From positions 32,001-96,000 of the IMG/VR virus record IMGVR_UViG_3300006947_000003: a DNA stretch of 64,000 nucleotides. One strand, 5' to 3'. The position numbers and the translations under genes were made by a program. Of the stretch, positions 1 through 64,000 are shown in pieces; positions within the stretch are counted from its first letter, which is position 1; every line of letters begins with the position of its first letter. This DNA is from a virus. The notes beneath the pieces are model-generated. The model was not told where the DNA came from and made no database searches. It saw nothing but the letters and a program-made list of their open reading frames with translations.

Positions 1-369
1 ATCAATTACATCTGTATATGTCCAACGCTTGTGTACTGGTATTAGTAAATCAAATCTACATTTAATTACAATGTCGTATCTAAAGTTATTTTTAATTTCG
101 TGTTGCCTTTTAAGCCAATTGGATTGCTGTATACTGTATAACATATTGCCACAAAAGCCTTTGTGTTTCCATGGTGTTTCTACAAATGACTCAACGGGAT
201 CTAAAAGTTCGTTAAGTTGTGCCCAGTCTTCTTCGGGCTGGTCATCGTCCCAAGCATGATAAAAATGATCTGCTTTTATGTTTTCAAAAAACTTTAACAA
301 GTAAGGAACAGCTCGTAGTCCAGTTCTTAATTGCCCGCTCCAACATATAGCAATTTTAGGTGATCTCAT
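1..369 (-). CDS. Putative glycosyltransferase-like protein, paralogue of 356..1189 (runs off window end)
   Basis: Not in ORF track. Hand translation from ATG 369 (GGAGG RBS upstream) gives MRSPKIAICWSGQLR...HAWD...YDIVIKCRFD, the same SGQLR, HxW and RFD motifs as its neighbour. Confidence 0.7.
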   Translation of the reverse strand, partial: MRSPKIAICWSGQLRTGLRAVPYLLKFFENIKADHFYHAWDDDQPEEDWAQLNELLDPVESFVETPWKHKGFCGNMLYSIQQSNWLKRQHEIKNNFRYDIVIKCRFDLLIPVHKRWTYTDVID

Positions 370-1189
370 GGGAACCTCCGCTGTAATGGTTTTCTTCTCG
401 TTTTAATTTTATAGGCATGTATGTTTGCTTAGGTTTAATATGGTTTGCTTTTATATGAAATGATAAAACGTGTTCAGGCCCGTATGCTTCTTGCCTGCCT
501 AAATCAAACCATTCTCGTTTATACTTTGGAATACAACTATAAAAATCACAAATACGATCATAATCAAAACTAGGAGCTGACCAGTAAACATCACTACATC
601 TGTATCTATGAAAATCGTCAAACGTTTGATGTATTACATTAACGTTGCCTAATGCTATTGGTGACAACCTATATTCTTCTTCAACAATCTTGCCTAATGC
701 TATTGGCTGAAAGCGTTCTCCTTCAGCCGTGATGTCTAATGCTGGCGGTGACATCTTATATTCTTCTTCAACATAGTTGTCAAATCTCATTCTAACACAC
801 AAATCATATTCCATAGCAAACTCGCGTTCGTACTGTTGCTTTAAATGGCAAGCCATCATTACACCATAAAACTGGCTATGATAATTAGGGTCAAATACTG
901 CCCATTCGTGTTGATCCTTACCTCTGTTAACAAAGTCAATGGGATCTTCAACTAATATTTTTTTAGGTTTTAATAATCTCTTAACTATATTAAGTTCTGT
1001 ATTACTGTGAACTTTTTCTTCGTTATCGTTATTAGCGTGTGCTACTTTATTTGGCGCTGTAGAGTTAGTCCACGTATGTACAAAATAGTCTACTTCGTCG
1101 GTGAGTGGGTCAAACATTTTCTCCCAACTAGGAATACATTCTTCGTATCTTCCTCTTAACTGGCCACTGACACAAACTGCTATTTTCAT
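356..1189 (-). CDS. Putative glycosyltransferase-like protein (KIAVCVSGQLR / YDxxxRxRFD family)
   Basis: N-terminal SGQLR, HTW and YDLCVRMRFD motifs, seen in phage and bacterial glycan-locus proteins. Confidence 0.55.
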   Translation of the reverse strand: MKIAVCVSGQLRGRYEECIPSWEKMFDPLTDEVDYFVHTWTNSTAPNKVAHANNDNEEKVHSNTELNIVKRLLKPKKILVEDPIDFVNRGKDQHEWAVFDPNYHSQFYGVMMACHLKQQYEREFAMEYDLCVRMRFDNYVEEEYKMSPPALDITAEGERFQPIALGKIVEEEYRLSPIALGNVNVIHQTFDDFHRYRCSDVYWSAPSFDYDRICDFYSCIPKYKREWFDLGRQEAYGPEHVLSFHIKANHIKPKQTYMPIKLKREENHYSGGSHEIT

Positions 1190-1626
1190 TCTATAACTCC
1201 GATGTAATCACTACAAATACCGTAGCAATCTTTATATATTTTTAATTCTTCTGCTGTAGGTCTTTCCATATGACAAACAACTGACTTAGGACCATACTTG
1301 TTATAATCTGAATGTGTCCAAATATAACCATGGTTTGTTAATGTAACATCGTCTCCTTGGTGCCAAAAACAATTAATGCCTTCGTTGGTCATATACTCTA
1401 GTGCTTGTATGTCTTTAGCGTGGCACCATAACCCCTTCATTTTTAGCATATTCTTGTTAACTGATGCTATAGGGCTATCGTGTCCTAGTTGAACCATACC
1501 GTTGCTATACCACACATCTATTTCAACATCATATCCTTCTGCTAGTGCTTCAAAAATATAATGTGGGCTGTTTTCCCTTTTAGGATTTGGCCCAAATAAA
1601 TTACCTCTATGACTTATCTTTCTCAT
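1186..1626 (-). CDS. GDPD/PLC-like phosphodiesterase-fold protein
   Basis: ISHRGN...EN...DVEIDVW...GHD...CHAK motifs. Confidence 0.7.
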   Translation of the reverse strand: MRKISHRGNLFGPNPKRENSPHYIFEALAEGYDVEIDVWYSNGMVQLGHDSPIASVNKNMLKMKGLWCHAKDIQALEYMTNEGINCFWHQGDDVTLTNHGYIWTHSDYNKYGPKSVVCHMERPTAEELKIYKDCYGICSDYIGVIE

Positions 1627-2387
1627 CCTACAAACGCCTTTTCTAAAACAAACGTTCCTTGTTCTTTAACACTACCTTCTTTCCAGCCGCGTCCTTCTAA
1701 ATATTCTTTCATCTCCATATTAAATGCCATGCTACCACATAGCATAACTTTATCTGTTTCTGGAGTTGCTTCGCTAAACAACGTTCCGTCTTTAATTAAA
1801 TTTGTTATTCTTCCTTTATGTTTGTGTGTAAGTCCCTCGTAATTTAAAGGTTCTTCACGTGTAAGTGTTGGAATATATGTACACTTGCCCATATTTAATA
1901 TACTAGCATAAGACTCTTGGGCGTTGTGTGTGCCTGTTGTCCAAGTAACATATACATTATCATAATATTCAAACGTCTCAGGGTCTCTTAATATACTCAT
2001 GAACGGAGCAATACCTGTACCGGTTGCCATTAGCCATAAGTTACCACCAAGTGCTATATTGGAAGTTGTTAATGTTCCTGTAGGCTTCTCACCTACAATT
2101 AATTCATCACCCACTTTAATATGCTGTAGTTTACTTGTTAATGGACCGTCGGGTACTTTGATACTATAGAATTCTAAAAACTCGTCATATGGCCCACTAC
2201 AAATACTGTATGCCCTCATTATAGGTTTGTTCTTTTGTAGTTTTTCTGACCAGTTGTCCAACCCAATCATTACAAACTCACCTGCTCTAAATCTAAAAGT
2301 ATTAGGTCTCTCTGTTCTAATTTTAAACAATGTGTCCGTAAAGTGTTCGACTCTAGTTACTTTTACTATCAAAATAAATGTCTCCAT
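1623..2387 (-). CDS. fpr: Ferredoxin(flavodoxin)-NADP+ reductase, bacterial type
   Basis: RAYSI FAD motif, GPLTSKL, ATGTGIAPF, MLCGS and C-terminal EKAFV. Confidence 0.9.
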   Translation of the reverse strand: METFILIVKVTRVEHFTDTLFKIRTERPNTFRFRAGEFVMIGLDNWSEKLQKNKPIMRAYSICSGPYDEFLEFYSIKVPDGPLTSKLQHIKVGDELIVGEKPTGTLTTSNIALGGNLWLMATGTGIAPFMSILRDPETFEYYDNVYVTWTTGTHNAQESYASILNMGKCTYIPTLTREEPLNYEGLTHKHKGRITNLIKDGTLFSEATPETDKVMLCGSMAFNMEMKEYLEGRGWKEGSVKEQGTFVLEKAFVG

Positions 2388-2860
2388 TGTATATTAGGAT
2401 GTTGGTGTTCAATAGCTTTCATTTTTTCTTTCCATGTATCCATTAATGCTCGATCCCATTTAGTTTGTTGTGTTTTGTCCATATCCCACGGCGTAGGTTT
2501 AGTCCAAGACCAGGTTTCGTCTTTCTCTATACGATTTTTTAAACAGTCAAAGCCTACTGTATGAATAATTGTGCCACCTAGTTCAACAGCATATTTCATT
2601 TGTAAAGTTCCTGTAATATCAAAATCGTCCGCTTCTTTAGGCACAATAAAGTTTTCTTTATCATTCCATTTAGTAATAATTTTGCCTTTGTATTCGTCGC
2701 TTAATAGTAATGCTGGTTCTTTGTCTGCTACCGCAATAAAATCTAAATCATTAAATCGTTTGTATTGGCGTTTTGTTCCTAGTTTAAAATCATATGGATA
2801 GTTACAAATATGTAAATTATCTTTTAAACTAACACCATTGCCTATACATAAGATTTTCAT
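2369..2860 (-). CDS. MptE/Maf(DUF115)-like Rossmannoid protein
   Basis: ILCIGNGVSL start and TVGFDC motif, shared with 56444..57097. Confidence 0.45.
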   Translation of the reverse strand: MKILCIGNGVSLKDNLHICNYPYDFKLGTKRQYKRFNDLDFIAVADKEPALLLSDEYKGKIITKWNDKENFIVPKEADDFDITGTLQMKYAVELGGTIIHTVGFDCLKNRIEKDETWSWTKPTPWDMDKTQQTKWDRALMDTWKEKMKAIEHQHPNIQWRHLF

Positions 2861-3777
2861 TTTATGTCACGCTCGGTTAACATAACACCGTACCTAGTAG
2901 GATTAGTGTAAACCATTTTAAACCATTTACTAGCATCAGCATCTAAGTCAGCAATTCTAAATTGTAAATCGTCTCTTAATTTAACACCATATTCAAGTAT
3001 CGCTTCTTTGCGTTTTGTTTCGTCATCATATTTAACTAATACTTCTTGTACCATTTTCTGCATGTAGTCGTAGTCAGCAATTAATGTATGGTCTTTTCTT
3101 TCTACATTAGTTTCGTATGTTCCCATTCTTGCTCCTAGTACTGCCCAGTCGCCGTATTCTATATCAACGCCAACGCTACACCATATTGCTAATCTGTGTA
3201 AATTCTTATAGTGGTTCTTTTCTAAGTAATCCCATTTGTCGGGGAGCATGCCTTGATCTAAACTTAACTTAATGCCTTCTCGATATCCGCCCCTAAACGC
3301 TTGTTCAGGACTTCCGTTAACACAGACATCACTCATAGTATCTGCCATTTGGAAGTATGTAACCATCCAACAAAAGTCTACAGCGTCTTGTTCATTAGTT
3401 GATTTCTCGTGACTCTCCATATTAGTAATGATGTGTTTAGGCCAAAGTTTAACGCCTCCGTTTCCGTATGCTAAACCGTTGATAATATTATGTCCACACC
3501 AACTGAATACAAAGTCCTTTTGTGCTTCGTCATCTATTTCTAATACTTCATTAAAAAACTCTTCTCTTACTCTGTTGTCGCCGTCAATAGTAAATACCCT
3601 GTCAGTATCACTAATTTGTCCTGCTTCATTGTGCGCGGCATCAAACCCCTTAACTCCGTGTACTCGTTTTGCCCATGGGCATTTACTTTTTAAATCAGCC
3701 CAGTTCTTTTCGGCATTGGGTTCGTCGTATGAGATATACACGACATCGAAGTCACTTACTTTATATTGTTTAATCAT
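2857..3777 (-). CDS. Glycosyltransferase, GT-A fold (phage family)
   Basis: YISYDEP...RVHGVKG...AH...IDGD (DxD)...YGNGGVKLW. Confidence 0.65.
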   Translation of the reverse strand: MIKQYKVSDFDVVYISYDEPNAEKNWADLKSKCPWAKRVHGVKGFDAAHNEAGQISDTDRVFTIDGDNRVREEFFNEVLEIDDEAQKDFVFSWCGHNIINGLAYGNGGVKLWPKHIITNMESHEKSTNEQDAVDFCWMVTYFQMADTMSDVCVNGSPEQAFRGGYREGIKLSLDQGMLPDKWDYLEKNHYKNLHRLAIWCSVGVDIEYGDWAVLGARMGTYETNVERKDHTLIADYDYMQKMVQEVLVKYDDETKRKEAILEYGVKLRDDLQFRIADLDADASKWFKMVYTNPTRYGVMLTERDIK

Positions 3778-4339
3778 TGATTGTCCTATAGCTTACTAGC
3801 ATGTCTAAATTGTATCTAGATATTAATGAGATTTCTTGATGGTTGAGGTAATTGTCAATATCGTATTCGTATTCACCGGTAGATTGTAAGGGTATACGTT
3901 TTAACATTATTGAATGTTGACCTTTAGGTGTAACCCAAAGTGTTTTCTGATCAGGTAAATTTCCCCTAGACTCTAATTTTAATTTCCTAGTAGTAGGGTT
4001 ATATTCAAATCTGAAAAGGCGCTTTGGGTTGTATTCTGTTACTACATGAATACGTTTAGTTGCCGCCATTGCTTCGGCACTAATATTTATTAGTTGAGGG
4101 GGAGATTGCCCAGTATCTACCATCCAGTTTTTTAAATTAAATTCGGATAACTCTACATACCTATCCCTACTAATGCGAATATAATGATCGTCTTTATAAT
4201 CTCCATCTTCTTTTGGAGCAAGTGCTATAATTTGACCAAAGTCGTTATAATATATTCTATGCTGACTTGCTTTTGTTGTTTGCTTAACATCTACATTAAA
4301 CAATTGGTCAACTAGTGCTTGAACGTCTTCTTGTTTCAT
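3770..4339 (-). CDS. Hypothetical protein
   Basis: 189-aa ORF overlapping both neighbours in the operon. Confidence 0.6.
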   Translation of the reverse strand: MKQEDVQALVDQLFNVDVKQTTKASQHRIYYNDFGQIIALAPKEDGDYKDDHYIRISRDRYVELSEFNLKNWMVDTGQSPPQLINISAEAMAATKRIHVVTEYNPKRLFRFEYNPTTRKLKLESRGNLPDQKTLWVTPKGQHSIMLKRIPLQSTGEYEYDIDNYLNHQEISLISRYNLDMLVSYRTIND

Positions 4340-5064
4340 AGCAATTCCTCGTTTAGTTTTGTATATGTTTTAATCATTTCGCATATATTGTCTAGTTTTA
4401 TTTTATCCAACATGCTTCTACTAGATAACGTACTTGTTAAGAACCGTTTAATTTCATTTCTATCTATGTCAATAAACATTTTATTATAGCTAATCTTAAC
4501 AATTGGCGGAGATTCTTTAAGACCAATCTGTTGATTTTTGTAAAATGTTGACGCTACCTCTTTATAATTTTCTAATAATACTTTAGCAACTCTCTTAGTG
4601 TGTGTTTTTAAAATTTGTAATTTTAATACTCTAGCATGTCCTTCTAGATCTAAGTCCATTGATAATAAATGCTTTACGTTTTTAAATTTATGTGTTATAC
4701 CGGCTGGATAATTGTGCGGATGTACTATTATTGTCGAGGCATTGCTTTTTTTAACCTTTGATATTTCTATAGCAAGTTTTGTATGAGTATTCTGTATAAT
4801 GTCACTTAATGGGTCAGCTATTGCCTTTACAACATGCCCCGGAGTATCATACATTAAGAAATGAACTTCGTCAATTGGTACACCCATACGGGCTTTGGCA
4901 TTAAACGATTTCCAGTTGTTATTTTTAGGATAGTCTTCTTCTGTTAAAGCAGGAACGTTATCATAACAGTACTGTTGTAAGTATCCTAAGAAATCACGAC
5001 CAGAACCAGCTGGCATTGATACGATTGCTATTATAATATTTTTGTATATATCCTCGATACTCAT
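4336..5064 (-). CDS. Hypothetical protein, possible sulfotransferase/P-loop-like fold
   Basis: N-terminal IVSMPAGSGRDFL resembles a PAPS-binding loop; otherwise not recognised. Confidence 0.35.
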   Translation of the reverse strand: MSIEDIYKNIIIAIVSMPAGSGRDFLGYLQQYCYDNVPALTEEDYPKNNNWKSFNAKARMGVPIDEVHFLMYDTPGHVVKAIADPLSDIIQNTHTKLAIEISKVKKSNASTIIVHPHNYPAGITHKFKNVKHLLSMDLDLEGHARVLKLQILKTHTKRVAKVLLENYKEVASTFYKNQQIGLKESPPIVKISYNKMFIDIDRNEIKRFLTSTLSSRSMLDKIKLDNICEMIKTYTKLNEELL

Positions 5065-5939
5065 TCTGCTAGTTCCTGGAGCCGTTTAATATGGTCATCT
5101 GTTAACCATTGCTTAACATGATAATGTATAGGCTTTGTTTGTAAGTAATTGTTAATAAAGCATCTGCCGTTTTCGTCCCAACTATCTGACAAGTAATCAG
5201 TCCAATCAACGTCTTGTACTTTATAATCTAATAGTCCTTGGCATTTTGATTTTAAATGTACAAAAGTAAAACTAGGAATAGGTTTAACTTTATCTTCCCA
5301 TTCTAATAATCTAATAGCAAGTCCGTATACTTCGTCGGTTGCTGGCCAACGTTTTTTATTATGTCTAATATATTCCCAACTGTAGTCGTCCCAATTTTTA
5401 AATATATCTTCGCACATATTAAAAAACTTTCTTGCCTCTTTACTTTGTCTAAAATAAGTTAGGGCCGCATATCCTCTATACAAGTTGTTTCGTGTAAACG
5501 CTTGACTATAATAACTTACGTCTGCTTTGTGTCCTTTAAATGTAACAGGGTTGTTACATATTTGTACAGGAAAACCTTTTCCTAATATGTTCCACCAGTC
5601 GCTATGGTCGTGTGTGAATAGCATATCAGCATCTAAGCAAATAGTTTCTTTGTAAGGTGTCATATGATATGCTTTCCACCAGTTGTGTAATTTCCAGTTA
5701 TGCGGCAATGCTTCGTCGGTCCATGGGATTGTAACAACTTCATCAAATATTTCTTTGTAGTTTTCTGGTAAACGTTTTTGGTCTTCTTTTGTCATGCCAA
5801 CTGCTAAAAACGGTGCCTCTACTTGACTTGATTTTAAACTCAATGCTAAAGCATAAGCCATTCTAGGATAGTCGCCAAACTTTTCACTATATTGTGCTAT
5901 AGTAAAAAACCCTCGTTGTCTTTTATATTTTCTAGCCAT
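5061..5939 (-). CDS. Glycosyltransferase, GT8-like
   Basis: ALALSLK...TPYKETICLDADML (DxD), late HY motif. Confidence 0.65.
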   Translation of the reverse strand: MARKYKRQRGFFTIAQYSEKFGDYPRMAYALALSLKSSQVEAPFLAVGMTKEDQKRLPENYKEIFDEVVTIPWTDEALPHNWKLHNWWKAYHMTPYKETICLDADMLFTHDHSDWWNILGKGFPVQICNNPVTFKGHKADVSYYSQAFTRNNLYRGYAALTYFRQSKEARKFFNMCEDIFKNWDDYSWEYIRHNKKRWPATDEVYGLAIRLLEWEDKVKPIPSFTFVHLKSKCQGLLDYKVQDVDWTDYLSDSWDENGRCFINNYLQTKPIHYHVKQWLTDDHIKRLQELAE

Positions 5940-6768
5940 AAAGTTCTATAAACCTATCATAATTTTTTTCTATTTCAAATTTGTTTAGTAAGTGTATGTT
6001 TGTGTCTTTTAATCTTACAGGTCCTTCAGTTGTATTAATTGTTATACTTCCTTTGTTTATATCTATCACACTTTCGGGCGGGTAACTGTTAATCTGTCTT
6101 GTAGGTAATGGCTTTAACCATCCATCAGTATATCCGTTCATAATATGTGAGGCTATGGCAGCCGTTATATCGTTTCTATAAAATGTATACGGGCTATTAT
6201 ATGTTGTACTATAAAAATCGTTATTTTCTTTGATTTCTTTTGCTAATGTAAACCATTGTTCTGTTTGTTCGCATTTTCTAAAATAACATACAGTAAACCA
6301 ATGTATACTAGGGTAGCCATCTGTGATAACTTTTTCGTAAATGTGTTCTTGTTGTTTTCCGGGAAGTCTACTATTAATATTCATTAGCATAGGTTCAACA
6401 TTTCCCCACACGTTATTTAAAACTGAATTTTGTATTAAGTAGTCACTATCGATTAGTATTGTTTCGTCATATGGTGATAAATCATATGCTAATAACCGAT
6501 CTAAATTATACCAAGTAATTTGTTCACGTTTACCGTTAATTATTACACCTCTGCCATTGACTACTTCGACATTGTCTAAGTATATCACCTTATCCCAAAC
6601 ATCACTAGCATTGTACAATGTATTGTCGTTGTAATCAGCTTCTAGTGTAATTAAGGAAACAGGTATATCAAGAAAATGCTTAGCCATAGTCGCGGCTACT
6701 TCGGCTTGTTTTATGTAATTAAATTGCTCGTTATTTTTAGCAAATATTATTAAGCCTTTAGTCGTCAT
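5932..6768 (-). CDS. Glycosyltransferase, GT8-like (paralogue of 5061..5939)
   Basis: SPYDETILIDSDY (DxD), YRND, HLLNK. Confidence 0.65.
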   Translation of the reverse strand: MTTKGLIIFAKNNEQFNYIKQAEVAATMAKHFLDIPVSLITLEADYNDNTLYNASDVWDKVIYLDNVEVVNGRGVIINGKREQITWYNLDRLLAYDLSPYDETILIDSDYLIQNSVLNNVWGNVEPMLMNINSRLPGKQQEHIYEKVITDGYPSIHWFTVCYFRKCEQTEQWFTLAKEIKENNDFYSTTYNSPYTFYRNDITAAIASHIMNGYTDGWLKPLPTRQINSYPPESVIDINKGSITINTTEGPVRLKDTNIHLLNKFEIEKNYDRFIELYG

Positions 6769-7108
6769 ATGTTAATATCTCTTCCACACTTCTTGCTGTT
6801 ACTATTTTTTGTTGCTCTGCCTGAGCTCTATTTTGTTCTTGAACGTAAGTATCTAATATTAATTTCATAAAAGGTCCAACTTCTATTTCGATTAGATTTT
6901 CATTTCTGTCATCAATGACAGCTTTTTTGTAGTTTTTACGTTCGAGCAAATCTAGTAAGTTTAGCAATGTAGGATTGATATTAAATAATCCGCCGTTATA
7001 ACCGATAGTGAGCCTTTCATTTTTAAGCTCTTTTAGTAGTTGTAATTGGTTATTTTGGACTTGTCGATAATTTGCGTTTTTGAATAATTCTGATGTTTCT
7101 TTGTTCAT
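6758..7108 (-). CDS. Hypothetical phage protein
   Basis: 116-aa ORF, first gene after the sigma70 promoter. Confidence 0.6.
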   Translation of the reverse strand: MNKETSELFKNANYRQVQNNQLQLLKELKNERLTIGYNGGLFNINPTLLNLLDLLERKNYKKAVIDDRNENLIEIEVGPFMKLILDTYVQEQNRAQAEQQKIVTARSVEEILTYDD

Positions 7109-7123
7109 TGAGATATCCTAGAT

Positions 7124-7160
7124 AAAAAAATAGCGAGTAGTTTTTAACACATACTCGCTA
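7124..7160 (-). terminator. Intrinsic terminator after the tail/baseplate operon
   Basis: Minus strand TAGCGAGTA-loop-TACTCGCTA followed by a T7 run. Confidence 0.7.
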
Positions 7161-7161
7161 T

Positions 7162-7190
7162 ATTATAACACGTTAGGACTAAGGTGTCAA
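7162..7190 (-). promoter_or_regulatory. Consensus sigma70 promoter for the glycan island
   Basis: Minus strand TTGACA (7190-7185), 17 nt, TATAAT (7167-7162). Confidence 0.85.
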
Positions 7191-7197
7191 GTCTTTT

Positions 7198-8130
7198 TTA
7201 GAATGATTCTGTTGTTGCCCAACTTGGATATGCGGGTGTATAAACAGTAGACCTTCTTGATGTAAATACTGCGTTTGTACCTGATTCTACTGTATCAACT
7301 GTGCTTGGAGATGTCGCGGCATGTTGATCGTCCCATGTAATTTGAATTGTAACAATTGTGCCATCAGTTTTTGCTTGAACTAATACATCGTTGGCACTAT
7401 AAGCGCCTGAGCCAATGTTTGTTCCTTCAAAAACAGTCGCGTAAGTTGAAGTTAAATCATGGAAGCCAACTGTTGTACTAGGTGTTCCAGCGTTACCAGT
7501 TCTTGTAGTACCAGTGTAACCTATTTTAATAGTACCTATGGAAGTATCAAAAATAGTGTTCCAGTTAGTAGATTGTGTGCTAGTTGCTGTTGGTTGATCA
7601 AACGTCATGTGTAACTCGCCACCCGAGTTGAAAAACGTTCTACAGTGATTAGCATTAGAAAATGTTGACGTAACTGTTGAGTTAATAGATGCTGTGCCAA
7701 CTTCGCCGCCCCAAGCAGTACTTCTTGTTGAAGTGTGCTGTGTTGCTGGAGTTGTTTGTTGTCCTGCGTCTACGTTTTGAAAGTTATTGTCAATGTCTGT
7801 AACCGCTCCACTCAAATTGTATGAGTAAGAAGCACCGCCAATTGTCTGTGTTCCGTCAAATGCGTGTACTGTGCCACTTGTTGCTGGATAACCTGTATCA
7901 CTTCCTCCCGGAATAGTTACTGATGTTCCTTGGTGTGTTGCCGCATTTGTGACCGCCGTTAGTAGCGCCGTCCAGTGTGCCGCTGTAATGCTATCTGTTG
8001 CTGATACTGTTGTTAAGTTTGATTGGTTATAACCTTTAGTGCCCGAACCGACACCTATTACGCCATTTACCGTCGAAACAAAAGCATTGTAATCAGAAGC
8101 AGTTATTGTATTGCTTGTTGAATATGCCAT
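7198..8130 (-). CDS. Virion structural protein (tail/baseplate-associated)
   Basis: Thr/Ser/Gly-rich, MAY start, FFNSGG motif, at the end of the baseplate operon. Confidence 0.6.
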   Translation of the reverse strand: MAYSTSNTITASDYNAFVSTVNGVIGVGSGTKGYNQSNLTTVSATDSITAAHWTALLTAVTNAATHQGTSVTIPGGSDTGYPATSGTVHAFDGTQTIGGASYSYNLSGAVTDIDNNFQNVDAGQQTTPATQHTSTRSTAWGGEVGTASINSTVTSTFSNANHCRTFFNSGGELHMTFDQPTATSTQSTNWNTIFDTSIGTIKIGYTGTTRTGNAGTPSTTVGFHDLTSTYATVFEGTNIGSGAYSANDVLVQAKTDGTIVTIQITWDDQHAATSPSTVDTVESGTNAVFTSRRSTVYTPAYPSWATTESF

Positions 8131-8157
8131 TATATTTTTCCCTTATGTCCTGTTATA

Positions 8158-9630
8158 TTAATTAATTATCACAAATGCTTCAATTTCACCCACTTCATGA
8201 CTATTTTTGTCTTGGAGTGATCTACCTATGCAGTTGAAATAGTTTGCTTCGCCGGTTGATGCGGATCTTGCCATGCCATTTCCAGCACTAACTAGTCTAT
8301 CACCTTTTTTAATTGTACCAATAACTTTGACTGGTACTCTTCCGCTTACTGCTATCGCTGGATGACTGGCGTTGTCTCCTGCTTTAGAATTCATTAAGTA
8401 TGCTGGTCTTGTTGAAATAACACCAAATACTTTGTTACTTAATTCGTCACTTACTTTTGTAATTTCTTTTGCTCCACCTAAAGCAACAATAGTGCCAGGT
8501 TCTTGCGGGTTGTCAATAGCAAAACGCTCTGCCAAGTCAGCATATTGTGCCGAGGTACTTTCACCTTCGAACGTAGTAGCAAATACTTGATTAAACTTTT
8601 TAGCTGTGCTACCTAAATCTCTAGTGTTGTTAGCATCTGGGATCAAGTCACCAGTTATACTAGCACTACCGTCTCTTAATAGTGTTACACCACTTACTGA
8701 AAGTTGATTATCAACATATTGTTTTGTAGCGGCACCTAAGTTAACTGTAGGATCACCTGCTAGTACTATTCTCGATGTGGCGCCATCTACTGTTAATGCT
8801 GTAGTAGGTGAACCACCGTCGTTGACTGACATAATAATATCACCGTCTGATGTATTATTATGAAGTGTAATATTACTTCCTGCTACACTAACTCTGTAGT
8901 CGTCATCTGCGCCTACGTAAAAACCTGTATCGTTTTGAACTTTAAGTGTACCTGATGTAGTATCATTGCCACCTGATATTAAATAACCAGTCGCTGCCAC
9001 ACCGCCTAAAGCGTCTGAGTCAGTTGCTGTTCCATTCCATTTTGCCGAAGCTAGTGTTGAGTTAACTGTGTAGCCTTGCTTAATTGTAGCAAAACCCGAT
9101 ATAGCCGCGTTAGGTGTAAATACCGCATCTTTAGAAATTATTGATACAATAACATCATTAACATACATTTTAACAATAACGTGTGCTACTGAACCAGTAT
9201 CTGTTATAGACTCTACTGTTGGTCCTGATTGCCCCGAACCCACAGTTGAAAGTGGACCAATTGTAGTCCATGTACTTCCGTTATAAACTTTTAATTGGTT
9301 GTTTGTTGTATGCCAAAATAAATCACCTACAACACCACTTGCTGGATCCGATGATGCTGTTGTAGAACTTGAAACTGTTTTAAAAGCAGAACCAGTGTAT
9401 ACTTTAAGTAAACTATTGGAACTGTCCCACCATATCTGGCCAGCCAAAGGCGCCGATGGGGCTGATGAGTTAGAGAAATTCTCTAATAATTTTACGAAGT
9501 TTTCGTTTAATAACTCGCCGTAGCCGGAATAGTTTTTACCAATGAATTTTAAATCAGTAGTACTATCTATTGTTCCGTCGCTTACGGTAGCTAAAACACC
9601 CCCGCTTGTTTTGTTAACTGTATATGCCAT
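8158..9630 (-). CDS. Baseplate/short tail fibre protein with C-terminal chaperone-like domain
   Basis: GKNYSGYGE...ENF N-terminus, GxxWW repeats, ATKQYVD, C-terminal YADLAERF...GRVPVKV...KGD. Confidence 0.65.
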   Translation of the reverse strand: MAYTVNKTSGGVLATVSDGTIDSTTDLKFIGKNYSGYGELLNENFVKLLENFSNSSAPSAPLAGQIWWDSSNSLLKVYTGSAFKTVSSSTTASSDPASGVVGDLFWHTTNNQLKVYNGSTWTTIGPLSTVGSGQSGPTVESITDTGSVAHVIVKMYVNDVIVSIISKDAVFTPNAAISGFATIKQGYTVNSTLASAKWNGTATDSDALGGVAATGYLISGGNDTTSGTLKVQNDTGFYVGADDDYRVSVAGSNITLHNNTSDGDIIMSVNDGGSPTTALTVDGATSRIVLAGDPTVNLGAATKQYVDNQLSVSGVTLLRDGSASITGDLIPDANNTRDLGSTAKKFNQVFATTFEGESTSAQYADLAERFAIDNPQEPGTIVALGGAKEITKVSDELSNKVFGVISTRPAYLMNSKAGDNASHPAIAVSGRVPVKVIGTIKKGDRLVSAGNGMARSASTGEANYFNCIGRSLQDKNSHEVGEIEAFVIIN

Positions 9631-9648
9631 TTATTACTCCACTAACAT

Positions 9649-9656
9649 TATTTATA
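9649..9656 (-). promoter_or_regulatory. T4-type late promoter TATAAATA
   Basis: Exact TATAAATA upstream of the GGAG RBS of 8158..9630. Confidence 0.7.
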
Positions 9657-9666
9657 TATTTATCGT

Positions 9667-10338
9667 TTAATTAACACTTGACAGATTAGTTAAAGTTTGA
9701 ATTCTTACTGTATATTCAATTTCAATTAACCGGTTTAAGGACTTCTGTACAGGGTGAAACACAACATGGGTTAATAATTTACCTGTATCAACAGTACCTA
9801 CCCAACTTTTTAATCCTAACTCATCAAATACATACGTACCATCAAAGTTATTCGTGTTGTCAAACGCCGCTTGTCCGCTTGGTTCACCATAATCTAACAA
9901 ACAACTTACAACGATATCAGTGTACACAGTACCCTCTACGTGTGATGTTGTTATTTTGTTACGTGCTGGGTCAGTATTTAACGCTGAATTGTTATCAACT
10001 ACTTTGTAATATGTTTGATTATATAAACTACTGTTAGTACCACTACTATTAGCAGGCTTATATGTAATTACCCCAGTAGGGTCAACACTAGTACCACCGT
10101 TTCCTAAGGCTATTTCATGAACAAATCCTGTTGTTTTATTAGCAATAGACAGCGCCATTGCTTCACTCATATTTTCATAATGAATAGCATTACGCTTATT
10201 GACGAATTCTTCACCTGATACTGGGTCAAATATTCTTATATGACCTTCGACGTTGACATTTCCAGTCTCATCAGGGTTATTATTTGATTTTTCTTTAATT
10301 TCGTTTTCCATGTCGTTATCTTCTTCTGCCTTATTCAT
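9667..10338 (-). CDS. Baseplate structural protein
   Basis: FDELGL...LLTHVVFHPVQKSLNRLIEIEYTVRI C-terminus; module position. True start may be the second Met. Confidence 0.6.
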   Translation of the reverse strand: MNKAEEDNDMENEIKEKSNNNPDETGNVNVEGHIRIFDPVSGEEFVNKRNAIHYENMSEAMALSIANKTTGFVHEIALGNGGTSVDPTGVITYKPANSSGTNSSLYNQTYYKVVDNNSALNTDPARNKITTSHVEGTVYTDIVVSCLLDYGEPSGQAAFDNTNNFDGTYVFDELGLKSWVGTVDTGKLLTHVVFHPVQKSLNRLIEIEYTVRIQTLTNLSSVN

Positions 10339-10342
10339 ATAT

Positions 10343-13300
10343 TTAGCTCTTTATGTAAGTCGGTTCATCAAGTAAGAAATTAGCCTGAGTCGTGGTTGAA
10401 TTTTGCAAGCCTAATCCGTTACTAGCATTACTACCTTGTGTAGTATACCAAGTTTTATCATGTGCTGATGGTATCTCTTGTCTAGTACTAACATCTATAA
10501 CATCACTATGTATTGGGTGACTTGCTGGAATATGTGTTCCACTAGTTCCGCGTCGTAGTCTTGATATTGTATTTGTTGCTATATCTAGATGTAAGTATTC
10601 TATTCTCTCGCCGCCGATCCACACAATACCGGGCATGTTGCTAGTATCATCCGGTACCGCAAATTGCTGAGCATTGTTTACTACTATTTCAGTATGCGAT
10701 GATAATAGCTCTGCGGCAGTAGTTGCTTTGTGTTTATTTGATATCCTGTAATAATGATTCTTATCAAATAAATCTTTAAAGATTTTAAATCCAATTGCCG
10801 GCTGTATAATTTCTTCTGTAAATTGTGTTATTATTGTTATGTCAGTTGCTTGTAGTGTACTAGCGAATGCTAATTTACTACCAAGCAGTTTGTAATCATA
10901 GTTCGGTACCATCTTAACACCATTTTTAGTTACCCACAAGTAAGATACATTAGTAGGATTTCTAAATAAACTAAACTCTGCTATATTTACAACACTTGCA
11001 GTTACGGCATCAAACGGCACAGATTCAAATCCTCTAACATCAAATCCAATATCAGTAGTAATAGCACTAGTTGAGCCACCTTTAAATGTTTCTGTTGTAA
11101 CTTTTAGTTTATTATGATTATTAAACGTTGTTACTACTAATGAGTCTGATCCACTCCACGTTCCGCCTGTGATTGTTAATGTTGTAGCATCAGTTAAAAT
11201 ATAATCAGCATTTGTAGTTACAGCAACATCAATTTTAGAACTAGCCGATGGTGCCTCGTCTAATTGAACTGCTTTTATTGTGCTATCTGATCCAGTAACT
11301 ATACTATAATTTGTAGTTTGTACACCGTTAATATAAACTCGTGTGTCGCTTTTTGTTAATGTTGCATGGTCAATATCTGCTTTTGTGGATAAATCGTATG
11401 TTGCTGAACTGGAATCGTTTGTTAGGTACGTGAACACCGGTGGGCGTAATCTTGTTCCGTTAAGTTCGACAATAATTTTATCTGTTCTTGCTAAAAATGT
11501 ATCGGCTCCGTCTGTTAATGTAAATGTTCTAGTGCTATCAGTTACAGTCCAGTCGTCTATTGTTACCTTACTAAATGTTCTAGTAGCAGATGATGCCACA
11601 TCAAATAACATAACTCGCACTTGGTCTGTTGCAGATAACGCGGTAGCCGGTGTCCAGGTTGTTTCTGTGCCGCTGGCGGCTAATGTTCCAGTTGTATTGT
11701 GTACGCCATTAACTGTAATAAAGTTTTGTTTAGTTGATATTAATGAATACGCTATTGGTAGATTAACAACAGTCTGACCAGCAATTGCTTGTTGTTCAAA
11801 ATCAAGTAACACACTATTACCGGTATTACCGAAGCTAGTTAGATGTATGATTTCGTTGTTTACTGGAGCAGTAGTGAACGTAATTTTATTATCAACCCAG
11901 TCAACGGTGTAGAGCGTAGAAGAAACTTTACCTGATGATCTAGAATATACAAGAACTGCTTGATCTGTTCCTGTTTTATCATCACCAAATTTAAATACTT
12001 TATTAGTTCCATCGCCTTTGTAATTTATACTATAAATTGGAAAGCCTAACGCATCATCATTGTCTGTATCTGTGCTAGGCGACGTGAACACGTTTATGCT
12101 TAATGAGTCAAACACTCTACCGGGCACAAATTCTTCAGGAGCATGTGAACTATAAGCATCAACAAATTTACTACTTCCATCTACAATAATATCTTCAGGT
12201 CGTAATCCTAATTGTGTATCATCAAATTTACCCTGTAAAGTTAAGTCGATATCTTTTGAACTTAAAATAAATCGACCGTCACTGTCGATTTCAAAGTTAT
12301 CAAACGGTTCAGTATCAAATGCACTGTGATCAAAGTTTGGTTCGTCTGAGAATAGTGGTCCTTGAACTTTTGTTCCTGGATATGTGATACCTTTAAATAT
12401 TGCTCCCAAGTCTACAGCATCTTGTCCTGCTTTAGGACTGTAATATGCCATAGTTCTATCCATTGCATTATTAAATGTAGCATCTGCCTTAATTGTTAAG
12501 TTATCACTATCAAATGTTGCTCCTGACGTAAAGCCCGTGTTAACTGTATATGCTTCTTTTAAGTGTTGGATGATATCGGTTGTAGTATAAGCAGTATTTT
12601 TAGTCCATGTTTTAACATCGGAACTAAATTTAATTCTATCAAATTTTAACGTTTCTTTTATTTTTCTTATATTGTTATTTTTTATAACAGCATACAAGTT
12701 TGTTGCTATTGTTGGACTACCACCGGTAATTGTAATAGCAGGTGTTGTAAGATATCCACTGCCCTTAGTTGTTACTGTTACACTATTAACTCGTCCGCCA
12801 CTTATAGTACACGTTGCTGTAGCAGTAACACCACCTGCAGGCGCGGCCGCAATTGTTATTACTGGTGCTGTAGTATATCCAGTTCCTTGCCAGTTTATAC
12901 GAATGTCGTCGACATAATAAGAATGATTATCTTTCCACATTTTGTAAGCAGTATTTGTTGTAAGTGTAGTAGCGTCGTGGCCCTTTTCTTTATTAGGTGA
13001 CCTAAACGTTTTAGTAATACTGTCGTATGTAGCTGGTAAATCGAAGTCTGAAGTGTCACCTAAATATGTTTCTAGTTTAGTGTAACCTAATACGTATTCT
13101 CTAATCTTAGAATGATACGGTTTTACTTCATTGATATAGCTTTTAACAAATTCTTGGTTATCTCTTTGGTATGTTGGAAATTGATCTAGTGCCCGTAAAT
13201 TATGTTTAACTTGGATGAAACTAGTTTTGAACATCCAATCAACATGTGACTGTTCTTGTAATACAAATTTCAATAAAACAAACATTAACTTGTTGTGTTC

Positions 13301-16300
13301 ATTTTTTAAATCGTGAACTAGAATTTGGTCTTTAATCGCATCAATAATATTCCTAGTTTCAATTTGAGGTTCTGTATCCATTAAATTAAAGTCGTAACCG
13401 TCTGTGTCAAAACCGTAACTAGTTTTAACATAATCATACAAGTCATCACCGAATTTTAATGTTCCGTCTTTTTGACCTATTAGTGTGTGCTTGCCGGATG
13501 TTTTAATATATAAATCCCAACTAGTACCTTTTGTTATTTTAATAATACTTTTATCTGCTATTGTAGTAGCATTTTCATACACTTTGTTAAAATCAGTATA
13601 ACGATAATCAATGTTAGTATCCGTACTATAACCAGTGTCGTACCAGTCTATAAATGCCCAGAACTTTTTAGTATCGTAACTTTGCGTTCTAGACCGTAAC
13701 CAAGTATTATCGGATTGTAATGTATGGATGCTCCAGCGACCGTTAACTACAGAATCAGTTATTACCGCTACTTTGTATCCTGTTTCTTTAAGAGCTACTC
13801 TGATATAACCCAATTCTGTTATTGAATTTACAGTCTCATTGTATTCCAATGAAGTCGTTAACGGTAACGGTTCTTCTTCGTTTAGCACAGAATAATCTAA
13901 ACTGTCACTGATATTATACTTTTTAATAACAGCATTCACGTATGTGATATACTCTTTTAAAGCAAGATATCTATTCATAAACACGCCCTGTCTTGGCCGT
14001 ATATCAATACCGTACTTGTCGCCAACACTTAGGTTAATATCTGGGACAATGTTGCCCTGTTTATCTGCACCTGCTAAACTATCTTTAATTTTCTTAAATA
14101 GGTCTACAGGTATTTCAAGTTGTGTACTGCCTTCTGGGATTAATTCCCACTCTGTGTGTAGTATTTTATCGTTCGGTTTCTTATCATATTCAACTGCTAA
14201 TACTGTATTGTTTGCTTCTATATACTTTGCTGTATTAACTAGTGCTACTTGATTTTTTCCTATAAATTGAGCATAAGCAGAACCGTTTGTTACAGGATCT
14301 GTAATCAGTTTTTTAATTGTTTCTGTACTTAATGTTTTTCCTTCATGTACAGTTGTTTTGCTAGTTGCCCAGAAGTAGTATTTTGTTTCTAGTAAGTTTG
14401 TAATAGTGTTAATTTTTTGTATTTCAACATACGCACTATCACCATATTTTGCTGTGCCTCCGGTATACACGCTAGGTTTTACAGTTGACTCGGTCCACTG
14501 GTAAATGCCAATAGTACTTCCTGGGAATAATCCACCCCAGAATAAAGATTTGTAATCAGCATTACCTTGTTCATAATTAATAAATTTAAGTTCGTTTATG
14601 TCCCACCAAATTTTTCCAATAAATATATCCTGGTTCCAATAAGCATCACTCTTATTAACATCTTTTGTTCCGTCGCTATAATTGTAAACTGCAGGATCCC
14701 ATGTTGTCTTATAATCAATATTCTGTTCGGCGGCTCCTATAATTTTTCCCTTAATAGGATCAATGTAATCTAAATATGTTACAATCTTATTTGTTTCTTT
14801 GTTGTACAAAAATACTTTATTAATTCTATCAATATCAACTAATGGTTCTTCCTTTGCATCTACTGAAAATAAGTCACCTGTTTTTTTATACGTTAAGACC
14901 TTGCCGGTATTTAATGTTATTCCGTCGTCATCGAGTGGAGCACTAACGTAAATAGTATCGTTAGTAATTGCTATACTAGATCCAAACTTGTCATTGCTAG
15001 ATAAGTTATTTGTGTATAAATTATCAGCTTCGACCCAGCTATTGCCTAGTTTTTGGAACACATGCGTAGAGCCTGTAAAGAATCTATTTGCTGTAAATCT
15101 AGTGCCGCTACTGTCAAATATAGTATTTTTAAGATCAACTGTTGTATAAACACGTGATGATCCACTTGGGCAACCAACAACAAGTAAGTTGTTGTTTCTG
15201 GAAACTTTAATGTTCTCGCCAAATTTGTGACCAGCGGTAATTTCTTGATTTAACGTAAGTGTTGTAGAATTAAACCAAGGAGCTAATCCGATGTCTTTAA
15301 AAATAGTGCCAGTTACCCCTGGAGTAACAATAATAGAATTCATCTTACCTACACTACTAGTAACAGTTAATACAGTACCTGCCGACGATGCTGTAATACC
15401 AGGTATATTTGCGTTATTGATATCAATTACAATACCTGATAATGTAGTAGTAGTAGACGTAACTTTATATCCATTAATGAAGAAACTTTCACCGGAGTTG
15501 TAAGATGTAAACCCTTCCGGCGATGATGTTACAACACATTTGTCATTAACTATGTTTTGATTCCTTTCAAATATCGAAACAGTTCCTGAATTTTCTACAA
15601 CGCCGTCACGTTCCGGAACACCAACATACACCGTTTGAGCCGATTCGTCTATCGCAATAGACGATGATCCAAATTGCCCGTCCACTTGTTTAGCAATGTC
15701 ACTTGGTGATATCATTTGTAACTGTCGCCACCTGTCGGTCCATAACGCTATTTCGTCACCTGTTATAGGTGCTGTTACAAATGTAATAGTATTGCCTGAT
15801 GATGACCATACCGTAGGCTGTTTTGTAATATTTGTACCGTTAACTGCTACAGTAATGTAACTCGCACTTGATCCTTCGGCTGTAAATGTTTTTGTAGTCC
15901 CGTCACCTACAAAACATTGCCAATGCCTGGTCTTAACTTCTACAGCACCCATTCTGCTTGTAGAATCGTCACCTACGGTGCTTCTATTAGGTGAACCAAT
16001 AGTAATGTGTCGACCTTGACTATCTATGCTAATAGTTTTACCATAGTCGGTATCTGTTCCGGTAAATGTCTCAACAAGTCTCCAGCCACCTAAAGAAGTT
16101 ACACTGATGTCACTGCTGGCAACCGGTGCCGTTGTGAACGTAATTACTTTAGTTATTGGGTTATATGTATAATCTCTTCCAGCTACGTAATCAGTACCAC
16201 CTATACGAATATATAATTCTTCTGCTGAACCAGGACTCCCAAGTGAAGTTAATGTAAACGTAGTATCAGATCCATCTCCGATAAATGTTTGTGTTAGAAT

Positions 16301-19300
16301 GGCATCCGGTTTAGCGTAGACTCTGTTATACACAAATACCTTTTTGTCGCCTGGCGCCGATACTACACACCATAACTCGTTAGCACTCATTTTTACATCA
16401 GTACCAAATTTAGCACTTGTTGTTAACCCTAACGGTTGAGATATTGTCCCTGGTAAAAATGTTCCACTTTTAGCGTCGTAATAATAAAATAGTACAGCAC
16501 CCTTACCACTATTTGAGTTAGGTGCTCCAGCAACGATCCAACGTTTTCCGTTATCCCATTCTTCGTATTTTCCTCTATGGTCTATATAGTTTTCATTATT
16601 TTTAAAAGGTCGCTCTGTAGGTGAGCCAGTACTAATACTTGCTCCTAATTCGTCAATGTTAGGAATGGTAGTTTCTATAACAGCACTATGGGTCATATTT
16701 ACTGGTTTAGGTGTGTATATCTGCAGTTTGTTTTTAGACTTTTGTCCTACTACTAACCACTGATTATTAATATCTGAACATATAGCATCACCAAATTCTT
16801 CATCTGCTACTCCTAGTAACGGAGTAATAGCTTGGCTTTCAGTATATTTTGTGTTCTTTTTTGCGACAAGCCAGCTTCCTGAATCATCTTTGTCGATATA
16901 AAACTTATCATTTGTTGACCAGCCTAATTTCGGTGCTGTAATCTTTTCTCCGTCTTTGAATCTAATACTTTTAAATTTTAATATAACTGTTGATCCGGCT
17001 TCTGCGTTCTTGCCGGATACCCCTGGACCGGATGTTGTAAATGATTGTAATGTAGGAATAGTTCTAATATCATAAACACCATTGCGGGTTACTGTTGTAC
17101 CATCTGTATGATAGTTTTTAATAGCAATAATATCTCCGACTGCTAGGCTGTGGTTGTCAGTTGTTGTCCATGTGTATGTTTCACCGTCAGCACCACCGTC
17201 GCAATTAACAACTTCTGTTGCTGTTGTGTCGAGGTATCTCATATCCCAATCGCCTGTAGAATCTTCTGCGATCCAAAGAGTAAATCCTATTTTAATTTTG
17301 TATAATATGTCTTTTAATGTGTCGGCATCTTTGTTGTAAAACAATGTTCCGTCAGCATCTGTTAATTTAGGATAACCAACATTAGGATATAATTCATCAT
17401 AAAATATATTGTTTTTATGTCCAGACACAAACGGTTTTCTAACAGGAACCCAGTCGTATGTTATATCCGAAGGTGCTTTATATAGTTGACTTGTTGTATA
17501 TTCTACTTTGCTGTTAACATCTGATTTGTTTTGTGTTGTTTTGTGTAATGTAATGGGCTGTGGGTTGTCAGTAAATCCTTCTTCATCTAATAAAATTTCA
17601 ACCCTAGAATTTAAATCAGTAGCGCCGTAGGCTGCATTTCTAATGGCCCATTCTTCGTAGTAACTAATATCACTGCTAATTTGGTCAAATTTACTTCTAA
17701 TTAATTTATCAACTGCGTTTTTTGTGCCTTTTTCCTGTAACATACCTTGATAAAATTTAACCTGACTCACATCATCAAGACCAATTTGGTCAAAGTAGCT
17801 TCTATTTTGATATGAGATAGCACCTTTACCGTATTTGTCAGTTTCGCTTTCTAGGTTAACTGTATTAACATCGTAAAAACTTTCAAAGTTCTTACCCAAT
17901 GTATCAAAGTTAGGTAGTAAGCCAATTTTAAATGAATCAGTTTGTGTCCAGTTTTCATATATAAACAAAGCTGTGCTTGTATGATTAGTCTTTGATGTAT
18001 ACATCAGATCTCTAAATGTAACAATATCACCTCTAACATAATTTGTATTTGCTACCCAACTCGGAACATCGCCGTCGTTGTAAATGAATCCTTCTGCTGT
18101 TAAACTACCGTCCCAGCCACCCGTCTTGTAACCAACTAGTCTTAACCTGTGCTGTCTATTACCTAAGCCAGGCTGGTATATAACATCATTAAATTTTGTT
18201 ATATTATTAAACACTAATACGTGTTCATACTGTACAAGTTTTGTATTAACAAAGTAAATTCCACCCTTGTCTAAGTTAGGGTATAATTCAAACTCACCGT
18301 CGCTTCTACTCATCTTGTAAGTATTAGGCCTTAGCGGTTCATATTTTTGATTTAATACATTTGTTTGTGCTTGACTGTTTGATAATGCGTCAGCGATGCC
18401 AATTGGTGTTATACATCTAATTCTACTAGAGCTAGGACTTAGTGTGATGACAGATCCCGGTAGCCAACCCTGTCCGGACCAGTGTACAAATTCCTTAACA
18501 CTCATCGCCCAGTTTGCCACTATTTTCTGTGAACCAAAATCTTCCATCCTATTATCAAAGTCATATCCGCTTGTAGTTAGGTACTTTTGATAAGAGAACA
18601 TAAAGTCTGCTACATCTTGTTTTGTATTAAATGTTGTACCATATGCTACTGCTGACTCTTCTACATAATAATCTTCCCATTCTGTTATTTTTTCTTCGTT
18701 AACGTCGTGTATTCTAAAGTTGCCATTTTCAATTGGCTTATGAATCGTAAATCTCGGGTTGGTTAAATCATAACCGTATACAGTATATCCACTAGCATTG
18801 CCTTGGACTATTACTCCACTGTATGGGATAGATTTAATTGGTCCTGTTTTATGTAGATGAACTGAATAATCTTCGTCTGGTATATAAACTGAGTTGCTTG
18901 TGCTACTTGGTGACACTTGTTCAGCTAACACTTTAATAAGTTTTTTATCTGTGTAACCTTCTAGTTTGTGAACTAATTTAATATCCAATGTAGTAATAAT
19001 ATTTGTTAAATTTGTTTTAACATCAACATTGAGCCAACGTAAGTAATCAGCAACGTAGTTTCCACATCCTTCGTATCGTGTTGTGGAAGTATCTACTTTT
19101 AAATCTGTTGGAGTCTGGCGCTGGTTTGTTAGTGTCATTACTAACTGGTCAGTTAATGTGTTTCTTACTATTTGGCTTTTATTGAATACTTGGCTTAAAT
19201 ATTCTGCTGGTCGGATTAATGACATTAAGTGTTGTACACTAAATGGGTAACTGCTAGAGTTCCTCCAAGCATGTTCCGAAGCCGCGCCATCACCAAATTT

Positions 19301-22300
19301 CCAAGCATGACTAGGTGATAAATCTCCCGAGTTAGGAGAAAGACAATCGATTGGTGATTTTAATTGCCCGTTTTCTGTTACAGGAATTAACGAATAGATG
19401 TCTGCCCGTTTGTACAATAAATCAACTGTGTACCCATCTACTTTAGCACTAGTATAGCGGTGTCCGTTCTTTACGTCATTCCATAGTACTTTGTTACCTG
19501 ATGTGTACGGAGCAGGACCGTATCTAGTTTCCCACCAACTTGGCTTTTGGCTCCAGCCAAACATTTCCCAAGAATTAGTATGAGGCTTGTACGTATCAAA
19601 GTAATATCTAAATAGACCCTTCCAGTGCCCTTGCTGTAATACTGTTTTATCGACACTATCTGTAAAGTTTTTATAATTCCATGTAGTTGATACATTAGCA
19701 TCAAATGTTGTGTTTTCTGTGTAAGGTATTCTGTGTTTCGTCACCCAACGTAGAAACTCATCTTCTAATATATCGTTAACTTGAGCTTCGGTGATGTCAG
19801 TAGCCCTAAAGCGACCAGGCGTATATTTTTTAATATTAAAAACGGTTTCTTGATATTCTGTTTTAATATTATTATACATTCGTTTTTCAAGTTCAAGTAT
19901 AACGTTGTCCCTGTTATCGCCATATGCTATTGTTCTACTTCCGTCGTGACCGACTATAACATTTTGAGTTACAGCATACGTATCGTCGCTGACTATTTCT
20001 GGTTTAAATTTTGGATATAATCCTAATTTTGTTGGCGTTGGCGCAACATAGTTTCCTAATGTATTTGTATAATCAACTATTTTTAACACATCGCCAATTG
20101 TTATTGTTTTAATTATTTTAACATTAGAACTCTCAGTTTCAAACGTATAGTCTAATCCATGATACAGTTGGGCGTTATTTAAGTATACTAATATAGCCCG
20201 ATTTCCCGGAACAGTATTATCAAATACACTAGATACTTCGTATGTCTTATCTCGGTCGTCTGTGATAGTATATGTTATTACGTCAGCATCAGCACCGTAA
20301 GGTATCATATCTGATGTGTAAAATGGGAATGTTGAACTTTTATTAGCATTAACACTTTCCATAACAGTATCAACAGTAGCACTAACATTTGTAAGGTCTA
20401 AGTTGTCTAATGTTTCGAGTGTAGTTAAGAACTTTGATTTAAATTTTTCGTATTCGGAATTAGCAAACTTTAATGAATCAACGTAGTTTAATTCACTTTG
20501 CTGACTTAAAAGCATCGGGAGAATCATCGACGAACTATGTTGAGTAATTAGCCCCTCTGTTGCTTTATAATTTTCTAAGTCTCTTAAATTGTTACTGCCT
20601 TGTAATGATCCAGTAAAAAATTTATTAGTATCAACTAATGCTGACACGTGGTTTTGTAATTGCCCCAATGTAATATTAGTAAATTTCTCGTTTTGTCCAT
20701 TGCTTTCTAAGTTTTTAGGAACAACATAATACGCACTTTTAGAAGTAGTTTTACTAAAAAATTGAATAGTAATCGAATCACCTAACACTTGAGTATTAGT
20801 TAATTTACAACTATACAATCCATTTTGCAATGCTATTGTGAATGCTGTTGTACGCTTATTGTTAATATAAACAAATACATTAGGCAATGCTGTTACAGAG
20901 GTATCTGGATTAGCGCCTAAGTCATATGATTTAATTGCTATATCATCAACTGTGTATTCTATTTGCTGAAACTGTCTACTGTGCTGTATACCTTTTTCCC
21001 AGCCGTTTGTATACGAAACTGTGTTGCTGTACGGGTGTGTTTTCTTTGCTAACGTAGTGGCAGTACTTACTGTTGCAACACCAGTTGTTTTTTTGTAATT
21101 AAATGTATCGTTAACGTATGTGTTATCGAATAAAATGTCGCCGACGTTGTTAAATGTTCTATACTTTAGCGGTATTCCTATAATAGTATCATTTTTACCA
21201 GTTCCTAAGGTGTACTTAAATAAACTGTTTCCTAAAAAGTCACTTGCTGGATATGTTGTTGTATCATTGATATTAATACCTGTACTGTCGTACAATTTAA
21301 ATATAGGATATTGATTTACTTTAGTTTTAGTTTGCGACGCAATCCAGTTAGCACCATCCCAATGGTATGTTTTTCCTTTGCCTACGGTTCCTTTGCTAAA
21401 GTAAATACTGCTTCCTGTAGTAACAGTTTCTTTGTCATAGTCAGTTAGTGTCATAGTTTCAGCAGTGGAATCACCGTCTATATCTCGCCAACCAATTGCC
21501 CAGGGATTTTTTCTAGTTTGTAAGTCATTATCTTTTGCAAAGATAATGTTATCTAGTCCGGATAAACTTACACCATCAACATAATAACCTGAACTGCCAT
21601 GTACACTCGACAACGCATCAGTGGTAGTTGTATCGATTAATTCCATTCCACTAACACCAATAGTGCCGTGATTAAATAAGTGTAGGCCAGCATCATATTG
21701 TATAATTGGCCTTACGGCTCTTAAACTATCATCAATGATTGTTACTTCACTGTTATATGTTGCTGTTGTTGTAATAATATCTTTATGGAACCACTTGTTG
21801 CCTCTGCTCCAAGCATTTTTATCTGTTGCTCCGCGAGTCATTACAATGTAATCTTTATTGTCTAGATCGGTTTCAGGGGCAACTAGCGTAGTGTCAACAA
21901 GGTGGATTTTGTCGCCAACACCTTCGATATAATATGATTTATTTTGGTATTTTGTTTCTGAAATTGTTGTGTCAAATGTTATTTTTAATCCATTAGTAAA
22001 CACAATACCATTAGGTGCAGTATATGTTTTCTTTCCTAAAAAGTCTGTCGATTCTATTGAGGTAGTAACAGCATTGGCAATTTTAATTGTGCCATACGTA
22101 GTTTTATTAGTACCGTGTTGATAATAAAGTGTATCTAACTTTGCTGTTAGTACAGGTACAACTGTAAGATGATTAGTAGAGGTTTCTTTATAAAAATGTC
22201 TTCCGGCATATGTAGTTCCCTCTGTTATGTATATCTTGTCTGTAAATGTTACATTAGCAATTTTTGATAATACAATTCTAGAATTAACAATGTTAATACG

Positions 22301-23332
22301 AAATACACCTTGTCTATCTACTGTGGATACTTGCCCTGTTGTTACTGAAAAGCCTGTATCAATATACGGTGCTGTTGTGTAATCTACACCAGTAGTTGTC
22401 CAGTTATTATTATCTGTTAATGAGTCTGAATTTTGTAAAAATGTAACTGTTTTGCCTTCTAACACCCGTTGATTGTCTATACCGTTCGCAGATGAAATTA
22501 GATCCTCTGCATTGCGGCCTTGTACTTTATTCCATGCTAGATCACTTACTAAATTAACATCTTGTAAAAGCGTTAAATTAGTATCAAACCATGATTGAGC
22601 ATCCACTTGGGGTACTGTAAATGTTAAACTAGTTTTGCTACCGTTGTTTTCGACGCCATAAATTTCTCTAGTGCTTTTTGTAGGTGACGTTGTTTCTACC
22701 CCTGTGATTGAGCCTTCTTCTGTTTGTATATAAAAATCTGCTGTTTGGTCCGCAGTAAACGTGTATGTGCCACCACGTACTAGGTATATTGTAGGATTAT
22801 TTCCAGCTATCTCAGTAACAGTAAATCTGTTGTTTACTGAATCATATGTAGTAGTCCACGATCCGGTCGTTTTAATTTTACTACCTGTTACATTAACAGC
22901 ATTTGGTCCATCTTTAAGCCAATAGTAACTACCGTAGTTTATAAGTGAATCAAAATTAATAAATCCTGCCCAGTTGTAAAACTCCTCATCAAAAAGTTTA
23001 TTGTGATTAGTTGTGTTGACACTATTGTTTTTTAATTTATAAAGTAAATCGTCATATGTTATAATAGATCCTACAGAGTTATCGCTAGTAATAGAAGAGT
23101 CTTTTTTAACTACGATAGCAGGTTCTAGTTGATAGTCCCTTCGGAGACCAGTTGAATTTATGTAGTTGTCAGTGCTTTTATAACCCGGTGAATATTTACG
23201 ACCTACGTATCCGTCAAGCCTTTGAAGGTTAGCACTATTCATCAACTGGTCTAGTGTAGCACTTAAGAACTTTTTGTTCTTATCTGATTGATATGCTTGA
23301 GGTAAAAATGAACTTGTCTTTCTCTTAGCCAT
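10343..23332 (-). CDS. Giant baseplate wedge protein (gp7-like position), 4329 aa
   Basis: Uninterrupted 13-kb ORF directly after gp6-like gene; contains propeller-like FG...VVGAP repeats, GDGT.TFT Ig-like repeats and a VKPYH motif. Confidence 0.7.
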   Translation of the reverse strand: MAKRKTSSFLPQAYQSDKNKKFLSATLDQLMNSANLQRLDGYVGRKYSPGYKSTDNYINSTGLRRDYQLEPAIVVKKDSSITSDNSVGSIITYDDLLYKLKNNSVNTTNHNKLFDEEFYNWAGFINFDSLINYGSYYWLKDGPNAVNVTGSKIKTTGSWTTTYDSVNNRFTVTEIAGNNPTIYLVRGGTYTFTADQTADFYIQTEEGSITGVETTSPTKSTREIYGVENNGSKTSLTFTVPQVDAQSWFDTNLTLLQDVNLVSDLAWNKVQGRNAEDLISSANGIDNQRVLEGKTVTFLQNSDSLTDNNNWTTTGVDYTTAPYIDTGFSVTTGQVSTVDRQGVFRINIVNSRIVLSKIANVTFTDKIYITEGTTYAGRHFYKETSTNHLTVVPVLTAKLDTLYYQHGTNKTTYGTIKIANAVTTSIESTDFLGKKTYTAPNGIVFTNGLKITFDTTISETKYQNKSYYIEGVGDKIHLVDTTLVAPETDLDNKDYIVMTRGATDKNAWSRGNKWFHKDIITTTATYNSEVTIIDDSLRAVRPIIQYDAGLHLFNHGTIGVSGMELIDTTTTDALSSVHGSSGYYVDGVSLSGLDNIIFAKDNDLQTRKNPWAIGWRDIDGDSTAETMTLTDYDKETVTTGSSIYFSKGTVGKGKTYHWDGANWIASQTKTKVNQYPIFKLYDSTGININDTTTYPASDFLGNSLFKYTLGTGKNDTIIGIPLKYRTFNNVGDILFDNTYVNDTFNYKKTTGVATVSTATTLAKKTHPYSNTVSYTNGWEKGIQHSRQFQQIEYTVDDIAIKSYDLGANPDTSVTALPNVFVYINNKRTTAFTIALQNGLYSCKLTNTQVLGDSITIQFFSKTTSKSAYYVVPKNLESNGQNEKFTNITLGQLQNHVSALVDTNKFFTGSLQGSNNLRDLENYKATEGLITQHSSSMILPMLLSQQSELNYVDSLKFANSEYEKFKSKFLTTLETLDNLDLTNVSATVDTVMESVNANKSSTFPFYTSDMIPYGADADVITYTITDDRDKTYEVSSVFDNTVPGNRAILVYLNNAQLYHGLDYTFETESSNVKIIKTITIGDVLKIVDYTNTLGNYVAPTPTKLGLYPKFKPEIVSDDTYAVTQNVIVGHDGSRTIAYGDNRDNVILELEKRMYNNIKTEYQETVFNIKKYTPGRFRATDITEAQVNDILEDEFLRWVTKHRIPYTENTTFDANVSTTWNYKNFTDSVDKTVLQQGHWKGLFRYYFDTYKPHTNSWEMFGWSQKPSWWETRYGPAPYTSGNKVLWNDVKNGHRYTSAKVDGYTVDLLYKRADIYSLIPVTENGQLKSPIDCLSPNSGDLSPSHAWKFGDGAASEHAWRNSSSYPFSVQHLMSLIRPAEYLSQVFNKSQIVRNTLTDQLVMTLTNQRQTPTDLKVDTSTTRYEGCGNYVADYLRWLNVDVKTNLTNIITTLDIKLVHKLEGYTDKKLIKVLAEQVSPSSTSNSVYIPDEDYSVHLHKTGPIKSIPYSGVIVQGNASGYTVYGYDLTNPRFTIHKPIENGNFRIHDVNEEKITEWEDYYVEESAVAYGTTFNTKQDVADFMFSYQKYLTTSGYDFDNRMEDFGSQKIVANWAMSVKEFVHWSGQGWLPGSVITLSPSSSRIRCITPIGIADALSNSQAQTNVLNQKYEPLRPNTYKMSRSDGEFELYPNLDKGGIYFVNTKLVQYEHVLVFNNITKFNDVIYQPGLGNRQHRLRLVGYKTGGWDGSLTAEGFIYNDGDVPSWVANTNYVRGDIVTFRDLMYTSKTNHTSTALFIYENWTQTDSFKIGLLPNFDTLGKNFESFYDVNTVNLESETDKYGKGAISYQNRSYFDQIGLDDVSQVKFYQGMLQEKGTKNAVDKLIRSKFDQISSDISYYEEWAIRNAAYGATDLNSRVEILLDEEGFTDNPQPITLHKTTQNKSDVNSKVEYTTSQLYKAPSDITYDWVPVRKPFVSGHKNNIFYDELYPNVGYPKLTDADGTLFYNKDADTLKDILYKIKIGFTLWIAEDSTGDWDMRYLDTTATEVVNCDGGADGETYTWTTTDNHSLAVGDIIAIKNYHTDGTTVTRNGVYDIRTIPTLQSFTTSGPGVSGKNAEAGSTVILKFKSIRFKDGEKITAPKLGWSTNDKFYIDKDDSGSWLVAKKNTKYTESQAITPLLGVADEEFGDAICSDINNQWLVVGQKSKNKLQIYTPKPVNMTHSAVIETTIPNIDELGASISTGSPTERPFKNNENYIDHRGKYEEWDNGKRWIVAGAPNSNSGKGAVLFYYYDAKSGTFLPGTISQPLGLTTSAKFGTDVKMSANELWCVVSAPGDKKVFVYNRVYAKPDAILTQTFIGDGSDTTFTLTSLGSPGSAEELYIRIGGTDYVAGRDYTYNPITKVITFTTAPVASSDISVTSLGGWRLVETFTGTDTDYGKTISIDSQGRHITIGSPNRSTVGDDSTSRMGAVEVKTRHWQCFVGDGTTKTFTAEGSSASYITVAVNGTNITKQPTVWSSSGNTITFVTAPITGDEIALWTDRWRQLQMISPSDIAKQVDGQFGSSSIAIDESAQTVYVGVPERDGVVENSGTVSIFERNQNIVNDKCVVTSSPEGFTSYNSGESFFINGYKVTSTTTTLSGIVIDINNANIPGITASSAGTVLTVTSSVGKMNSIIVTPGVTGTIFKDIGLAPWFNSTTLTLNQEITAGHKFGENIKVSRNNNLLVVGCPSGSSRVYTTVDLKNTIFDSSGTRFTANRFFTGSTHVFQKLGNSWVEADNLYTNNLSSNDKFGSSIAITNDTIYVSAPLDDDGITLNTGKVLTYKKTGDLFSVDAKEEPLVDIDRINKVFLYNKETNKIVTYLDYIDPIKGKIIGAAEQNIDYKTTWDPAVYNYSDGTKDVNKSDAYWNQDIFIGKIWWDINELKFINYEQGNADYKSLFWGGLFPGSTIGIYQWTESTVKPSVYTGGTAKYGDSAYVEIQKINTITNLLETKYYFWATSKTTVHEGKTLSTETIKKLITDPVTNGSAYAQFIGKNQVALVNTAKYIEANNTVLAVEYDKKPNDKILHTEWELIPEGSTQLEIPVDLFKKIKDSLAGADKQGNIVPDINLSVGDKYGIDIRPRQGVFMNRYLALKEYITYVNAVIKKYNISDSLDYSVLNEEEPLPLTTSLEYNETVNSITELGYIRVALKETGYKVAVITDSVVNGRWSIHTLQSDNTWLRSRTQSYDTKKFWAFIDWYDTGYSTDTNIDYRYTDFNKVYENATTIADKSIIKITKGTSWDLYIKTSGKHTLIGQKDGTLKFGDDLYDYVKTSYGFDTDGYDFNLMDTEPQIETRNIIDAIKDQILVHDLKNEHNKLMFVLLKFVLQEQSHVDWMFKTSFIQVKHNLRALDQFPTYQRDNQEFVKSYINEVKPYHSKIREYVLGYTKLETYLGDTSDFDLPATYDSITKTFRSPNKEKGHDATTLTTNTAYKMWKDNHSYYVDDIRINWQGTGYTTAPVITIAAAPAGGVTATATCTISGGRVNSVTVTTKGSGYLTTPAITITGGSPTIATNLYAVIKNNNIRKIKETLKFDRIKFSSDVKTWTKNTAYTTTDIIQHLKEAYTVNTGFTSGATFDSDNLTIKADATFNNAMDRTMAYYSPKAGQDAVDLGAIFKGITYPGTKVQGPLFSDEPNFDHSAFDTEPFDNFEIDSDGRFILSSKDIDLTLQGKFDDTQLGLRPEDIIVDGSSKFVDAYSSHAPEEFVPGRVFDSLSINVFTSPSTDTDNDDALGFPIYSINYKGDGTNKVFKFGDDKTGTDQAVLVYSRSSGKVSSTLYTVDWVDNKITFTTAPVNNEIIHLTSFGNTGNSVLLDFEQQAIAGQTVVNLPIAYSLISTKQNFITVNGVHNTTGTLAASGTETTWTPATALSATDQVRVMLFDVASSATRTFSKVTIDDWTVTDSTRTFTLTDGADTFLARTDKIIVELNGTRLRPPVFTYLTNDSSSATYDLSTKADIDHATLTKSDTRVYINGVQTTNYSIVTGSDSTIKAVQLDEAPSASSKIDVAVTTNADYILTDATTLTITGGTWSGSDSLVVTTFNNHNKLKVTTETFKGGSTSAITTDIGFDVRGFESVPFDAVTASVVNIAEFSLFRNPTNVSYLWVTKNGVKMVPNYDYKLLGSKLAFASTLQATDITIITQFTEEIIQPAIGFKIFKDLFDKNHYYRISNKHKATTAAELLSSHTEIVVNNAQQFAVPDDTSNMPGIVWIGGERIEYLHLDIATNTISRLRRGTSGTHIPASHPIHSDVIDVSTRQEIPSAHDKTWYTTQGSNASNGLGLQNSTTTQANFLLDEPTYIKS

Positions 23333-26300
23333 TAGTAAGAAGAACTCCCGCTAGTTGTTACAGCACTTGCTGTAGTGTTTGTTGTAGTCTGCAGACTCGC
23401 AATGGAGCCACCTGCTTGAATTTTTGTAGCTGTTATACTGTCAATTATTTCTACATCATCAACAGTAGCACCGTTAATTAATACCTCATCGTGATTGCTA
23501 CGTATTTGGAATAGACTTCCAAATACTTGAGATGTGCTTTTAGGAACAATAACAACAGAACTTATCTTAGTTGCTAATGAGTTGTGTAAGTACGCCCCTA
23601 ATTCAGAGAAGTAAAAAGTGTCACCAAAGTCCCAATTTGATACATGAAAATAAGTGTTAATTGCTTCGATAACAGAAGCTTTAATTTCTGAATCACTTAT
23701 ACCTATGTTTGGGTTTTTTACGACCTTAAATGATGCTTGTAAACTAGTATCTGCGTTTGGTCCAAATAACGGTTTAAATTTAGCTGAGTGATATATTATT
23801 GTATCTGATATGCTTTTTGAATCTTCAATTGAATTAAATGAAGTTCGCAATTCTTCCGCTGTTGGCTCATTTGGCTTTGTAACACTTGTGGTAGAATCTA
23901 TTATCCACTCTCGATATAAGTCCGCGTATGATTGTGTTAAAATGTACATATCTATTAAGTTGCTCGGGCTTGGATCAATACGCCTGTTGTTAGGAGCATT
24001 GTGCTTGTATTGGAATTTTAAATTGTTACGACCTATGTAAACTTTATAAGCTGAAGCAGTAGCACTTGTTCCGGCTGTAAATTGTGAACCAGGCGAAGCG
24101 TTAACACTCATTTGTAATGTATTATTATTATTTAAAAATGATGCCGCAAATTTATCATCTGTTGTGGCGTAAAATATTTTTCCTGTAGGGAATAATGCCA
24201 TATTATTTTCTGCTTCTCTCATAGTCTTATAATCATGGCAAACAGCACTACTGTCTAATGCTTGATATCTTTCAATGTTATCATAGTCATAAAACTGTTT
24301 AAAGAAAACTAGCTTTCTATCTTTTGCTAGGCCAGTTGTATCATCTGTACCTACAATATTTTTAAACATATCTGGATTGTCTGTTACGCTATCGCTGTCA
24401 GCATCTCCGAGTGTTACTTTAACTTTTGTATTGTCTTTGAATCCGTCACTCTCAGTTACCATATTAATAATATCTAAAGCATAATCTTCTTCAAGTGGAT
24501 TATTATTACTTGGGTTGTTGTTAACTTTTAATACGGTACACCGGTCTGTTATTGTACTTCCGGTAACACTATCATAAATTTTAACACCCTTATCAAAGTA
24601 AAATCTAGTTTCGTCTTTACTAGCGAAATAATAATCAAGTTGTCGACTTTTCATAGTATATTGAACACCGTCGGTTATAAATTGTACTAACCAACTAGCA
24701 TCATTTTTTGTTGATAATGTACTACCAGCATTGCTATCGCTATATGTTTTATCAACAGCTAGGTTATCGCTAGTAATAATAGACCACGTACTAGTAGTGT
24801 GATTAAATCTAATACCAAAGTCTTTGTATTCTTTAATGTTTGTTTTAATTGTAGTTTCTAATGCAGACGGTAAGTCGCTAACCCATTTTGGGAATACCTG
24901 CTCAACTGTTGCGCCTGTTGGCACTAATTCGTTAAGTGTGACAGCACCAACACCAGCGGATTTCAATCCGTTGCCTAGTGATCCTAAACCGTTTGAGTCT
25001 ACTAATTTAATAGACGACCATGTTTGCTTTGTTGCACCTAAATGGTCAGTTGTTGTACCAGCCATGTGTGTTCCGTTGGCCATAAAGTGCTTGCCGGCCT
25101 CTGGAATAAATTTAATCATACTATTTAATGTTAGGTACTGATTTAAATCTGACACACTTGCACCTATTTGTAGAACGTTGCCGGCGGAATCTTTAAAATA
25201 GCCTGTCGTAGTATTAGTTGTGCTTGACACTTTAACCCATGTAATTGTATTTGTAAAAACTTGTGGCGTAAATTTATCTAAGTAAAAGTGATACATTTCG
25301 TTACCACCTAAGTTCTTTTCTAACGTGTTTTTAATTACATTAATAATTTCATTATCATTTGTAAAACTGAATAGGTTTTTCTTAGTTGTATATTCTTTAT
25401 AAAATATACCATCGTCACTGAATATGTTTGTACTACTAAATTTGCCTGTAGTGTCTTTAACATCTAAAAATCTACTAATACCACTTGCCGCTCTATTAAC
25501 AGCTTTTGATTTAATAATACTTGTAAATTGTGTTAACGGAAAGATGTTATAATCTTCACCGTTAATCATTCTGTTTTGTGTATAATATGCCTGCGGTGCT
25601 AGTTGCTTAATGCTACTTAATGATTCTTTTCTACTTGCTGTATTAATATTTTGTTGCAGATCTAATGACAGAGTTAATGTTTCTTGTTGGTTCGTTCTAC
25701 TTATATAATTAAAACTTACTCCAACATTTAAAATATCTGTACTCTTTATAGCATATGATGTGCCAGCACTCTGTCTGTAATAACATTTAAATCTTCCTTT
25801 AGGGATATCTGCGAATACACCGTCAGCGAATATAAGTTTAATTTTATCATCTGCTTGAGATTCAACAGCAAATAATTTTCTGTTTGATGAACTTAAACTG
25901 TTATAGATAACGTTTGAACCTGCAACTGCTGGAACATTAGTCCATTGCTCGCCTACATTGCCTTTGTCATCAACTTCGTATAACCACACATCAGTGTTAT
26001 TAATATTACTTTTATCAATGTTAAATGTAATGTTAGGTAGCCCACTAGTAAGATTAAAGTCCGCCTGGCCTAGTGTGCCCTGTTTAAACATTGTAAAGAA
26101 ACCCGTGTTTGCTGACGAGTTGCCTTTGCCATCAGTTCTATATAAGAAATTATATGTTGATCCAGGAATAGGTGATTTTTCATATACATAATCTTGCCCA
26201 GATATCGTACCGTTAACTAATTCAAATTTAGTGTCAGCTCCGTTAACTGATGATGTAAATGGCAAATACGGTTGTGTTCCAGCTAATAGGTTTAGTTCGT

Positions 26301-26859
26301 ATTCTTGTGTCTTTATAGCACCTGTTGTTTTTTCTAATGCTGGTTTACCGATACGTTGTGCTGAACTCAGCGCCGCATTTATAATTGTATTAAATTGTTC
26401 CTCGTAATCAGTATTAACAGAGTCGTCCCAGTATATAGTTCGTCCACTTAAATTGTTATTAGTAGAATCGTATACTTGCTCTGTTGTGCTAATGCCTGTA
26501 ATTTTTAGCAAACCTACTGCTGTTGTATTTCTTTTAGGTTTGTATGACAACAACGTAGCAAGGCGTAATACTGAATCTTGTCGTTGTGCTGTTTCTAAAA
26601 AGTTTTCCCTGGCGTTTAAATCTTGCCTATATGCTAAACTCTGGCCAAAGAATGCAATTAAATCAATAAGGGCAATGTATTCCGAGCTTTCAACAAAATC
26701 ATTGAAATCCTCAGGATATTGTTTCCTAAGGTACGATATCATCGTAGTTCTTAATGTTTCAAAATCATAACTCTGGAAGTCAGCACTTTTAAAAGTTTGA
26801 TAAACTTTTTTCCAATCCTCACTTACAAATAAATTTGTTTGTCTTGTACTAGTAGCCAT
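23332..26859 (-). CDS. Baseplate wedge protein, gp6-like
   Basis: DFETLR...DFNDFVESS...LIDLIA...ENFLETA...LSYKPKR; ESLSSIKQLAP...QNRMINGEDY. Confidence 0.85.
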   Translation of the reverse strand: MATSTRQTNLFVSEDWKKVYQTFKSADFQSYDFETLRTTMISYLRKQYPEDFNDFVESSEYIALIDLIAFFGQSLAYRQDLNARENFLETAQRQDSVLRLATLLSYKPKRNTTAVGLLKITGISTTEQVYDSTNNNLSGRTIYWDDSVNTDYEEQFNTIINAALSSAQRIGKPALEKTTGAIKTQEYELNLLAGTQPYLPFTSSVNGADTKFELVNGTISGQDYVYEKSPIPGSTYNFLYRTDGKGNSSANTGFFTMFKQGTLGQADFNLTSGLPNITFNIDKSNINNTDVWLYEVDDKGNVGEQWTNVPAVAGSNVIYNSLSSSNRKLFAVESQADDKIKLIFADGVFADIPKGRFKCYYRQSAGTSYAIKSTDILNVGVSFNYISRTNQQETLTLSLDLQQNINTASRKESLSSIKQLAPQAYYTQNRMINGEDYNIFPLTQFTSIIKSKAVNRAASGISRFLDVKDTTGKFSSTNIFSDDGIFYKEYTTKKNLFSFTNDNEIINVIKNTLEKNLGGNEMYHFYLDKFTPQVFTNTITWVKVSSTTNTTTGYFKDSAGNVLQIGASVSDLNQYLTLNSMIKFIPEAGKHFMANGTHMAGTTTDHLGATKQTWSSIKLVDSNGLGSLGNGLKSAGVGAVTLNELVPTGATVEQVFPKWVSDLPSALETTIKTNIKEYKDFGIRFNHTTSTWSIITSDNLAVDKTYSDSNAGSTLSTKNDASWLVQFITDGVQYTMKSRQLDYYFASKDETRFYFDKGVKIYDSVTGSTITDRCTVLKVNNNPSNNNPLEEDYALDIINMVTESDGFKDNTKVKVTLGDADSDSVTDNPDMFKNIVGTDDTTGLAKDRKLVFFKQFYDYDNIERYQALDSSAVCHDYKTMREAENNMALFPTGKIFYATTDDKFAASFLNNNNTLQMSVNASPGSQFTAGTSATASAYKVYIGRNNLKFQYKHNAPNNRRIDPSPSNLIDMYILTQSYADLYREWIIDSTTSVTKPNEPTAEELRTSFNSIEDSKSISDTIIYHSAKFKPLFGPNADTSLQASFKVVKNPNIGISDSEIKASVIEAINTYFHVSNWDFGDTFYFSELGAYLHNSLATKISSVVIVPKSTSQVFGSLFQIRSNHDEVLINGATVDDVEIIDSITATKIQAGGSIASLQTTTNTTASAVTTSGSSSY

Positions 26860-27256
26860 TTGCTGTTCCTGTGTTTGAAGATCCTAACGAAACACTAGAT
26901 GCTTCTTTGTTAAATGTAAATAACATTTTTTCAACTTGGTTAGTTGGAATATATTTAAGCGTCATTGAAATCTTTATTCCGTGTTCGTGTGTTGTAGGCG
27001 TAATATTTAGCAATGATAACCTAGGATCATTATTTCCTATCGCTGTAATGTTTTCAATTAAGGCATCATACATTTCGTCCGTAAATGGATCGTATAACAT
27101 GTCCCATACTATACAACCAAAGTCAGGTCGCATAATTCTTTCACCTCGACGAACATTTAAATTATTTTGTAAGTCGATTTTAGCCGCTAAATAGTCAGTT
27201 ACGGTCGGTGTAGCAAAATCGCTACCAGTTGTTGAAAAGCCTCTGTATATACTCAT
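26849..27256 (-). CDS. Baseplate wedge subunit, gp25-like
   Basis: RRGERIMRPDFGC...LYDP...DPR motifs. Confidence 0.85.
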   Translation of the reverse strand: MSIYRGFSTTGSDFATPTVTDYLAAKIDLQNNLNVRRGERIMRPDFGCIVWDMLYDPFTDEMYDALIENITAIGNNDPRLSLLNITPTTHEHGIKISMTLKYIPTNQVEKMLFTFNKEASSVSLGSSNTGTANGY

Positions 27257-27269
27257 ATAAATATTTATC
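27256..27269. promoter_or_regulatory. Overlapping divergent late promoters
   Basis: Plus-strand TATAAATA (27256-27263) and minus-strand GATAAATA (27269-27262) within the palindrome ATAAATATTTAT. Confidence 0.55.
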
Positions 27270-27297
27270 GTAATAGTAAAGTGAGCACTTAATTTTT

Positions 27298-28455
27298 ATG
27301 TTCGATTTTAATAAAATAGATTCTTTTCAGGTAGAAACGTCAACATATTGTAATGTAGCGTGTCCATTGTGCCCTCGGCACTTCATGGGTACTAGTATTG
27401 TTCGCCCTACTTTACGCCAAAGACACATACTTGCTCCTCAATGGAACAAGTTTTTAGCAGATATGGACCATATTGCTACTACAACGCACCCTGTTAATAT
27501 GGTTTTCTGTGGATGTCACGGTGATCCACCTATGACTCCTGACTGGGAAGAAATTATTATTAACACAGCAAATAGAAATTATATCATTGATGTTGAAACA
27601 AATGGTAGTATGCGAACACCAGACAGCTGGGCAAGAGTAGGGAAAGCAATGGGCGAAGCTGAACAGCGCCTAGGACAAGAAAAAATAGTATCATTTAGCA
27701 TAGATGGACTACAAGATACAAACAAATTATATCGTATAGGCATTAAACACGAAAGAACAATAGCAAATGCAAAGGCATTTATAGATGCGGGCGGTAAAGC
27801 AAGGTGGAAGTTTATTGTATTTGAACACAATAAACACCAAGTAGAAGAAGCACAGCAAATAGCAAAGGATATGGGTTTTTGGGAATTTGATAAACATGTT
27901 TCAACAAGAAACTTTGAATACAACCACACAGAAGTTGAAAATAAAAACACCGAGGCAAGAAGAAGTAATGCTGTGGAATTAAATGTACCTCAATCGATAG
28001 AAGTAGAAACAGATATTAAAAAAGCAAAAAGAGGAACAGGTGGTAAAATATCAGACACAAAAAAAGAGTTAAACATTACTGATGAGGGTGCTAAAATTTA
28101 TAGAGAAGTAGTCGAATCGTCTGATATGTCAAAAATTACCTGTGATTTTAAAGAAAGCAAAATGATGTATATTGATAGTGAAATGAATTTGTGGCCCTGT
28201 AATCATATTGCGGCAACAAAGCAAGAAGATATGACACATTATAATAAGTTAGAAAAAGAATACGGTGTAGGATGGAACAATTTAGAACATCATACAGCAG
28301 AAGATATATTTTATCACGAGTATTTTCAAAAGATTTTACCTACTACATGGAAAGATCCAAGTCACAAGTTATGTACTTACGAATGTCAAGAAATGTGTGG
28401 CGGTGGGTTACATAGTAAGGCTTGGGTGGCTAGTACAAATAGAGAAGAATTATAG
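27298..28455 (+). CDS. Radical SAM protein with Cys-rich SPASM/twitch-like C-terminus
   Basis: CNVACPLC (CxxxCxxC), GDP, TNG, FSIDG; C-terminal C...WPC...C..C...C. Confidence 0.85.
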   Translation: MFDFNKIDSFQVETSTYCNVACPLCPRHFMGTSIVRPTLRQRHILAPQWNKFLADMDHIATTTHPVNMVFCGCHGDPPMTPDWEEIIINTANRNYIIDVETNGSMRTPDSWARVGKAMGEAEQRLGQEKIVSFSIDGLQDTNKLYRIGIKHERTIANAKAFIDAGGKARWKFIVFEHNKHQVEEAQQIAKDMGFWEFDKHVSTRNFEYNHTEVENKNTEARRSNAVELNVPQSIEVETDIKKAKRGTGGKISDTKKELNITDEGAKIYREVVESSDMSKITCDFKESKMMYIDSEMNLWPCNHIAATKQEDMTHYNKLEKEYGVGWNNLEHHTAEDIFYHEYFQKILPTTWKDPSHKLCTYECQEMCGGGLHSKAWVASTNREEL

Positions 28456-28466
28456 TTGTTGTATTT

Positions 28467-30485
28467 TTACAACAATCTCCTATTTAATTTCATCACATCT
28501 CTCATTTCTATATCTACATTTTCAGCATCACGTTCGGGTATTGTAATAGGAACACCGTTTATGAGATAATTGTATTCGTTGATTAACCATGCTATATCTT
28601 TTTTAAATCCTATACATCTATTAGTACACATCATCGAATATACTCTAGCTAGAAATTCATCTTCGCGTTTCACTACAGGCTTATCTTTATAAAGCTTCAA
28701 ACCACTTAAATGTTCTAATAATGGGAAATTTGGGTTGGCCATAAAATTTTGATGTCTAAAATAGTCAGCATCAGACCATTGTCGATTATAAGGACCACCT
28801 AGTGATCTAATTCTATCTTCTTCCATCCATTTCCTACTTCCTGCGGTATGCGTGCCACCGAGGCGATTACAGTACTTTAAGCTGGCATAGATACCGCTGT
28901 GCTGATGTGTTCCTTTTGGCTTACCGTTTACAGAATCAATTGTGCCACCTACACATGTTTGAGGTGTTTGTTGATAATGTATTAAATTCCTAGGCGCTAC
29001 AATAAAATTATCTTGATTCCAAAACGTGTGTAACCTGGCCATTGTTTCTTGTGAAAGCATATTGAAGCCAGGATTCCATACTGAATATCCGCCGGTCATG
29101 CCGGTGAGTACTGAGCCTACGACTCCGTGGACACTACTGCTGGGCGGCGTTGTCACTGTGCCTGGAACATCGCCAGATCCCCATTTTGCTTCTTTAAGGA
29201 AATGAGCTGATTCATGCATTGTTGTAATTAAATGATCCCCAAAATCAGGCGAGGGAGCCGCCATTGAAATAGTCATCGAGTCTTGGGGGCCACGGATGTT
29301 CCTGCTTGAATTGCCTGAGGTAAACCCATACAGAATTGTTTGATTATTCATATCTGCTTTGTTGATTCTTCCAGCAATGTAGTCGTCTACCCAGGTTAAA
29401 TTCCCAGGATCAATCGAAAATTCATAGTCTATAATATAAAATGGAATTTTCTTAACATCAACGCCGCTATTTACTTCAGTTAAGTAAGGAGAAACTGGGC
29501 AATCCCACGAATCGATTGATTGTTTTAATTCTGACAGGTTAATATATTTGTTATCATGTCCATCCTGTAATGCTAATTTTATTGAAGATATGAACTCATT
29601 TTTTAAGTGATCTGATCCTATTCTATAAACCGTAATCTTTCCGCCATCTCGAGCCACATTGGAGTAGTAATGTTGATATACTTTTACAGTAGTATTAACC
29701 GATCCAATTGGCAGGCTAGCTAGCCTTGAAGCCCAAGGAACAAACTTGTCAAAATTTAATTTTGTGTCAACAACAGTAGTGCCTACCATAGCATTCTTGG
29801 TTACTTCAGGACCCATTATAGCAGTTATATCTATCGGAATTGTGTATAGCGATGGTTGAGTGCCACGCCAAGTTAAGTGTTCTATATATTTGTCGCCATC
29901 AAGTACTTCTATTTTAGACCAAAGAGATGTTAATACTTGGTCAACTGTAGTTCCGTCGTCTACCCATGTACATGGTGTACTTGCCCATCCTGTACCAATA
30001 GTCTGGTTGGACATTAGCATATCAATGTTAGGGATAGCTTTTTGTTTTTCCTCTGTGTCGGCGTTGTCAACTAACGCTTTTATTCTAGCTTGTTCTCTAG
30101 TTCTTACTGCTTGAAGCTCGTTTATTTTTATTTCTTCTATTTTGTCTGGCAGAACTGATGCTGGATTATATACAGTATAAACAGTATTATCGTCACCGAT
30201 AAACACATTGTCACTACCACTAGCAGATTTATTAGGTACCCAACTAGAATGGCCACCTGTAGGATCATCTTTTCTATGAACTTCTAAATCGTTTATAAAG
30301 ACATTTGAACTGCCGCCAACCGCAGGGTCGCCACAAGAAGTTGTGTCGCCTATTCTTACAGTATTTTGATCATTTGTTATTACATCAGCTGACCCTGTAG
30401 CATATAGGTTTTGATGAAATGGATTTGGTGTGGGTGATGCATGGCCGACATGTTTATCAACCCCTACCCTAGTTACTGCGGCCAT
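28467..30485 (-). CDS. PAAR (gp5.4-like) spike-tip protein with ~570-aa C-terminal extension containing HExxH
   Basis: First ~98 aa are PAAR-like (RVGVD.H.GH...GS..V...R.GD...CG...GS.NVF); HESAH in the extension; lies directly after the gp5-like gene. Confidence 0.75.
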   Translation of the reverse strand: MAAVTRVGVDKHVGHASPTPNPFHQNLYATGSADVITNDQNTVRIGDTTSCGDPAVGGSSNVFINDLEVHRKDDPTGGHSSWVPNKSASGSDNVFIGDDNTVYTVYNPASVLPDKIEEIKINELQAVRTREQARIKALVDNADTEEKQKAIPNIDMLMSNQTIGTGWASTPCTWVDDGTTVDQVLTSLWSKIEVLDGDKYIEHLTWRGTQPSLYTIPIDITAIMGPEVTKNAMVGTTVVDTKLNFDKFVPWASRLASLPIGSVNTTVKVYQHYYSNVARDGGKITVYRIGSDHLKNEFISSIKLALQDGHDNKYINLSELKQSIDSWDCPVSPYLTEVNSGVDVKKIPFYIIDYEFSIDPGNLTWVDDYIAGRINKADMNNQTILYGFTSGNSSRNIRGPQDSMTISMAAPSPDFGDHLITTMHESAHFLKEAKWGSGDVPGTVTTPPSSSVHGVVGSVLTGMTGGYSVWNPGFNMLSQETMARLHTFWNQDNFIVAPRNLIHYQQTPQTCVGGTIDSVNGKPKGTHQHSGIYASLKYCNRLGGTHTAGSRKWMEEDRIRSLGGPYNRQWSDADYFRHQNFMANPNFPLLEHLSGLKLYKDKPVVKREDEFLARVYSMMCTNRCIGFKKDIAWLINEYNYLINGVPITIPERDAENVDIEMRDVMKLNRRLL

Positions 30486-30487
30486 AC

Positions 30488-31873
30488 CTATTCTCCTGTG
30501 CTACTAGTACCGACTACTAATACGCCGTCTACACCTATTGTAACACTTACTTGACTAGTTAAGCCAGCGGCTGTTTTGTCTTGTGTAAAAGATGCCGGAT
30601 CATAATCTTCATGTTGTCCCCACGGTTCGTGGTTTGGTATTCTTGCTGTTGCTGATCCTGTATGTTCTGGCGGTAGATTGCCGCCAGAGTTCATGTGAAT
30701 TAACGCACCTTTTTGTAAAATGTTTCCTGTTGATCTTATTCCTATAGTCCCAACAGAGTCGATAGATGTAATACCTGTTGTTACTATATCAGTGTCACCA
30801 CTTGCCATCATATTAATATTCTTTGCTTTTACATTAAAGTTTTCATCTGCTGTAATATTATAATCGCCTTTTGTGTGAAGACTAACTGAGTCAGTAGCAA
30901 ATATATCAATTTTGCCTTCTGAAGTTATTTCAACCCAAGATGTACCTTTTGAGTTTGCTATGTATATTAAATCTTTCTTATCGTGTAATAGTATTTGAGC
31001 GCCTTTACCAGAACGTAATCTAATTAAGTTATTGTTGCCATCAATTGTTCCGTCATCCATACTAAACGAATGCCCTGGCTTCCTGTTCAAAATATCTATC
31101 TCACTTAATGTTAATGTGTCTGGGGAGTTTTTATATTTTTCTAATATAGCAGGATTGTCTTCTGGGTCAGGCACTGGTCTTCCTTTGGTCGACATACCTA
31201 ATACACTAGCAGGTGCTTCTCGTTCGATACTAGTTATGGTTGTTCCTCTAGTAGTATCAAATAACAATCCTTGGGTTTTAAGAGTAGTTGCCATCAGTTT
31301 ATCAAATGCCCATTTTACTTTTTGTACTGCTTCTAAACTTGCTTGTTTTATTGATTTTAAGTTTTTCTCTAATACAGGAAAGGTAATACCTGTTTCATAA
31401 AACGTGGCCTTGTCGGCATCACTAAATGATATATTTCCTTTATGTTTAGAACTGCCCCTTCCTATTGTTGTTGTATTTTGGAAAGCAGTTGGAATAAAAG
31501 CAATTATATAACCCTGTGCCCGGTCACCATTAGCAAACACAACTAAACAATTTGTGCCAACATCAGGTGCTGATATAGTTATGCCGTAACTTGAACTGCC
31601 GTCCCAAGTTTCTTTAGATCGTGTATTACTTCCGGTAGTGTACGGTGTATTGCCATAATGCGGCAATGCGATTGTAACATCGAGCCATGTATTTGGATTG
31701 TCAATTGAAGTATTGCTTGTAGCATCTATTAATGCTACAGACACTCTGTTGTTTTTTGTGGGATCACCCACAGCTTTTATTTCAGCAACAAACGGGCCTG
31801 CTTGGTCAGTCGGGCCGTACTGTTTGCCTGTACGAGTTTTATCTGTTTTGTAAACTGGTACTCTATTTTCCAT
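30488..31873 (-). CDS. Baseplate central spike, gp5/VgrG-like, with no lysozyme domain evident
   Basis: OB-fold (DP...RV.V...PDVGT..LVVF..GD), GHSFSMDDG, beta-helix repeats, P.HEPW end. Confidence 0.75.
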   Translation of the reverse strand: MENRVPVYKTDKTRTGKQYGPTDQAGPFVAEIKAVGDPTKNNRVSVALIDATSNTSIDNPNTWLDVTIALPHYGNTPYTTGSNTRSKETWDGSSSYGITISAPDVGTNCLVVFANGDRAQGYIIAFIPTAFQNTTTIGRGSSKHKGNISFSDADKATFYETGITFPVLEKNLKSIKQASLEAVQKVKWAFDKLMATTLKTQGLLFDTTRGTTITSIEREAPASVLGMSTKGRPVPDPEDNPAILEKYKNSPDTLTLSEIDILNRKPGHSFSMDDGTIDGNNNLIRLRSGKGAQILLHDKKDLIYIANSKGTSWVEITSEGKIDIFATDSVSLHTKGDYNITADENFNVKAKNINMMASGDTDIVTTGITSIDSVGTIGIRSTGNILQKGALIHMNSGGNLPPEHTGSATARIPNHEPWGQHEDYDPASFTQDKTAAGLTSQVSVTIGVDGVLVVGTSSTGE

Positions 31874-31876
31874 AAT

Positions 31877-34465
31877 TTATCCCACGTTGTTCCAATCTAT
31901 GTCCATTGCCACAGTAACGTCGCCATCAGGAACATTTGTTTTCCAAGCTTCATATCCTGTTGTGCCTGGTTGGATATCTGCATGTATAGTAGATTCGCCT
32001 TCAGGCTCTTTTTCAATTTCTTGATTAGTTACCCGTATTATTTCTAATTCTTGTTTAAATGTGTTATTTTCTATCGTTGTTTTAATTAACGTAATTTTGT
32101 AATAACCACTAAACAAACTAATACTATTTCCATACTCGGTGTCGCCGCTGTGCGTTGCCATTAATCCTGTTTCGGTATCAATGTCAGGCGGCGTCTTAAA
32201 ATTAATTTGAATAGTAGGATCTCGGTGTGTATTAACTGAACCATTTACATACAGTGAATTATTTACTGATAATCCAAATCCCTCGTCTTGTGTGATCCAA
32301 TCCGGGTCACCGACGATTGTTATCTTTCCAGTCATTGCGTCAACACCTTTCGAGTATATCTGCGACATAAAATTCTGGGCCATAACAGTTCGATAATCTG
32401 ATTTACTACCAGCACTCCAATCGTTTTGGTCAGTTCTAGTAAGGCTATAAGCTCTGTGATCAAACACTACATGGCCTTGGGCATCTCCAAATCTATAAAC
32501 TGGAACTATTGAAGTACCTAGGGGTGTTGCGCCTTTGTCGATGGCATTTTCAAGCCCTGACGCATATCCGCCTATCATCTTCTTTTGAAATCCTGCGGCA
32601 CTAAAATCTAAATCAAAATCTAATACATCTTTATTTTGGCCGGTATATATCCAATTGTACTTCTTAACAATATCCGTTGTACCGTACGAAGGTAACGAAT
32701 CTGGAGAATTACCTTTCGATTCGTGTAACGTTATAACATATTTAATTTTTTTCTGGTATTGTCCTCTAGTATTATCCCACTCTCCTACTGTTACAATTGG
32801 TGTTATTTTATAAAGTAAAATCGGTGACTTTTCTGATTCTATTAATTTATACGTTGTTGCAGGATCATTGAACATAGGTCCAGCTTTTGTTTTTTCATAT
32901 CCCGGCTGTACAGTAACCTGGTCAGTCATAAATGAACTAGATGAAATTATGGTATGAATAACATTAACAATTGACACACCAGCGTTTAATTGAATTGATT
33001 TGCTACCCTTTGGGTTAACTGCTGAAATATTGCTTTTATACTGTAGAATTCCTGGTGCATCTAGCTTGCCGGTGTATACAGCGTAATTATTAATATCTAG
33101 AGAATCAGCTTTTAGGATTTTAGCATTTAATAATTTTTTCATGTTTTCGGGGCCGCATCCATTGTCTATCGAAAAAGAATACTCATCCGGGAAATCAGGC
33201 TTTGTTATATTTCTGCCGGCATCTTGGATATTTTCGGTCCATTGTTGATTTATAATATCTGGGAAATCCTTAAAGCCTAAGCCTTTTTTAGCAACTGTAA
33301 CTGTTTTATTTTGATAACCTAATTGAGGTACGCCAAGTTGCGTCACTTGTTGTCTGTTAACATACTGAATACCCTGACTTGTATTATTATCTACAGCATA
33401 TCCTACTTCAGTAATGCCGAAAAAATCAGCTATAGTTTCACAGTTAACTTGTATATCATTTGGCAAAGAACCAGTAGTTTCACTAAATGCCGAATCGGAA
33501 TATTTATACAATGATACATTATACTCTGATCCGTTCTGTGAAACATTGAAGTTAATGTCGCCAATTTTTAACATTAAATATTTTGTGGAATTGTCTAGTG
33601 TTACTGGTCTCCCTGAATCGTCGACGCCTTTAAAACTTATCTTTAACATATAAGGCATTTCAATATACCACTTGCTTTTAAACCCAACTGCCGCTTTTAT
33701 TAAGTTCTCTAATAATGTAGCCCCGTAAGGCTCAGATATTTTCATACTTACGTTAGTTACTTTTGCTCCAGCGTGTGATTTTGTGCCAACATAACTATCA
33801 ATGCTAATATCGTCAATATGATAATTTTTTTGAAAGAATCGATTATGATTAGAATTGCCGCCTGTTAATGTTCGTTGAACACCAGCTGAGCTCATTAATA
33901 ATCTTCCTGGTTTTTTAGCGAAATTAAATGCTAACGTAGAGAAACTATCTGTGGGGTTTGTTGATATTAATGTATCTTGAATGTCATTAAAATCCTCAAA
34001 CGGCATCATATAAAAGTCATATTGAATACTATATGATGCTAGTGTGTGTAATTGATTTGGTCTGATATCTACTCGCTTTTTAGATGTCCCTTTTGCTGTG
34101 GCAGATGCATCTGTGTTTTCAACAATAACTTGATCTTCTACATCGGCCTCTTGCCCAACACCAACCTCAACAGGTGTCGAAACAGCTACAACTGGCGGAG
34201 TAAGAAAGGCTGTACCACCATCTTCATCGTTCAGATGTGTCTTCAGAATTTCGAGCTCGTCCTCAAGAAGTTCAACTCTATCCTCATGATCGACCATCTC
34301 GTCCGCGTCATAATATTTTGTTACGCCATCGGCTTCATATCCACCGAGTACACCGTCTTCCCATAAAAGCTTCGAATCACCTACATTGTTGCCATACTCA
34401 TCTACCGCAATAAAGGCGGCAAGTTCTGCCTCGGATTGCTGAATCTCAAGTTCTATGGGTGTCAT
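31877..34465 (-). CDS. Baseplate hub/tail protein (gp27-like position)
   Basis: N.LH...SY, I.EPYG..L, KKYNWIYTG.N.DV, I.GDP.W, SGYY motifs; upstream of gp5-like gene. Confidence 0.55.
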   Translation of the reverse strand: MTPIELEIQQSEAELAAFIAVDEYGNNVGDSKLLWEDGVLGGYEADGVTKYYDADEMVDHEDRVELLEDELEILKTHLNDEDGGTAFLTPPVVAVSTPVEVGVGQEADVEDQVIVENTDASATAKGTSKKRVDIRPNQLHTLASYSIQYDFYMMPFEDFNDIQDTLISTNPTDSFSTLAFNFAKKPGRLLMSSAGVQRTLTGGNSNHNRFFQKNYHIDDISIDSYVGTKSHAGAKVTNVSMKISEPYGATLLENLIKAAVGFKSKWYIEMPYMLKISFKGVDDSGRPVTLDNSTKYLMLKIGDINFNVSQNGSEYNVSLYKYSDSAFSETTGSLPNDIQVNCETIADFFGITEVGYAVDNNTSQGIQYVNRQQVTQLGVPQLGYQNKTVTVAKKGLGFKDFPDIINQQWTENIQDAGRNITKPDFPDEYSFSIDNGCGPENMKKLLNAKILKADSLDINNYAVYTGKLDAPGILQYKSNISAVNPKGSKSIQLNAGVSIVNVIHTIISSSSFMTDQVTVQPGYEKTKAGPMFNDPATTYKLIESEKSPILLYKITPIVTVGEWDNTRGQYQKKIKYVITLHESKGNSPDSLPSYGTTDIVKKYNWIYTGQNKDVLDFDLDFSAAGFQKKMIGGYASGLENAIDKGATPLGTSIVPVYRFGDAQGHVVFDHRAYSLTRTDQNDWSAGSKSDYRTVMAQNFMSQIYSKGVDAMTGKITIVGDPDWITQDEGFGLSVNNSLYVNGSVNTHRDPTIQINFKTPPDIDTETGLMATHSGDTEYGNSISLFSGYYKITLIKTTIENNTFKQELEIIRVTNQEIEKEPEGESTIHADIQPGTTGYEAWKTNVPDGDVTVAMDIDWNNVG

Positions 34466-34466
34466 G

Positions 34467-34766
34467 TTATAGTCCTAATGCCGTAGTAACCGTATTCCTC
34501 GTTGGCAATCGTATTATAGTGCCGGCAGTAAAGTCCCATATAGGATCTTTAATTATGTCTCGGTTACGGTTAACAAACACCCACCATAATCCTACGTTAC
34601 CGTATAAATCAAATGCTAATAAATCTGGTCGATGTTCGTATTTTTTCATAATAGTATATGATGGATCGTCATCTTCGTTGGGAATAGTTCGCATATTTAA
34701 GATATCTAATTCGTTATTAAATTGTGTTGTTTCTAGATAAGGGCTAGAATTTGAATATGTTGCCAT
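34467..34766 (-). CDS. Baseplate wedge protein, gp53/LysM-like
   Basis: YEHRPDLLAFDLYG...LWWV...N...P..DF.AG..I.LP. Confidence 0.8.
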   Translation of the reverse strand: MATYSNSSPYLETTQFNNELDILNMRTIPNEDDDPSYTIMKKYEHRPDLLAFDLYGNVGLWWVFVNRNRDIIKDPIWDFTAGTIIRLPTRNTVTTALGL

Positions 34767-35536
34767 TATAGGAATCCACCTTTATCTGAAATCATTTGGC
34801 CGGTTGCTATGTCCTTCATACTAAATTTCGATAACTGGTCCCTACTGTATACTGGCATCATTGTTATAGATACATCTGTCATTGTTGGTACATTATCAGT
34901 GCCTATTGTTATATAATCAACTTCTCTAGGTAATGTTAAATCAAATGATGTTATAACAACTGGAACATTTGGAAGTATGTTTTGGCCGTGTCCTGATAAC
35001 CTAAGGGTAATAGGAGGGTTTCCAGCATGTGGGTCGTCGTTTCTAAAACTCTTTGTTACTAATCGCATAAACGTAATAACTGCTAACACGTATTCTGCTT
35101 CAGCAACAGTTTGTGCTGTAAACTGGCCAAATATGTTAATTGTTCCGACAGATGAATTTTGATATACCTGATATGCATAATTTGTGTGTGCCGGTGACAT
35201 ACTGCTATAAGATGCTGTATTGTTTATAACTATTTGCGGCACAAACGGGAATACTACACCGTTAGATGCCCGTAAGGGCTCCAACAGCCAATTTTTCTTA
35301 TTATTGTAGAACATGTTCTTTGCACCAGGTGGCAGTGACAATCTTACCCGATTGTCTCTACGGTCATGTAGTGTAGCACCTGTATCATACGAAACCGGGG
35401 TAAACCAGGACTCTATCGGATATCCTTCTACGCCAACGCCAGTTAGTTCTGCGGGATCTGTAAAAGGTGTTCCTTCCCAGGTCCAATAACGACTTCCATA
35501 GACACGGTCGTCTTGTGTTGGGTTATTATCTGCCAT
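34766..35536 (-). CDS. Baseplate/tail-tube initiator-like protein (gp48/gp54 position)
   Basis: GVVFPFVP, GNPP..L.L.G.G...PNVPVVI motifs. Start moved from 35593 to ATG 35536 because of an AAGGA RBS and a late promoter at 35565. Confidence 0.55.
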   Translation of the reverse strand: MADNNPTQDDRVYGSRYWTWEGTPFTDPAELTGVGVEGYPIESWFTPVSYDTGATLHDRRDNRVRLSLPPGAKNMFYNNKKNWLLEPLRASNGVVFPFVPQIVINNTASYSSMSPAHTNYAYQVYQNSSVGTINIFGQFTAQTVAEAEYVLAVITFMRLVTKSFRNDDPHAGNPPITLRLSGHGQNILPNVPVVITSFDLTLPREVDYITIGTDNVPTMTDVSITMMPVYSRDQLSKFSMKDIATGQMISDKGGFL

Positions 35537-35564
35537 ATTAATTCCTTTTTGTTCTTGCTCTTTG

Positions 35565-35572
35565 TATTTATA
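35565..35572 (-). promoter_or_regulatory. T4-type late promoter heading the baseplate module
   Basis: Exact TATAAATA on the minus strand. Confidence 0.7.
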
Positions 35573-35611
35573 TATGTTATTATATGAGTACATAATAAAA
35601 GGAGTTGATTT

Positions 35612-36523
35612 ATGGCTAGGAAAAAGTATTTAAATAATAGAGATATTTTAAAACAAATACATATTAGTAAGAATAGTTACAATTCGTATATTGATGACCA
35701 GACTGATTCACAATTTGATATCATTTTGCTCAGTGTGGATAAAATTAATATTAGAACTACAGCAGAGGGCAAACGTAATCGTGCCGCTCGAATTCAAAAA
35801 TTGGCCTACACAGCCGCAGTCGAAAGCGGGCAAAAAGTCAAGCAGGCTGAATTTGCTGTTGATTGGAAGAAGATTAAAAAGCACGAAGTAGTATTTCGTG
35901 TAATGACGTTTGAGCATATCCCACTAGAACCAGGCAGGAAAAAGAATCCCAAAACATTAGCAGATCATCACACTAGATGTAATTTCCCGCCATTTAATCA
36001 TTATCGATTTGACGAGAAGTCTGGAGAATTAATACGTGTAGGCAAATCTCATTGGAATGGTGGATTAGAAAACGGTAATTTCGATAAAGAACACGGTAGT
36101 GTTAATCGGGAATTAGCAAAGATGTTTATGAAGTTATGTGAACGTTATGCTACTAGATCTAACTGGCGAGGGTATACGTATAACGACGAAATGCGAAGTA
36201 CTGCTTTACTACAATTAGCACAAATTGGATTACAATTTGACGAATCTAAATCAGAAAATCCGTTCGCATATTACACAGCGGCAATCACTAATAGTTTTAC
36301 TAGGGTGTTAAATTTAGAAAAAAAGAACCAAATTATCAGAGATGATATACTAGAAGAAGCCGGGTTAATGCCAAGCTTCACTAGGCAAACAGAGAATGAG
36401 ATAGCATCTGGTAAAATGCAAATGTCTGGCAAAAACGGCCCTGTTACTACGTTTAAAGCTGAAGATTTAACTGAAGAAGAACTAAATGTGCTGTTGACTG
36501 AACGAGACGGCGACGAAGATTGA
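35612..36523 (+). CDS. Late-transcription sigma factor, gp55-like
   Basis: YLNN..., NWRGYTYNDEM...FDESKSENPFAYYT...F...EKK; precedes gp47/gp46. Confidence 0.8.
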   Translation: MARKKYLNNRDILKQIHISKNSYNSYIDDQTDSQFDIILLSVDKINIRTTAEGKRNRAARIQKLAYTAAVESGQKVKQAEFAVDWKKIKKHEVVFRVMTFEHIPLEPGRKKNPKTLADHHTRCNFPPFNHYRFDEKSGELIRVGKSHWNGGLENGNFDKEHGSVNRELAKMFMKLCERYATRSNWRGYTYNDEMRSTALLQLAQIGLQFDESKSENPFAYYTAAITNSFTRVLNLEKKNQIIRDDILEEAGLMPSFTRQTENEIASGKMQMSGKNGPVTTFKAEDLTEEELNVLLTERDGDED

Positions 36524-36525
36524 GT

Positions 36526-36554
36526 TTGACAATTAGTCTTATATGTAGTATAAT
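36526..36554 (+). promoter_or_regulatory. Consensus sigma70 promoter for gp47-gp46 and downstream genes
   Basis: TTGACA (36526-36531), 17 nt, TATAAT (36549-36554). Confidence 0.85.
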
Positions 36555-36574
36555 GATATAAACAAGGTAGGTAT

Positions 36575-37591
36575 ATGACAGATAATTTATTTAAAAAGGC
36601 AATTGCCTTTACAGATATTCATTTTGGCAATAAGTCTAACTCGACATTATTTAATGACGATTGTTTAGAGTTTGTTCAATGGGTAATTAAGCAAGGTAAA
36701 GAACAAGGATGCGACACTTGTTTATTTCTAGGTGATTGGCATCATCATAGAGCGGCAATTAACGTTGCTACGCTCAATTATAGCATTAAAGCCATTGACT
36801 CATTAAGCAAAGCATTTGAAAAAATTGTGTTTATTCCTGGTAATCATGATGAATACTATCGTGATAAACGAGATTATAACTCTATAGCATGGATTAAAAA
36901 TTATTCCAATATTACAATTTACAATGATGTTACTATTGACGGCGATGTTGCTATTGTGCCGTGGCTTGTTGGTGATGAACATAAAAGCATTAGTAAATTA
37001 AAAGCCAAATACATGTTTGGACACTTAGAACTCCCTCACTTTTATATGAACGCCCAGGTAAAAATGCCTGATACTGGTGTATTAAAAGACAAAGATTTTG
37101 GTGGTGTAGAACATGCTTTTAGTGGGCACTTTCATAAACGACAAACAAGAGGAAACATTACATACATTGGTAATGCTTTCCCCCACAATTATTCTGACGC
37201 TTGGGATGATGAACGCGGCGCGATGGTTTTAGAATGGGATAAAGAGCCAGAATATTTTGCTTGGCCTGATGCTCCGAAATATAAAACACTAAAATTAGGA
37301 CAATTATTAGACGACCCGGACAAATATTTGTTGCCTAAGACATATGCTAGAGTCATGCTAGACATTGAAATTAGCTACGAAGAAGCAAATTTCATACGAG
37401 AAAACTTCATGGACAAATACCCAATACGTGAATTGAGCTTAATTCAGCAAAAGTTAGAAGATACACAAGTCGACGAAACAATGGAAATTAATTTTGAATC
37501 AGTTGACAGTATTGTTTACAGCCAGCTTGACGCTGTACAGAGTGATTTTTATGATAAAAACCTCTTAACCGAAATATATAGGAATCTTTAA
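36575..37591 (+). CDS. Recombination nuclease subunit, gp47/Mre11/SbcD-like
   Basis: DIHFG, LGD, GNHD, GH, SGHFH metallophosphoesterase motifs. Confidence 0.9.
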   Translation: MTDNLFKKAIAFTDIHFGNKSNSTLFNDDCLEFVQWVIKQGKEQGCDTCLFLGDWHHHRAAINVATLNYSIKAIDSLSKAFEKIVFIPGNHDEYYRDKRDYNSIAWIKNYSNITIYNDVTIDGDVAIVPWLVGDEHKSISKLKAKYMFGHLELPHFYMNAQVKMPDTGVLKDKDFGGVEHAFSGHFHKRQTRGNITYIGNAFPHNYSDAWDDERGAMVLEWDKEPEYFAWPDAPKYKTLKLGQLLDDPDKYLLPKTYARVMLDIEISYEEANFIRENFMDKYPIRELSLIQQKLEDTQVDETMEINFESVDSIVYSQLDAVQSDFYDKNLLTEIYRNL

Positions 37592-39354
37592 TGTTCAATT
37601 TGAATAGTATTACTGTTAAGAATTTCATGAGTGTAGGTAACAGTACACAAGCAATAGATTTTAATAGAGAAGACTTAACACTTGTACTTGGTGAGAACTT
37701 AGACTTAGGTGGAGATGATACAGGCGCTAGAAATGGTACTGGTAAAACTACAATCATTAATGCTTTAAGTTATGCCTTGTACGGTCAAGCACTTACTAAG
37801 ATTAGGGTTGACAATTTAATTAACAAAACAAACGGCAAAAACATGCTTGTTTGTTTAGAGTTTGAAAAGAATAACAAAAAATATAAAATTGAGCGTGGAA
37901 GAAGGCCAAATTTATTAAAATTTTATATCGACGAGCAAGAATTAGAAGTAGAAGACAATGCTCAAGGCGATAGTAGAGAAACACAGCATGAGATAATTCG
38001 TTTACTTGAGATGGGTCACGAAATGTTTAAGCACGTGGTTGCTCTTAACACTTACACAGAACCTTTCCTAAGTTTAAAAAATAACGACCAACGTGCTATC
38101 ATTGAGCAACTATTAGGTATTACTCTATTAAGTGAAAAAGCAGAAACGCTTAAAGATCAGATGAAGCGAAATAGAGATGATGCTAAAGAAGAAGAATTTA
38201 GAATTAAAGGTGTAGAGTCTGCTAATGAGCATATTAAAGAACAAATAGAAAATCTCAAACGCAGAAGTAAATTATGGGAAAATACTAAAGACGAACAAGT
38301 ACAAAAGTTAGAGAAAGCAATTATCGATTTAGGTGATGTGGATATTAACAACGAACTAGAACAACATACAAAATTATCTGATTTTAGGGACCTTAGACGA
38401 CTACAAACTACGCTTGAAAGTGACATTGCTAGTAGTGAACGTCAAGTAGATCGCCTTATTAGCACATCAGAAAAAGTTGCTAGTAGTTTAAAACATGTTG
38501 AAAATCATACATGCGATAGTTGTGGGCAAGACATTAAACACCTAAAAGAATACGAAGAAAAATTAAAACATCTCAAACAAGAACAAGAAGATACCGCAAT
38601 AGAATTACAAGAAGTAAACAAAAATCTTGCTTTACAAATCGTATTAAGAGTTGATGTAGGAGAGAAACCAGAAACATTTTATGCTGATTCTACAGAAGCA
38701 CACAATCATAAAAGTACTTTAACAACACTTGAAAACCAGCTAACAAATAAACTAGCAGAAGAAAATACATACAACGAACAGATAACTGAAATGCAAGTAT
38801 CGGGAATTCAAGAAATTGATTTTGTAATATTAGAGCAGTTAAATAATGTTAAAGAACACCAAGAGTTTTTACAAAAATTACTTACTAGTAAAGATAGTTT
38901 TGTTCGTAAACGTATTATTGAGCAGAATTTAGCATTTTTAAATAAACGTTTAACATACTATCTTGATCGAATTGGATTACCACATAAAGTGTTATTTCAA
39001 AATGATTTATCAATAGAGATTACTGAACTAGGGCGTGATTTAGACTTTGATAACTTATCTAGAGGCGAACGTAATCGACTAATTTTATCATTAAGTTGGG
39101 CATTTAGAGATGTATGGGAAAACTTATATCAACCGATAAATTTATTGTTTATCGACGAGCTAGTAGACTCAGGCATGGATACATCGGGTGTAGAAAGTTC
39201 GTTGGCTGTGTTGAAGCAAATATCTAGAGACAGAAAAAAGAGCATATGGCTTATCTCACATAGAGACGAGTTAGCTGGCAGAGTTAATAATGTTCTTACA
39301 GTAACTAAAGAAAACGGATTTACTAGTTACAACAACGACGTCAAAATCAATTAA
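37591..39354 (+). CDS. Recombination ATPase subunit, gp46/Rad50/SbcC-like
   Basis: NGTGKT Walker A, CDSC zinc hook, LSRGE signature, FIDE Walker B, ISH. Confidence 0.92.
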   Translation: MFNLNSITVKNFMSVGNSTQAIDFNREDLTLVLGENLDLGGDDTGARNGTGKTTIINALSYALYGQALTKIRVDNLINKTNGKNMLVCLEFEKNNKKYKIERGRRPNLLKFYIDEQELEVEDNAQGDSRETQHEIIRLLEMGHEMFKHVVALNTYTEPFLSLKNNDQRAIIEQLLGITLLSEKAETLKDQMKRNRDDAKEEEFRIKGVESANEHIKEQIENLKRRSKLWENTKDEQVQKLEKAIIDLGDVDINNELEQHTKLSDFRDLRRLQTTLESDIASSERQVDRLISTSEKVASSLKHVENHTCDSCGQDIKHLKEYEEKLKHLKQEQEDTAIELQEVNKNLALQIVLRVDVGEKPETFYADSTEAHNHKSTLTTLENQLTNKLAEENTYNEQITEMQVSGIQEIDFVILEQLNNVKEHQEFLQKLLTSKDSFVRKRIIEQNLAFLNKRLTYYLDRIGLPHKVLFQNDLSIEITELGRDLDFDNLSRGERNRLILSLSWAFRDVWENLYQPINLLFIDELVDSGMDTSGVESSLAVLKQISRDRKKSIWLISHRDELAGRVNNVLTVTKENGFTSYNNDVKIN

Positions 39355-39364
39355 AGGAGAATAA

Positions 39365-40780
39365 ATGAGACCGTACCACTTACTAGTACCATCGGATCGT
39401 GTCGCCCTGAGTGATAAAAATACCAAATTAACTTACAACGAATTTATTAAAGAAATACACAGGATTAATACCTGGTATAAAGAACAAGGATATCATGCTG
39501 GGCACAGAATTAGTGTAGTAGGTATTAACTCTGTTCAAACTTATTTGTACCTTTTCGCCGCGGCATTAGATATGTGTGCTACAACATTGCCATGGGGTGA
39601 TGATTTGAAACAAGCATATAAAAACGGCGAAGAAGGTGACTGGAAATTTAGGTTAGACGCTAACAAATCTAATGCTATTGTTTATGTTAACCTAGATGGT
39701 ACTGTTGATTTAGAACATTTACATTATGAAAAAAGTACAGTTCTTGACAAAGAAATAATGCTTTACTATAGCAGTGGAACAAGTCACCCGTACGGTTGGA
39801 CTAAAAGTTATCCAGTACCTTATGAACTAGATGAAAATAATTATGGCACTAGCCAAGATGTTACACATTATTATAGAGAACGTGGAAACAAATGGTATGG
39901 TAATCCAGAAACAAACAGAACAATTAATTCTATGGGTCCTTATATAGGTTGGGGACAAGAAGTTACATTTACAACAATAGCAAAAGGTGGGCATTGTCAT
40001 CTTATATACGAACAAGAAGAATATGCCGAAGCGGCTAAATGGGTTAAGCCTACATGGTTGGCAGGGTTTCCACTAGCATGGCAAAAAGTAATCGACAAAG
40101 GTGACAACGGTGGACACAGCATTGAGGTATTTGAGTATAGTGGTGCCGCACTTATCGATGGACAAAAAGAAGAATTTGAAAACTTCTTTGGGCATAGTAA
40201 TTGGATATGTGGTTACGGTGATGCCGCAACTGGTATGACACTTGTTAACTATTCAAATAATTTTGATACAATTGGTAAGCCAATTGATTGTCTTGTAAAC
40301 TCTGGTGCTGAATATCGATTATCAAAAGAAAATAGTACTATTGAATTTAGAGGTCCAATGACACCGGATGGTGATTGGTGGGACACGGGCGATATTGCTG
40401 AAATAAATGAAGACGGTAACTGGATATTAAAAGGTAGAGCAAATGAACTTATTATTGTAAGAGGTGGCGGTAAAGTATATCCGTTTGAAGTTGAGCATAT
40501 GATTTCACAGCATCCAGGTGTTAAAGAAATTTATGTTTATCCACAACCTGATGAGAATTTACATTTTGTACCGGCTTGTATATACAACGGCGATGTTTCG
40601 CCTGAAGATTTACAAGAATGGTGTAAAGATAAAATACAAACATTTAAGCAACCTGTAAAATATACAAGGCTAGTAAGCACCGTAGCAATATTACGTCAGG
40701 CAACATGTATTCCTAAAGTAAGTAGAGTAAATATACATAACACATTAATAGATAACCCGGATTGGATTAAAGATGAGTAG
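39365..40780 (+). CDS. Adenylate-forming (AMP-binding, acyl-CoA synthetase/ANL family) enzyme
   Basis: YSSGTS P-loop, GYG, DTGDI, GR.NELI...GG.KVYPFEVE...HPGV, terminal Lys in PKVSR. Confidence 0.8.
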   Translation: MRPYHLLVPSDRVALSDKNTKLTYNEFIKEIHRINTWYKEQGYHAGHRISVVGINSVQTYLYLFAAALDMCATTLPWGDDLKQAYKNGEEGDWKFRLDANKSNAIVYVNLDGTVDLEHLHYEKSTVLDKEIMLYYSSGTSHPYGWTKSYPVPYELDENNYGTSQDVTHYYRERGNKWYGNPETNRTINSMGPYIGWGQEVTFTTIAKGGHCHLIYEQEEYAEAAKWVKPTWLAGFPLAWQKVIDKGDNGGHSIEVFEYSGAALIDGQKEEFENFFGHSNWICGYGDAATGMTLVNYSNNFDTIGKPIDCLVNSGAEYRLSKENSTIEFRGPMTPDGDWWDTGDIAEINEDGNWILKGRANELIIVRGGGKVYPFEVEHMISQHPGVKEIYVYPQPDENLHFVPACIYNGDVSPEDLQEWCKDKIQTFKQPVKYTRLVSTVAILRQATCIPKVSRVNIHNTLIDNPDWIKDE

Positions 40781-41384
40781 CCTTAATAAAAATTTAAGTG
40801 ATAGTTATAATAATGGTTTCGACAACAAACAAGAACAAAGAAAACTTTATGATCATTGGGAAACATATACCCAAGATATATGCGATGAAGCAGGCTGGCT
40901 AGGACCAGTTAAAACAGCTAGATATGTAGTAGAAAATTATATTATTAAGTCTGTAGAAATTGCTGACTTAGGTTGTGGCCCTGGGCCAGTTGGCGAGATT
41001 CTTAAAGGTGCGGGCTACGTTAATGTAGATGGGTACGACTTAACAGAACACTTTGTAAGTAAAGCAAAACAGTTTTATAGAGATGCTACAGTTATAGATA
41101 TTACACAAGAATTGTTTCCTAAAAAATACGATATTATTATAGCAAGTGGTGTTTTTACCAAAGGACATTTAAGTTCGGCACCTGCTGAAAACATTGCTAA
41201 CAGTTTAAAAGAAAATGGTATGTTAGTTATAACAACGCCCGATATGGATAACTACAACTATATGGAAGAAGCAGGCTGGAACGAACAGCAATTCTTAACT
41301 GAGGTTAAACGTATCGGTCCTTGGCCCAGTTTAGTTACAACACATCAACACTATCATTCCTTGAGGATATTTAAGGCAACATGA
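40773..41384 (+). CDS. Class I SAM-dependent methyltransferase
   Basis: DLGCGPG motif I, GYDL, YD...SGVF..GH. Confidence 0.85.
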   Translation: MSSLNKNLSDSYNNGFDNKQEQRKLYDHWETYTQDICDEAGWLGPVKTARYVVENYIIKSVEIADLGCGPGPVGEILKGAGYVNVDGYDLTEHFVSKAKQFYRDATVIDITQELFPKKYDIIIASGVFTKGHLSSAPAENIANSLKENGMLVITTPDMDNYNYMEEAGWNEQQFLTEVKRIGPWPSLVTTHQHYHSLRIFKAT

Positions 41385-43237
41385 AAAACGTTTATCTAGC
41401 AAATTTTAGTATGACAATAAACCCGGGCAATCATAAATTCTTGCCTTATAGTGTTGCTGGGTTGTGGAGTTATGCTGAGCAAGATGAACAAATTAAAAAC
41501 GATTATAAACTAGCAGGTCTTTATTACGAAAAGAAAGACATGGATACAATAGTAGATGAACTAGTAGATCCGTTTATATTTGGATTTAGTGTTTATATTT
41601 GGAATGAAAACTATACAAATGAATTAGCAGAAAAAATTAAAACACGCTGGCCAGAGTGTATGATTATTTACGGCGGTCCTCAAGTTCCACAGGACAGCAA
41701 ACACGAATGGTGGAATGGTCACAAGTATGTAGATGTTGTTGTGTTTCAAGAAGGTGAAGAAATATTTAGAAATATATTACTAAACCCTAGCAAGGAATAT
41801 ATTGATACTCAGCCCAATACTGCTGTTAATTTTGGCACACATTGGAAAAATAATGTTGCGGGTAATAAAAGAAAAACAAGACAACGTGATTTAAGTAAAT
41901 TACCAAGTCCTTATTTGTCAGGCAATATGCCTAAAATAAAACCACACCATGCTATGCTTTTTGAAACAAACAGAGGATGTCCTTATGCTTGTTCATTTTG
42001 TGATTGGGGCGGACTTACTTACAGTAAATTAGTTAATCATGATATTAATAGACTAGAAGCAGAAATAGAATACGCTGGTAAAAATAAAATTGGCTTTTTA
42101 TATAGTGTTGATGCTAACTTTGGTATTTTAAAAGATCGAGATAGTGCTATTGCTGATATGATTATTGCCACAAAAAAGAAATATGGCTATCCTAAAACTT
42201 TCTTTGTTAACTGGGCAAAAAATGCCAATGAAGAAATTTTAATAATAGCAAAGAAAATGTTTGATGCTGGACTTATTAAAAGTTTTATTATGAGTTTACA
42301 AACACTAACACCATTAGCATTAGAACTTATAAAGCGTGATAACATGGATAGTAACGACTACGAATTCTTTGCTAAACGTTGTGCTGAATTAGGTTTGCCA
42401 TTTGACTGTGAACTTATTGTTGGTAACCCTGGTGAAACTGTAGACAGTTGGAAAGATACTTACATAGAAATTACAAACTACCAAGAACTAACAACATACT
42501 TGTATCCTTTAGCATTATTACCTAATGCTGAATTAGGCAGTACAGCAAGTCGAGAAGAATTTGGATTTAAAACTATCCGTAGGCCTTTTCCTGGAGTACT
42601 AAATGAGGAAACAAAAGAAGATATAGAACTTGTAGTTTCCACAAAGTGGTTATCTGAAGATGACTTAAAACACATTTGGGAATGGACATGGACTACTAGA
42701 ACAGGGCATGAATTTAATTTTTTACGTGATGCCGCAGATTATTTAGATAGAAAAAAAATTGTATCTAAGAAACAATTTTATGATGATTGGTATTTGTTTG
42801 TTATTAATGGTAACGGGTTAATTAAAAGACATTTTGAAAAAGCAAAAGGAAGAATTGACGAATATATATTTGGATTAGCAAGTCAAAGTTTAGGTTACAG
42901 AGAAAACTTAACAGAAAAACGAGATGAGTTTTATGCCGAAGCAAGGACTTTCCTTGAACAGTACAGCATAGATAAAGACATCTTAACTGAACTTATTAAG
43001 TATTGTGATGCTAGGCTATTTGACTATGATGCTAATTATCCTATTACTAAAACATTTAACTACGACTTTATACATGATGTAAAAAGGAAAACAACAATAG
43101 AATTTACACCAACACTAAATGGTGCTACTACTACAACTGCTCATTTACTTTTAGAAGGAAGTGATAGAGTTAGTGACAACTTTAAAATAAGGCAGACATT
43201 AACATGTACTCTGAACGATCCAAAGATAATTTTGTAG
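41381..43237 (+). CDS. Cobalamin-binding radical SAM enzyme
   Basis: N-terminal B12 domain (GFSVYIWN, GGPQ, EGE); ETNRGCPYACSFCDWG; DANFG; G.PGET. Confidence 0.88.
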   Translation: MKNVYLANFSMTINPGNHKFLPYSVAGLWSYAEQDEQIKNDYKLAGLYYEKKDMDTIVDELVDPFIFGFSVYIWNENYTNELAEKIKTRWPECMIIYGGPQVPQDSKHEWWNGHKYVDVVVFQEGEEIFRNILLNPSKEYIDTQPNTAVNFGTHWKNNVAGNKRKTRQRDLSKLPSPYLSGNMPKIKPHHAMLFETNRGCPYACSFCDWGGLTYSKLVNHDINRLEAEIEYAGKNKIGFLYSVDANFGILKDRDSAIADMIIATKKKYGYPKTFFVNWAKNANEEILIIAKKMFDAGLIKSFIMSLQTLTPLALELIKRDNMDSNDYEFFAKRCAELGLPFDCELIVGNPGETVDSWKDTYIEITNYQELTTYLYPLALLPNAELGSTASREEFGFKTIRRPFPGVLNEETKEDIELVVSTKWLSEDDLKHIWEWTWTTRTGHEFNFLRDAADYLDRKKIVSKKQFYDDWYLFVINGNGLIKRHFEKAKGRIDEYIFGLASQSLGYRENLTEKRDEFYAEARTFLEQYSIDKDILTELIKYCDARLFDYDANYPITKTFNYDFIHDVKRKTTIEFTPTLNGATTTTAHLLLEGSDRVSDNFKIRQTLTCTLNDPKIIL

Positions 43238-43764
43238 CAGAAACTTCTATAGGATATAACATAGATGAGTTCTCATACTTGTACGACAAGTACGATAGAG
43301 AATTTGAAATGTATCACAGTAAATATGGGATACCTTTAGGACTAGAAGTTGTATATAATCCAAATATTCTAAAAGAACCTATTATACAATATTGGATTGG
43401 ATACTTTGAAAAATTTGGTTTAACATTTAATTTTGAAAAAGATGAAAGTATGCCCGGCAGTGGCCAAGCAGGGTTCCAACTAGTAAGAACTAATTTTCAA
43501 GAAAAAGCTACCAGCGTTGATATCCATCAAGATAACTTTAGAACAGCCGGATTAATAATTCCGTTATCATTCCCTCAGCGTATACAATGGTATGACGACG
43601 AAGATAATTTGCTTTATGATCACAATTATACAAAGATTACTTTTATAAATGCTGGCGGTCATAGACACGGGGTAAATTATTCACCAGAGCCTAGATGGCA
43701 ATTTCAACTAGATTGTTTCAACAGTTGGGAAGAAATCAACAATATAGTCCTAAAAAATTTATAA
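43204..43764 (+). CDS. Probable 2OG-Fe(II) dioxygenase-fold protein
   Basis: HQD (HxD) ... HGV ... R..FQL pattern of the double-stranded beta-helix. Confidence 0.6.
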   Translation: MYSERSKDNFVAETSIGYNIDEFSYLYDKYDREFEMYHSKYGIPLGLEVVYNPNILKEPIIQYWIGYFEKFGLTFNFEKDESMPGSGQAGFQLVRTNFQEKATSVDIHQDNFRTAGLIIPLSFPQRIQWYDDEDNLLYDHNYTKITFINAGGHRHGVNYSPEPRWQFQLDCFNSWEEINNIVLKNL

Positions 43765-43807
43765 ATCTCTTATTAGTTCAGAAACCTTTACTGTAGGTAC
43801 CTATAAC

Positions 43808-43837
43808 TGTAAATAACATTGACTGTAGAATACAGTC
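43808..43837 (+). promoter_or_regulatory. Late promoter (TGTAAATA) plus 5' hairpin before the Hc1-like gene
   Basis: TAAATA box 43808-43815; GACTGTA-GAA-TACAGTC hairpin 43821-43837; AAGGAG RBS. Confidence 0.5.
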
Positions 43838-43859
43838 CTTATTAATAAAGGAGAAAGTA

Positions 43860-44039
43860 ATGTCAACATTACACGACCAAATAACAGAAGCATATGTAAA
43901 CTATATTGCAGAAGCAGAAAAGTTTGATACTAAAGGAAATAAAGCCGCGGCGACTAGAGCTCGTAAAGCACTAGGAGATTTATCTAAGCTAGGTAAGTCA
44001 CGTAGAGCCGAAATACAAGAAAAAAAGAACGCTATGTAA
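43860..44039 (+). CDS. Histone H1-like Hc1-family small basic protein, 59 aa
   Basis: Not in ORF track. Hand translation: MSTLHDQITEAYVNYIAEAEKFDTKGNKAAATRARKALGDLSKLGKSRRAEIQEKKNAM. KGNKAA.TRARK is the Hc1 hallmark; strong RBS. Confidence 0.8.
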   Translation: MSTLHDQITEAYVNYIAEAEKFDTKGNKAAATRARKALGDLSKLGKSRRAEIQEKKNAM

Positions 44040-44078
44040 TTAGAGTTCTTTCTTAATTAAGAAAGATAATATTAATTT

Positions 44079-44591
44079 ATGCCAAGCCCACAAAAAGCAA
44101 AAGGATCAGGTTGGGAACGAGATGTCGCAAGATTCTTGTCCGGACTATACGGTGAAACGTTTATAAGAGCACCTGGTTCTGGTGCTTATGTGGGTGGGGT
44201 TAATAAAGCAAGAAAAGAATATTTACACGAAGGCCAAATCAGAGCTTTCAAAGGAGACATTGTACCTGGACAAAGTTTTCCTAAACTAAATGTAGAATGT
44301 AAGTTTTATAAGCAATTCTCATTTCACAGACTGTTACGACCTGAACCACTTCCTCAATTAGAAGAATGGATATCACAACTTATGGATGTAGCAGATCCGG
44401 ACGATTTCAATATGTTAATAATGAAATTCAATCAAGTAGGCAAATACATCGCTATAGAATCAAAATACAAATCAAAATCAAAAAATTACATAGACTATTG
44501 GTCAAACACTACAGGTTCAAACTGGCGTATATCAGACTTTGAAGAATTTTTCACAAGAAATTCAGATTTAGTTAAAACGCTTTGTGCCTAG
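44079..44591 (+). CDS. Holliday junction resolvase (PD-(D/E)xK, Hjc/T5 D14-like)
   Basis: KAKG..WER.VA, R.PGSGA, GD, VECK. Confidence 0.75.
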   Translation: MPSPQKAKGSGWERDVARFLSGLYGETFIRAPGSGAYVGGVNKARKEYLHEGQIRAFKGDIVPGQSFPKLNVECKFYKQFSFHRLLRPEPLPQLEEWISQLMDVADPDDFNMLIMKFNQVGKYIAIESKYKSKSKNYIDYWSNTTGSNWRISDFEEFFTRNSDLVKTLCA

Positions 44592-44603
44592 CATAATATA
44601 CTA

Positions 44604-44655
44604 TTAACAACAACTTTTAATCGCAACTCTTAACCGCAACTCTTAACCGCAACCA
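44604..44655. repeat. Tandem array of four 13-bp units (consensus TTAACCGCAACTC)
   Basis: TTAACAACAACTT, TTAATCGCAACTC, TTAACCGCAACTC, TTAACCGCAACCA. Confidence 0.85.
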
Positions 44656-44659
44656 AATA

Positions 44660-44990
44660 GCTACCTCGAAATCATGCCCTTGAGGGCATACGACATCGTA
44701 TGTTCGGAATCTGGGTTGTAGCAAGTAAAGGCATTTACTTCAAGTGCTAAAAGATAGAGGCTCTGTGAAACAGATACAACCTCAACAATTGATATGTTGG
44801 ATATCTCGGTATATCAAATGTTCCGTGACTAATGTGAAGCTGAAGTAGGGGGTTAGCGGGTCGCCGCCTCCGATAGTAGAAATACTAAATCTTCTTATGA
44901 TATGATGGGTGAGTTACTCGAATGATGAACAATCCTTACTTTGCCCCTAGCGGGTGAAGTATGGGCAAAATATCTGAATGATAAACTAAC
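44660..44990 (+). ncRNA. Candidate large structured non-coding RNA
   Basis: Region without a listed ORF, more GC-rich than its flanks, with at least 8 consecutive stems including a GAAA-tetraloop hairpin. Family not recognised; ends approximate. Confidence 0.55.
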
Positions 44991-45158
44991 TGTATTCCAT
45001 TAATTAAAAAAAAAATGTTTTGAACGACAGTGATAAAACTTATCAACGGAGTTGATAACATTACAATACTTTATTGTTATTATGTTTCTGAAAGCTCTGA
45101 TAAAAATAGTTTGCTAACATATTCTTATTGATTCCATTAATAATACTAAGTGTATCTA

Positions 45159-45395
45159 TTACATTAGTGGAAGTTTTGAGCTCTCAGTATTTTTGATATT
45201 TTGTTTGATTATTTCGTGTATTTGTTCACGTTCAGATGGTGATAGTGCCATAGCTTCGGTATACGATATGCCACCTCGCATATACCAAGTTGTCTCCAAC
45301 AAATCTTTTTGTAAGGCTTTTGACTCATTGTCAAAACTTTGGAGTAATTTGACAATGTTGTCATTGTCTAGTGCCAAAAGCCTTATCCGAAAAAA
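45159..45395 (-). CDS. Tail assembly chaperone C-terminal part, likely reached by -1 frameshift from the upstream gene
   Basis: ORF has only a TTG start with no RBS; its frame stays open back to the slippery T TTT TTC (45395-45389); WYMRGGISY.EA..L...ER motif. Confidence 0.6.
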   Translation of the reverse strand, partial: FFRIRLLALDNDNIVKLLQSFDNESKALQKDLLETTWYMRGGISYTEAMALSPSEREQIHEIIKQNIKNTESSKLPLM

Positions 45396-46309
45396 GTTGA
45401 GTTGTCAATAGTAAACGGTTGCGACCATTTCTCCCCACAAGGGGTATTGACACCTTCTAAATCAGTAGCACCATCACACTCGAATTGAATAGGTTTGATG
45501 GTTGATTGATTCTTATTCTCTTCTAAATGTTCTTTAATACTATTGTATATACTTCGATCACAGTTTGCTACAAATTCTTTTAGTTGTTGCCGATCAGTAA
45601 CAACTGTGCTGTCTGGCAATTCGATTTTAAGAATTGCCTCTGATAAAATACCAACTGAATATACAGTTAATCTAACAAACGCATCTTGAAACTTGTCAAT
45701 ACGATCTTGTTCAGTCATGCCGTCGTCAGTAGCAATACCTTGTATTAGTCGTTGCTGTTCAAAGTTCTTAATAGCTTCTTTAGTAACTGCTTCGTATGTT
45801 AATGGTTGAAAGTATATCTTTAAATCACTAACATTAATTAATGGCTTATATGATGGTACTGTAACCCTCTCTATAATAGTTTTAAGATCTAGTTCAAACT
45901 CGTTTTCTTCGCTACATTTAGGACACACACCTTTAAGTGTTGTTGTTTCGCCATATGTAGCAATTCTAATACTAACAAGAATCATGTCAACATCTAATGC
46001 ACAGACTTTCCAGGCATTTTTAATTCCTGGAATACAACTTTGAATAACTTCAACAGTAGTAGCACCGTTCATTAATGCGTCTGGTGTTCTCATTAGAATT
46101 TCGTCTTTAGCTGTCATTGGATAAACAGCCAATTCTCCGTTAACTGGAATTTCAATTTCATCCGGTGTATTAAATTCACCTTTGCTTGGCAATGAAATAT
46201 AAAGTGCCGGTCTACGAAAATATGCTTGTAATGGATTAACCGGTGTTTCCGGTTTTGTTACCTTAGTTGCCATTTCTGGAACTTTATTATTTGTTTCTAT
46301 AGTACTCAT
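45383..46309 (-). CDS. Baseplate hub assembly/tail chaperone, gp26-like
   Basis: LPSKG, PMTAKDE, D.D..L..IR..TYG, CPKC zinc ribbon, ends FF. Start set at ATG 46309 by a GGAGG RBS. Confidence 0.7.
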   Translation of the reverse strand: MSTIETNNKVPEMATKVTKPETPVNPLQAYFRRPALYISLPSKGEFNTPDEIEIPVNGELAVYPMTAKDEILMRTPDALMNGATTVEVIQSCIPGIKNAWKVCALDVDMILVSIRIATYGETTTLKGVCPKCSEENEFELDLKTIIERVTVPSYKPLINVSDLKIYFQPLTYEAVTKEAIKNFEQQRLIQGIATDDGMTEQDRIDKFQDAFVRLTVYSVGILSEAILKIELPDSTVVTDRQQLKEFVANCDRSIYNSIKEHLEENKNQSTIKPIQFECDGATDLEGVNTPCGEKWSQPFTIDNSTFFG

Positions 46310-46321
46310 GAATTTTCCTCC

Positions 46322-46361
46322 GCTAAATACAATATAATAGTAGTTAGTCATATTATTTATA
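46322..46361. promoter_or_regulatory. Pair of late promoters for the divergent chaperone and tape measure genes
   Basis: Plus GCTAAATA (46322-46329); minus TATAAATA (46361-46354). Confidence 0.55.
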
Positions 46362-46387
46362 TGAGTATATAATGGTGAAATGAAAAC

Positions 46388-49285
46388 ATGGCAATAAGAA
46401 TTAATACAGAAGATAATGAAATTATAGTCAGTGATGTAGCAACAGAAGACACTCTACTGGAACTACTAAAAGCAGTTGAAGGCCTTAAGAAAAAAGGTAA
46501 CAACACTACTGACGCATCGAAACAAGCAAAAAATACCGGCGAAAAACTTGAAAAACTCGCCAAATCTGTAGATAAACAAACAATTACGTTAACTGACTGG
46601 GCTGGAAATATGGATGACGCCTCTGCAGACTTGTCTGCCGATATGGCTGCAAGGAGTAAAGCAGTAGCTGGCGCTTTGGGCAAAGTTGTAAAAAATACAG
46701 GTAATGTAATAAGTGATCTTATAAGAGGCCCGGCTAGTTTTGAATCACTAGGTAGGGCAATTCAGCAAGGTGCTGGGTTCTTAGGTGACGGATTAGGAGC
46801 CGCTGCAGACAGTATATCAGTTTTAGGCACTAAACTGCCAGGTGTAGGTGCTGGACTATCGATGGTTGGTGCCGCCGCAGGCGCGGCCGCAATGGCTATT
46901 GCCGCATATGCTCAAAATATGTATGACGGATTTATAGCATTAAGTCAAAGTGGAGCAAATTACAACGGTGACATAGTTAGGACAGCTGGCCAGGTACAGG
47001 GGTTAGGCATAACAATGAATGCCTTTACTCAGATTGTTCAACAAAATGCAGCCGGACTAGCAAACTTTGGCGGAACAGTTTCAGCTGGTGCCAAACGATT
47101 TGTAGAATTAGCAGATGTAATGCATGGGAAATTTGGTGGTGAGCTGTATGCTTTAGGTATCACATTTGACGAACAAGCAGAGCAAATGGCTAAGTTTACT
47201 CAAACACAATCGAGAAATACAAATTTTCAAAATTTGAGTTATGCTCAACAAAGTGTTCTCTTTAAAGATTATATAACAGACTTAACTAAGTTAACAGGAC
47301 TCACAGGCAAGAGCAGACAGCAACTATCAGAAGAACTAGCACAGAACGATTTAAGAGCTGATGCTAATTTGCGATTGGGTGGTGCTACAGTTGAGGCACG
47401 AAAAGCATTGGAAATGGCATTTAGTGCCTCAGGCGGACAAGATTCGGCCATTTCACAATTGTTAATGGCAGGTATTGCAGGTAAAGATTTAGCCCAAGAA
47501 ATGGCCGCTGGCAACACAACAATTAAGAATTTTGTAGCTGGTAACAGTGAAGCGGCTAAAAAGATACGCGACTTAGGTGATGCTGTAGCAACAGGAAAAA
47601 TAACACAAGACGAATTTCACAAGCAAATGGCCGCTATAACACCGGCTATTGAACGAAGTGGCAAAGAATTTCAATCATTATACGGTATAAATGATGTTGC
47701 TACTACTATGACAGAAGCAGGTTCTAGTGTTCAGAAGTATAATGTTCAAATTGAACAACTAAGGAAAGCAGAAGCTGATGGAATAGACACTACAACTAAA
47801 TCAGCAGAAGGCGCCGGTGGTGCCATTATGGACCTTTCTGCACAGTTAGTATCAGCTACATCTAGTATTAAGTCTGGTGTTAATACTGGAATAGCAGATT
47901 TTGTTGAATCTATGGGTTTCTCAGATGCTAAAGACTTAGGCGCCAAAATTCAAGGTAGTATTGATAAGTTTGGCACGATGGCTGACTTAATAATTGACGC
48001 ATTTTCGGACTTTTACACACAGTTTAGTATAGTTGCCGCGGCACCGTGGGACTACTTATTAGGTGGCACAAGTACAAAAGAATTACGAAGCCAAGCATCA
48101 GGGCATATAGAGAGATTGGGATTAGGCGACACTATAACCCCGGACTTTATTAGCAGTTTGTCAGGTGAGGATGCTACAGCATTAATAAAAGGCTCCCTTC
48201 AGGGTAAAGACCAAGCGTTAGCGACCTACGAAGCCATTAAAACACGAAAAGGCGAGGAAATTGCAGTAGAGAAAGAAGAGATCGTTAAGGCTTCAACTCT
48301 GGGTAACGTAGAAACTGATAGCAATACTCTTACTACAGAGCAAATAGAAGCTGACCTCAATCTGAAGAAAACAGGTAACGTTGACGCTAACGGAACTTCT
48401 GCTACTACGGGTAACGTTGCCACTTCAGGAAGTGAAGTTACTTTAGAAGCTGACCTCAATCTGAAGAAAACAGGTAACGTTGACGCTAAAGGAACTTCTG
48501 CTACTACGGGTAACGTTGCCACTTCAGGAAGTGAAGTTACTTCTTCTACACCTTCGTTTAACGCTGATAGTTATAGTGATTTGTTTAGTCAGAAACCTCT
48601 AGAAAATGGTGTAATATTACCAAACGGTAATATTCAAATGGAAGCATACGGTCACGATTCGCCTATAGCTTCTATGCTAACTCAGTGGTCTAATGCTACT
48701 AACGGCTTAGGTACCGGATCGGCGTACCAATATGCCGCACATCAGTTTGCAAATAATGTATCAGATTTGATGGGAGACAATGACGGTATAATGCCTGACA
48801 GCATGTCAGCAACAATCGCCGAAATGCAGAAAATATTTAATACAAACGACATTGGATTAGCGGCTGACGGATTTGAAGGAATGCTAGGAAAGAGCGGCAA
48901 GCTACAAGACTTGTGGCACATACGGTCGATGATAAACAACAGAATATCAAGTAACGGCCTAACTCCACCGTTTAAGCAATATGGCGGAGCTGTCGGAATG
49001 GGCAATCCATATATTGTTGGCGAGCGTGGCTCTGAATTATTTACACCAAGCGCCGGCGGCACTATAACACCTAATGAGGAACTGTCAACAGCACAACATT
49101 CTGAAAATATATATAAAGCCTTAAAAGAAAGCAATAAAATTAATGAAGGAATAGAAAATAAAATATCTAAAAATGCTGAATTATATGCTAGTCTTACTAG
49201 CGAACAAATTGATAAGTTAAATACGTTAATTAAATTAACTACAACAGGAAACAAGATAGCAAATACGATATCAGCTAATTCGTAG
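46388..49285 (+). CDS. Tape measure protein-like
   Basis: 965 aa, Ala/Gly-rich helical; C-terminal GG.V....YIVGERGSELF.P...G.I.PN motif typical of tape measure proteins. Confidence 0.7.
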   Translation: MAIRINTEDNEIIVSDVATEDTLLELLKAVEGLKKKGNNTTDASKQAKNTGEKLEKLAKSVDKQTITLTDWAGNMDDASADLSADMAARSKAVAGALGKVVKNTGNVISDLIRGPASFESLGRAIQQGAGFLGDGLGAAADSISVLGTKLPGVGAGLSMVGAAAGAAAMAIAAYAQNMYDGFIALSQSGANYNGDIVRTAGQVQGLGITMNAFTQIVQQNAAGLANFGGTVSAGAKRFVELADVMHGKFGGELYALGITFDEQAEQMAKFTQTQSRNTNFQNLSYAQQSVLFKDYITDLTKLTGLTGKSRQQLSEELAQNDLRADANLRLGGATVEARKALEMAFSASGGQDSAISQLLMAGIAGKDLAQEMAAGNTTIKNFVAGNSEAAKKIRDLGDAVATGKITQDEFHKQMAAITPAIERSGKEFQSLYGINDVATTMTEAGSSVQKYNVQIEQLRKAEADGIDTTTKSAEGAGGAIMDLSAQLVSATSSIKSGVNTGIADFVESMGFSDAKDLGAKIQGSIDKFGTMADLIIDAFSDFYTQFSIVAAAPWDYLLGGTSTKELRSQASGHIERLGLGDTITPDFISSLSGEDATALIKGSLQGKDQALATYEAIKTRKGEEIAVEKEEIVKASTLGNVETDSNTLTTEQIEADLNLKKTGNVDANGTSATTGNVATSGSEVTLEADLNLKKTGNVDAKGTSATTGNVATSGSEVTSSTPSFNADSYSDLFSQKPLENGVILPNGNIQMEAYGHDSPIASMLTQWSNATNGLGTGSAYQYAAHQFANNVSDLMGDNDGIMPDSMSATIAEMQKIFNTNDIGLAADGFEGMLGKSGKLQDLWHIRSMINNRISSNGLTPPFKQYGGAVGMGNPYIVGERGSELFTPSAGGTITPNEELSTAQHSENIYKALKESNKINEGIENKISKNAELYASLTSEQIDKLNTLIKLTTTGNKIANTISANS
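48345..48542 (+). repeat. 99-bp (33-aa) in-frame tandem duplication
   Basis: Units start at 48345 and 48444 and differ at one base (gctaac vs gctaaa). Confidence 0.9.
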
Positions 49286-49356
49286 TATATTAAACCAAGA
49301 TAATTTAACCGTGGTTTAATATGTACTAAATAGCAGTATATAATAGGAAAAAGAAT

Positions 49357-51024
49357 ATGGGTTGGAAAAAATATTTTAAAACAGTAGATACGGGCAGTCT
49401 TAGTCCATTAAGCGGAAAAGGCTCAAAACCTGATATGGGTTTTAAGAATTACCAAAGTCAACTTCCGGAAGTGTATATTGGTCATCCAAACAGGATTGAA
49501 AGATACACTCAATACGAATCTATGGATATGGATTCTGAAGTTAACACAGCAATTGATATTTTAGCAGAATTTTGTACAATGAAGTCACCAGAAAATGGTA
49601 CTCCATTTACTTTTAATTTTAAAGAAAGCCCTACAGAAACAGAAGTAAAAGTTTTAAGTGAACAACTTAAAAATTGGAACAGTTTAAACGATTTTAACAA
49701 ACGAATTTTTAAAGTGTTTCGTAATGTATTAAAGTACGGCGATCAAACATTCATTAGAGACCCAGAAACATTTGAATGGTTTTGGGTAGAGCCGCAAAAC
49801 GTAACAAAAGTTGTAGTTAATGAAGCAAAGGGTAAAAAACCAGAAGTTTATATATTAAAAGATCTTGCCCCCAACTTTGAAAACTTAACAGTTACAGCAC
49901 CTCAACACACAGAAACAGCAAACATGTCGCCTAGTTCGACTACGGGGTCTAACAACGGTGGACATTACAGCGGCAGACAGACAGAAACTACTGAAAACTC
50001 CATAGACGCAGAAAATGTTGTACATTTAAGTTTAACAGAAGGCTTAGATGCTAACTGGCCCTTTGGTACAAGTGTATTAGAAAATATATTTAAGGTATAC
50101 AAGCAAAAAGAATTACTAGAAGATGCTATTATTATATACAGGGTACAACGAGCGCCAGAGCGTAGAGTATTTTATATTGACGTAGGTAACATGCCAACAC
50201 ATATGGCAATGGGCTATGTTGAAAGAGTTAAAAACGAAATTCATCAAAGACGAATCCCAACATCAACAGGTGGCGGACAAAGTATGATGGATGCTACTTA
50301 TAATCCGTTATCAATTAATGAAGATTATTTCTTCCCTCAAACAGCAGAAGGCAGAGGTTCTAAAGTTGAAACATTACCAGGTGGAGAAAACCTTGGTGAG
50401 ATATCAGACTTAAAATACTTTACTAATAAGTTGTACAGAGGATTAAGAATACCAGCAACATATCTACCTACATCAGGTGATGATGCTACTAATACAGTAG
50501 CAGACGGTAAAGTAGGCGTAGCATTAATACAAGAACATAGATTTAATCAGTATTGTATGCGGTTACAAAGTTTAGTAGCTAGTACCTTTGACGATGAATT
50601 TAAATTGTTTTTACGTTGGAGAGGAGTTAACATTGATAATTCGATCTTTGACATTGAACTTAACGAGCCTCAAAACTTTGCTAGTTACAGACAAAGTGAC
50701 ATAGATGCTAGTAGAATTAGTAACTTTACTCAAATGGAAGGTGTCCCGTATATTAGTAAAAGGTTTGCTTTAGAACGATTCTTAGGCTTAACTGAAGAAG
50801 AAATGAAAGATAATGATATAATGTGGCGAGAAGAACAAGGTGATTCAGAAAACTTACTAGGCGGTAAATCTCTTAGAAGTGCTGGAATTACACCAGGCGG
50901 ATTAGGCGCTGACATAGATTCTTTAGGTGATCCTGGAGATTTAGGTGGAGAAGAAGGCGACGATTTAGGTGGAGAAGAAGGCGGCGACGCTGACTCAGGA
51001 GCAGAAGAGGATATATCGATTTAA
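49357..51024 (+). CDS. Portal protein, gp20-like
   Basis: LLEDAIIIYRVQRAPERRVFYIDVGNMP, EDYFFP...GRGSKVETLPGG.NLG, YF..KL.RGLRIP. Confidence 0.95.
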   Translation: MGWKKYFKTVDTGSLSPLSGKGSKPDMGFKNYQSQLPEVYIGHPNRIERYTQYESMDMDSEVNTAIDILAEFCTMKSPENGTPFTFNFKESPTETEVKVLSEQLKNWNSLNDFNKRIFKVFRNVLKYGDQTFIRDPETFEWFWVEPQNVTKVVVNEAKGKKPEVYILKDLAPNFENLTVTAPQHTETANMSPSSTTGSNNGGHYSGRQTETTENSIDAENVVHLSLTEGLDANWPFGTSVLENIFKVYKQKELLEDAIIIYRVQRAPERRVFYIDVGNMPTHMAMGYVERVKNEIHQRRIPTSTGGGQSMMDATYNPLSINEDYFFPQTAEGRGSKVETLPGGENLGEISDLKYFTNKLYRGLRIPATYLPTSGDDATNTVADGKVGVALIQEHRFNQYCMRLQSLVASTFDDEFKLFLRWRGVNIDNSIFDIELNEPQNFASYRQSDIDASRISNFTQMEGVPYISKRFALERFLGLTEEEMKDNDIMWREEQGDSENLLGGKSLRSAGITPGGLGADIDSLGDPGDLGGEEGDDLGGEEGGDADSGAEEDISI

Positions 51025-51052
51025 ATTTTATTGAAATCGATTAAATACAAGT

Positions 51053-51283
51053 ATGAAATTATTCGAATTAAACCAAGATCAAAACGATCAAAAAGATTTT
51101 TATAATGCTGAAAATGACCAAAGCATTTTAGTACAAGGTAATACTCGTAAGAGTAAACTGACACTAGGTCAAATTAACGGCTTGAGAAAGATGTATGATG
51201 CTAAAAAGTTTGAAAAATCAAAAATGATAGAAAAAATTAAGGCACAATACGGGCAAGAAAACTCAGGCAACGACGAATTATAA
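51053..51283 (+). CDS. Small head-module protein
   Basis: 76-aa ORF between portal and core genes, TRK..LTL..IN.LRKM...QYG. Confidence 0.65.
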   Translation: MKLFELNQDQNDQKDFYNAENDQSILVQGNTRKSKLTLGQINGLRKMYDAKKFEKSKMIEKIKAQYGQENSGNDEL

Positions 51284-51428
51284 CCCCAGGCAACTAATAA
51301 ATTAAAACGTGTTACATATTTCACCAAAAGGTGCGATTATCTGACGTTTTAACGAATTAAACTAGCATATTTGTAAATACTATTACGAAAATGCGCCATA
51401 TCTCGTGTATTAACAAGGAGTTCAAAAC

Positions 51429-52298
51429 ATGAACAACAAATGGAAATCACTTATTGAACTAGTAGTCAATGAGGAAGAAGACAAAGCAAAAGACCTCTTT
51501 CATGAGATCGCTGTTGATGAGTCTCGTAAAATTTACGAAAACTTAATCGACGAAGAAGATCTTGCTGATATCGACGAAGCGTCAGAAGAAGACGAAGTTG
51601 ATGAAGCGAAAGAAGTAGACGAAACAGAAGAAACAGTTGAAGAAGCAACTGACGAAGAAGTAGATGAAGCAAAGGACGAAGTTGAAGAAGACTTCTCTAG
51701 AGATCAAACTGCTGATTTTGTAGATGACATTAAAGCTGATGAAATTGGCATGGGCGAAGACGATGACGAAGGTGAAGATCCTGAAGCAGACGCTGGCGAC
51801 ATGGCTGACGACATGGGTTTAGATGCAGGCGAAGAAGAAATGGATCCGGAAGACGCTGAGCGTATGGAAGATGAAATTTTAGACCTTCAAACTGCAATCG
51901 ACGATTTAAGATCAGAATTTGAAGCAATGACTGGTGATGAAGAAGCACCTGCAGACGGTGAAATGGACATGGAACCTGAGATGGAACCAGAGATGGAACC
52001 AGAGATGGAACCTGAATTAGCACCTGAAGAATCTGTACGTTACGAAAGTGACGACGTTGAAGAAGCTGAAGAAGTTGTAGAATACACAAAAAATGTGTCT
52101 GCTCCAACAAACTCTGAAGGCGGAGACGGATCATCTGGACCAGTTGCAAAGCAACAAAAGGGCGGACTAACTACACCTAAGAAAGATGAAACAGGTGGAA
52201 AAGTTTCAGCTCCTAAAGTTAGTGATGCTGGTAATGTAAACACAAAGGGCGGCGGCAAACATAAATTGTCTCCAGCACCTAAGCCAGTAACAAAATAA
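51429..52298 (+). CDS. Highly acidic prohead core/internal protein
   Basis: D/E-rich, AAGGAG RBS, upstream TGTAAATA (51372-51379), precedes the prohead protease. Confidence 0.6.
   Translation: MNNKWKSLIELVVNEEEDKAKDLFHEIAVDESRKIYENLIDEEDLADIDEASEEDEVDEAKEVDETEETVEEATDEEVDEAKDEVEEDFSRDQTADFVDDIKADEIGMGEDDDEGEDPEADAGDMADDMGLDAGEEEMDPEDAERMEDEILDLQTAIDDLRSEFEAMTGDEEAPADGEMDMEPEMEPEMEPEMEPELAPEESVRYESDDVEEAEEVVEYTKNVSAPTNSEGGDGSSGPVAKQQKGGLTTPKKDETGGKVSAPKVSDAGNVNTKGGGKHKLSPAPKPVTK
51970..52017 (+). repeat. 12-bp coding tandem repeat (MEPE x4)
   Basis: ATGGAACC(T/A)GA(G/A) repeated four times. Confidence 0.8.
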
Positions 52299-52310
52299 GG
52301 ATTATAGGAA

Positions 52311-52943
52311 ATGAGACCTTTACTACAAGAAAACTTAACGTTCGATCAAGCGAATCTAATTATAGAATCTGCTAACGACGGCAAGGACTTGTATATGAAA
52401 GGGATTTGTATACAAGGCGGGGTAAAAAACGCTAACGAACGTGTATATCCTGTAAACGAAATTGCTTCGGCAGTAAAAACATTGAATGATCAGATCACAA
52501 CGGGCAATAGTGTCCTTGGAGAAGTAGACCATCCGGAAGGGTTACAAGTTAACCTAGATCGAGTATGCCATATGGTAGAAAGTATGTGGATGGATGGTCC
52601 AAACGGATTTGGTAAATTAAAGATTCTCCCAACACCTATGGGACAACTAGTGAAAACTATGTTAGATAGTGGTGTAAAATTGGGAGTAAGCAGTCGCGGA
52701 AGCGGCAACGTCAATGAAGCCACCGGACAGGTGAGCGAATTCGAGATAGTCACAATAGATGTTGTGGCACAACCTTCTGCACCTAATGCTTATCCTACAG
52801 CAATATACGAAGGACTTTTGAACATGAAACATGGTCATAGAGTTTTAGAAATTGCCAAAGATGCACAGCATGATACTAAGGTACAGAGGTATTTAAAGGA
52901 TGAAGTACTTAAACTCATCCAAGACTTAAAAGTAAGGAGTTGA
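52311..52943 (+). CDS. Prohead protease, gp21-like
   Basis: N.N.RVYP, GEVDHP, L.TPMG, LGVSSRGSG, D.VA.PSAP.A. Confidence 0.95.
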   Translation: MRPLLQENLTFDQANLIIESANDGKDLYMKGICIQGGVKNANERVYPVNEIASAVKTLNDQITTGNSVLGEVDHPEGLQVNLDRVCHMVESMWMDGPNGFGKLKILPTPMGQLVKTMLDSGVKLGVSSRGSGNVNEATGQVSEFEIVTIDVVAQPSAPNAYPTAIYEGLLNMKHGHRVLEIAKDAQHDTKVQRYLKDEVLKLIQDLKVRS

Positions 52944-52948
52944 CCAAT

Positions 52949-54031
52949 ATGTTAGACGTCATCAAACCATTGCTTGATAGTGATCTAGTAAATGAGGAAA
53001 CTCGTAATCAGATTACTGAAGCTTGGGATACCAAGTTGCAGGAAATCCGTGAAGAAGTTACTCAGGATCTACGCGAAGAATTCGCTGGTCGTTATGAGCA
53101 TGATAAACAAACAATGGTTGAGGCTCTCGATAGAATGGTTACAGAAAATCTTAGTGTTGAAATTAAGCAAGTAGTTGCTGAAAAGAAAGCACTAGCAGAG
53201 GACCGTGTTAAATTAAACACAACGATGAATGAGTCTGCTGAAAAGTTTAATAATTTCCTAGTTAAGAAATTAGCTGAAGAAATTAGCGAACTTAGAAGCG
53301 ACCGTAAGTCACAGTCTGTGACAATAGAAAAACTTGAACAGTTTGTAATTAATAATCTTGCTGAAGAAATTAGCGAGTTTCATAAAGACAAGAAAGACGT
53401 CATTGAAACGAAAGTTAAGCTAGTTGCTGAAGCGAAGGATCAATTAGATTCTCTTAAGAAGAAATTCATAGAGAAATCAAGCAAACTTGTAAAAGAAGCT
53501 GTAACTGGCACTTTAAGAGAAGAACTTTCTCAACTAAAAGAAGACATTAAACAAGCTCGTACAAATAACTTTGGACGCAAATTGTTTGAAACATTCGCCG
53601 CTGAATACTCTACTAGTTACTTGAATGAAAATCAAGAAATGAAAGAGCTAGAGGCAGTGATTGTTGCTAAAGACAAGCAATTAAAAGAAGTTACTGAGAA
53701 ATCAGAAGCATCTGCTACTGAAGTTAAAGTCCAAACGGCAAAAATTGGACGTATAAACGAAGGAATCGAAAGAAAAGCTAAAATTGACAGTTTACTAAAG
53801 CCACTTGCTTACAAGCAGGCTGACGTAATGACAAGTTTGCTTGAAAGCGTCAAAACTGATAAACTACAATCAGCGTATGACAAATATTTGCCAGCAGTAC
53901 TAAAGAACGAAGCTCCGAAAAAAGAAGTTTTAGCGGAATCTCGTAAAGAAGTTACTGGAAATAAAACTAAACACAGCCTAACAGATGCAGAAGATAATAT
54001 CATTCTTCTTCAAAAGTTAGCTGGAATGTAA
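52949..54031 (+). CDS. Prohead scaffolding protein, gp22-like
   Basis: Coiled-coil, FGRKLFE.F..E, ends LAG; between gp21 and gp23. ATG 52949 fits the AGGAG RBS. Confidence 0.8.
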   Translation: MLDVIKPLLDSDLVNEETRNQITEAWDTKLQEIREEVTQDLREEFAGRYEHDKQTMVEALDRMVTENLSVEIKQVVAEKKALAEDRVKLNTTMNESAEKFNNFLVKKLAEEISELRSDRKSQSVTIEKLEQFVINNLAEEISEFHKDKKDVIETKVKLVAEAKDQLDSLKKKFIEKSSKLVKEAVTGTLREELSQLKEDIKQARTNNFGRKLFETFAAEYSTSYLNENQEMKELEAVIVAKDKQLKEVTEKSEASATEVKVQTAKIGRINEGIERKAKIDSLLKPLAYKQADVMTSLLESVKTDKLQSAYDKYLPAVLKNEAPKKEVLAESRKEVTGNKTKHSLTDAEDNIILLQKLAGM

Positions 54032-54049
54032 CTAAAAGGAGACATAAAA

Positions 54050-55219
54050 ATGTCAGATACATTAATTGAAAGCCGTTGGGATGATACTAAATCGGCACTT
54101 ATGGAAGGCTTGCAAGGTAAAGCTAAGACTACCATGGGCGTTGTTCTAGAGAACACCCGTAACTACTTAAAAGAGGCTGCAACTGCTGGCGCTACATCAG
54201 CCGGCAACGTAGCAACTTTAAATCGTGTGATACTACCAGTAATCAGACGTGTAATGCCTACTGTGATCGCGAACGAAATCGTTGGTGTTCAGCCAATGCA
54301 AGGTCCAGTTGGTCAAATTCATACTCTTAGAGTAAGATATGCTGATGCTTCTTCAGGCGCTACTACAGTGACTGCAGGCGACGAAGCATTAAGCCCGTTC
54401 AAAATTGCTGAGCAATATTCAGGTAACGATAGTTCACCTGGCGCAGGCTCAAGCACAGCAACTTTAGAAGGTGCTCCAGGTAAGAAATTGAACATCCAGA
54501 TTTTAAAGCAACCAGTTGAAGCTAAGACAAGAAAACTTTCAGCTCGTTGGACTTTTGAATCAGCTCAAGATGCTCAGTCAATGCATGGAATCGACGTTGA
54601 AGCAGAAATTATGGCTGCTTTGGCTCAAGAAATTACCGCTGAGATCGACCAAGAAGTTCTTACTTCTCTTAGATCTTTGGCTGCTACTGAAGAAACTTTC
54701 AATCAAGCGGCTGTAAGTGGTACTGCTACTTATGTTGGTGATGAGCATGCCGCTCTAGCTGTTTTAATTAACAGAGTTGCTAACAAAATTGCACAAAGAA
54801 CAAGACGTGGTTCTGGTAACTGGGCTGTGGTTTCTCCACAAGCTCTTACTGTACTACAATCAGCATCAACTTCAGCGTTCGCAAGAACAACTGAAGGTAC
54901 GTTTGAAGCTCCAACAAACAATAAGTTTGTAGGTACTTTGAATGGCGCTATGAAAATCTACGTAGACACTTATGCCGCTGATTCTTCAGCTGTGCTAGTT
55001 GGTTACAAAGGTTCTTCAGAAGCTGATGCGGCTGCGTTCTATTGCCCATACGTTCCTCTTATGTCTTCAGGTGTTGTTTTAGACCCTGATACATTAGAAC
55101 CAGTTGTTGGCTTTATGACAAGATACGGATATGTTGAGTTAACTAACACAGCATCTTCACTTGGTAATGCAGGCGACTACTTAGGCGAAATTGCAATGTC
55201 AAACATTAGCTTTAGCTAA
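54050..55219 (+). CDS. Major capsid protein, gp23-like
   Basis: RRVMP..IA.EIVGVQPM.GPVG.I, VEAKTRKL.ARWT.E.AQD, EI..EID, FYCPYVPL, TRYG. Confidence 0.97.
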   Translation: MSDTLIESRWDDTKSALMEGLQGKAKTTMGVVLENTRNYLKEAATAGATSAGNVATLNRVILPVIRRVMPTVIANEIVGVQPMQGPVGQIHTLRVRYADASSGATTVTAGDEALSPFKIAEQYSGNDSSPGAGSSTATLEGAPGKKLNIQILKQPVEAKTRKLSARWTFESAQDAQSMHGIDVEAEIMAALAQEITAEIDQEVLTSLRSLAATEETFNQAAVSGTATYVGDEHAALAVLINRVANKIAQRTRRGSGNWAVVSPQALTVLQSASTSAFARTTEGTFEAPTNNKFVGTLNGAMKIYVDTYAADSSAVLVGYKGSSEADAAAFYCPYVPLMSSGVVLDPDTLEPVVGFMTRYGYVELTNTASSLGNAGDYLGEIAMSNISFS

Positions 55220-55247
55220 TCACTGATGTAGTATTTTTTACTATTTT

Positions 55248-55276
55248 AAGAAAGGGTCTTAGGACCCTTTCTTTTT
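55248..55276 (+). terminator. Intrinsic terminator after the major capsid gene
   Basis: AAGAAAGGGTC-TTAG-GACCCTTTCTT followed by a T run. Confidence 0.85.
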
Positions 55277-55295
55277 GACTGCTATAAATATTAAT

Positions 55296-55901
55296 ATGAA
55301 TCTAATAGTATACGGCGATCAATTAGTAGCCAGTCCAGGAACATACAACGGTTATAATGTACAACCAGGTGAGCATTGGTGGGAATTATTAGCAACTGAA
55401 CTAGGAAGTAATCCTGTTATTTTAAAAACCCCTGATAAATGTGTGGGTATTAGTCCGTTATATTATGCCAGTAATATTATAAAAACTACACAAAACAGTG
55501 ATGATTTCTTTATAAGTGTAGTACCGTCGCCTTCTAGATCTTTAAATTGGGATTCCACAGGACCATTACATGCTATTACAGAAAACTTAGGTCCTCATCA
55601 TACAGATGAATATTGTGAATGGCAATCTAATTTTACTTACAACATATTAAATGAATGGGCAAAAGATAAACATTGTTTATTCTTTGTACAAGAAAGTACA
55701 AAACCGTCTACTGACAAACTTTTTGTTTTACCTAGTATTAACAGAGATAACATTAATCAATTTTGGGGCTGGGTAATGGACCAACATCCTGATTTATCGC
55801 ACCCTGGACATTTTTATCAAAAATGTGCTCCTGATAGGAAATTAAATGCTTATGGTCATAAATGTGTTTATGAGGTAGTAAGAAAGTATATTATTAGATA
55901 A
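55296..55901 (+). CDS. Hypothetical protein, possible degenerate SGNH-hydrolase fold
   Basis: LIVYGDQ (GDS-like) N-terminus and LNAYGH C-terminus; ATG 55296 lies 5 nt after TATAAATA (55283-55290). Confidence 0.45.
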   Translation: MNLIVYGDQLVASPGTYNGYNVQPGEHWWELLATELGSNPVILKTPDKCVGISPLYYASNIIKTTQNSDDFFISVVPSPSRSLNWDSTGPLHAITENLGPHHTDEYCEWQSNFTYNILNEWAKDKHCLFFVQESTKPSTDKLFVLPSINRDNINQFWGWVMDQHPDLSHPGHFYQKCAPDRKLNAYGHKCVYEVVRKYIIR

Positions 55902-55993
55902 ATACTATTGTCGTAAATCGTGCTACAATAGGTGTAGACTTATGCGGAATTGACCCACCGCGTATTACATAGAACGTAACTTAGGAGAAAAAA
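55897..55993 (+). promoter_or_regulatory. Late promoter plus structured ~85-nt leader
   Basis: GATAAATA (55897-55904); hairpins CTACA/TGTAG and TATGCGG/CCGCGTA; AGGAG RBS. Confidence 0.5.
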
Positions 55994-56371
55994 ATGGGAC
56001 GTCCAGTAAATAAAAGTAAATTTGGTGAAGTAGATTCTGATTCAGGCAACATCACAGTTAACTGTAAAGTTAGCTCAAATGCGGCTTCAGTTCAGGGTAT
56101 GATTAAATCACAAAGATCATCTACAAAATTCAATGTTGATGATGCAAAAGATGATTCAGGTAACGAAGGTGTTTGTTCACTAGTTGATAAAGCATCTGAG
56201 CAATTAGCGGCAGATGAAATGTCTATTTCTGCTGTAATTAACGGTACTACAACTTATAAAAATATTAAAAAGTTGTTTAACAGAACGTGTACTGATTATG
56301 ATAATGTACGATACACATGGTCCATATCAGATGACTCTGCTGTTAATGTTATGACGATTGTTGCTATCTAA
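55994..56371 (+). CDS. Probable virion (head-associated) protein
   Basis: MGRP..K..FG start, strong RBS, capsid-like codon choice, own promoter and terminator. Confidence 0.5.
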   Translation: MGRPVNKSKFGEVDSDSGNITVNCKVSSNAASVQGMIKSQRSSTKFNVDDAKDDSGNEGVCSLVDKASEQLAADEMSISAVINGTTTYKNIKKLFNRTCTDYDNVRYTWSISDDSAVNVMTIVAI

Positions 56372-56393
56372 TCCAGATACAAAATTGTAATTT

Positions 56394-56432
56394 AAAATGA
56401 CTGCTAATTAATGTTAGTAGTCATTTTTTTTT
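56394..56432 (+). terminator. Intrinsic terminator
   Basis: AATGACTGCTAA-loop-TTAGTAGTCATT followed by a T run. Confidence 0.75.
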
Positions 56433-56443
56433 GAAGGAACATA

Positions 56444-57097
56444 ATGGAAAGAGCATTTGTAATTGGCAACGGTAAATCTCGTATAGGTTTTGATTTGAAT
56501 ACATTAAGGGGAAAAGGAACTATATATGGGTGTAATGCTTTATATAGAGATTTTATGCCTGATGTATTAGTTGCTACAGATGATAAGATACGAGAAGAAA
56601 TAGAATTGTCTGAATTTAATCCAGATGTTTTAGAAAATATACCTGCTAAAATTCCATTTTATACGAGAAGACCTGGAAAAATTATTAAAACGCATCCTGA
56701 CAGAAAATGGCAAGAGTTTGATCATGTGAATAGACATAGTAGAAAAATAGATTATAATTGGGGATATAGTAGTGGCCCTGTTGCTTTAACGTATGCCGCA
56801 TTTGATAGTCATAGATATATTTACTTTATGGGGTTTGACTTAATGGGGATAGGCGATAGGGATAATAATATAAACAATATCTATTCCGGAACAAATGCTT
56901 ATAAGCCAGATACGGCGGCTGCCACCTATTATATGAATTGGGTTGATCAAATTAGACGAATAATGTTAGAGTATACTGATTCTAACTTTACTAGAGTAGG
57001 CGCATTGAATAACTTTGTTCCAGAGAATTGGAGAGAATGTCCGAATCACAGGGAAATCACGTTTGAACAATTTGAAAAAGAAATAAATAATGTATAA
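56444..57097 (+). CDS. MptE/Maf(DUF115)-like protein
   Basis: AFVIGNGKSR, YGCNALYRD..PD.LVA.D, SSGP.A, IY.MGFD. Confidence 0.55.
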   Translation: MERAFVIGNGKSRIGFDLNTLRGKGTIYGCNALYRDFMPDVLVATDDKIREEIELSEFNPDVLENIPAKIPFYTRRPGKIIKTHPDRKWQEFDHVNRHSRKIDYNWGYSSGPVALTYAAFDSHRYIYFMGFDLMGIGDRDNNINNIYSGTNAYKPDTAAATYYMNWVDQIRRIMLEYTDSNFTRVGALNNFVPENWRECPNHREITFEQFEKEINNV

Positions 57098-57110
57098 GGA
57101 TTATTAAAAA

Positions 57111-57842
57111 ATGGCAAAAATATCAGAAAATCGGTTTGACGGGCATTACAAAATTACCACTAGTGGTACAGACTCTAATGTCACAGTAACAACACATTCG
57201 CTTACAGTAGCAGGAAACCTTGTTGTTTCTGGAACTACTACAAGCATTGAAACAACTAATTCAGTAATTGCTGATAACACTATTGTTTTAAATAAAAACG
57301 AATCAGGCGCAGGAGTTACCGCAGTAACGGCAGGTATTGAAATTGAAAGAGGATCGCTTACGAATACTACAATGTTATATGATGATAGCATTGATGCTTT
57401 TACTTTTAAAGAAGGATCCTCATTAACAAATGTAGCAGGAGCAACACCGAGCAGTGGTGATCATCTAGCTACTAAAACGTATGTTGACGGAGTAGCAGGA
57501 TCTGGAATGTCTTTATCAGGTTCAACAAATAATACTATAACAACAATTACTGGAGCAAATGCGTTAATAGGCGAGGCAAATTTAACTTTTGATGGATCAA
57601 CGTTGGCAGTTGCTGGAGCGGCGACTGTGTCGACAACATTAGATGTTACTGGTAATGTTACAACTGATGGACTTTTGAGATTAACACAAACAAGTGACCC
57701 AAGTGCGGTTTCGGGCAAGTCATTAATTTTTGCTAAAGCACCAGGCGGTGGCGGAACAGGAGTTTATGTTCAGGCGCCAACAGGTAATGCAGAAGAAATG
57801 GTAAGTAAGAGTAAAGCAATCGTATACGGATTAATATTTTAG
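57111..57842 (+). CDS. Virion structural/fibre protein
   Basis: GNL.VSGTTT, AGIEIERGS, ATKTYVD, ends SK.KAI.YGLIF; upstream AATAAATA. Confidence 0.6.
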   Translation: MAKISENRFDGHYKITTSGTDSNVTVTTHSLTVAGNLVVSGTTTSIETTNSVIADNTIVLNKNESGAGVTAVTAGIEIERGSLTNTTMLYDDSIDAFTFKEGSSLTNVAGATPSSGDHLATKTYVDGVAGSGMSLSGSTNNTITTITGANALIGEANLTFDGSTLAVAGAATVSTTLDVTGNVTTDGLLRLTQTSDPSAVSGKSLIFAKAPGGGGTGVYVQAPTGNAEEMVSKSKAIVYGLIF

Positions 57843-57851
57843 GAAAACAAA

Positions 57852-58160
57852 ATGGCGTTAGCAAAAGCAACTTTAGGAACAAGCATAGGTACAGTTTATA
57901 CTAGTACAAATGACTCTGCTACTACATCAATATTTTTTACAAATGACAATGCCGCGGCAAGAACTATAAGTGTTCATCTCGTAGCAAATAGTAGCACAGC
58001 AGATGCTACAAATAGAATTATTAAAGAATTATCAATTGATGGCGGAGACACATATATTTTAAGTGCTGAAAAAATTGTATTCGCAAACGGTGATACAATA
58101 CAAGCATTATGTTCAGCGGCAACATCAGTATATGCTAATGTTTCATACGTGAGTATTTAA
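57852..58160 (+). CDS. Small virion structural protein
   Basis: Beta-rich 102-aa ORF within the structural operon. Confidence 0.55.
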   Translation: MALAKATLGTSIGTVYTSTNDSATTSIFFTNDNAAARTISVHLVANSSTADATNRIIKELSIDGGDTYILSAEKIVFANGDTIQALCSAATSVYANVSYVSI

Positions 58161-58162
58161 AA

Positions 58163-58573
58163 ATGGCTTATCATTTAAAGTCTAAATCATCAGGAGTTCC
58201 TACAGCATCTGGTTCTACAGCAGAAAGACCAACTGTTGCTGAAACAGGAGCAATACGGTTTAACACTGACACTACAAGAATGGAATATTATGACGGTTCA
58301 GCTTTTAGGTCTATAACACCTCAAGGTACAGTAGGAATGGTTCTAGATACAGCAACAGGTGACGGTACAGCAACAACATTTACTAATTTTTTCACTACAG
58401 CACCAGCAGACGAAAATAATGTTATTGCTGTTGTAGGCAATGTTCCACAAGAGCCTGATCAAGCATATACTGTTTCAGGTAGAGATATTACATTTACATC
58501 AGCACCTCCAAATGGGCACAGAATTTATGCTTATGCAGGATTTGATTCTACAATTACAAGCACTTTAGCTTAA
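58163..58573 (+). CDS. Virion structural protein
   Basis: GSTAERP...G.IRFN...EYYDG motif plus a GDG..TTF Ig-like unit. Confidence 0.6.
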   Translation: MAYHLKSKSSGVPTASGSTAERPTVAETGAIRFNTDTTRMEYYDGSAFRSITPQGTVGMVLDTATGDGTATTFTNFFTTAPADENNVIAVVGNVPQEPDQAYTVSGRDITFTSAPPNGHRIYAYAGFDSTITSTLA

Positions 58574-58664
58574 TCTTTAATTCATATAAATAACATTGTA
58601 GTAAGATAACTTACTATATTATACCCGGGCTCACCCTGGAATGAAATGAGGTGGAGGAGATTAG

Positions 58665-61600
58665 ATGGCCATAGGAAGAATATCTGGTGCCATGCTTAAG
58701 GCAAATCTTGAGCGATTAGGCAACGACATAGCATTTGAAACAGACTCATTATATATTGACGTAGCCAATGATCGCATAGGTATAAACACAGCCTCCCCCA
58801 CTAAAAGTTTACAAGTAGATAATATTACCCTAGAAGGAAGATCAATCCGTGCGGTTGGTGGTGACTTAGATTTAGGTGCTATAGAAGACATTACTATTAC
58901 TGGCGGCGGTGGAGATCAAGTTTTAACAACTGATGGATCGGGCAATTTAACTTGGACAAGTGTTGCAGGCGGCGGACTAGTTACTGGTAGAGATGTCACA
59001 CTAAGTTGGCCAGATGATAGCACGTTATATCCAACAGGCGCTATTAGAACTTGGTTAGATACTACTAATCTTAGTACAGCAATTGACGATCTAAACGAAT
59101 TATCAAATAATATTATTAATAGTACTGCTGTTTCTAATGTTGACTTCACAGCAGACGTAACATCAGGTGGTGCTGGTATTACAGTAACACTAACAATTAC
59201 AGCAAACGGTAACCCTACACATTATGACATTGACTGGGGTACTGGAGAAACAGCAACAACTAATACAACAGATGCAACACCGTCACACACTTATAATTCA
59301 AATACTAATTCACCATTTAGTGTAACAGTAACAGCAAAAAATAATAGCGGAGCCGGAACAGGTTCTACAAACGCTAAAACAAGAGCAAGTTATATTATTA
59401 TCTATACGTCTACTCCTATAATGGGATTTGCCGCTTATGCCGCCTCGGCAGGTGGATCACCTATTACACAATGGGACGACAATGCTACAATTTACTTCCA
59501 AAACAATACAACAAATACAAGCGGAGCAACAATTCAATATACTTGGGATTGGACAGACAGCGAATCAGATAATGTTGTAAATAGTGATTCAGTGGCTGGT
59601 GGAGTAGGTGGAGCAAGATTGGCTCATACATTTACAGCAAGTACAGAACAAGAACAAACACGAACGGTAAGACTAACATTAGACAGTCATACTACAGCAC
59701 TACCTAGCGAAATACCTAGGAATACTACAACAGCACACAAAATTTACGATACACATACGCCAACTGTTGGGTTGTCTAGTACAACTGGAATTAACGAAGT
59801 AGGAACAAGTGGACATCCTGTAACATTTACAAATAATACAGAAAATACTATTGGTTCTTATTCAACATACGGAACACAATACAGATATACATTTGGTGAC
59901 GGAACTACGCAAACAGTTAATGTTGGTAGTGGAGCATCGGGCGACACAGCTGGCACAATAAGCCACACGTATGCCTTAACAAGTTCTCAAAATGATGCAG
60001 GTACTAATGTAGATTATACAGGTAAGTTAGAAGTATTAAGTAGTCACACTAGTTCACCATTTGCTAGTTCTAACTTCACAGTACACCTTGAACCAGACGT
60101 CAGAGCAGACGTAACGGGCACAGCAATTGTTACAAGTGACAGAACTGGCGACAACCAATATGACTTATATGATTTTACTGATTTATTTGGAAATAACAGG
60201 GCAATGGTTACAACTACTAATGCTACAAAACCAACAACATCTTCTGCTCAATATACATTTAACTGGGCAGATGGCAGTTCAAATGATGTAGTTACTGAAA
60301 ACGGAAGTACGCCAGGTAGTGTAGGGGTAGCATTAACTCATAACTTTGCTGGAGAATCAACCGGTAATTATAATTTAAATTTAGGTGTTGTTTCAACACC
60401 AGACGTAACAGCACAAACAGATAATGATACTGGTATTACATTCCAAATAAATGCGACTCCGTCGGTACCTGCTAATTTAAGTGCTAAAACTATATCAATG
60501 TCTACTAGTAGCAGTGGGTCAAGCCCGTACTTAGCCGCAAGTGCTACTGACAGAAGTGGCGGCAATATACCAGCACAAGGTTCTAGTGTAACAAGATATA
60601 CAGGTTCTAGTTCAGTACAAACAAGTGTTGCCTCAGATGCCTATAATAGTTATACAGGAACAGTTACAGCATTGGTTAACAATGGCGCCAGTGGATCAAA
60701 ATCTTTTTCATCATCAACTGGAGAGACAGGAACATTTACAAGTCTTGTTGTAACAGCAGAAGGCGATGCCCACGATCAAATATCATCAAGCACATATCCA
60801 AGTAATTTTTATCAAGTGTTTAGTGCTAAAGTTAGCCACAGTTTAGGAAGTTTAAGTACGGGATATAATGATTTAGGTTTAAGCCATAATGCCACAGGTG
60901 CTACAAACAAACCAGGATTTGTTTTAGATGATTTAACAGCAACGCCGACTACATCAATCGGTACGGTAACAGAGGGAACTGCTGGATCAAAGAGATATAT
61001 TTCAGGTGTACCGTATTACAATTCGGGATCACCTAGTGTAAATGTTACAGGAACAACAGTAACAAATCTTGTAGGACAAACTTATAGAAACACAAGTTCA
61101 CCTCATGAAGTTGATCCAGCAGATAATGACGAGTCGACTAGTGGTAGCGTAATTAGTAATAACAATTATACATATTCAAATATAGACGGAGCAAGTACGT
61201 TCTTAAATTCAAGTGTACCAATAGCAAACACAGGTGTAGGAGGTGCTTATACATTAGGAACTATTGCTGTACCTATTACAAGCAGTTCAGTTAGCTCGGT
61301 ACAAACTATTAAAGCAAGAACTAAAAACGTTAACGGACAAGGCGGATATAATACAGGCTCAACAAAAATACAAGTACATACAGCAACACCAAGCGGAATT
61401 GTAGAAAGTGCCATTCCGGTTGCGAATAGCTTAGGTAACGGCAGTACACATACAGATGACGGTGTAAGAATCACAGGCTTTGGTGCGGCAAATGACACAC
61501 CTAGTTTCACAGGAAGTACAAATTATTATACAGCAAATCCTTGGAGTGGTTCTCAAACAGTAGCAGGAACACAAGAAGCAATTACACGTTGGGGAACAAT

Positions 61601-62060
61601 AAAACACTTTACAACAGATTTAAGTACTGGTTACTTACCAGCAGGGCCTGATTTAAACACAGGTAGAAGTGGAGCACAATATTATACTTTTGCTTTCCGT
61701 AGAACACCAGCGGCTAACTTTAAATTTAAGTTTAGTGGAAAATTAACAGGTGTGTGGATTGCGGCTCCTGGTTCAGCAATAGATAGTGCTAGTGGTTTAA
61801 GTGGTTGGCTAGACGCCACAGACACTTATGCTGGTAGTGGTGTTCCTGGTAGTGATACAGGCAACGGTGGTAACGGTGGTAACGGTTGTGCCCAAACGTC
61901 AGGCGACAGAATACCTACAGGGTCAACAGTATCAAATGATAGTAGCACATTAACATTGGGTGCTGAAAATATGGCTAACACTACGGGTAATACTGTTTTA
62001 GTTAGAATCAAACTAGTAAGTGGCGATTCGTTAACTGCTTTAGAGATTGAGGATGCTTAA
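58665..62060 (+). CDS. Large virion fibre/decoration protein with PKD-like domains
   Basis: MAIGRISG.MLKANL.R start; repeated W/F-G-D-G...HT[YF] PKD-like units; TATAAATA at 58585-58592. Confidence 0.65.
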   Translation: MAIGRISGAMLKANLERLGNDIAFETDSLYIDVANDRIGINTASPTKSLQVDNITLEGRSIRAVGGDLDLGAIEDITITGGGGDQVLTTDGSGNLTWTSVAGGGLVTGRDVTLSWPDDSTLYPTGAIRTWLDTTNLSTAIDDLNELSNNIINSTAVSNVDFTADVTSGGAGITVTLTITANGNPTHYDIDWGTGETATTNTTDATPSHTYNSNTNSPFSVTVTAKNNSGAGTGSTNAKTRASYIIIYTSTPIMGFAAYAASAGGSPITQWDDNATIYFQNNTTNTSGATIQYTWDWTDSESDNVVNSDSVAGGVGGARLAHTFTASTEQEQTRTVRLTLDSHTTALPSEIPRNTTTAHKIYDTHTPTVGLSSTTGINEVGTSGHPVTFTNNTENTIGSYSTYGTQYRYTFGDGTTQTVNVGSGASGDTAGTISHTYALTSSQNDAGTNVDYTGKLEVLSSHTSSPFASSNFTVHLEPDVRADVTGTAIVTSDRTGDNQYDLYDFTDLFGNNRAMVTTTNATKPTTSSAQYTFNWADGSSNDVVTENGSTPGSVGVALTHNFAGESTGNYNLNLGVVSTPDVTAQTDNDTGITFQINATPSVPANLSAKTISMSTSSSGSSPYLAASATDRSGGNIPAQGSSVTRYTGSSSVQTSVASDAYNSYTGTVTALVNNGASGSKSFSSSTGETGTFTSLVVTAEGDAHDQISSSTYPSNFYQVFSAKVSHSLGSLSTGYNDLGLSHNATGATNKPGFVLDDLTATPTTSIGTVTEGTAGSKRYISGVPYYNSGSPSVNVTGTTVTNLVGQTYRNTSSPHEVDPADNDESTSGSVISNNNYTYSNIDGASTFLNSSVPIANTGVGGAYTLGTIAVPITSSSVSSVQTIKARTKNVNGQGGYNTGSTKIQVHTATPSGIVESAIPVANSLGNGSTHTDDGVRITGFGAANDTPSFTGSTNYYTANPWSGSQTVAGTQEAITRWGTIKHFTTDLSTGYLPAGPDLNTGRSGAQYYTFAFRRTPAANFKFKFSGKLTGVWIAAPGSAIDSASGLSGWLDATDTYAGSGVPGSDTGNGGNGGNGCAQTSGDRIPTGSTVSNDSSTLTLGAENMANTTGNTVLVRIKLVSGDSLTALEIEDA

Positions 62061-63337
62061 TGGCAATTACTGATAGCAAAAAAGTAGATTACCTTTGGAA
62101 GAAGTTAGGTTACGGTGCCACTAAAACTGACACTAATGCGGCCAAGAAAGCACCTAACGAAGCTATATCCTCTCCGTTATTATTAAGAGGTGACAAAGTT
62201 TGGCAACAAGCAAGTGATATACCTGCTGTTATGCCAGGATCAAACACAGCAGTAGTAACAGTCTATCTTACGACAGCTCCGGATGAATGTACAGTAGATG
62301 GTTCAGCAACAGCAAATAGAACATGGAAGACGGGTTTAACAGATTGGATACCACCTGAGATAGGGTCAACATACCAACTAAAAGTTTATGTACATACATC
62401 AGGAAATGCTGGTACGGCCGCAAGTGGCGGTACTCAATTATATGCTACAGGTTCTGGTAATGATGACGAATGGTTCTTTGATTACCAATCAGGTGTTATA
62501 CACTTTATCGGTGCTAACTTACCATATGGTGTTAATTTCTCAGGCAAATCAATTTATGTTTCTGGAGCAAGATACACAGGAACATTTGGTGTAGGTGGAG
62601 CAAGTAGTTCTTTAGGAGACATAACAGCAGAAAATACTACACTTTATACTCCAACAAACTCACACCTTATACTTGAACCTCAAGGAACAGGTATCGTTAA
62701 AATTGATTCTACAGGTTCGATGTTGTTACCAGTTGGTACTACAGCACAAAGACCTAGTTCACCAACAGAGGGTGAAATTAGATATAACTCAACATTAGAT
62801 GTAGTTGAAGTTTTTACAAATGCTACTTGGGAAGAAGTGGGCGATTCTGTTTCAGCAACATTAACACATGAAACATTTGATGGTGACTCTAGTGATACTA
62901 CATTTACTTTAAGTAATAGTGCTTCTACTAATACTGTTTTTGTATCACTTAACGGTGTAGTTCAAGTGCCAACAACAGATTATACTGTAAGCGGAACAAC
63001 TCTAACATTTACAACAGCACCGGCAACTGGTGACAAAATTAGTGTAAAAACTTTCTCAAGTATTACAACTTTAGATAAGATACAAGATGCTGATGGTGAC
63101 ACTAAAATAGAAGTAGAACGTACAGCAGACAACGATACAGTACATATAAAAGTAGCAGGATCTGACAAGTTAACGGTGACATCAACAGTAACAACACATG
63201 CTCAACTAGTACAATTTGCTAGTTATACTACAACACAACGAAACGCTACATCACCTTCAAACGGTACTGTAATATATAACTCCACAGATGACAAGTTCCA
63301 GGGATATGCTGGCGGATCATGGGTTAATTTACACTAA
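62060..63337 (+). CDS. Virion structural/fibre protein
   Basis: WFFDYQSGV.HF, LPVGTTAQRP...G.IRYN, Ig-like unit, IQDADGDTKI.VE, G..IYN...FQGY...W..L. Confidence 0.6.
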   Translation: MAITDSKKVDYLWKKLGYGATKTDTNAAKKAPNEAISSPLLLRGDKVWQQASDIPAVMPGSNTAVVTVYLTTAPDECTVDGSATANRTWKTGLTDWIPPEIGSTYQLKVYVHTSGNAGTAASGGTQLYATGSGNDDEWFFDYQSGVIHFIGANLPYGVNFSGKSIYVSGARYTGTFGVGGASSSLGDITAENTTLYTPTNSHLILEPQGTGIVKIDSTGSMLLPVGTTAQRPSSPTEGEIRYNSTLDVVEVFTNATWEEVGDSVSATLTHETFDGDSSDTTFTLSNSASTNTVFVSLNGVVQVPTTDYTVSGTTLTFTTAPATGDKISVKTFSSITTLDKIQDADGDTKIEVERTADNDTVHIKVAGSDKLTVTSTVTTHAQLVQFASYTTTQRNATSPSNGTVIYNSTDDKFQGYAGGSWVNLH

Positions 63338-63426
63338 AATTCTAACTACCTACATAACTTTGGCCAAAACTGTATAAATAACTATACAAAGAAACCTTAC
63401 AATCTTTAAATAAAGGAGTTGTGAAA

Positions 63427-64000
63427 ATGGCTGTAACTAGAATAAAAACGAATCAGATTACTGATTTAGCAGTAACAGAAGGCAAAATTGCAAATAATGC
63501 GATTACGGCTGGAAAACTTGCTAATTCAATAACATATGGTTCGAACTTAACTATATCTGGTAACTTAACAGTTTCAGGAACTACTACTACTGTAAACAGT
63601 ACGAATACTACAGTAGCGGATCCTTTGATGGTACTATCCTCTGGAGCAACAGGCTCAGCGTCAGTAGACACTGGTTTGATTACAGAGCGTGGAGATGATA
63701 CAAACGTATTTATAGGTTGGGACGAAAGTGCCGATCAATTCGTTGTAGGATCCACGTCAGAAACAGGCTCAACAGCAGGTAATGTTACCATTTCAGCGTA
63801 TTCGGCTTTACAAGCTGGTTCTTTAATTGTTGACAATACTACTCTTGATGCTAATGGAATAACCACTAGTTCAGGAGATTTTACACTAAATCCGGCAGGG
63901 AACATCGCGGCAGGCAGTAATAGAATTACTGGCGTCACGGATCCATCGTCGGCTCAAGACGCGGCTACAAAAGCCTACGTTGATTCTCAATTGGGATCAG
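63427..64000 (+). CDS. Virion fibre protein (runs off window end)
   Basis: Not in ORF track. ATG 63427 after AAGGAG and TATAAATA (63373-63380): MAVTRIKTNQITDLAVTEGKIANNAIT...GWDES.D.F...DAATKAYVD. Confidence 0.7.
   Translation, partial: MAVTRIKTNQITDLAVTEGKIANNAITAGKLANSITYGSNLTISGNLTVSGTTTTVNSTNTTVADPLMVLSSGATGSASVDTGLITERGDDTNVFIGWDESADQFVVGSTSETGSTAGNVTISAYSALQAGSLIVDNTTLDANGITTSSGDFTLNPAGNIAAGSNRITGVTDPSSAQDAATKAYVDSQLGS

Follow-up and report, generated by a model that had tools for sequence, protein, structure and literature searches.

What does a virus keep in 567 nt of DNA that hold no gene for a protein, when its genes are otherwise tightly packed? The question is raised by a 64,000-nt stretch of DNA (hereafter the window; positions 32,001 to 96,000 of IMG/VR virus record IMGVR_UViG_3300006947_000003), taken from a 122,450-base record that CheckV rates as 34% complete. 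An earlier note, made from the sequence of the window, had placed an unassigned candidate structured RNA of about 330 nt in its largest gap. We confirm the gap, which extends from the end of a PDDEXK nuclease gene (44591) to the end of a minus-strand open reading frame (ORF; 45159). It contains no ORF, and stops break six of the six frames of 44651-45000; stops in every frame and a linker whose length varies in the alignment of homologues show that the RNA region is non-coding. We therefore asked what kind of RNA this might be, and what it might do.

A gene-free gap beside a baseplate-hub operon

The gap is framed by the following features.

44079-44591, plus strand: PDDEXK_15 nuclease gene, on the upstream side of the gap
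44600-44653, no strand assigned: tandem repeat of 13 nt (ACTCTTAACCGCA) in 4.2 copies, called by TRF, directly 5' of the RNA
45017-45058, minus strand: two adjacent hairpins, GUUUU/AAAAC (45017-39) and UUAUCAAC/GUUGAUAA (45040-58), with compensatory changes in four close relatives
45159-45377, minus strand: conserved 72-aa ORF, on the far side of the gap
45383-46351, minus strand: baseplate-hub gene (Pfam T4_baseplate, E 2.2e-12)

By tblastn, the hub protein is nearest to those of the cultured jumbo myoviruses Atu_ph07, Phosso, PA5oct, XaC1, and RaK2 (26-34% identity). Nearly all loci, those of Atu_ph07 and Phosso included, keep the 72-aa ORF that follows the hub gene. The two hairpins at 45017-45058 are followed by a run of ten T on the minus strand; they probably serve the convergent hub operon as its terminator, rather than forming part of the RNA, although a simple terminator scan did not call them. 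No sigma-70-like promoter was called upstream of the RNA, nor was any intrinsic terminator called.

Known families do not account for the region. Rfam returned no match at E<=10 on 44400-45400 among 4227 families, which include tmRNA, RNase P, group I and II introns, ribozymes, and riboswitches. ARAGORN found neither a tRNA nor a tmRNA in the window. The earlier note had likewise seen no RNase P, tmRNA, or group I/II cores. At the gathering scores of Rfam 15, the sole match in the whole window is freshwater-2, at 55922-55996. A blastn search at a distant setting, with the gap and also with a marine homologue as query, gave no match to cultured phages.

Single-sequence folding does not set the region apart either. 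The earlier note held that a folding energy no better than that of dinucleotide shuffles would count against a structured RNA, and this is what we found: the minimum free energy of 44640-45000 on the plus strand is -87.6 kcal/mol (z -0.08; 43 of 100 shuffles are as good), and the minus strand gives z -0.14. The covariation described below outweighs this failure. The evidence for a structured RNA is comparative, not thermodynamic.

Homologues and covariation

We collected two sets of 80 IMG/VR loci each, one around relatives of the hub protein and one around relatives of the PDDEXK nuclease. Six close relatives match the gap of the window at ~80-83% identity, and many distant loci, with hub proteins 36-41% identical, match it at ~70% over 240 nt. 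A single-sequence nhmmer search detected the element in 59 of the 160 fetched loci, the window's own excluded. A profile built from 34 unique homologues detected it in 64 of the 80 loci collected around the hub protein (of the 16 without a match, many end early downstream) and in 7 of the 80 PDDEXK-derived loci. Searching with a degenerate DNA pattern, drawn from two conserved blocks and taking no account of neighboring genes, gave at least 119 further stretches, and the profile confirms the element in 115 of the 119 listed. At least 187 profile matches in 285 loci yielded 111 unique full-length sequences, reduced to 82 representatives at 95% identity. The same kind of pattern scan of genome contigs listed at least 120 stretches, none of which passes the profile; it is uninformative on bacterial hosts and on the Polynucleobacter instance.

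The homologues covary strongly, as a structured RNA should. The 82 representatives were aligned with MAFFT, and helices were identified in the alignment from mutual information and pair counts and then counted formally. The 45 proposed pairs, in 10 helices of which two are pseudoknots, are paired in 90.7% of 3488 cells, a percentage inflated by choosing the structure on the same alignment, which was not structure-fitted; when the 3' partners are slid by one to three columns, 40.8-53.6% of cells are paired. Both sides change in 36 of the 45 pairs, which amounts to 774 cells; the slid controls have 123-185 such cells. The covariation score is 0.541 for the proposed pairs and no more than 0.120 for the slid ones, and none of 500 shuffles attains any of these measures. 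Even allowing for the inflation, the proposed pairs stand far above the slid controls. In five columns, G-U outnumbers every other pair (76, 73, 59, 58, and 40 of 81 rows). Because these dominant pairs would be C-A mismatches on the other strand, the RNA lies on the plus strand, which had been favored from the sequence.

A covariance model of the RNA core (R1), built from the homologues in this alignment, matches the window over model positions 1-249 at 200.2 bits (E 1.6e-62), with the window being one of its training rows. It finds a single copy in the 122-kb record, that of the window. Every core helix can form in the window (Pa, Pb, Px, Py, Pe, and the two pseudoknots). We consider it very probable that 44656-44990 on the plus strand is a real structured RNA gene of ~340 nt, belonging to a family of the hub locus.

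Architecture of the RNA

The alignment shows that the RNA has a stem-enclosed domain at its 5' end, a core with six nested helices and two pseudoknots, and a hairpin set between two box units, both of which end in one and the same 7-nt word. Its parts, in the window, are these.

44656-44722, plus strand: 5' domain, supported by four close relatives; outer stem GCUAC/GUAGC (44660-64/44718-22) with hairpins CCC-UUGA-GGG and ACG-ACAU-CGU inside
44730-44748, plus strand: hairpin GGCA/UGCU (44730-33/44745-48), before a conserved AAAAGAU; read by eye, with no formal count
44757-44783, plus strand: helix Pa, GAGG/CCUC (44757-60/44780-83); 95.9% paired, three of four pairs change on both sides
44784-44822, plus strand: long hairpin Pb, AACAATTGATAT/ATATCAAATGTT (44784-98/44808-22); 12 of 13 pairs compensatory
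44801-05 with 44899-903, plus strand: long-range pseudoknot between the Pb loop (AUAUC) and GAUAU; three of three aligned columns change on both sides
44825-44871, plus strand: S1 pseudoknot, GUGACU (44825-30) with GGUCGC (44859-64); 91.7% paired, five of six pairs compensatory
44842-44894, plus strand: Px, GAAG/CUUC (44842-45/44891-94), around Py and a variable hairpin (44874-87; three of three pairs compensatory); four of four pairs compensatory
44848-52 with 44867-71, plus strand: Py, GGGGG/CCUCC; 99.8% paired, two of five pairs compensatory
44905-44929, plus strand: box A unit, AUGGG..CUC and the word GAAUGAU (44920-26), from alignment columns
44939-44959, plus strand: hairpin Pe, CUUUGCCC/GGGUGAAG (44939-46/44952-59), between the boxes; 89.6% paired, four of seven pairs compensatory
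44961-44990, plus strand: box B unit, AUGGG..UCU and the word GAAUGAU (44976-82), from alignment columns

Pa closes a near-invariant loop, GCUCUGUGAAAcAGAUACAAC (GCUCUGUGAAAnAGAUACAAC). The 3' strand of S1 sits in the loop of Py, which makes S1 a pseudoknot. Px was first found by mutual information; Px and the variable hairpin that it encloses are 96-98% paired. The long-range pairing of the Pb loop can be followed by eye into distant lineages with wholly different letters: CUAGAAU/AUUCUAG (L031), CUUGACA/UGUCAAG (L009), UUAGCG/CGCUAA (L013), and CAGACCA/UGGUCUG (L099). The conserved core ends near 44990, and matches to the profile and the covariance model end at 44990-93. Local Watson-Crick hairpins inside the boxes were also considered and rejected, as the alignment columns show no consistent helix there.

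Seven of nine stems that the earlier note had drawn survive this comparison. The outer stem GCTAC/GTAGC becomes GGUAC/GUACC in relatives L003 and L002, and TACGA..TCGTA becomes CACGG/CCGUG or UACAG/CUGUA in close relatives; the outer stem and the second hairpin of the 5' domain are thus compensatory among the four close relatives, with no formal count. The stems drawn as GAGG..CCTC, as AACAATTGATAT/ATATCAAATGTT, as GGGG..CTCC, and near the 3' end (44939-59) correspond to Pa, Pb, Py, and Pe, respectively, and the hairpin TAGTA-GAAA-TACTA has three of three pairs compensatory. The hairpin ATGCCC-TTGA-GGGCAT is invariant in close relatives. Two stems are unsupported. GCGG-GTCG-CCGC gives way to the S1 pseudoknot, since its GUCGC pairs with the upstream GUGAC. 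AAGTAAA/TTTACTT is lost in relatives, where, by eye, the GGCA/UGCU hairpin is kept instead, as GUGC/GCAC, AAGC/GCUU, or GGCC/GGCU.

Genomic setting and copies in cultured phages

The RNA keeps company with the hub gene. Among the 115 RNA loci confirmed out of the at least 119 listed, 77 can be tested for the position of the hub gene, and 73 of these have it downstream of the RNA and convergent with it, at a median of 1080 nt. The other four have at least 2.5 kb of flank yet no hub gene, and 38 loci have a flank too short for the test. R1 gives no match in 73 of 74 PDDEXK-derived loci. By eye, the gaps of these PDDEXK-derived loci hold another conserved element, which shares CCUUGAG and the hairpin module that lies downstream of the RNA (45017-45058 in the window).

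Copies of the RNA also occur in cultured phages. At the five cultured hub loci, the nhmmer profile gives only a marginal match in PA5oct (E 0.015), and R1 with filters off is significant only in XaC1 (OR258281.1), where it finds a divergent copy near 209.4 kb, beside the hub locus (19 bits, E 4.7e-5 on 44 kb). Three more R1 copies lie in large unannotated gaps of XaC1, at ~15.2, 49.1, and 117.7 kb (17.5-20 bits), and one copy lies in RaK2 (NC_019526.1), at 7155-7345 and away from the hub (32.6 bits). The scores of the XaC1 and RaK2 copies are modest; S1, Py, and Px are kept in each with different, compensating letters. On the whole genomes of PA5oct, Atu_ph07, and Phosso, R1 finds nothing at E<=0.01, which is not proof of absence. 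An IMG/VR record that is 85% complete (G002) carries two copies and, like XaC1 and RaK2, has a copy elsewhere than at the hub locus. The family appears to be that of jumbo myoviruses resembling Rak2 and XaC1, for the most part uncultured and aquatic, and to span hundreds of phages, at least two of them cultured.

Two words that match within each molecule

The word GAAUGAU occurs twice in the RNA, on either side of Pe. In box A (44920-26) it is preceded by CUC and followed by GA, and in box B (44976-82) it is preceded by UCU and followed by AA. Across the 82 sequences the word is NNAURAU, and its four variable positions are identical between the two boxes in 99%, 100%, 100%, and 90% of sequences. 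The three bases before the word differ between the boxes by transitions only (CUC versus UCU). The columns of the word covary only with each other: their mutual information is 0.86-1.25, and the next-best values are 0.19-0.53.

We found no partner for the word by complementarity. An 11-nt, wobble-tolerant complement search of each locus gave one site in 66 loci, and the same search of the 122-kb record gave no site at 10-11 nt. An 8-nt complement within the RNA or the 150 nt on either side of it occurs in 7 of 80 cases, against 10.65 ± 2.0 in the control. Nor are extra same-sense copies enriched in the flanks (114 against 121 ± 12 in the control).

Paralogues within one genome differ in the word, and each is internally matched. 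In XaC1, each of the four copies has its pair of identical words, which read GCGUCAA in three copies and ACGUCAA in the other. The RaK2 copy has a twin word of 19 nt. In G002, one copy has AGAUGAA twice and the other GCAUGAA twice. The identity of the words is therefore a constraint within the molecule and not the mark of one genome-wide partner.

Relation to catalogued RNAs

The earlier note proposed a new or divergent large phage RNA. The large phage RNA stands, on strong covariation and the lack of an Rfam match, but its novelty is only partial, because the 5' domain of some relatives is a known Rfam family. This family is Polynucleobacter-1 (RF01718, 141 nt). Its model was found in 3 of 15 loci and then in 7 of 7, with L018 and L037 in both searches, and scores 98-117 bits in eight distinct relatives (L013, L018, L037, L010, L020, L026, L028, and L052). 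In these relatives it lies directly 5' of a core homologous to 44745-44990 of the window, on the same strand and in the same position with respect to the hub gene. The window itself has no match to the model, either at the gathering score (37 bits) or at E<=10 on 44400-45400.

In the Polynucleobacter-1 consensus, an outer stem around two hairpins comes after three hairpins at the 5' end; the window has only a part that resembles the outer stem and its two hairpins (44660-44722), and nothing in it corresponds to model positions 1 to ~80. The 3' half of the model (outer stem, CC-UUAA-GG hairpin, and second hairpin) aligns with the 5' domain of the window, with CC-UUAA-GG opposite the window's invariant ATGCCC-TTGA-GGGCAT; this placement is by MAFFT only. 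We infer that the two are homologous. The model leaves out the core of ~250 nt, with its two pseudoknots and twin words. Polynucleobacter-1 is entered in Rfam as a small RNA gene, and in the relatives of the window it is a jumbo-phage RNA. The available text of its description lists it as probably an RNA and probably cis-regulatory, from Burkholderiales, fresh water, and an estuary (Weinberg et al. 2010, PMC2864571). As these relatives carry Polynucleobacter-1 as their 5' domain, the family would be partly catalogued already: the 5' domain of a freshwater subclade is in Rfam, and the knotted core of ~250 nt is not.

Two other groups of phage RNAs invite comparison, and the RNA of the window fits neither. 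GOLLD and ROOL, which phages and prophages often carry, are 500-800 nt long, and we know of no twin words described in either. At ~340 nt, the jumbo-phage RNA has no Rfam match to them, and multimeric cages are not indicated for it. It resembles them, as the available part of a recent cryo-EM preprint portrays them, in being large, intricately folded, carried by phages, and found by comparative genomics (10.1101/2024.12.08.627333). A set of candidate structured RNAs mined from IMG/VR comes from the same collection as the window and likewise rests, in the available text, on covariation in phage intergenic regions (Comput Struct Biotechnol J 2023, PMC10690425). The models described there are 29-151 nt long and would at best be fragments of the ~340-nt RNA. 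In the main text of that article, the words baseplate, jumbo, and Polynucleobacter each have zero occurrences.

Possible functions

Our proposal is that the RNA would work in trans, as a folded particle that is most likely a component or scaffold of a ribonucleoprotein (RNP). The genes on both sides of it change between lineages while the RNA stays beside the baseplate-hub operon, and diverged paralogues persist; these are the reasons for thinking of a trans-acting RNA. That the locus is a stand-alone gene for a trans-acting RNA, RNP part, or scaffold is put forward tentatively. Taken as one account, a real structured RNA gene with a trans-acting scaffold role seems to us to fall just on the probable side.

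The two words would be the working sites of the RNA. Because identity is demanded inside each molecule, they may contact each other, or a single homology-guided step, either two equivalent cuts or a strand transfer, may have its two ends at them. The words covary only mutually, have no complement in the RNA, its flanks, or the 122-kb record, and differ between paralogues yet match within each; on these grounds they could touch directly (for example, by short parallel like-with-like pairing) or could mark where a homology-guided strand transfer starts and lands, or where a double cut removes the hairpin between them. We regard this specific proposal as improbable. If true, it would describe a new RNA device, with the rule that two sites be the same rather than complementary. 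The observed pattern, words identical inside a molecule yet free to vary from one molecule to the next, is a covariation signature outside what standard structure tools seek, and it may point to an unfamiliar mechanism.

Two further readings would tie the RNA to its own locus. The earlier note had raised a structured replication origin or primer, in which the transcript would persist as an R-loop or primer, with the tandem repeats upstream as iterons. Recombination and replication genes do surround the locus, namely resolvase-type nucleases here and gp46/47, endonuclease VII, and RNase HI in cultured relatives, and identical direct words might suit a homology-guided realignment of a primer. 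The 13-nt repeat lies directly upstream, and A/C-rich repeats of 9-13 nt lie just 5' of the RNA in several other lineages: L003 (12 nt, 3.8 copies), L034, and L244. However, these upstream repeats differ in sequence, and TRF calls a repeat near the RNA, up to a few hundred bases away, in no more than 31 of the 82 representatives; in ~23 of these the repeat is upstream, and only some of the upstream repeats adjoin the RNA. The 13-nt array is possibly promoter-proximal or protein-binding, and its membership in the RNA gene is uncertain. The GC skew does not turn at the RNA: its cumulative minimum falls at ~66-68 kb of the 122-kb record and the RNA at 76.7 kb, some 10 kb off, a weak argument, as skew in such phages mostly follows gene strand. 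The locus is a point of convergent and not divergent transcription, many origins would be implied by the four copies scattered over the XaC1 genome and by the RaK2 copy distant from the hub, and two covarying pseudoknots exceed the needs of a primer. We found no support for an origin here and think it unlikely. A cis-acting leader or riboswitch-like element, controlling a downstream co-oriented gene, is comparably doubtful. The knotted fold with invariant loops has an aptamer-like look, each of the four XaC1 copies is followed after 180-270 nt by a co-oriented gene, and ~16 of 68 representatives have a homologous co-oriented gene 140-460 nt after the RNA. Yet those four XaC1 genes are mutually unrelated, other ORFs follow the RNA elsewhere, and the next ORF is convergent in the marine L205-type clade. 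In the window, too, the RNA is convergent with the hub gene and the 72-aa ORF, and nothing co-oriented follows it. Pfam searches on 10 downstream ORFs, which differ between lineages, gave none above the cut-off. The RNA, at ~340 nt, is also far larger than any riboswitch aptamer known to us. The listing of Polynucleobacter-1 as probably cis-regulatory, in the available text, remains a point in favor of the leader (PMC2864571).

Other explanations would tie the RNA to particular proteins. As the guide or maintenance partner of a mobile nuclease gene, it would move or act together with that gene, and nuclease genes do adjoin it in several places: PDDEXK_15 is upstream in the window, the RaK2 copy and one XaC1 copy are each flanked by an HNH endonuclease gene, on the upstream side, and an rI.-1-like gene, and Endonuclease VII adjoins the XaC1 copy at the hub locus. 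The matching cores of the twin words also recall recombination or target sites, by analogy. Against this, the nucleases belong to different families (PDDEXK, HNH, and Endo VII), a PDDEXK gene is present beside just 15 of the 115 RNAs, two of the XaC1 copies lack an annotated nuclease neighbor, and the complement of the word is absent from the flanks and from the 122-kb record. Free-standing homing nucleases often land in the intergenic gaps of T4-like phages. We regard a nuclease partnership as very unlikely. Least probable, in our view, is an RNA for virion assembly or packaging, analogous to the pRNA of phi29 and kept by the hub and portal genes with which it would work. The synteny with the hub operon in 73 of 77 testable loci and a portal gene within 4 kb of the hub gene in cultured relatives would fit such a role, but further copies lie elsewhere in the XaC1, RaK2, and G002 genomes, and no complementary loop pair for ring formation is seen. 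Late-promoter words of the T4-type late box (TATAAATA, ATAAATA, and TATAAAT) occur within 450 nt upstream of the RNA in none of 77 relatives.

To our knowledge, few large, multiply knotted RNAs are conserved over hundreds of genomes, and those that are understood are ribozymes, riboswitches, or RNP cores. Here, a branch of jumbo phages as a whole keeps such an RNA, sometimes as several diverged copies per genome, and only a fragment of it has been catalogued, under a misleading bacterial name. As copies exist in the cultured Xanthomonas phage XaC1 and Klebsiella phage RaK2, its function can be tested by phage genetics and RNA sequencing.

Expression

Six metatranscriptomic runs contain part of 44000-46400, and four of these were examined. 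Three have contigs on neighboring genes only, at a depth of 2-6, which is too shallow to show silence. In the fourth, a 395-nt contig with a depth of 3.5 covers 44596-44990 without any difference from the window; contigs of this kind reveal neither ends nor strand, and RNA libraries can contain DNA, and we take this contig as a hint of expression.

Variation within the RNA family and a second conserved element

The 5′ part of the RNA family looks modular, because the regions upstream of the core point, at the level of sequence, to a third and longer 5′ domain type. These regions share the words GAGAACA, AGAGAAAUACU, and GUAUUAGAAUC, which lie 60-300 nt before the core in ~28 of 77 relatives.

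IMG/VR loci fetched around relatives of the PDDEXK_15 nuclease carry another conserved element:
L104:4496-5057, also L092, L120, L155, and L089: conserved element not matching R1, the covariance model of the RNA core

In these loci, a gap of ~560 nt between the PDDEXK gene and a small ORF holds a clearly conserved non-coding element that differs from the R1 RNA. No R1 match was present in 73 of the 74 PDDEXK-derived loci. Like the R1-family RNA, the element has a CCUUGAG close to its 5′ end, and the two-hairpin module lies downstream of both. The PDDEXK-locus element may belong to a second class of RNA or else be a far-diverged member of the R1 family.

Genes and elements flanking the RNA

Downstream of the RNA, towards the convergent baseplate-hub gene, the window contains:
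45017-45058: two adjoining hairpins with compensatory changes, equivalents in L084, L082, L087, and L086
45159-45377, minus strand: 72-aa ORF with a TTG start, directly after the hub gene, conserved by tblastn

One hairpin loop is of the GARCGAAAGYGA type and the other is a GAA/GGA triloop; a T-run follows the pair when read on the minus strand. The pair is probably the terminator of the hub operon. A tblastn search found homologues of the 72-aa ORF in nearly all of the fetched loci, among them those of the cultured jumbo myoviruses Atu_ph07 and Phosso, and the homologue always lies immediately past the hub gene.

Other open reading frames overlap a copy of the RNA, follow it or lie upstream of it:
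NC_019526.1 6672-7325, minus strand: ORF014w of Klebsiella phage RaK2, annotated as hypothetical
140-460 nt after the RNA in L239, L256, L268, L033, L197, and others: unknown protein family, 170-410 aa
43860-44039 of the window, plus strand: 59-aa ORF matching Pfam Hc1, chlamydial histone H1-like protein (E 2.2e-13)

ORF014w overlaps, on the opposite strand, the R1 match at 7155-7345 of RaK2, and may be a mis-called ORF on top of an RNA gene. The downstream protein family is co-oriented with the RNA, lying just 3′ of it in ~16 of 68 representative loci; its members share an N-terminus and have no Pfam match. The Hc1-type protein is unusual cargo for a phage.

The sole Rfam match at the gathering score across the whole window is a different RNA:
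55922-55996, plus strand: freshwater-2 RNA (RF02980), 55.4 bits against a gathering score of 49.9
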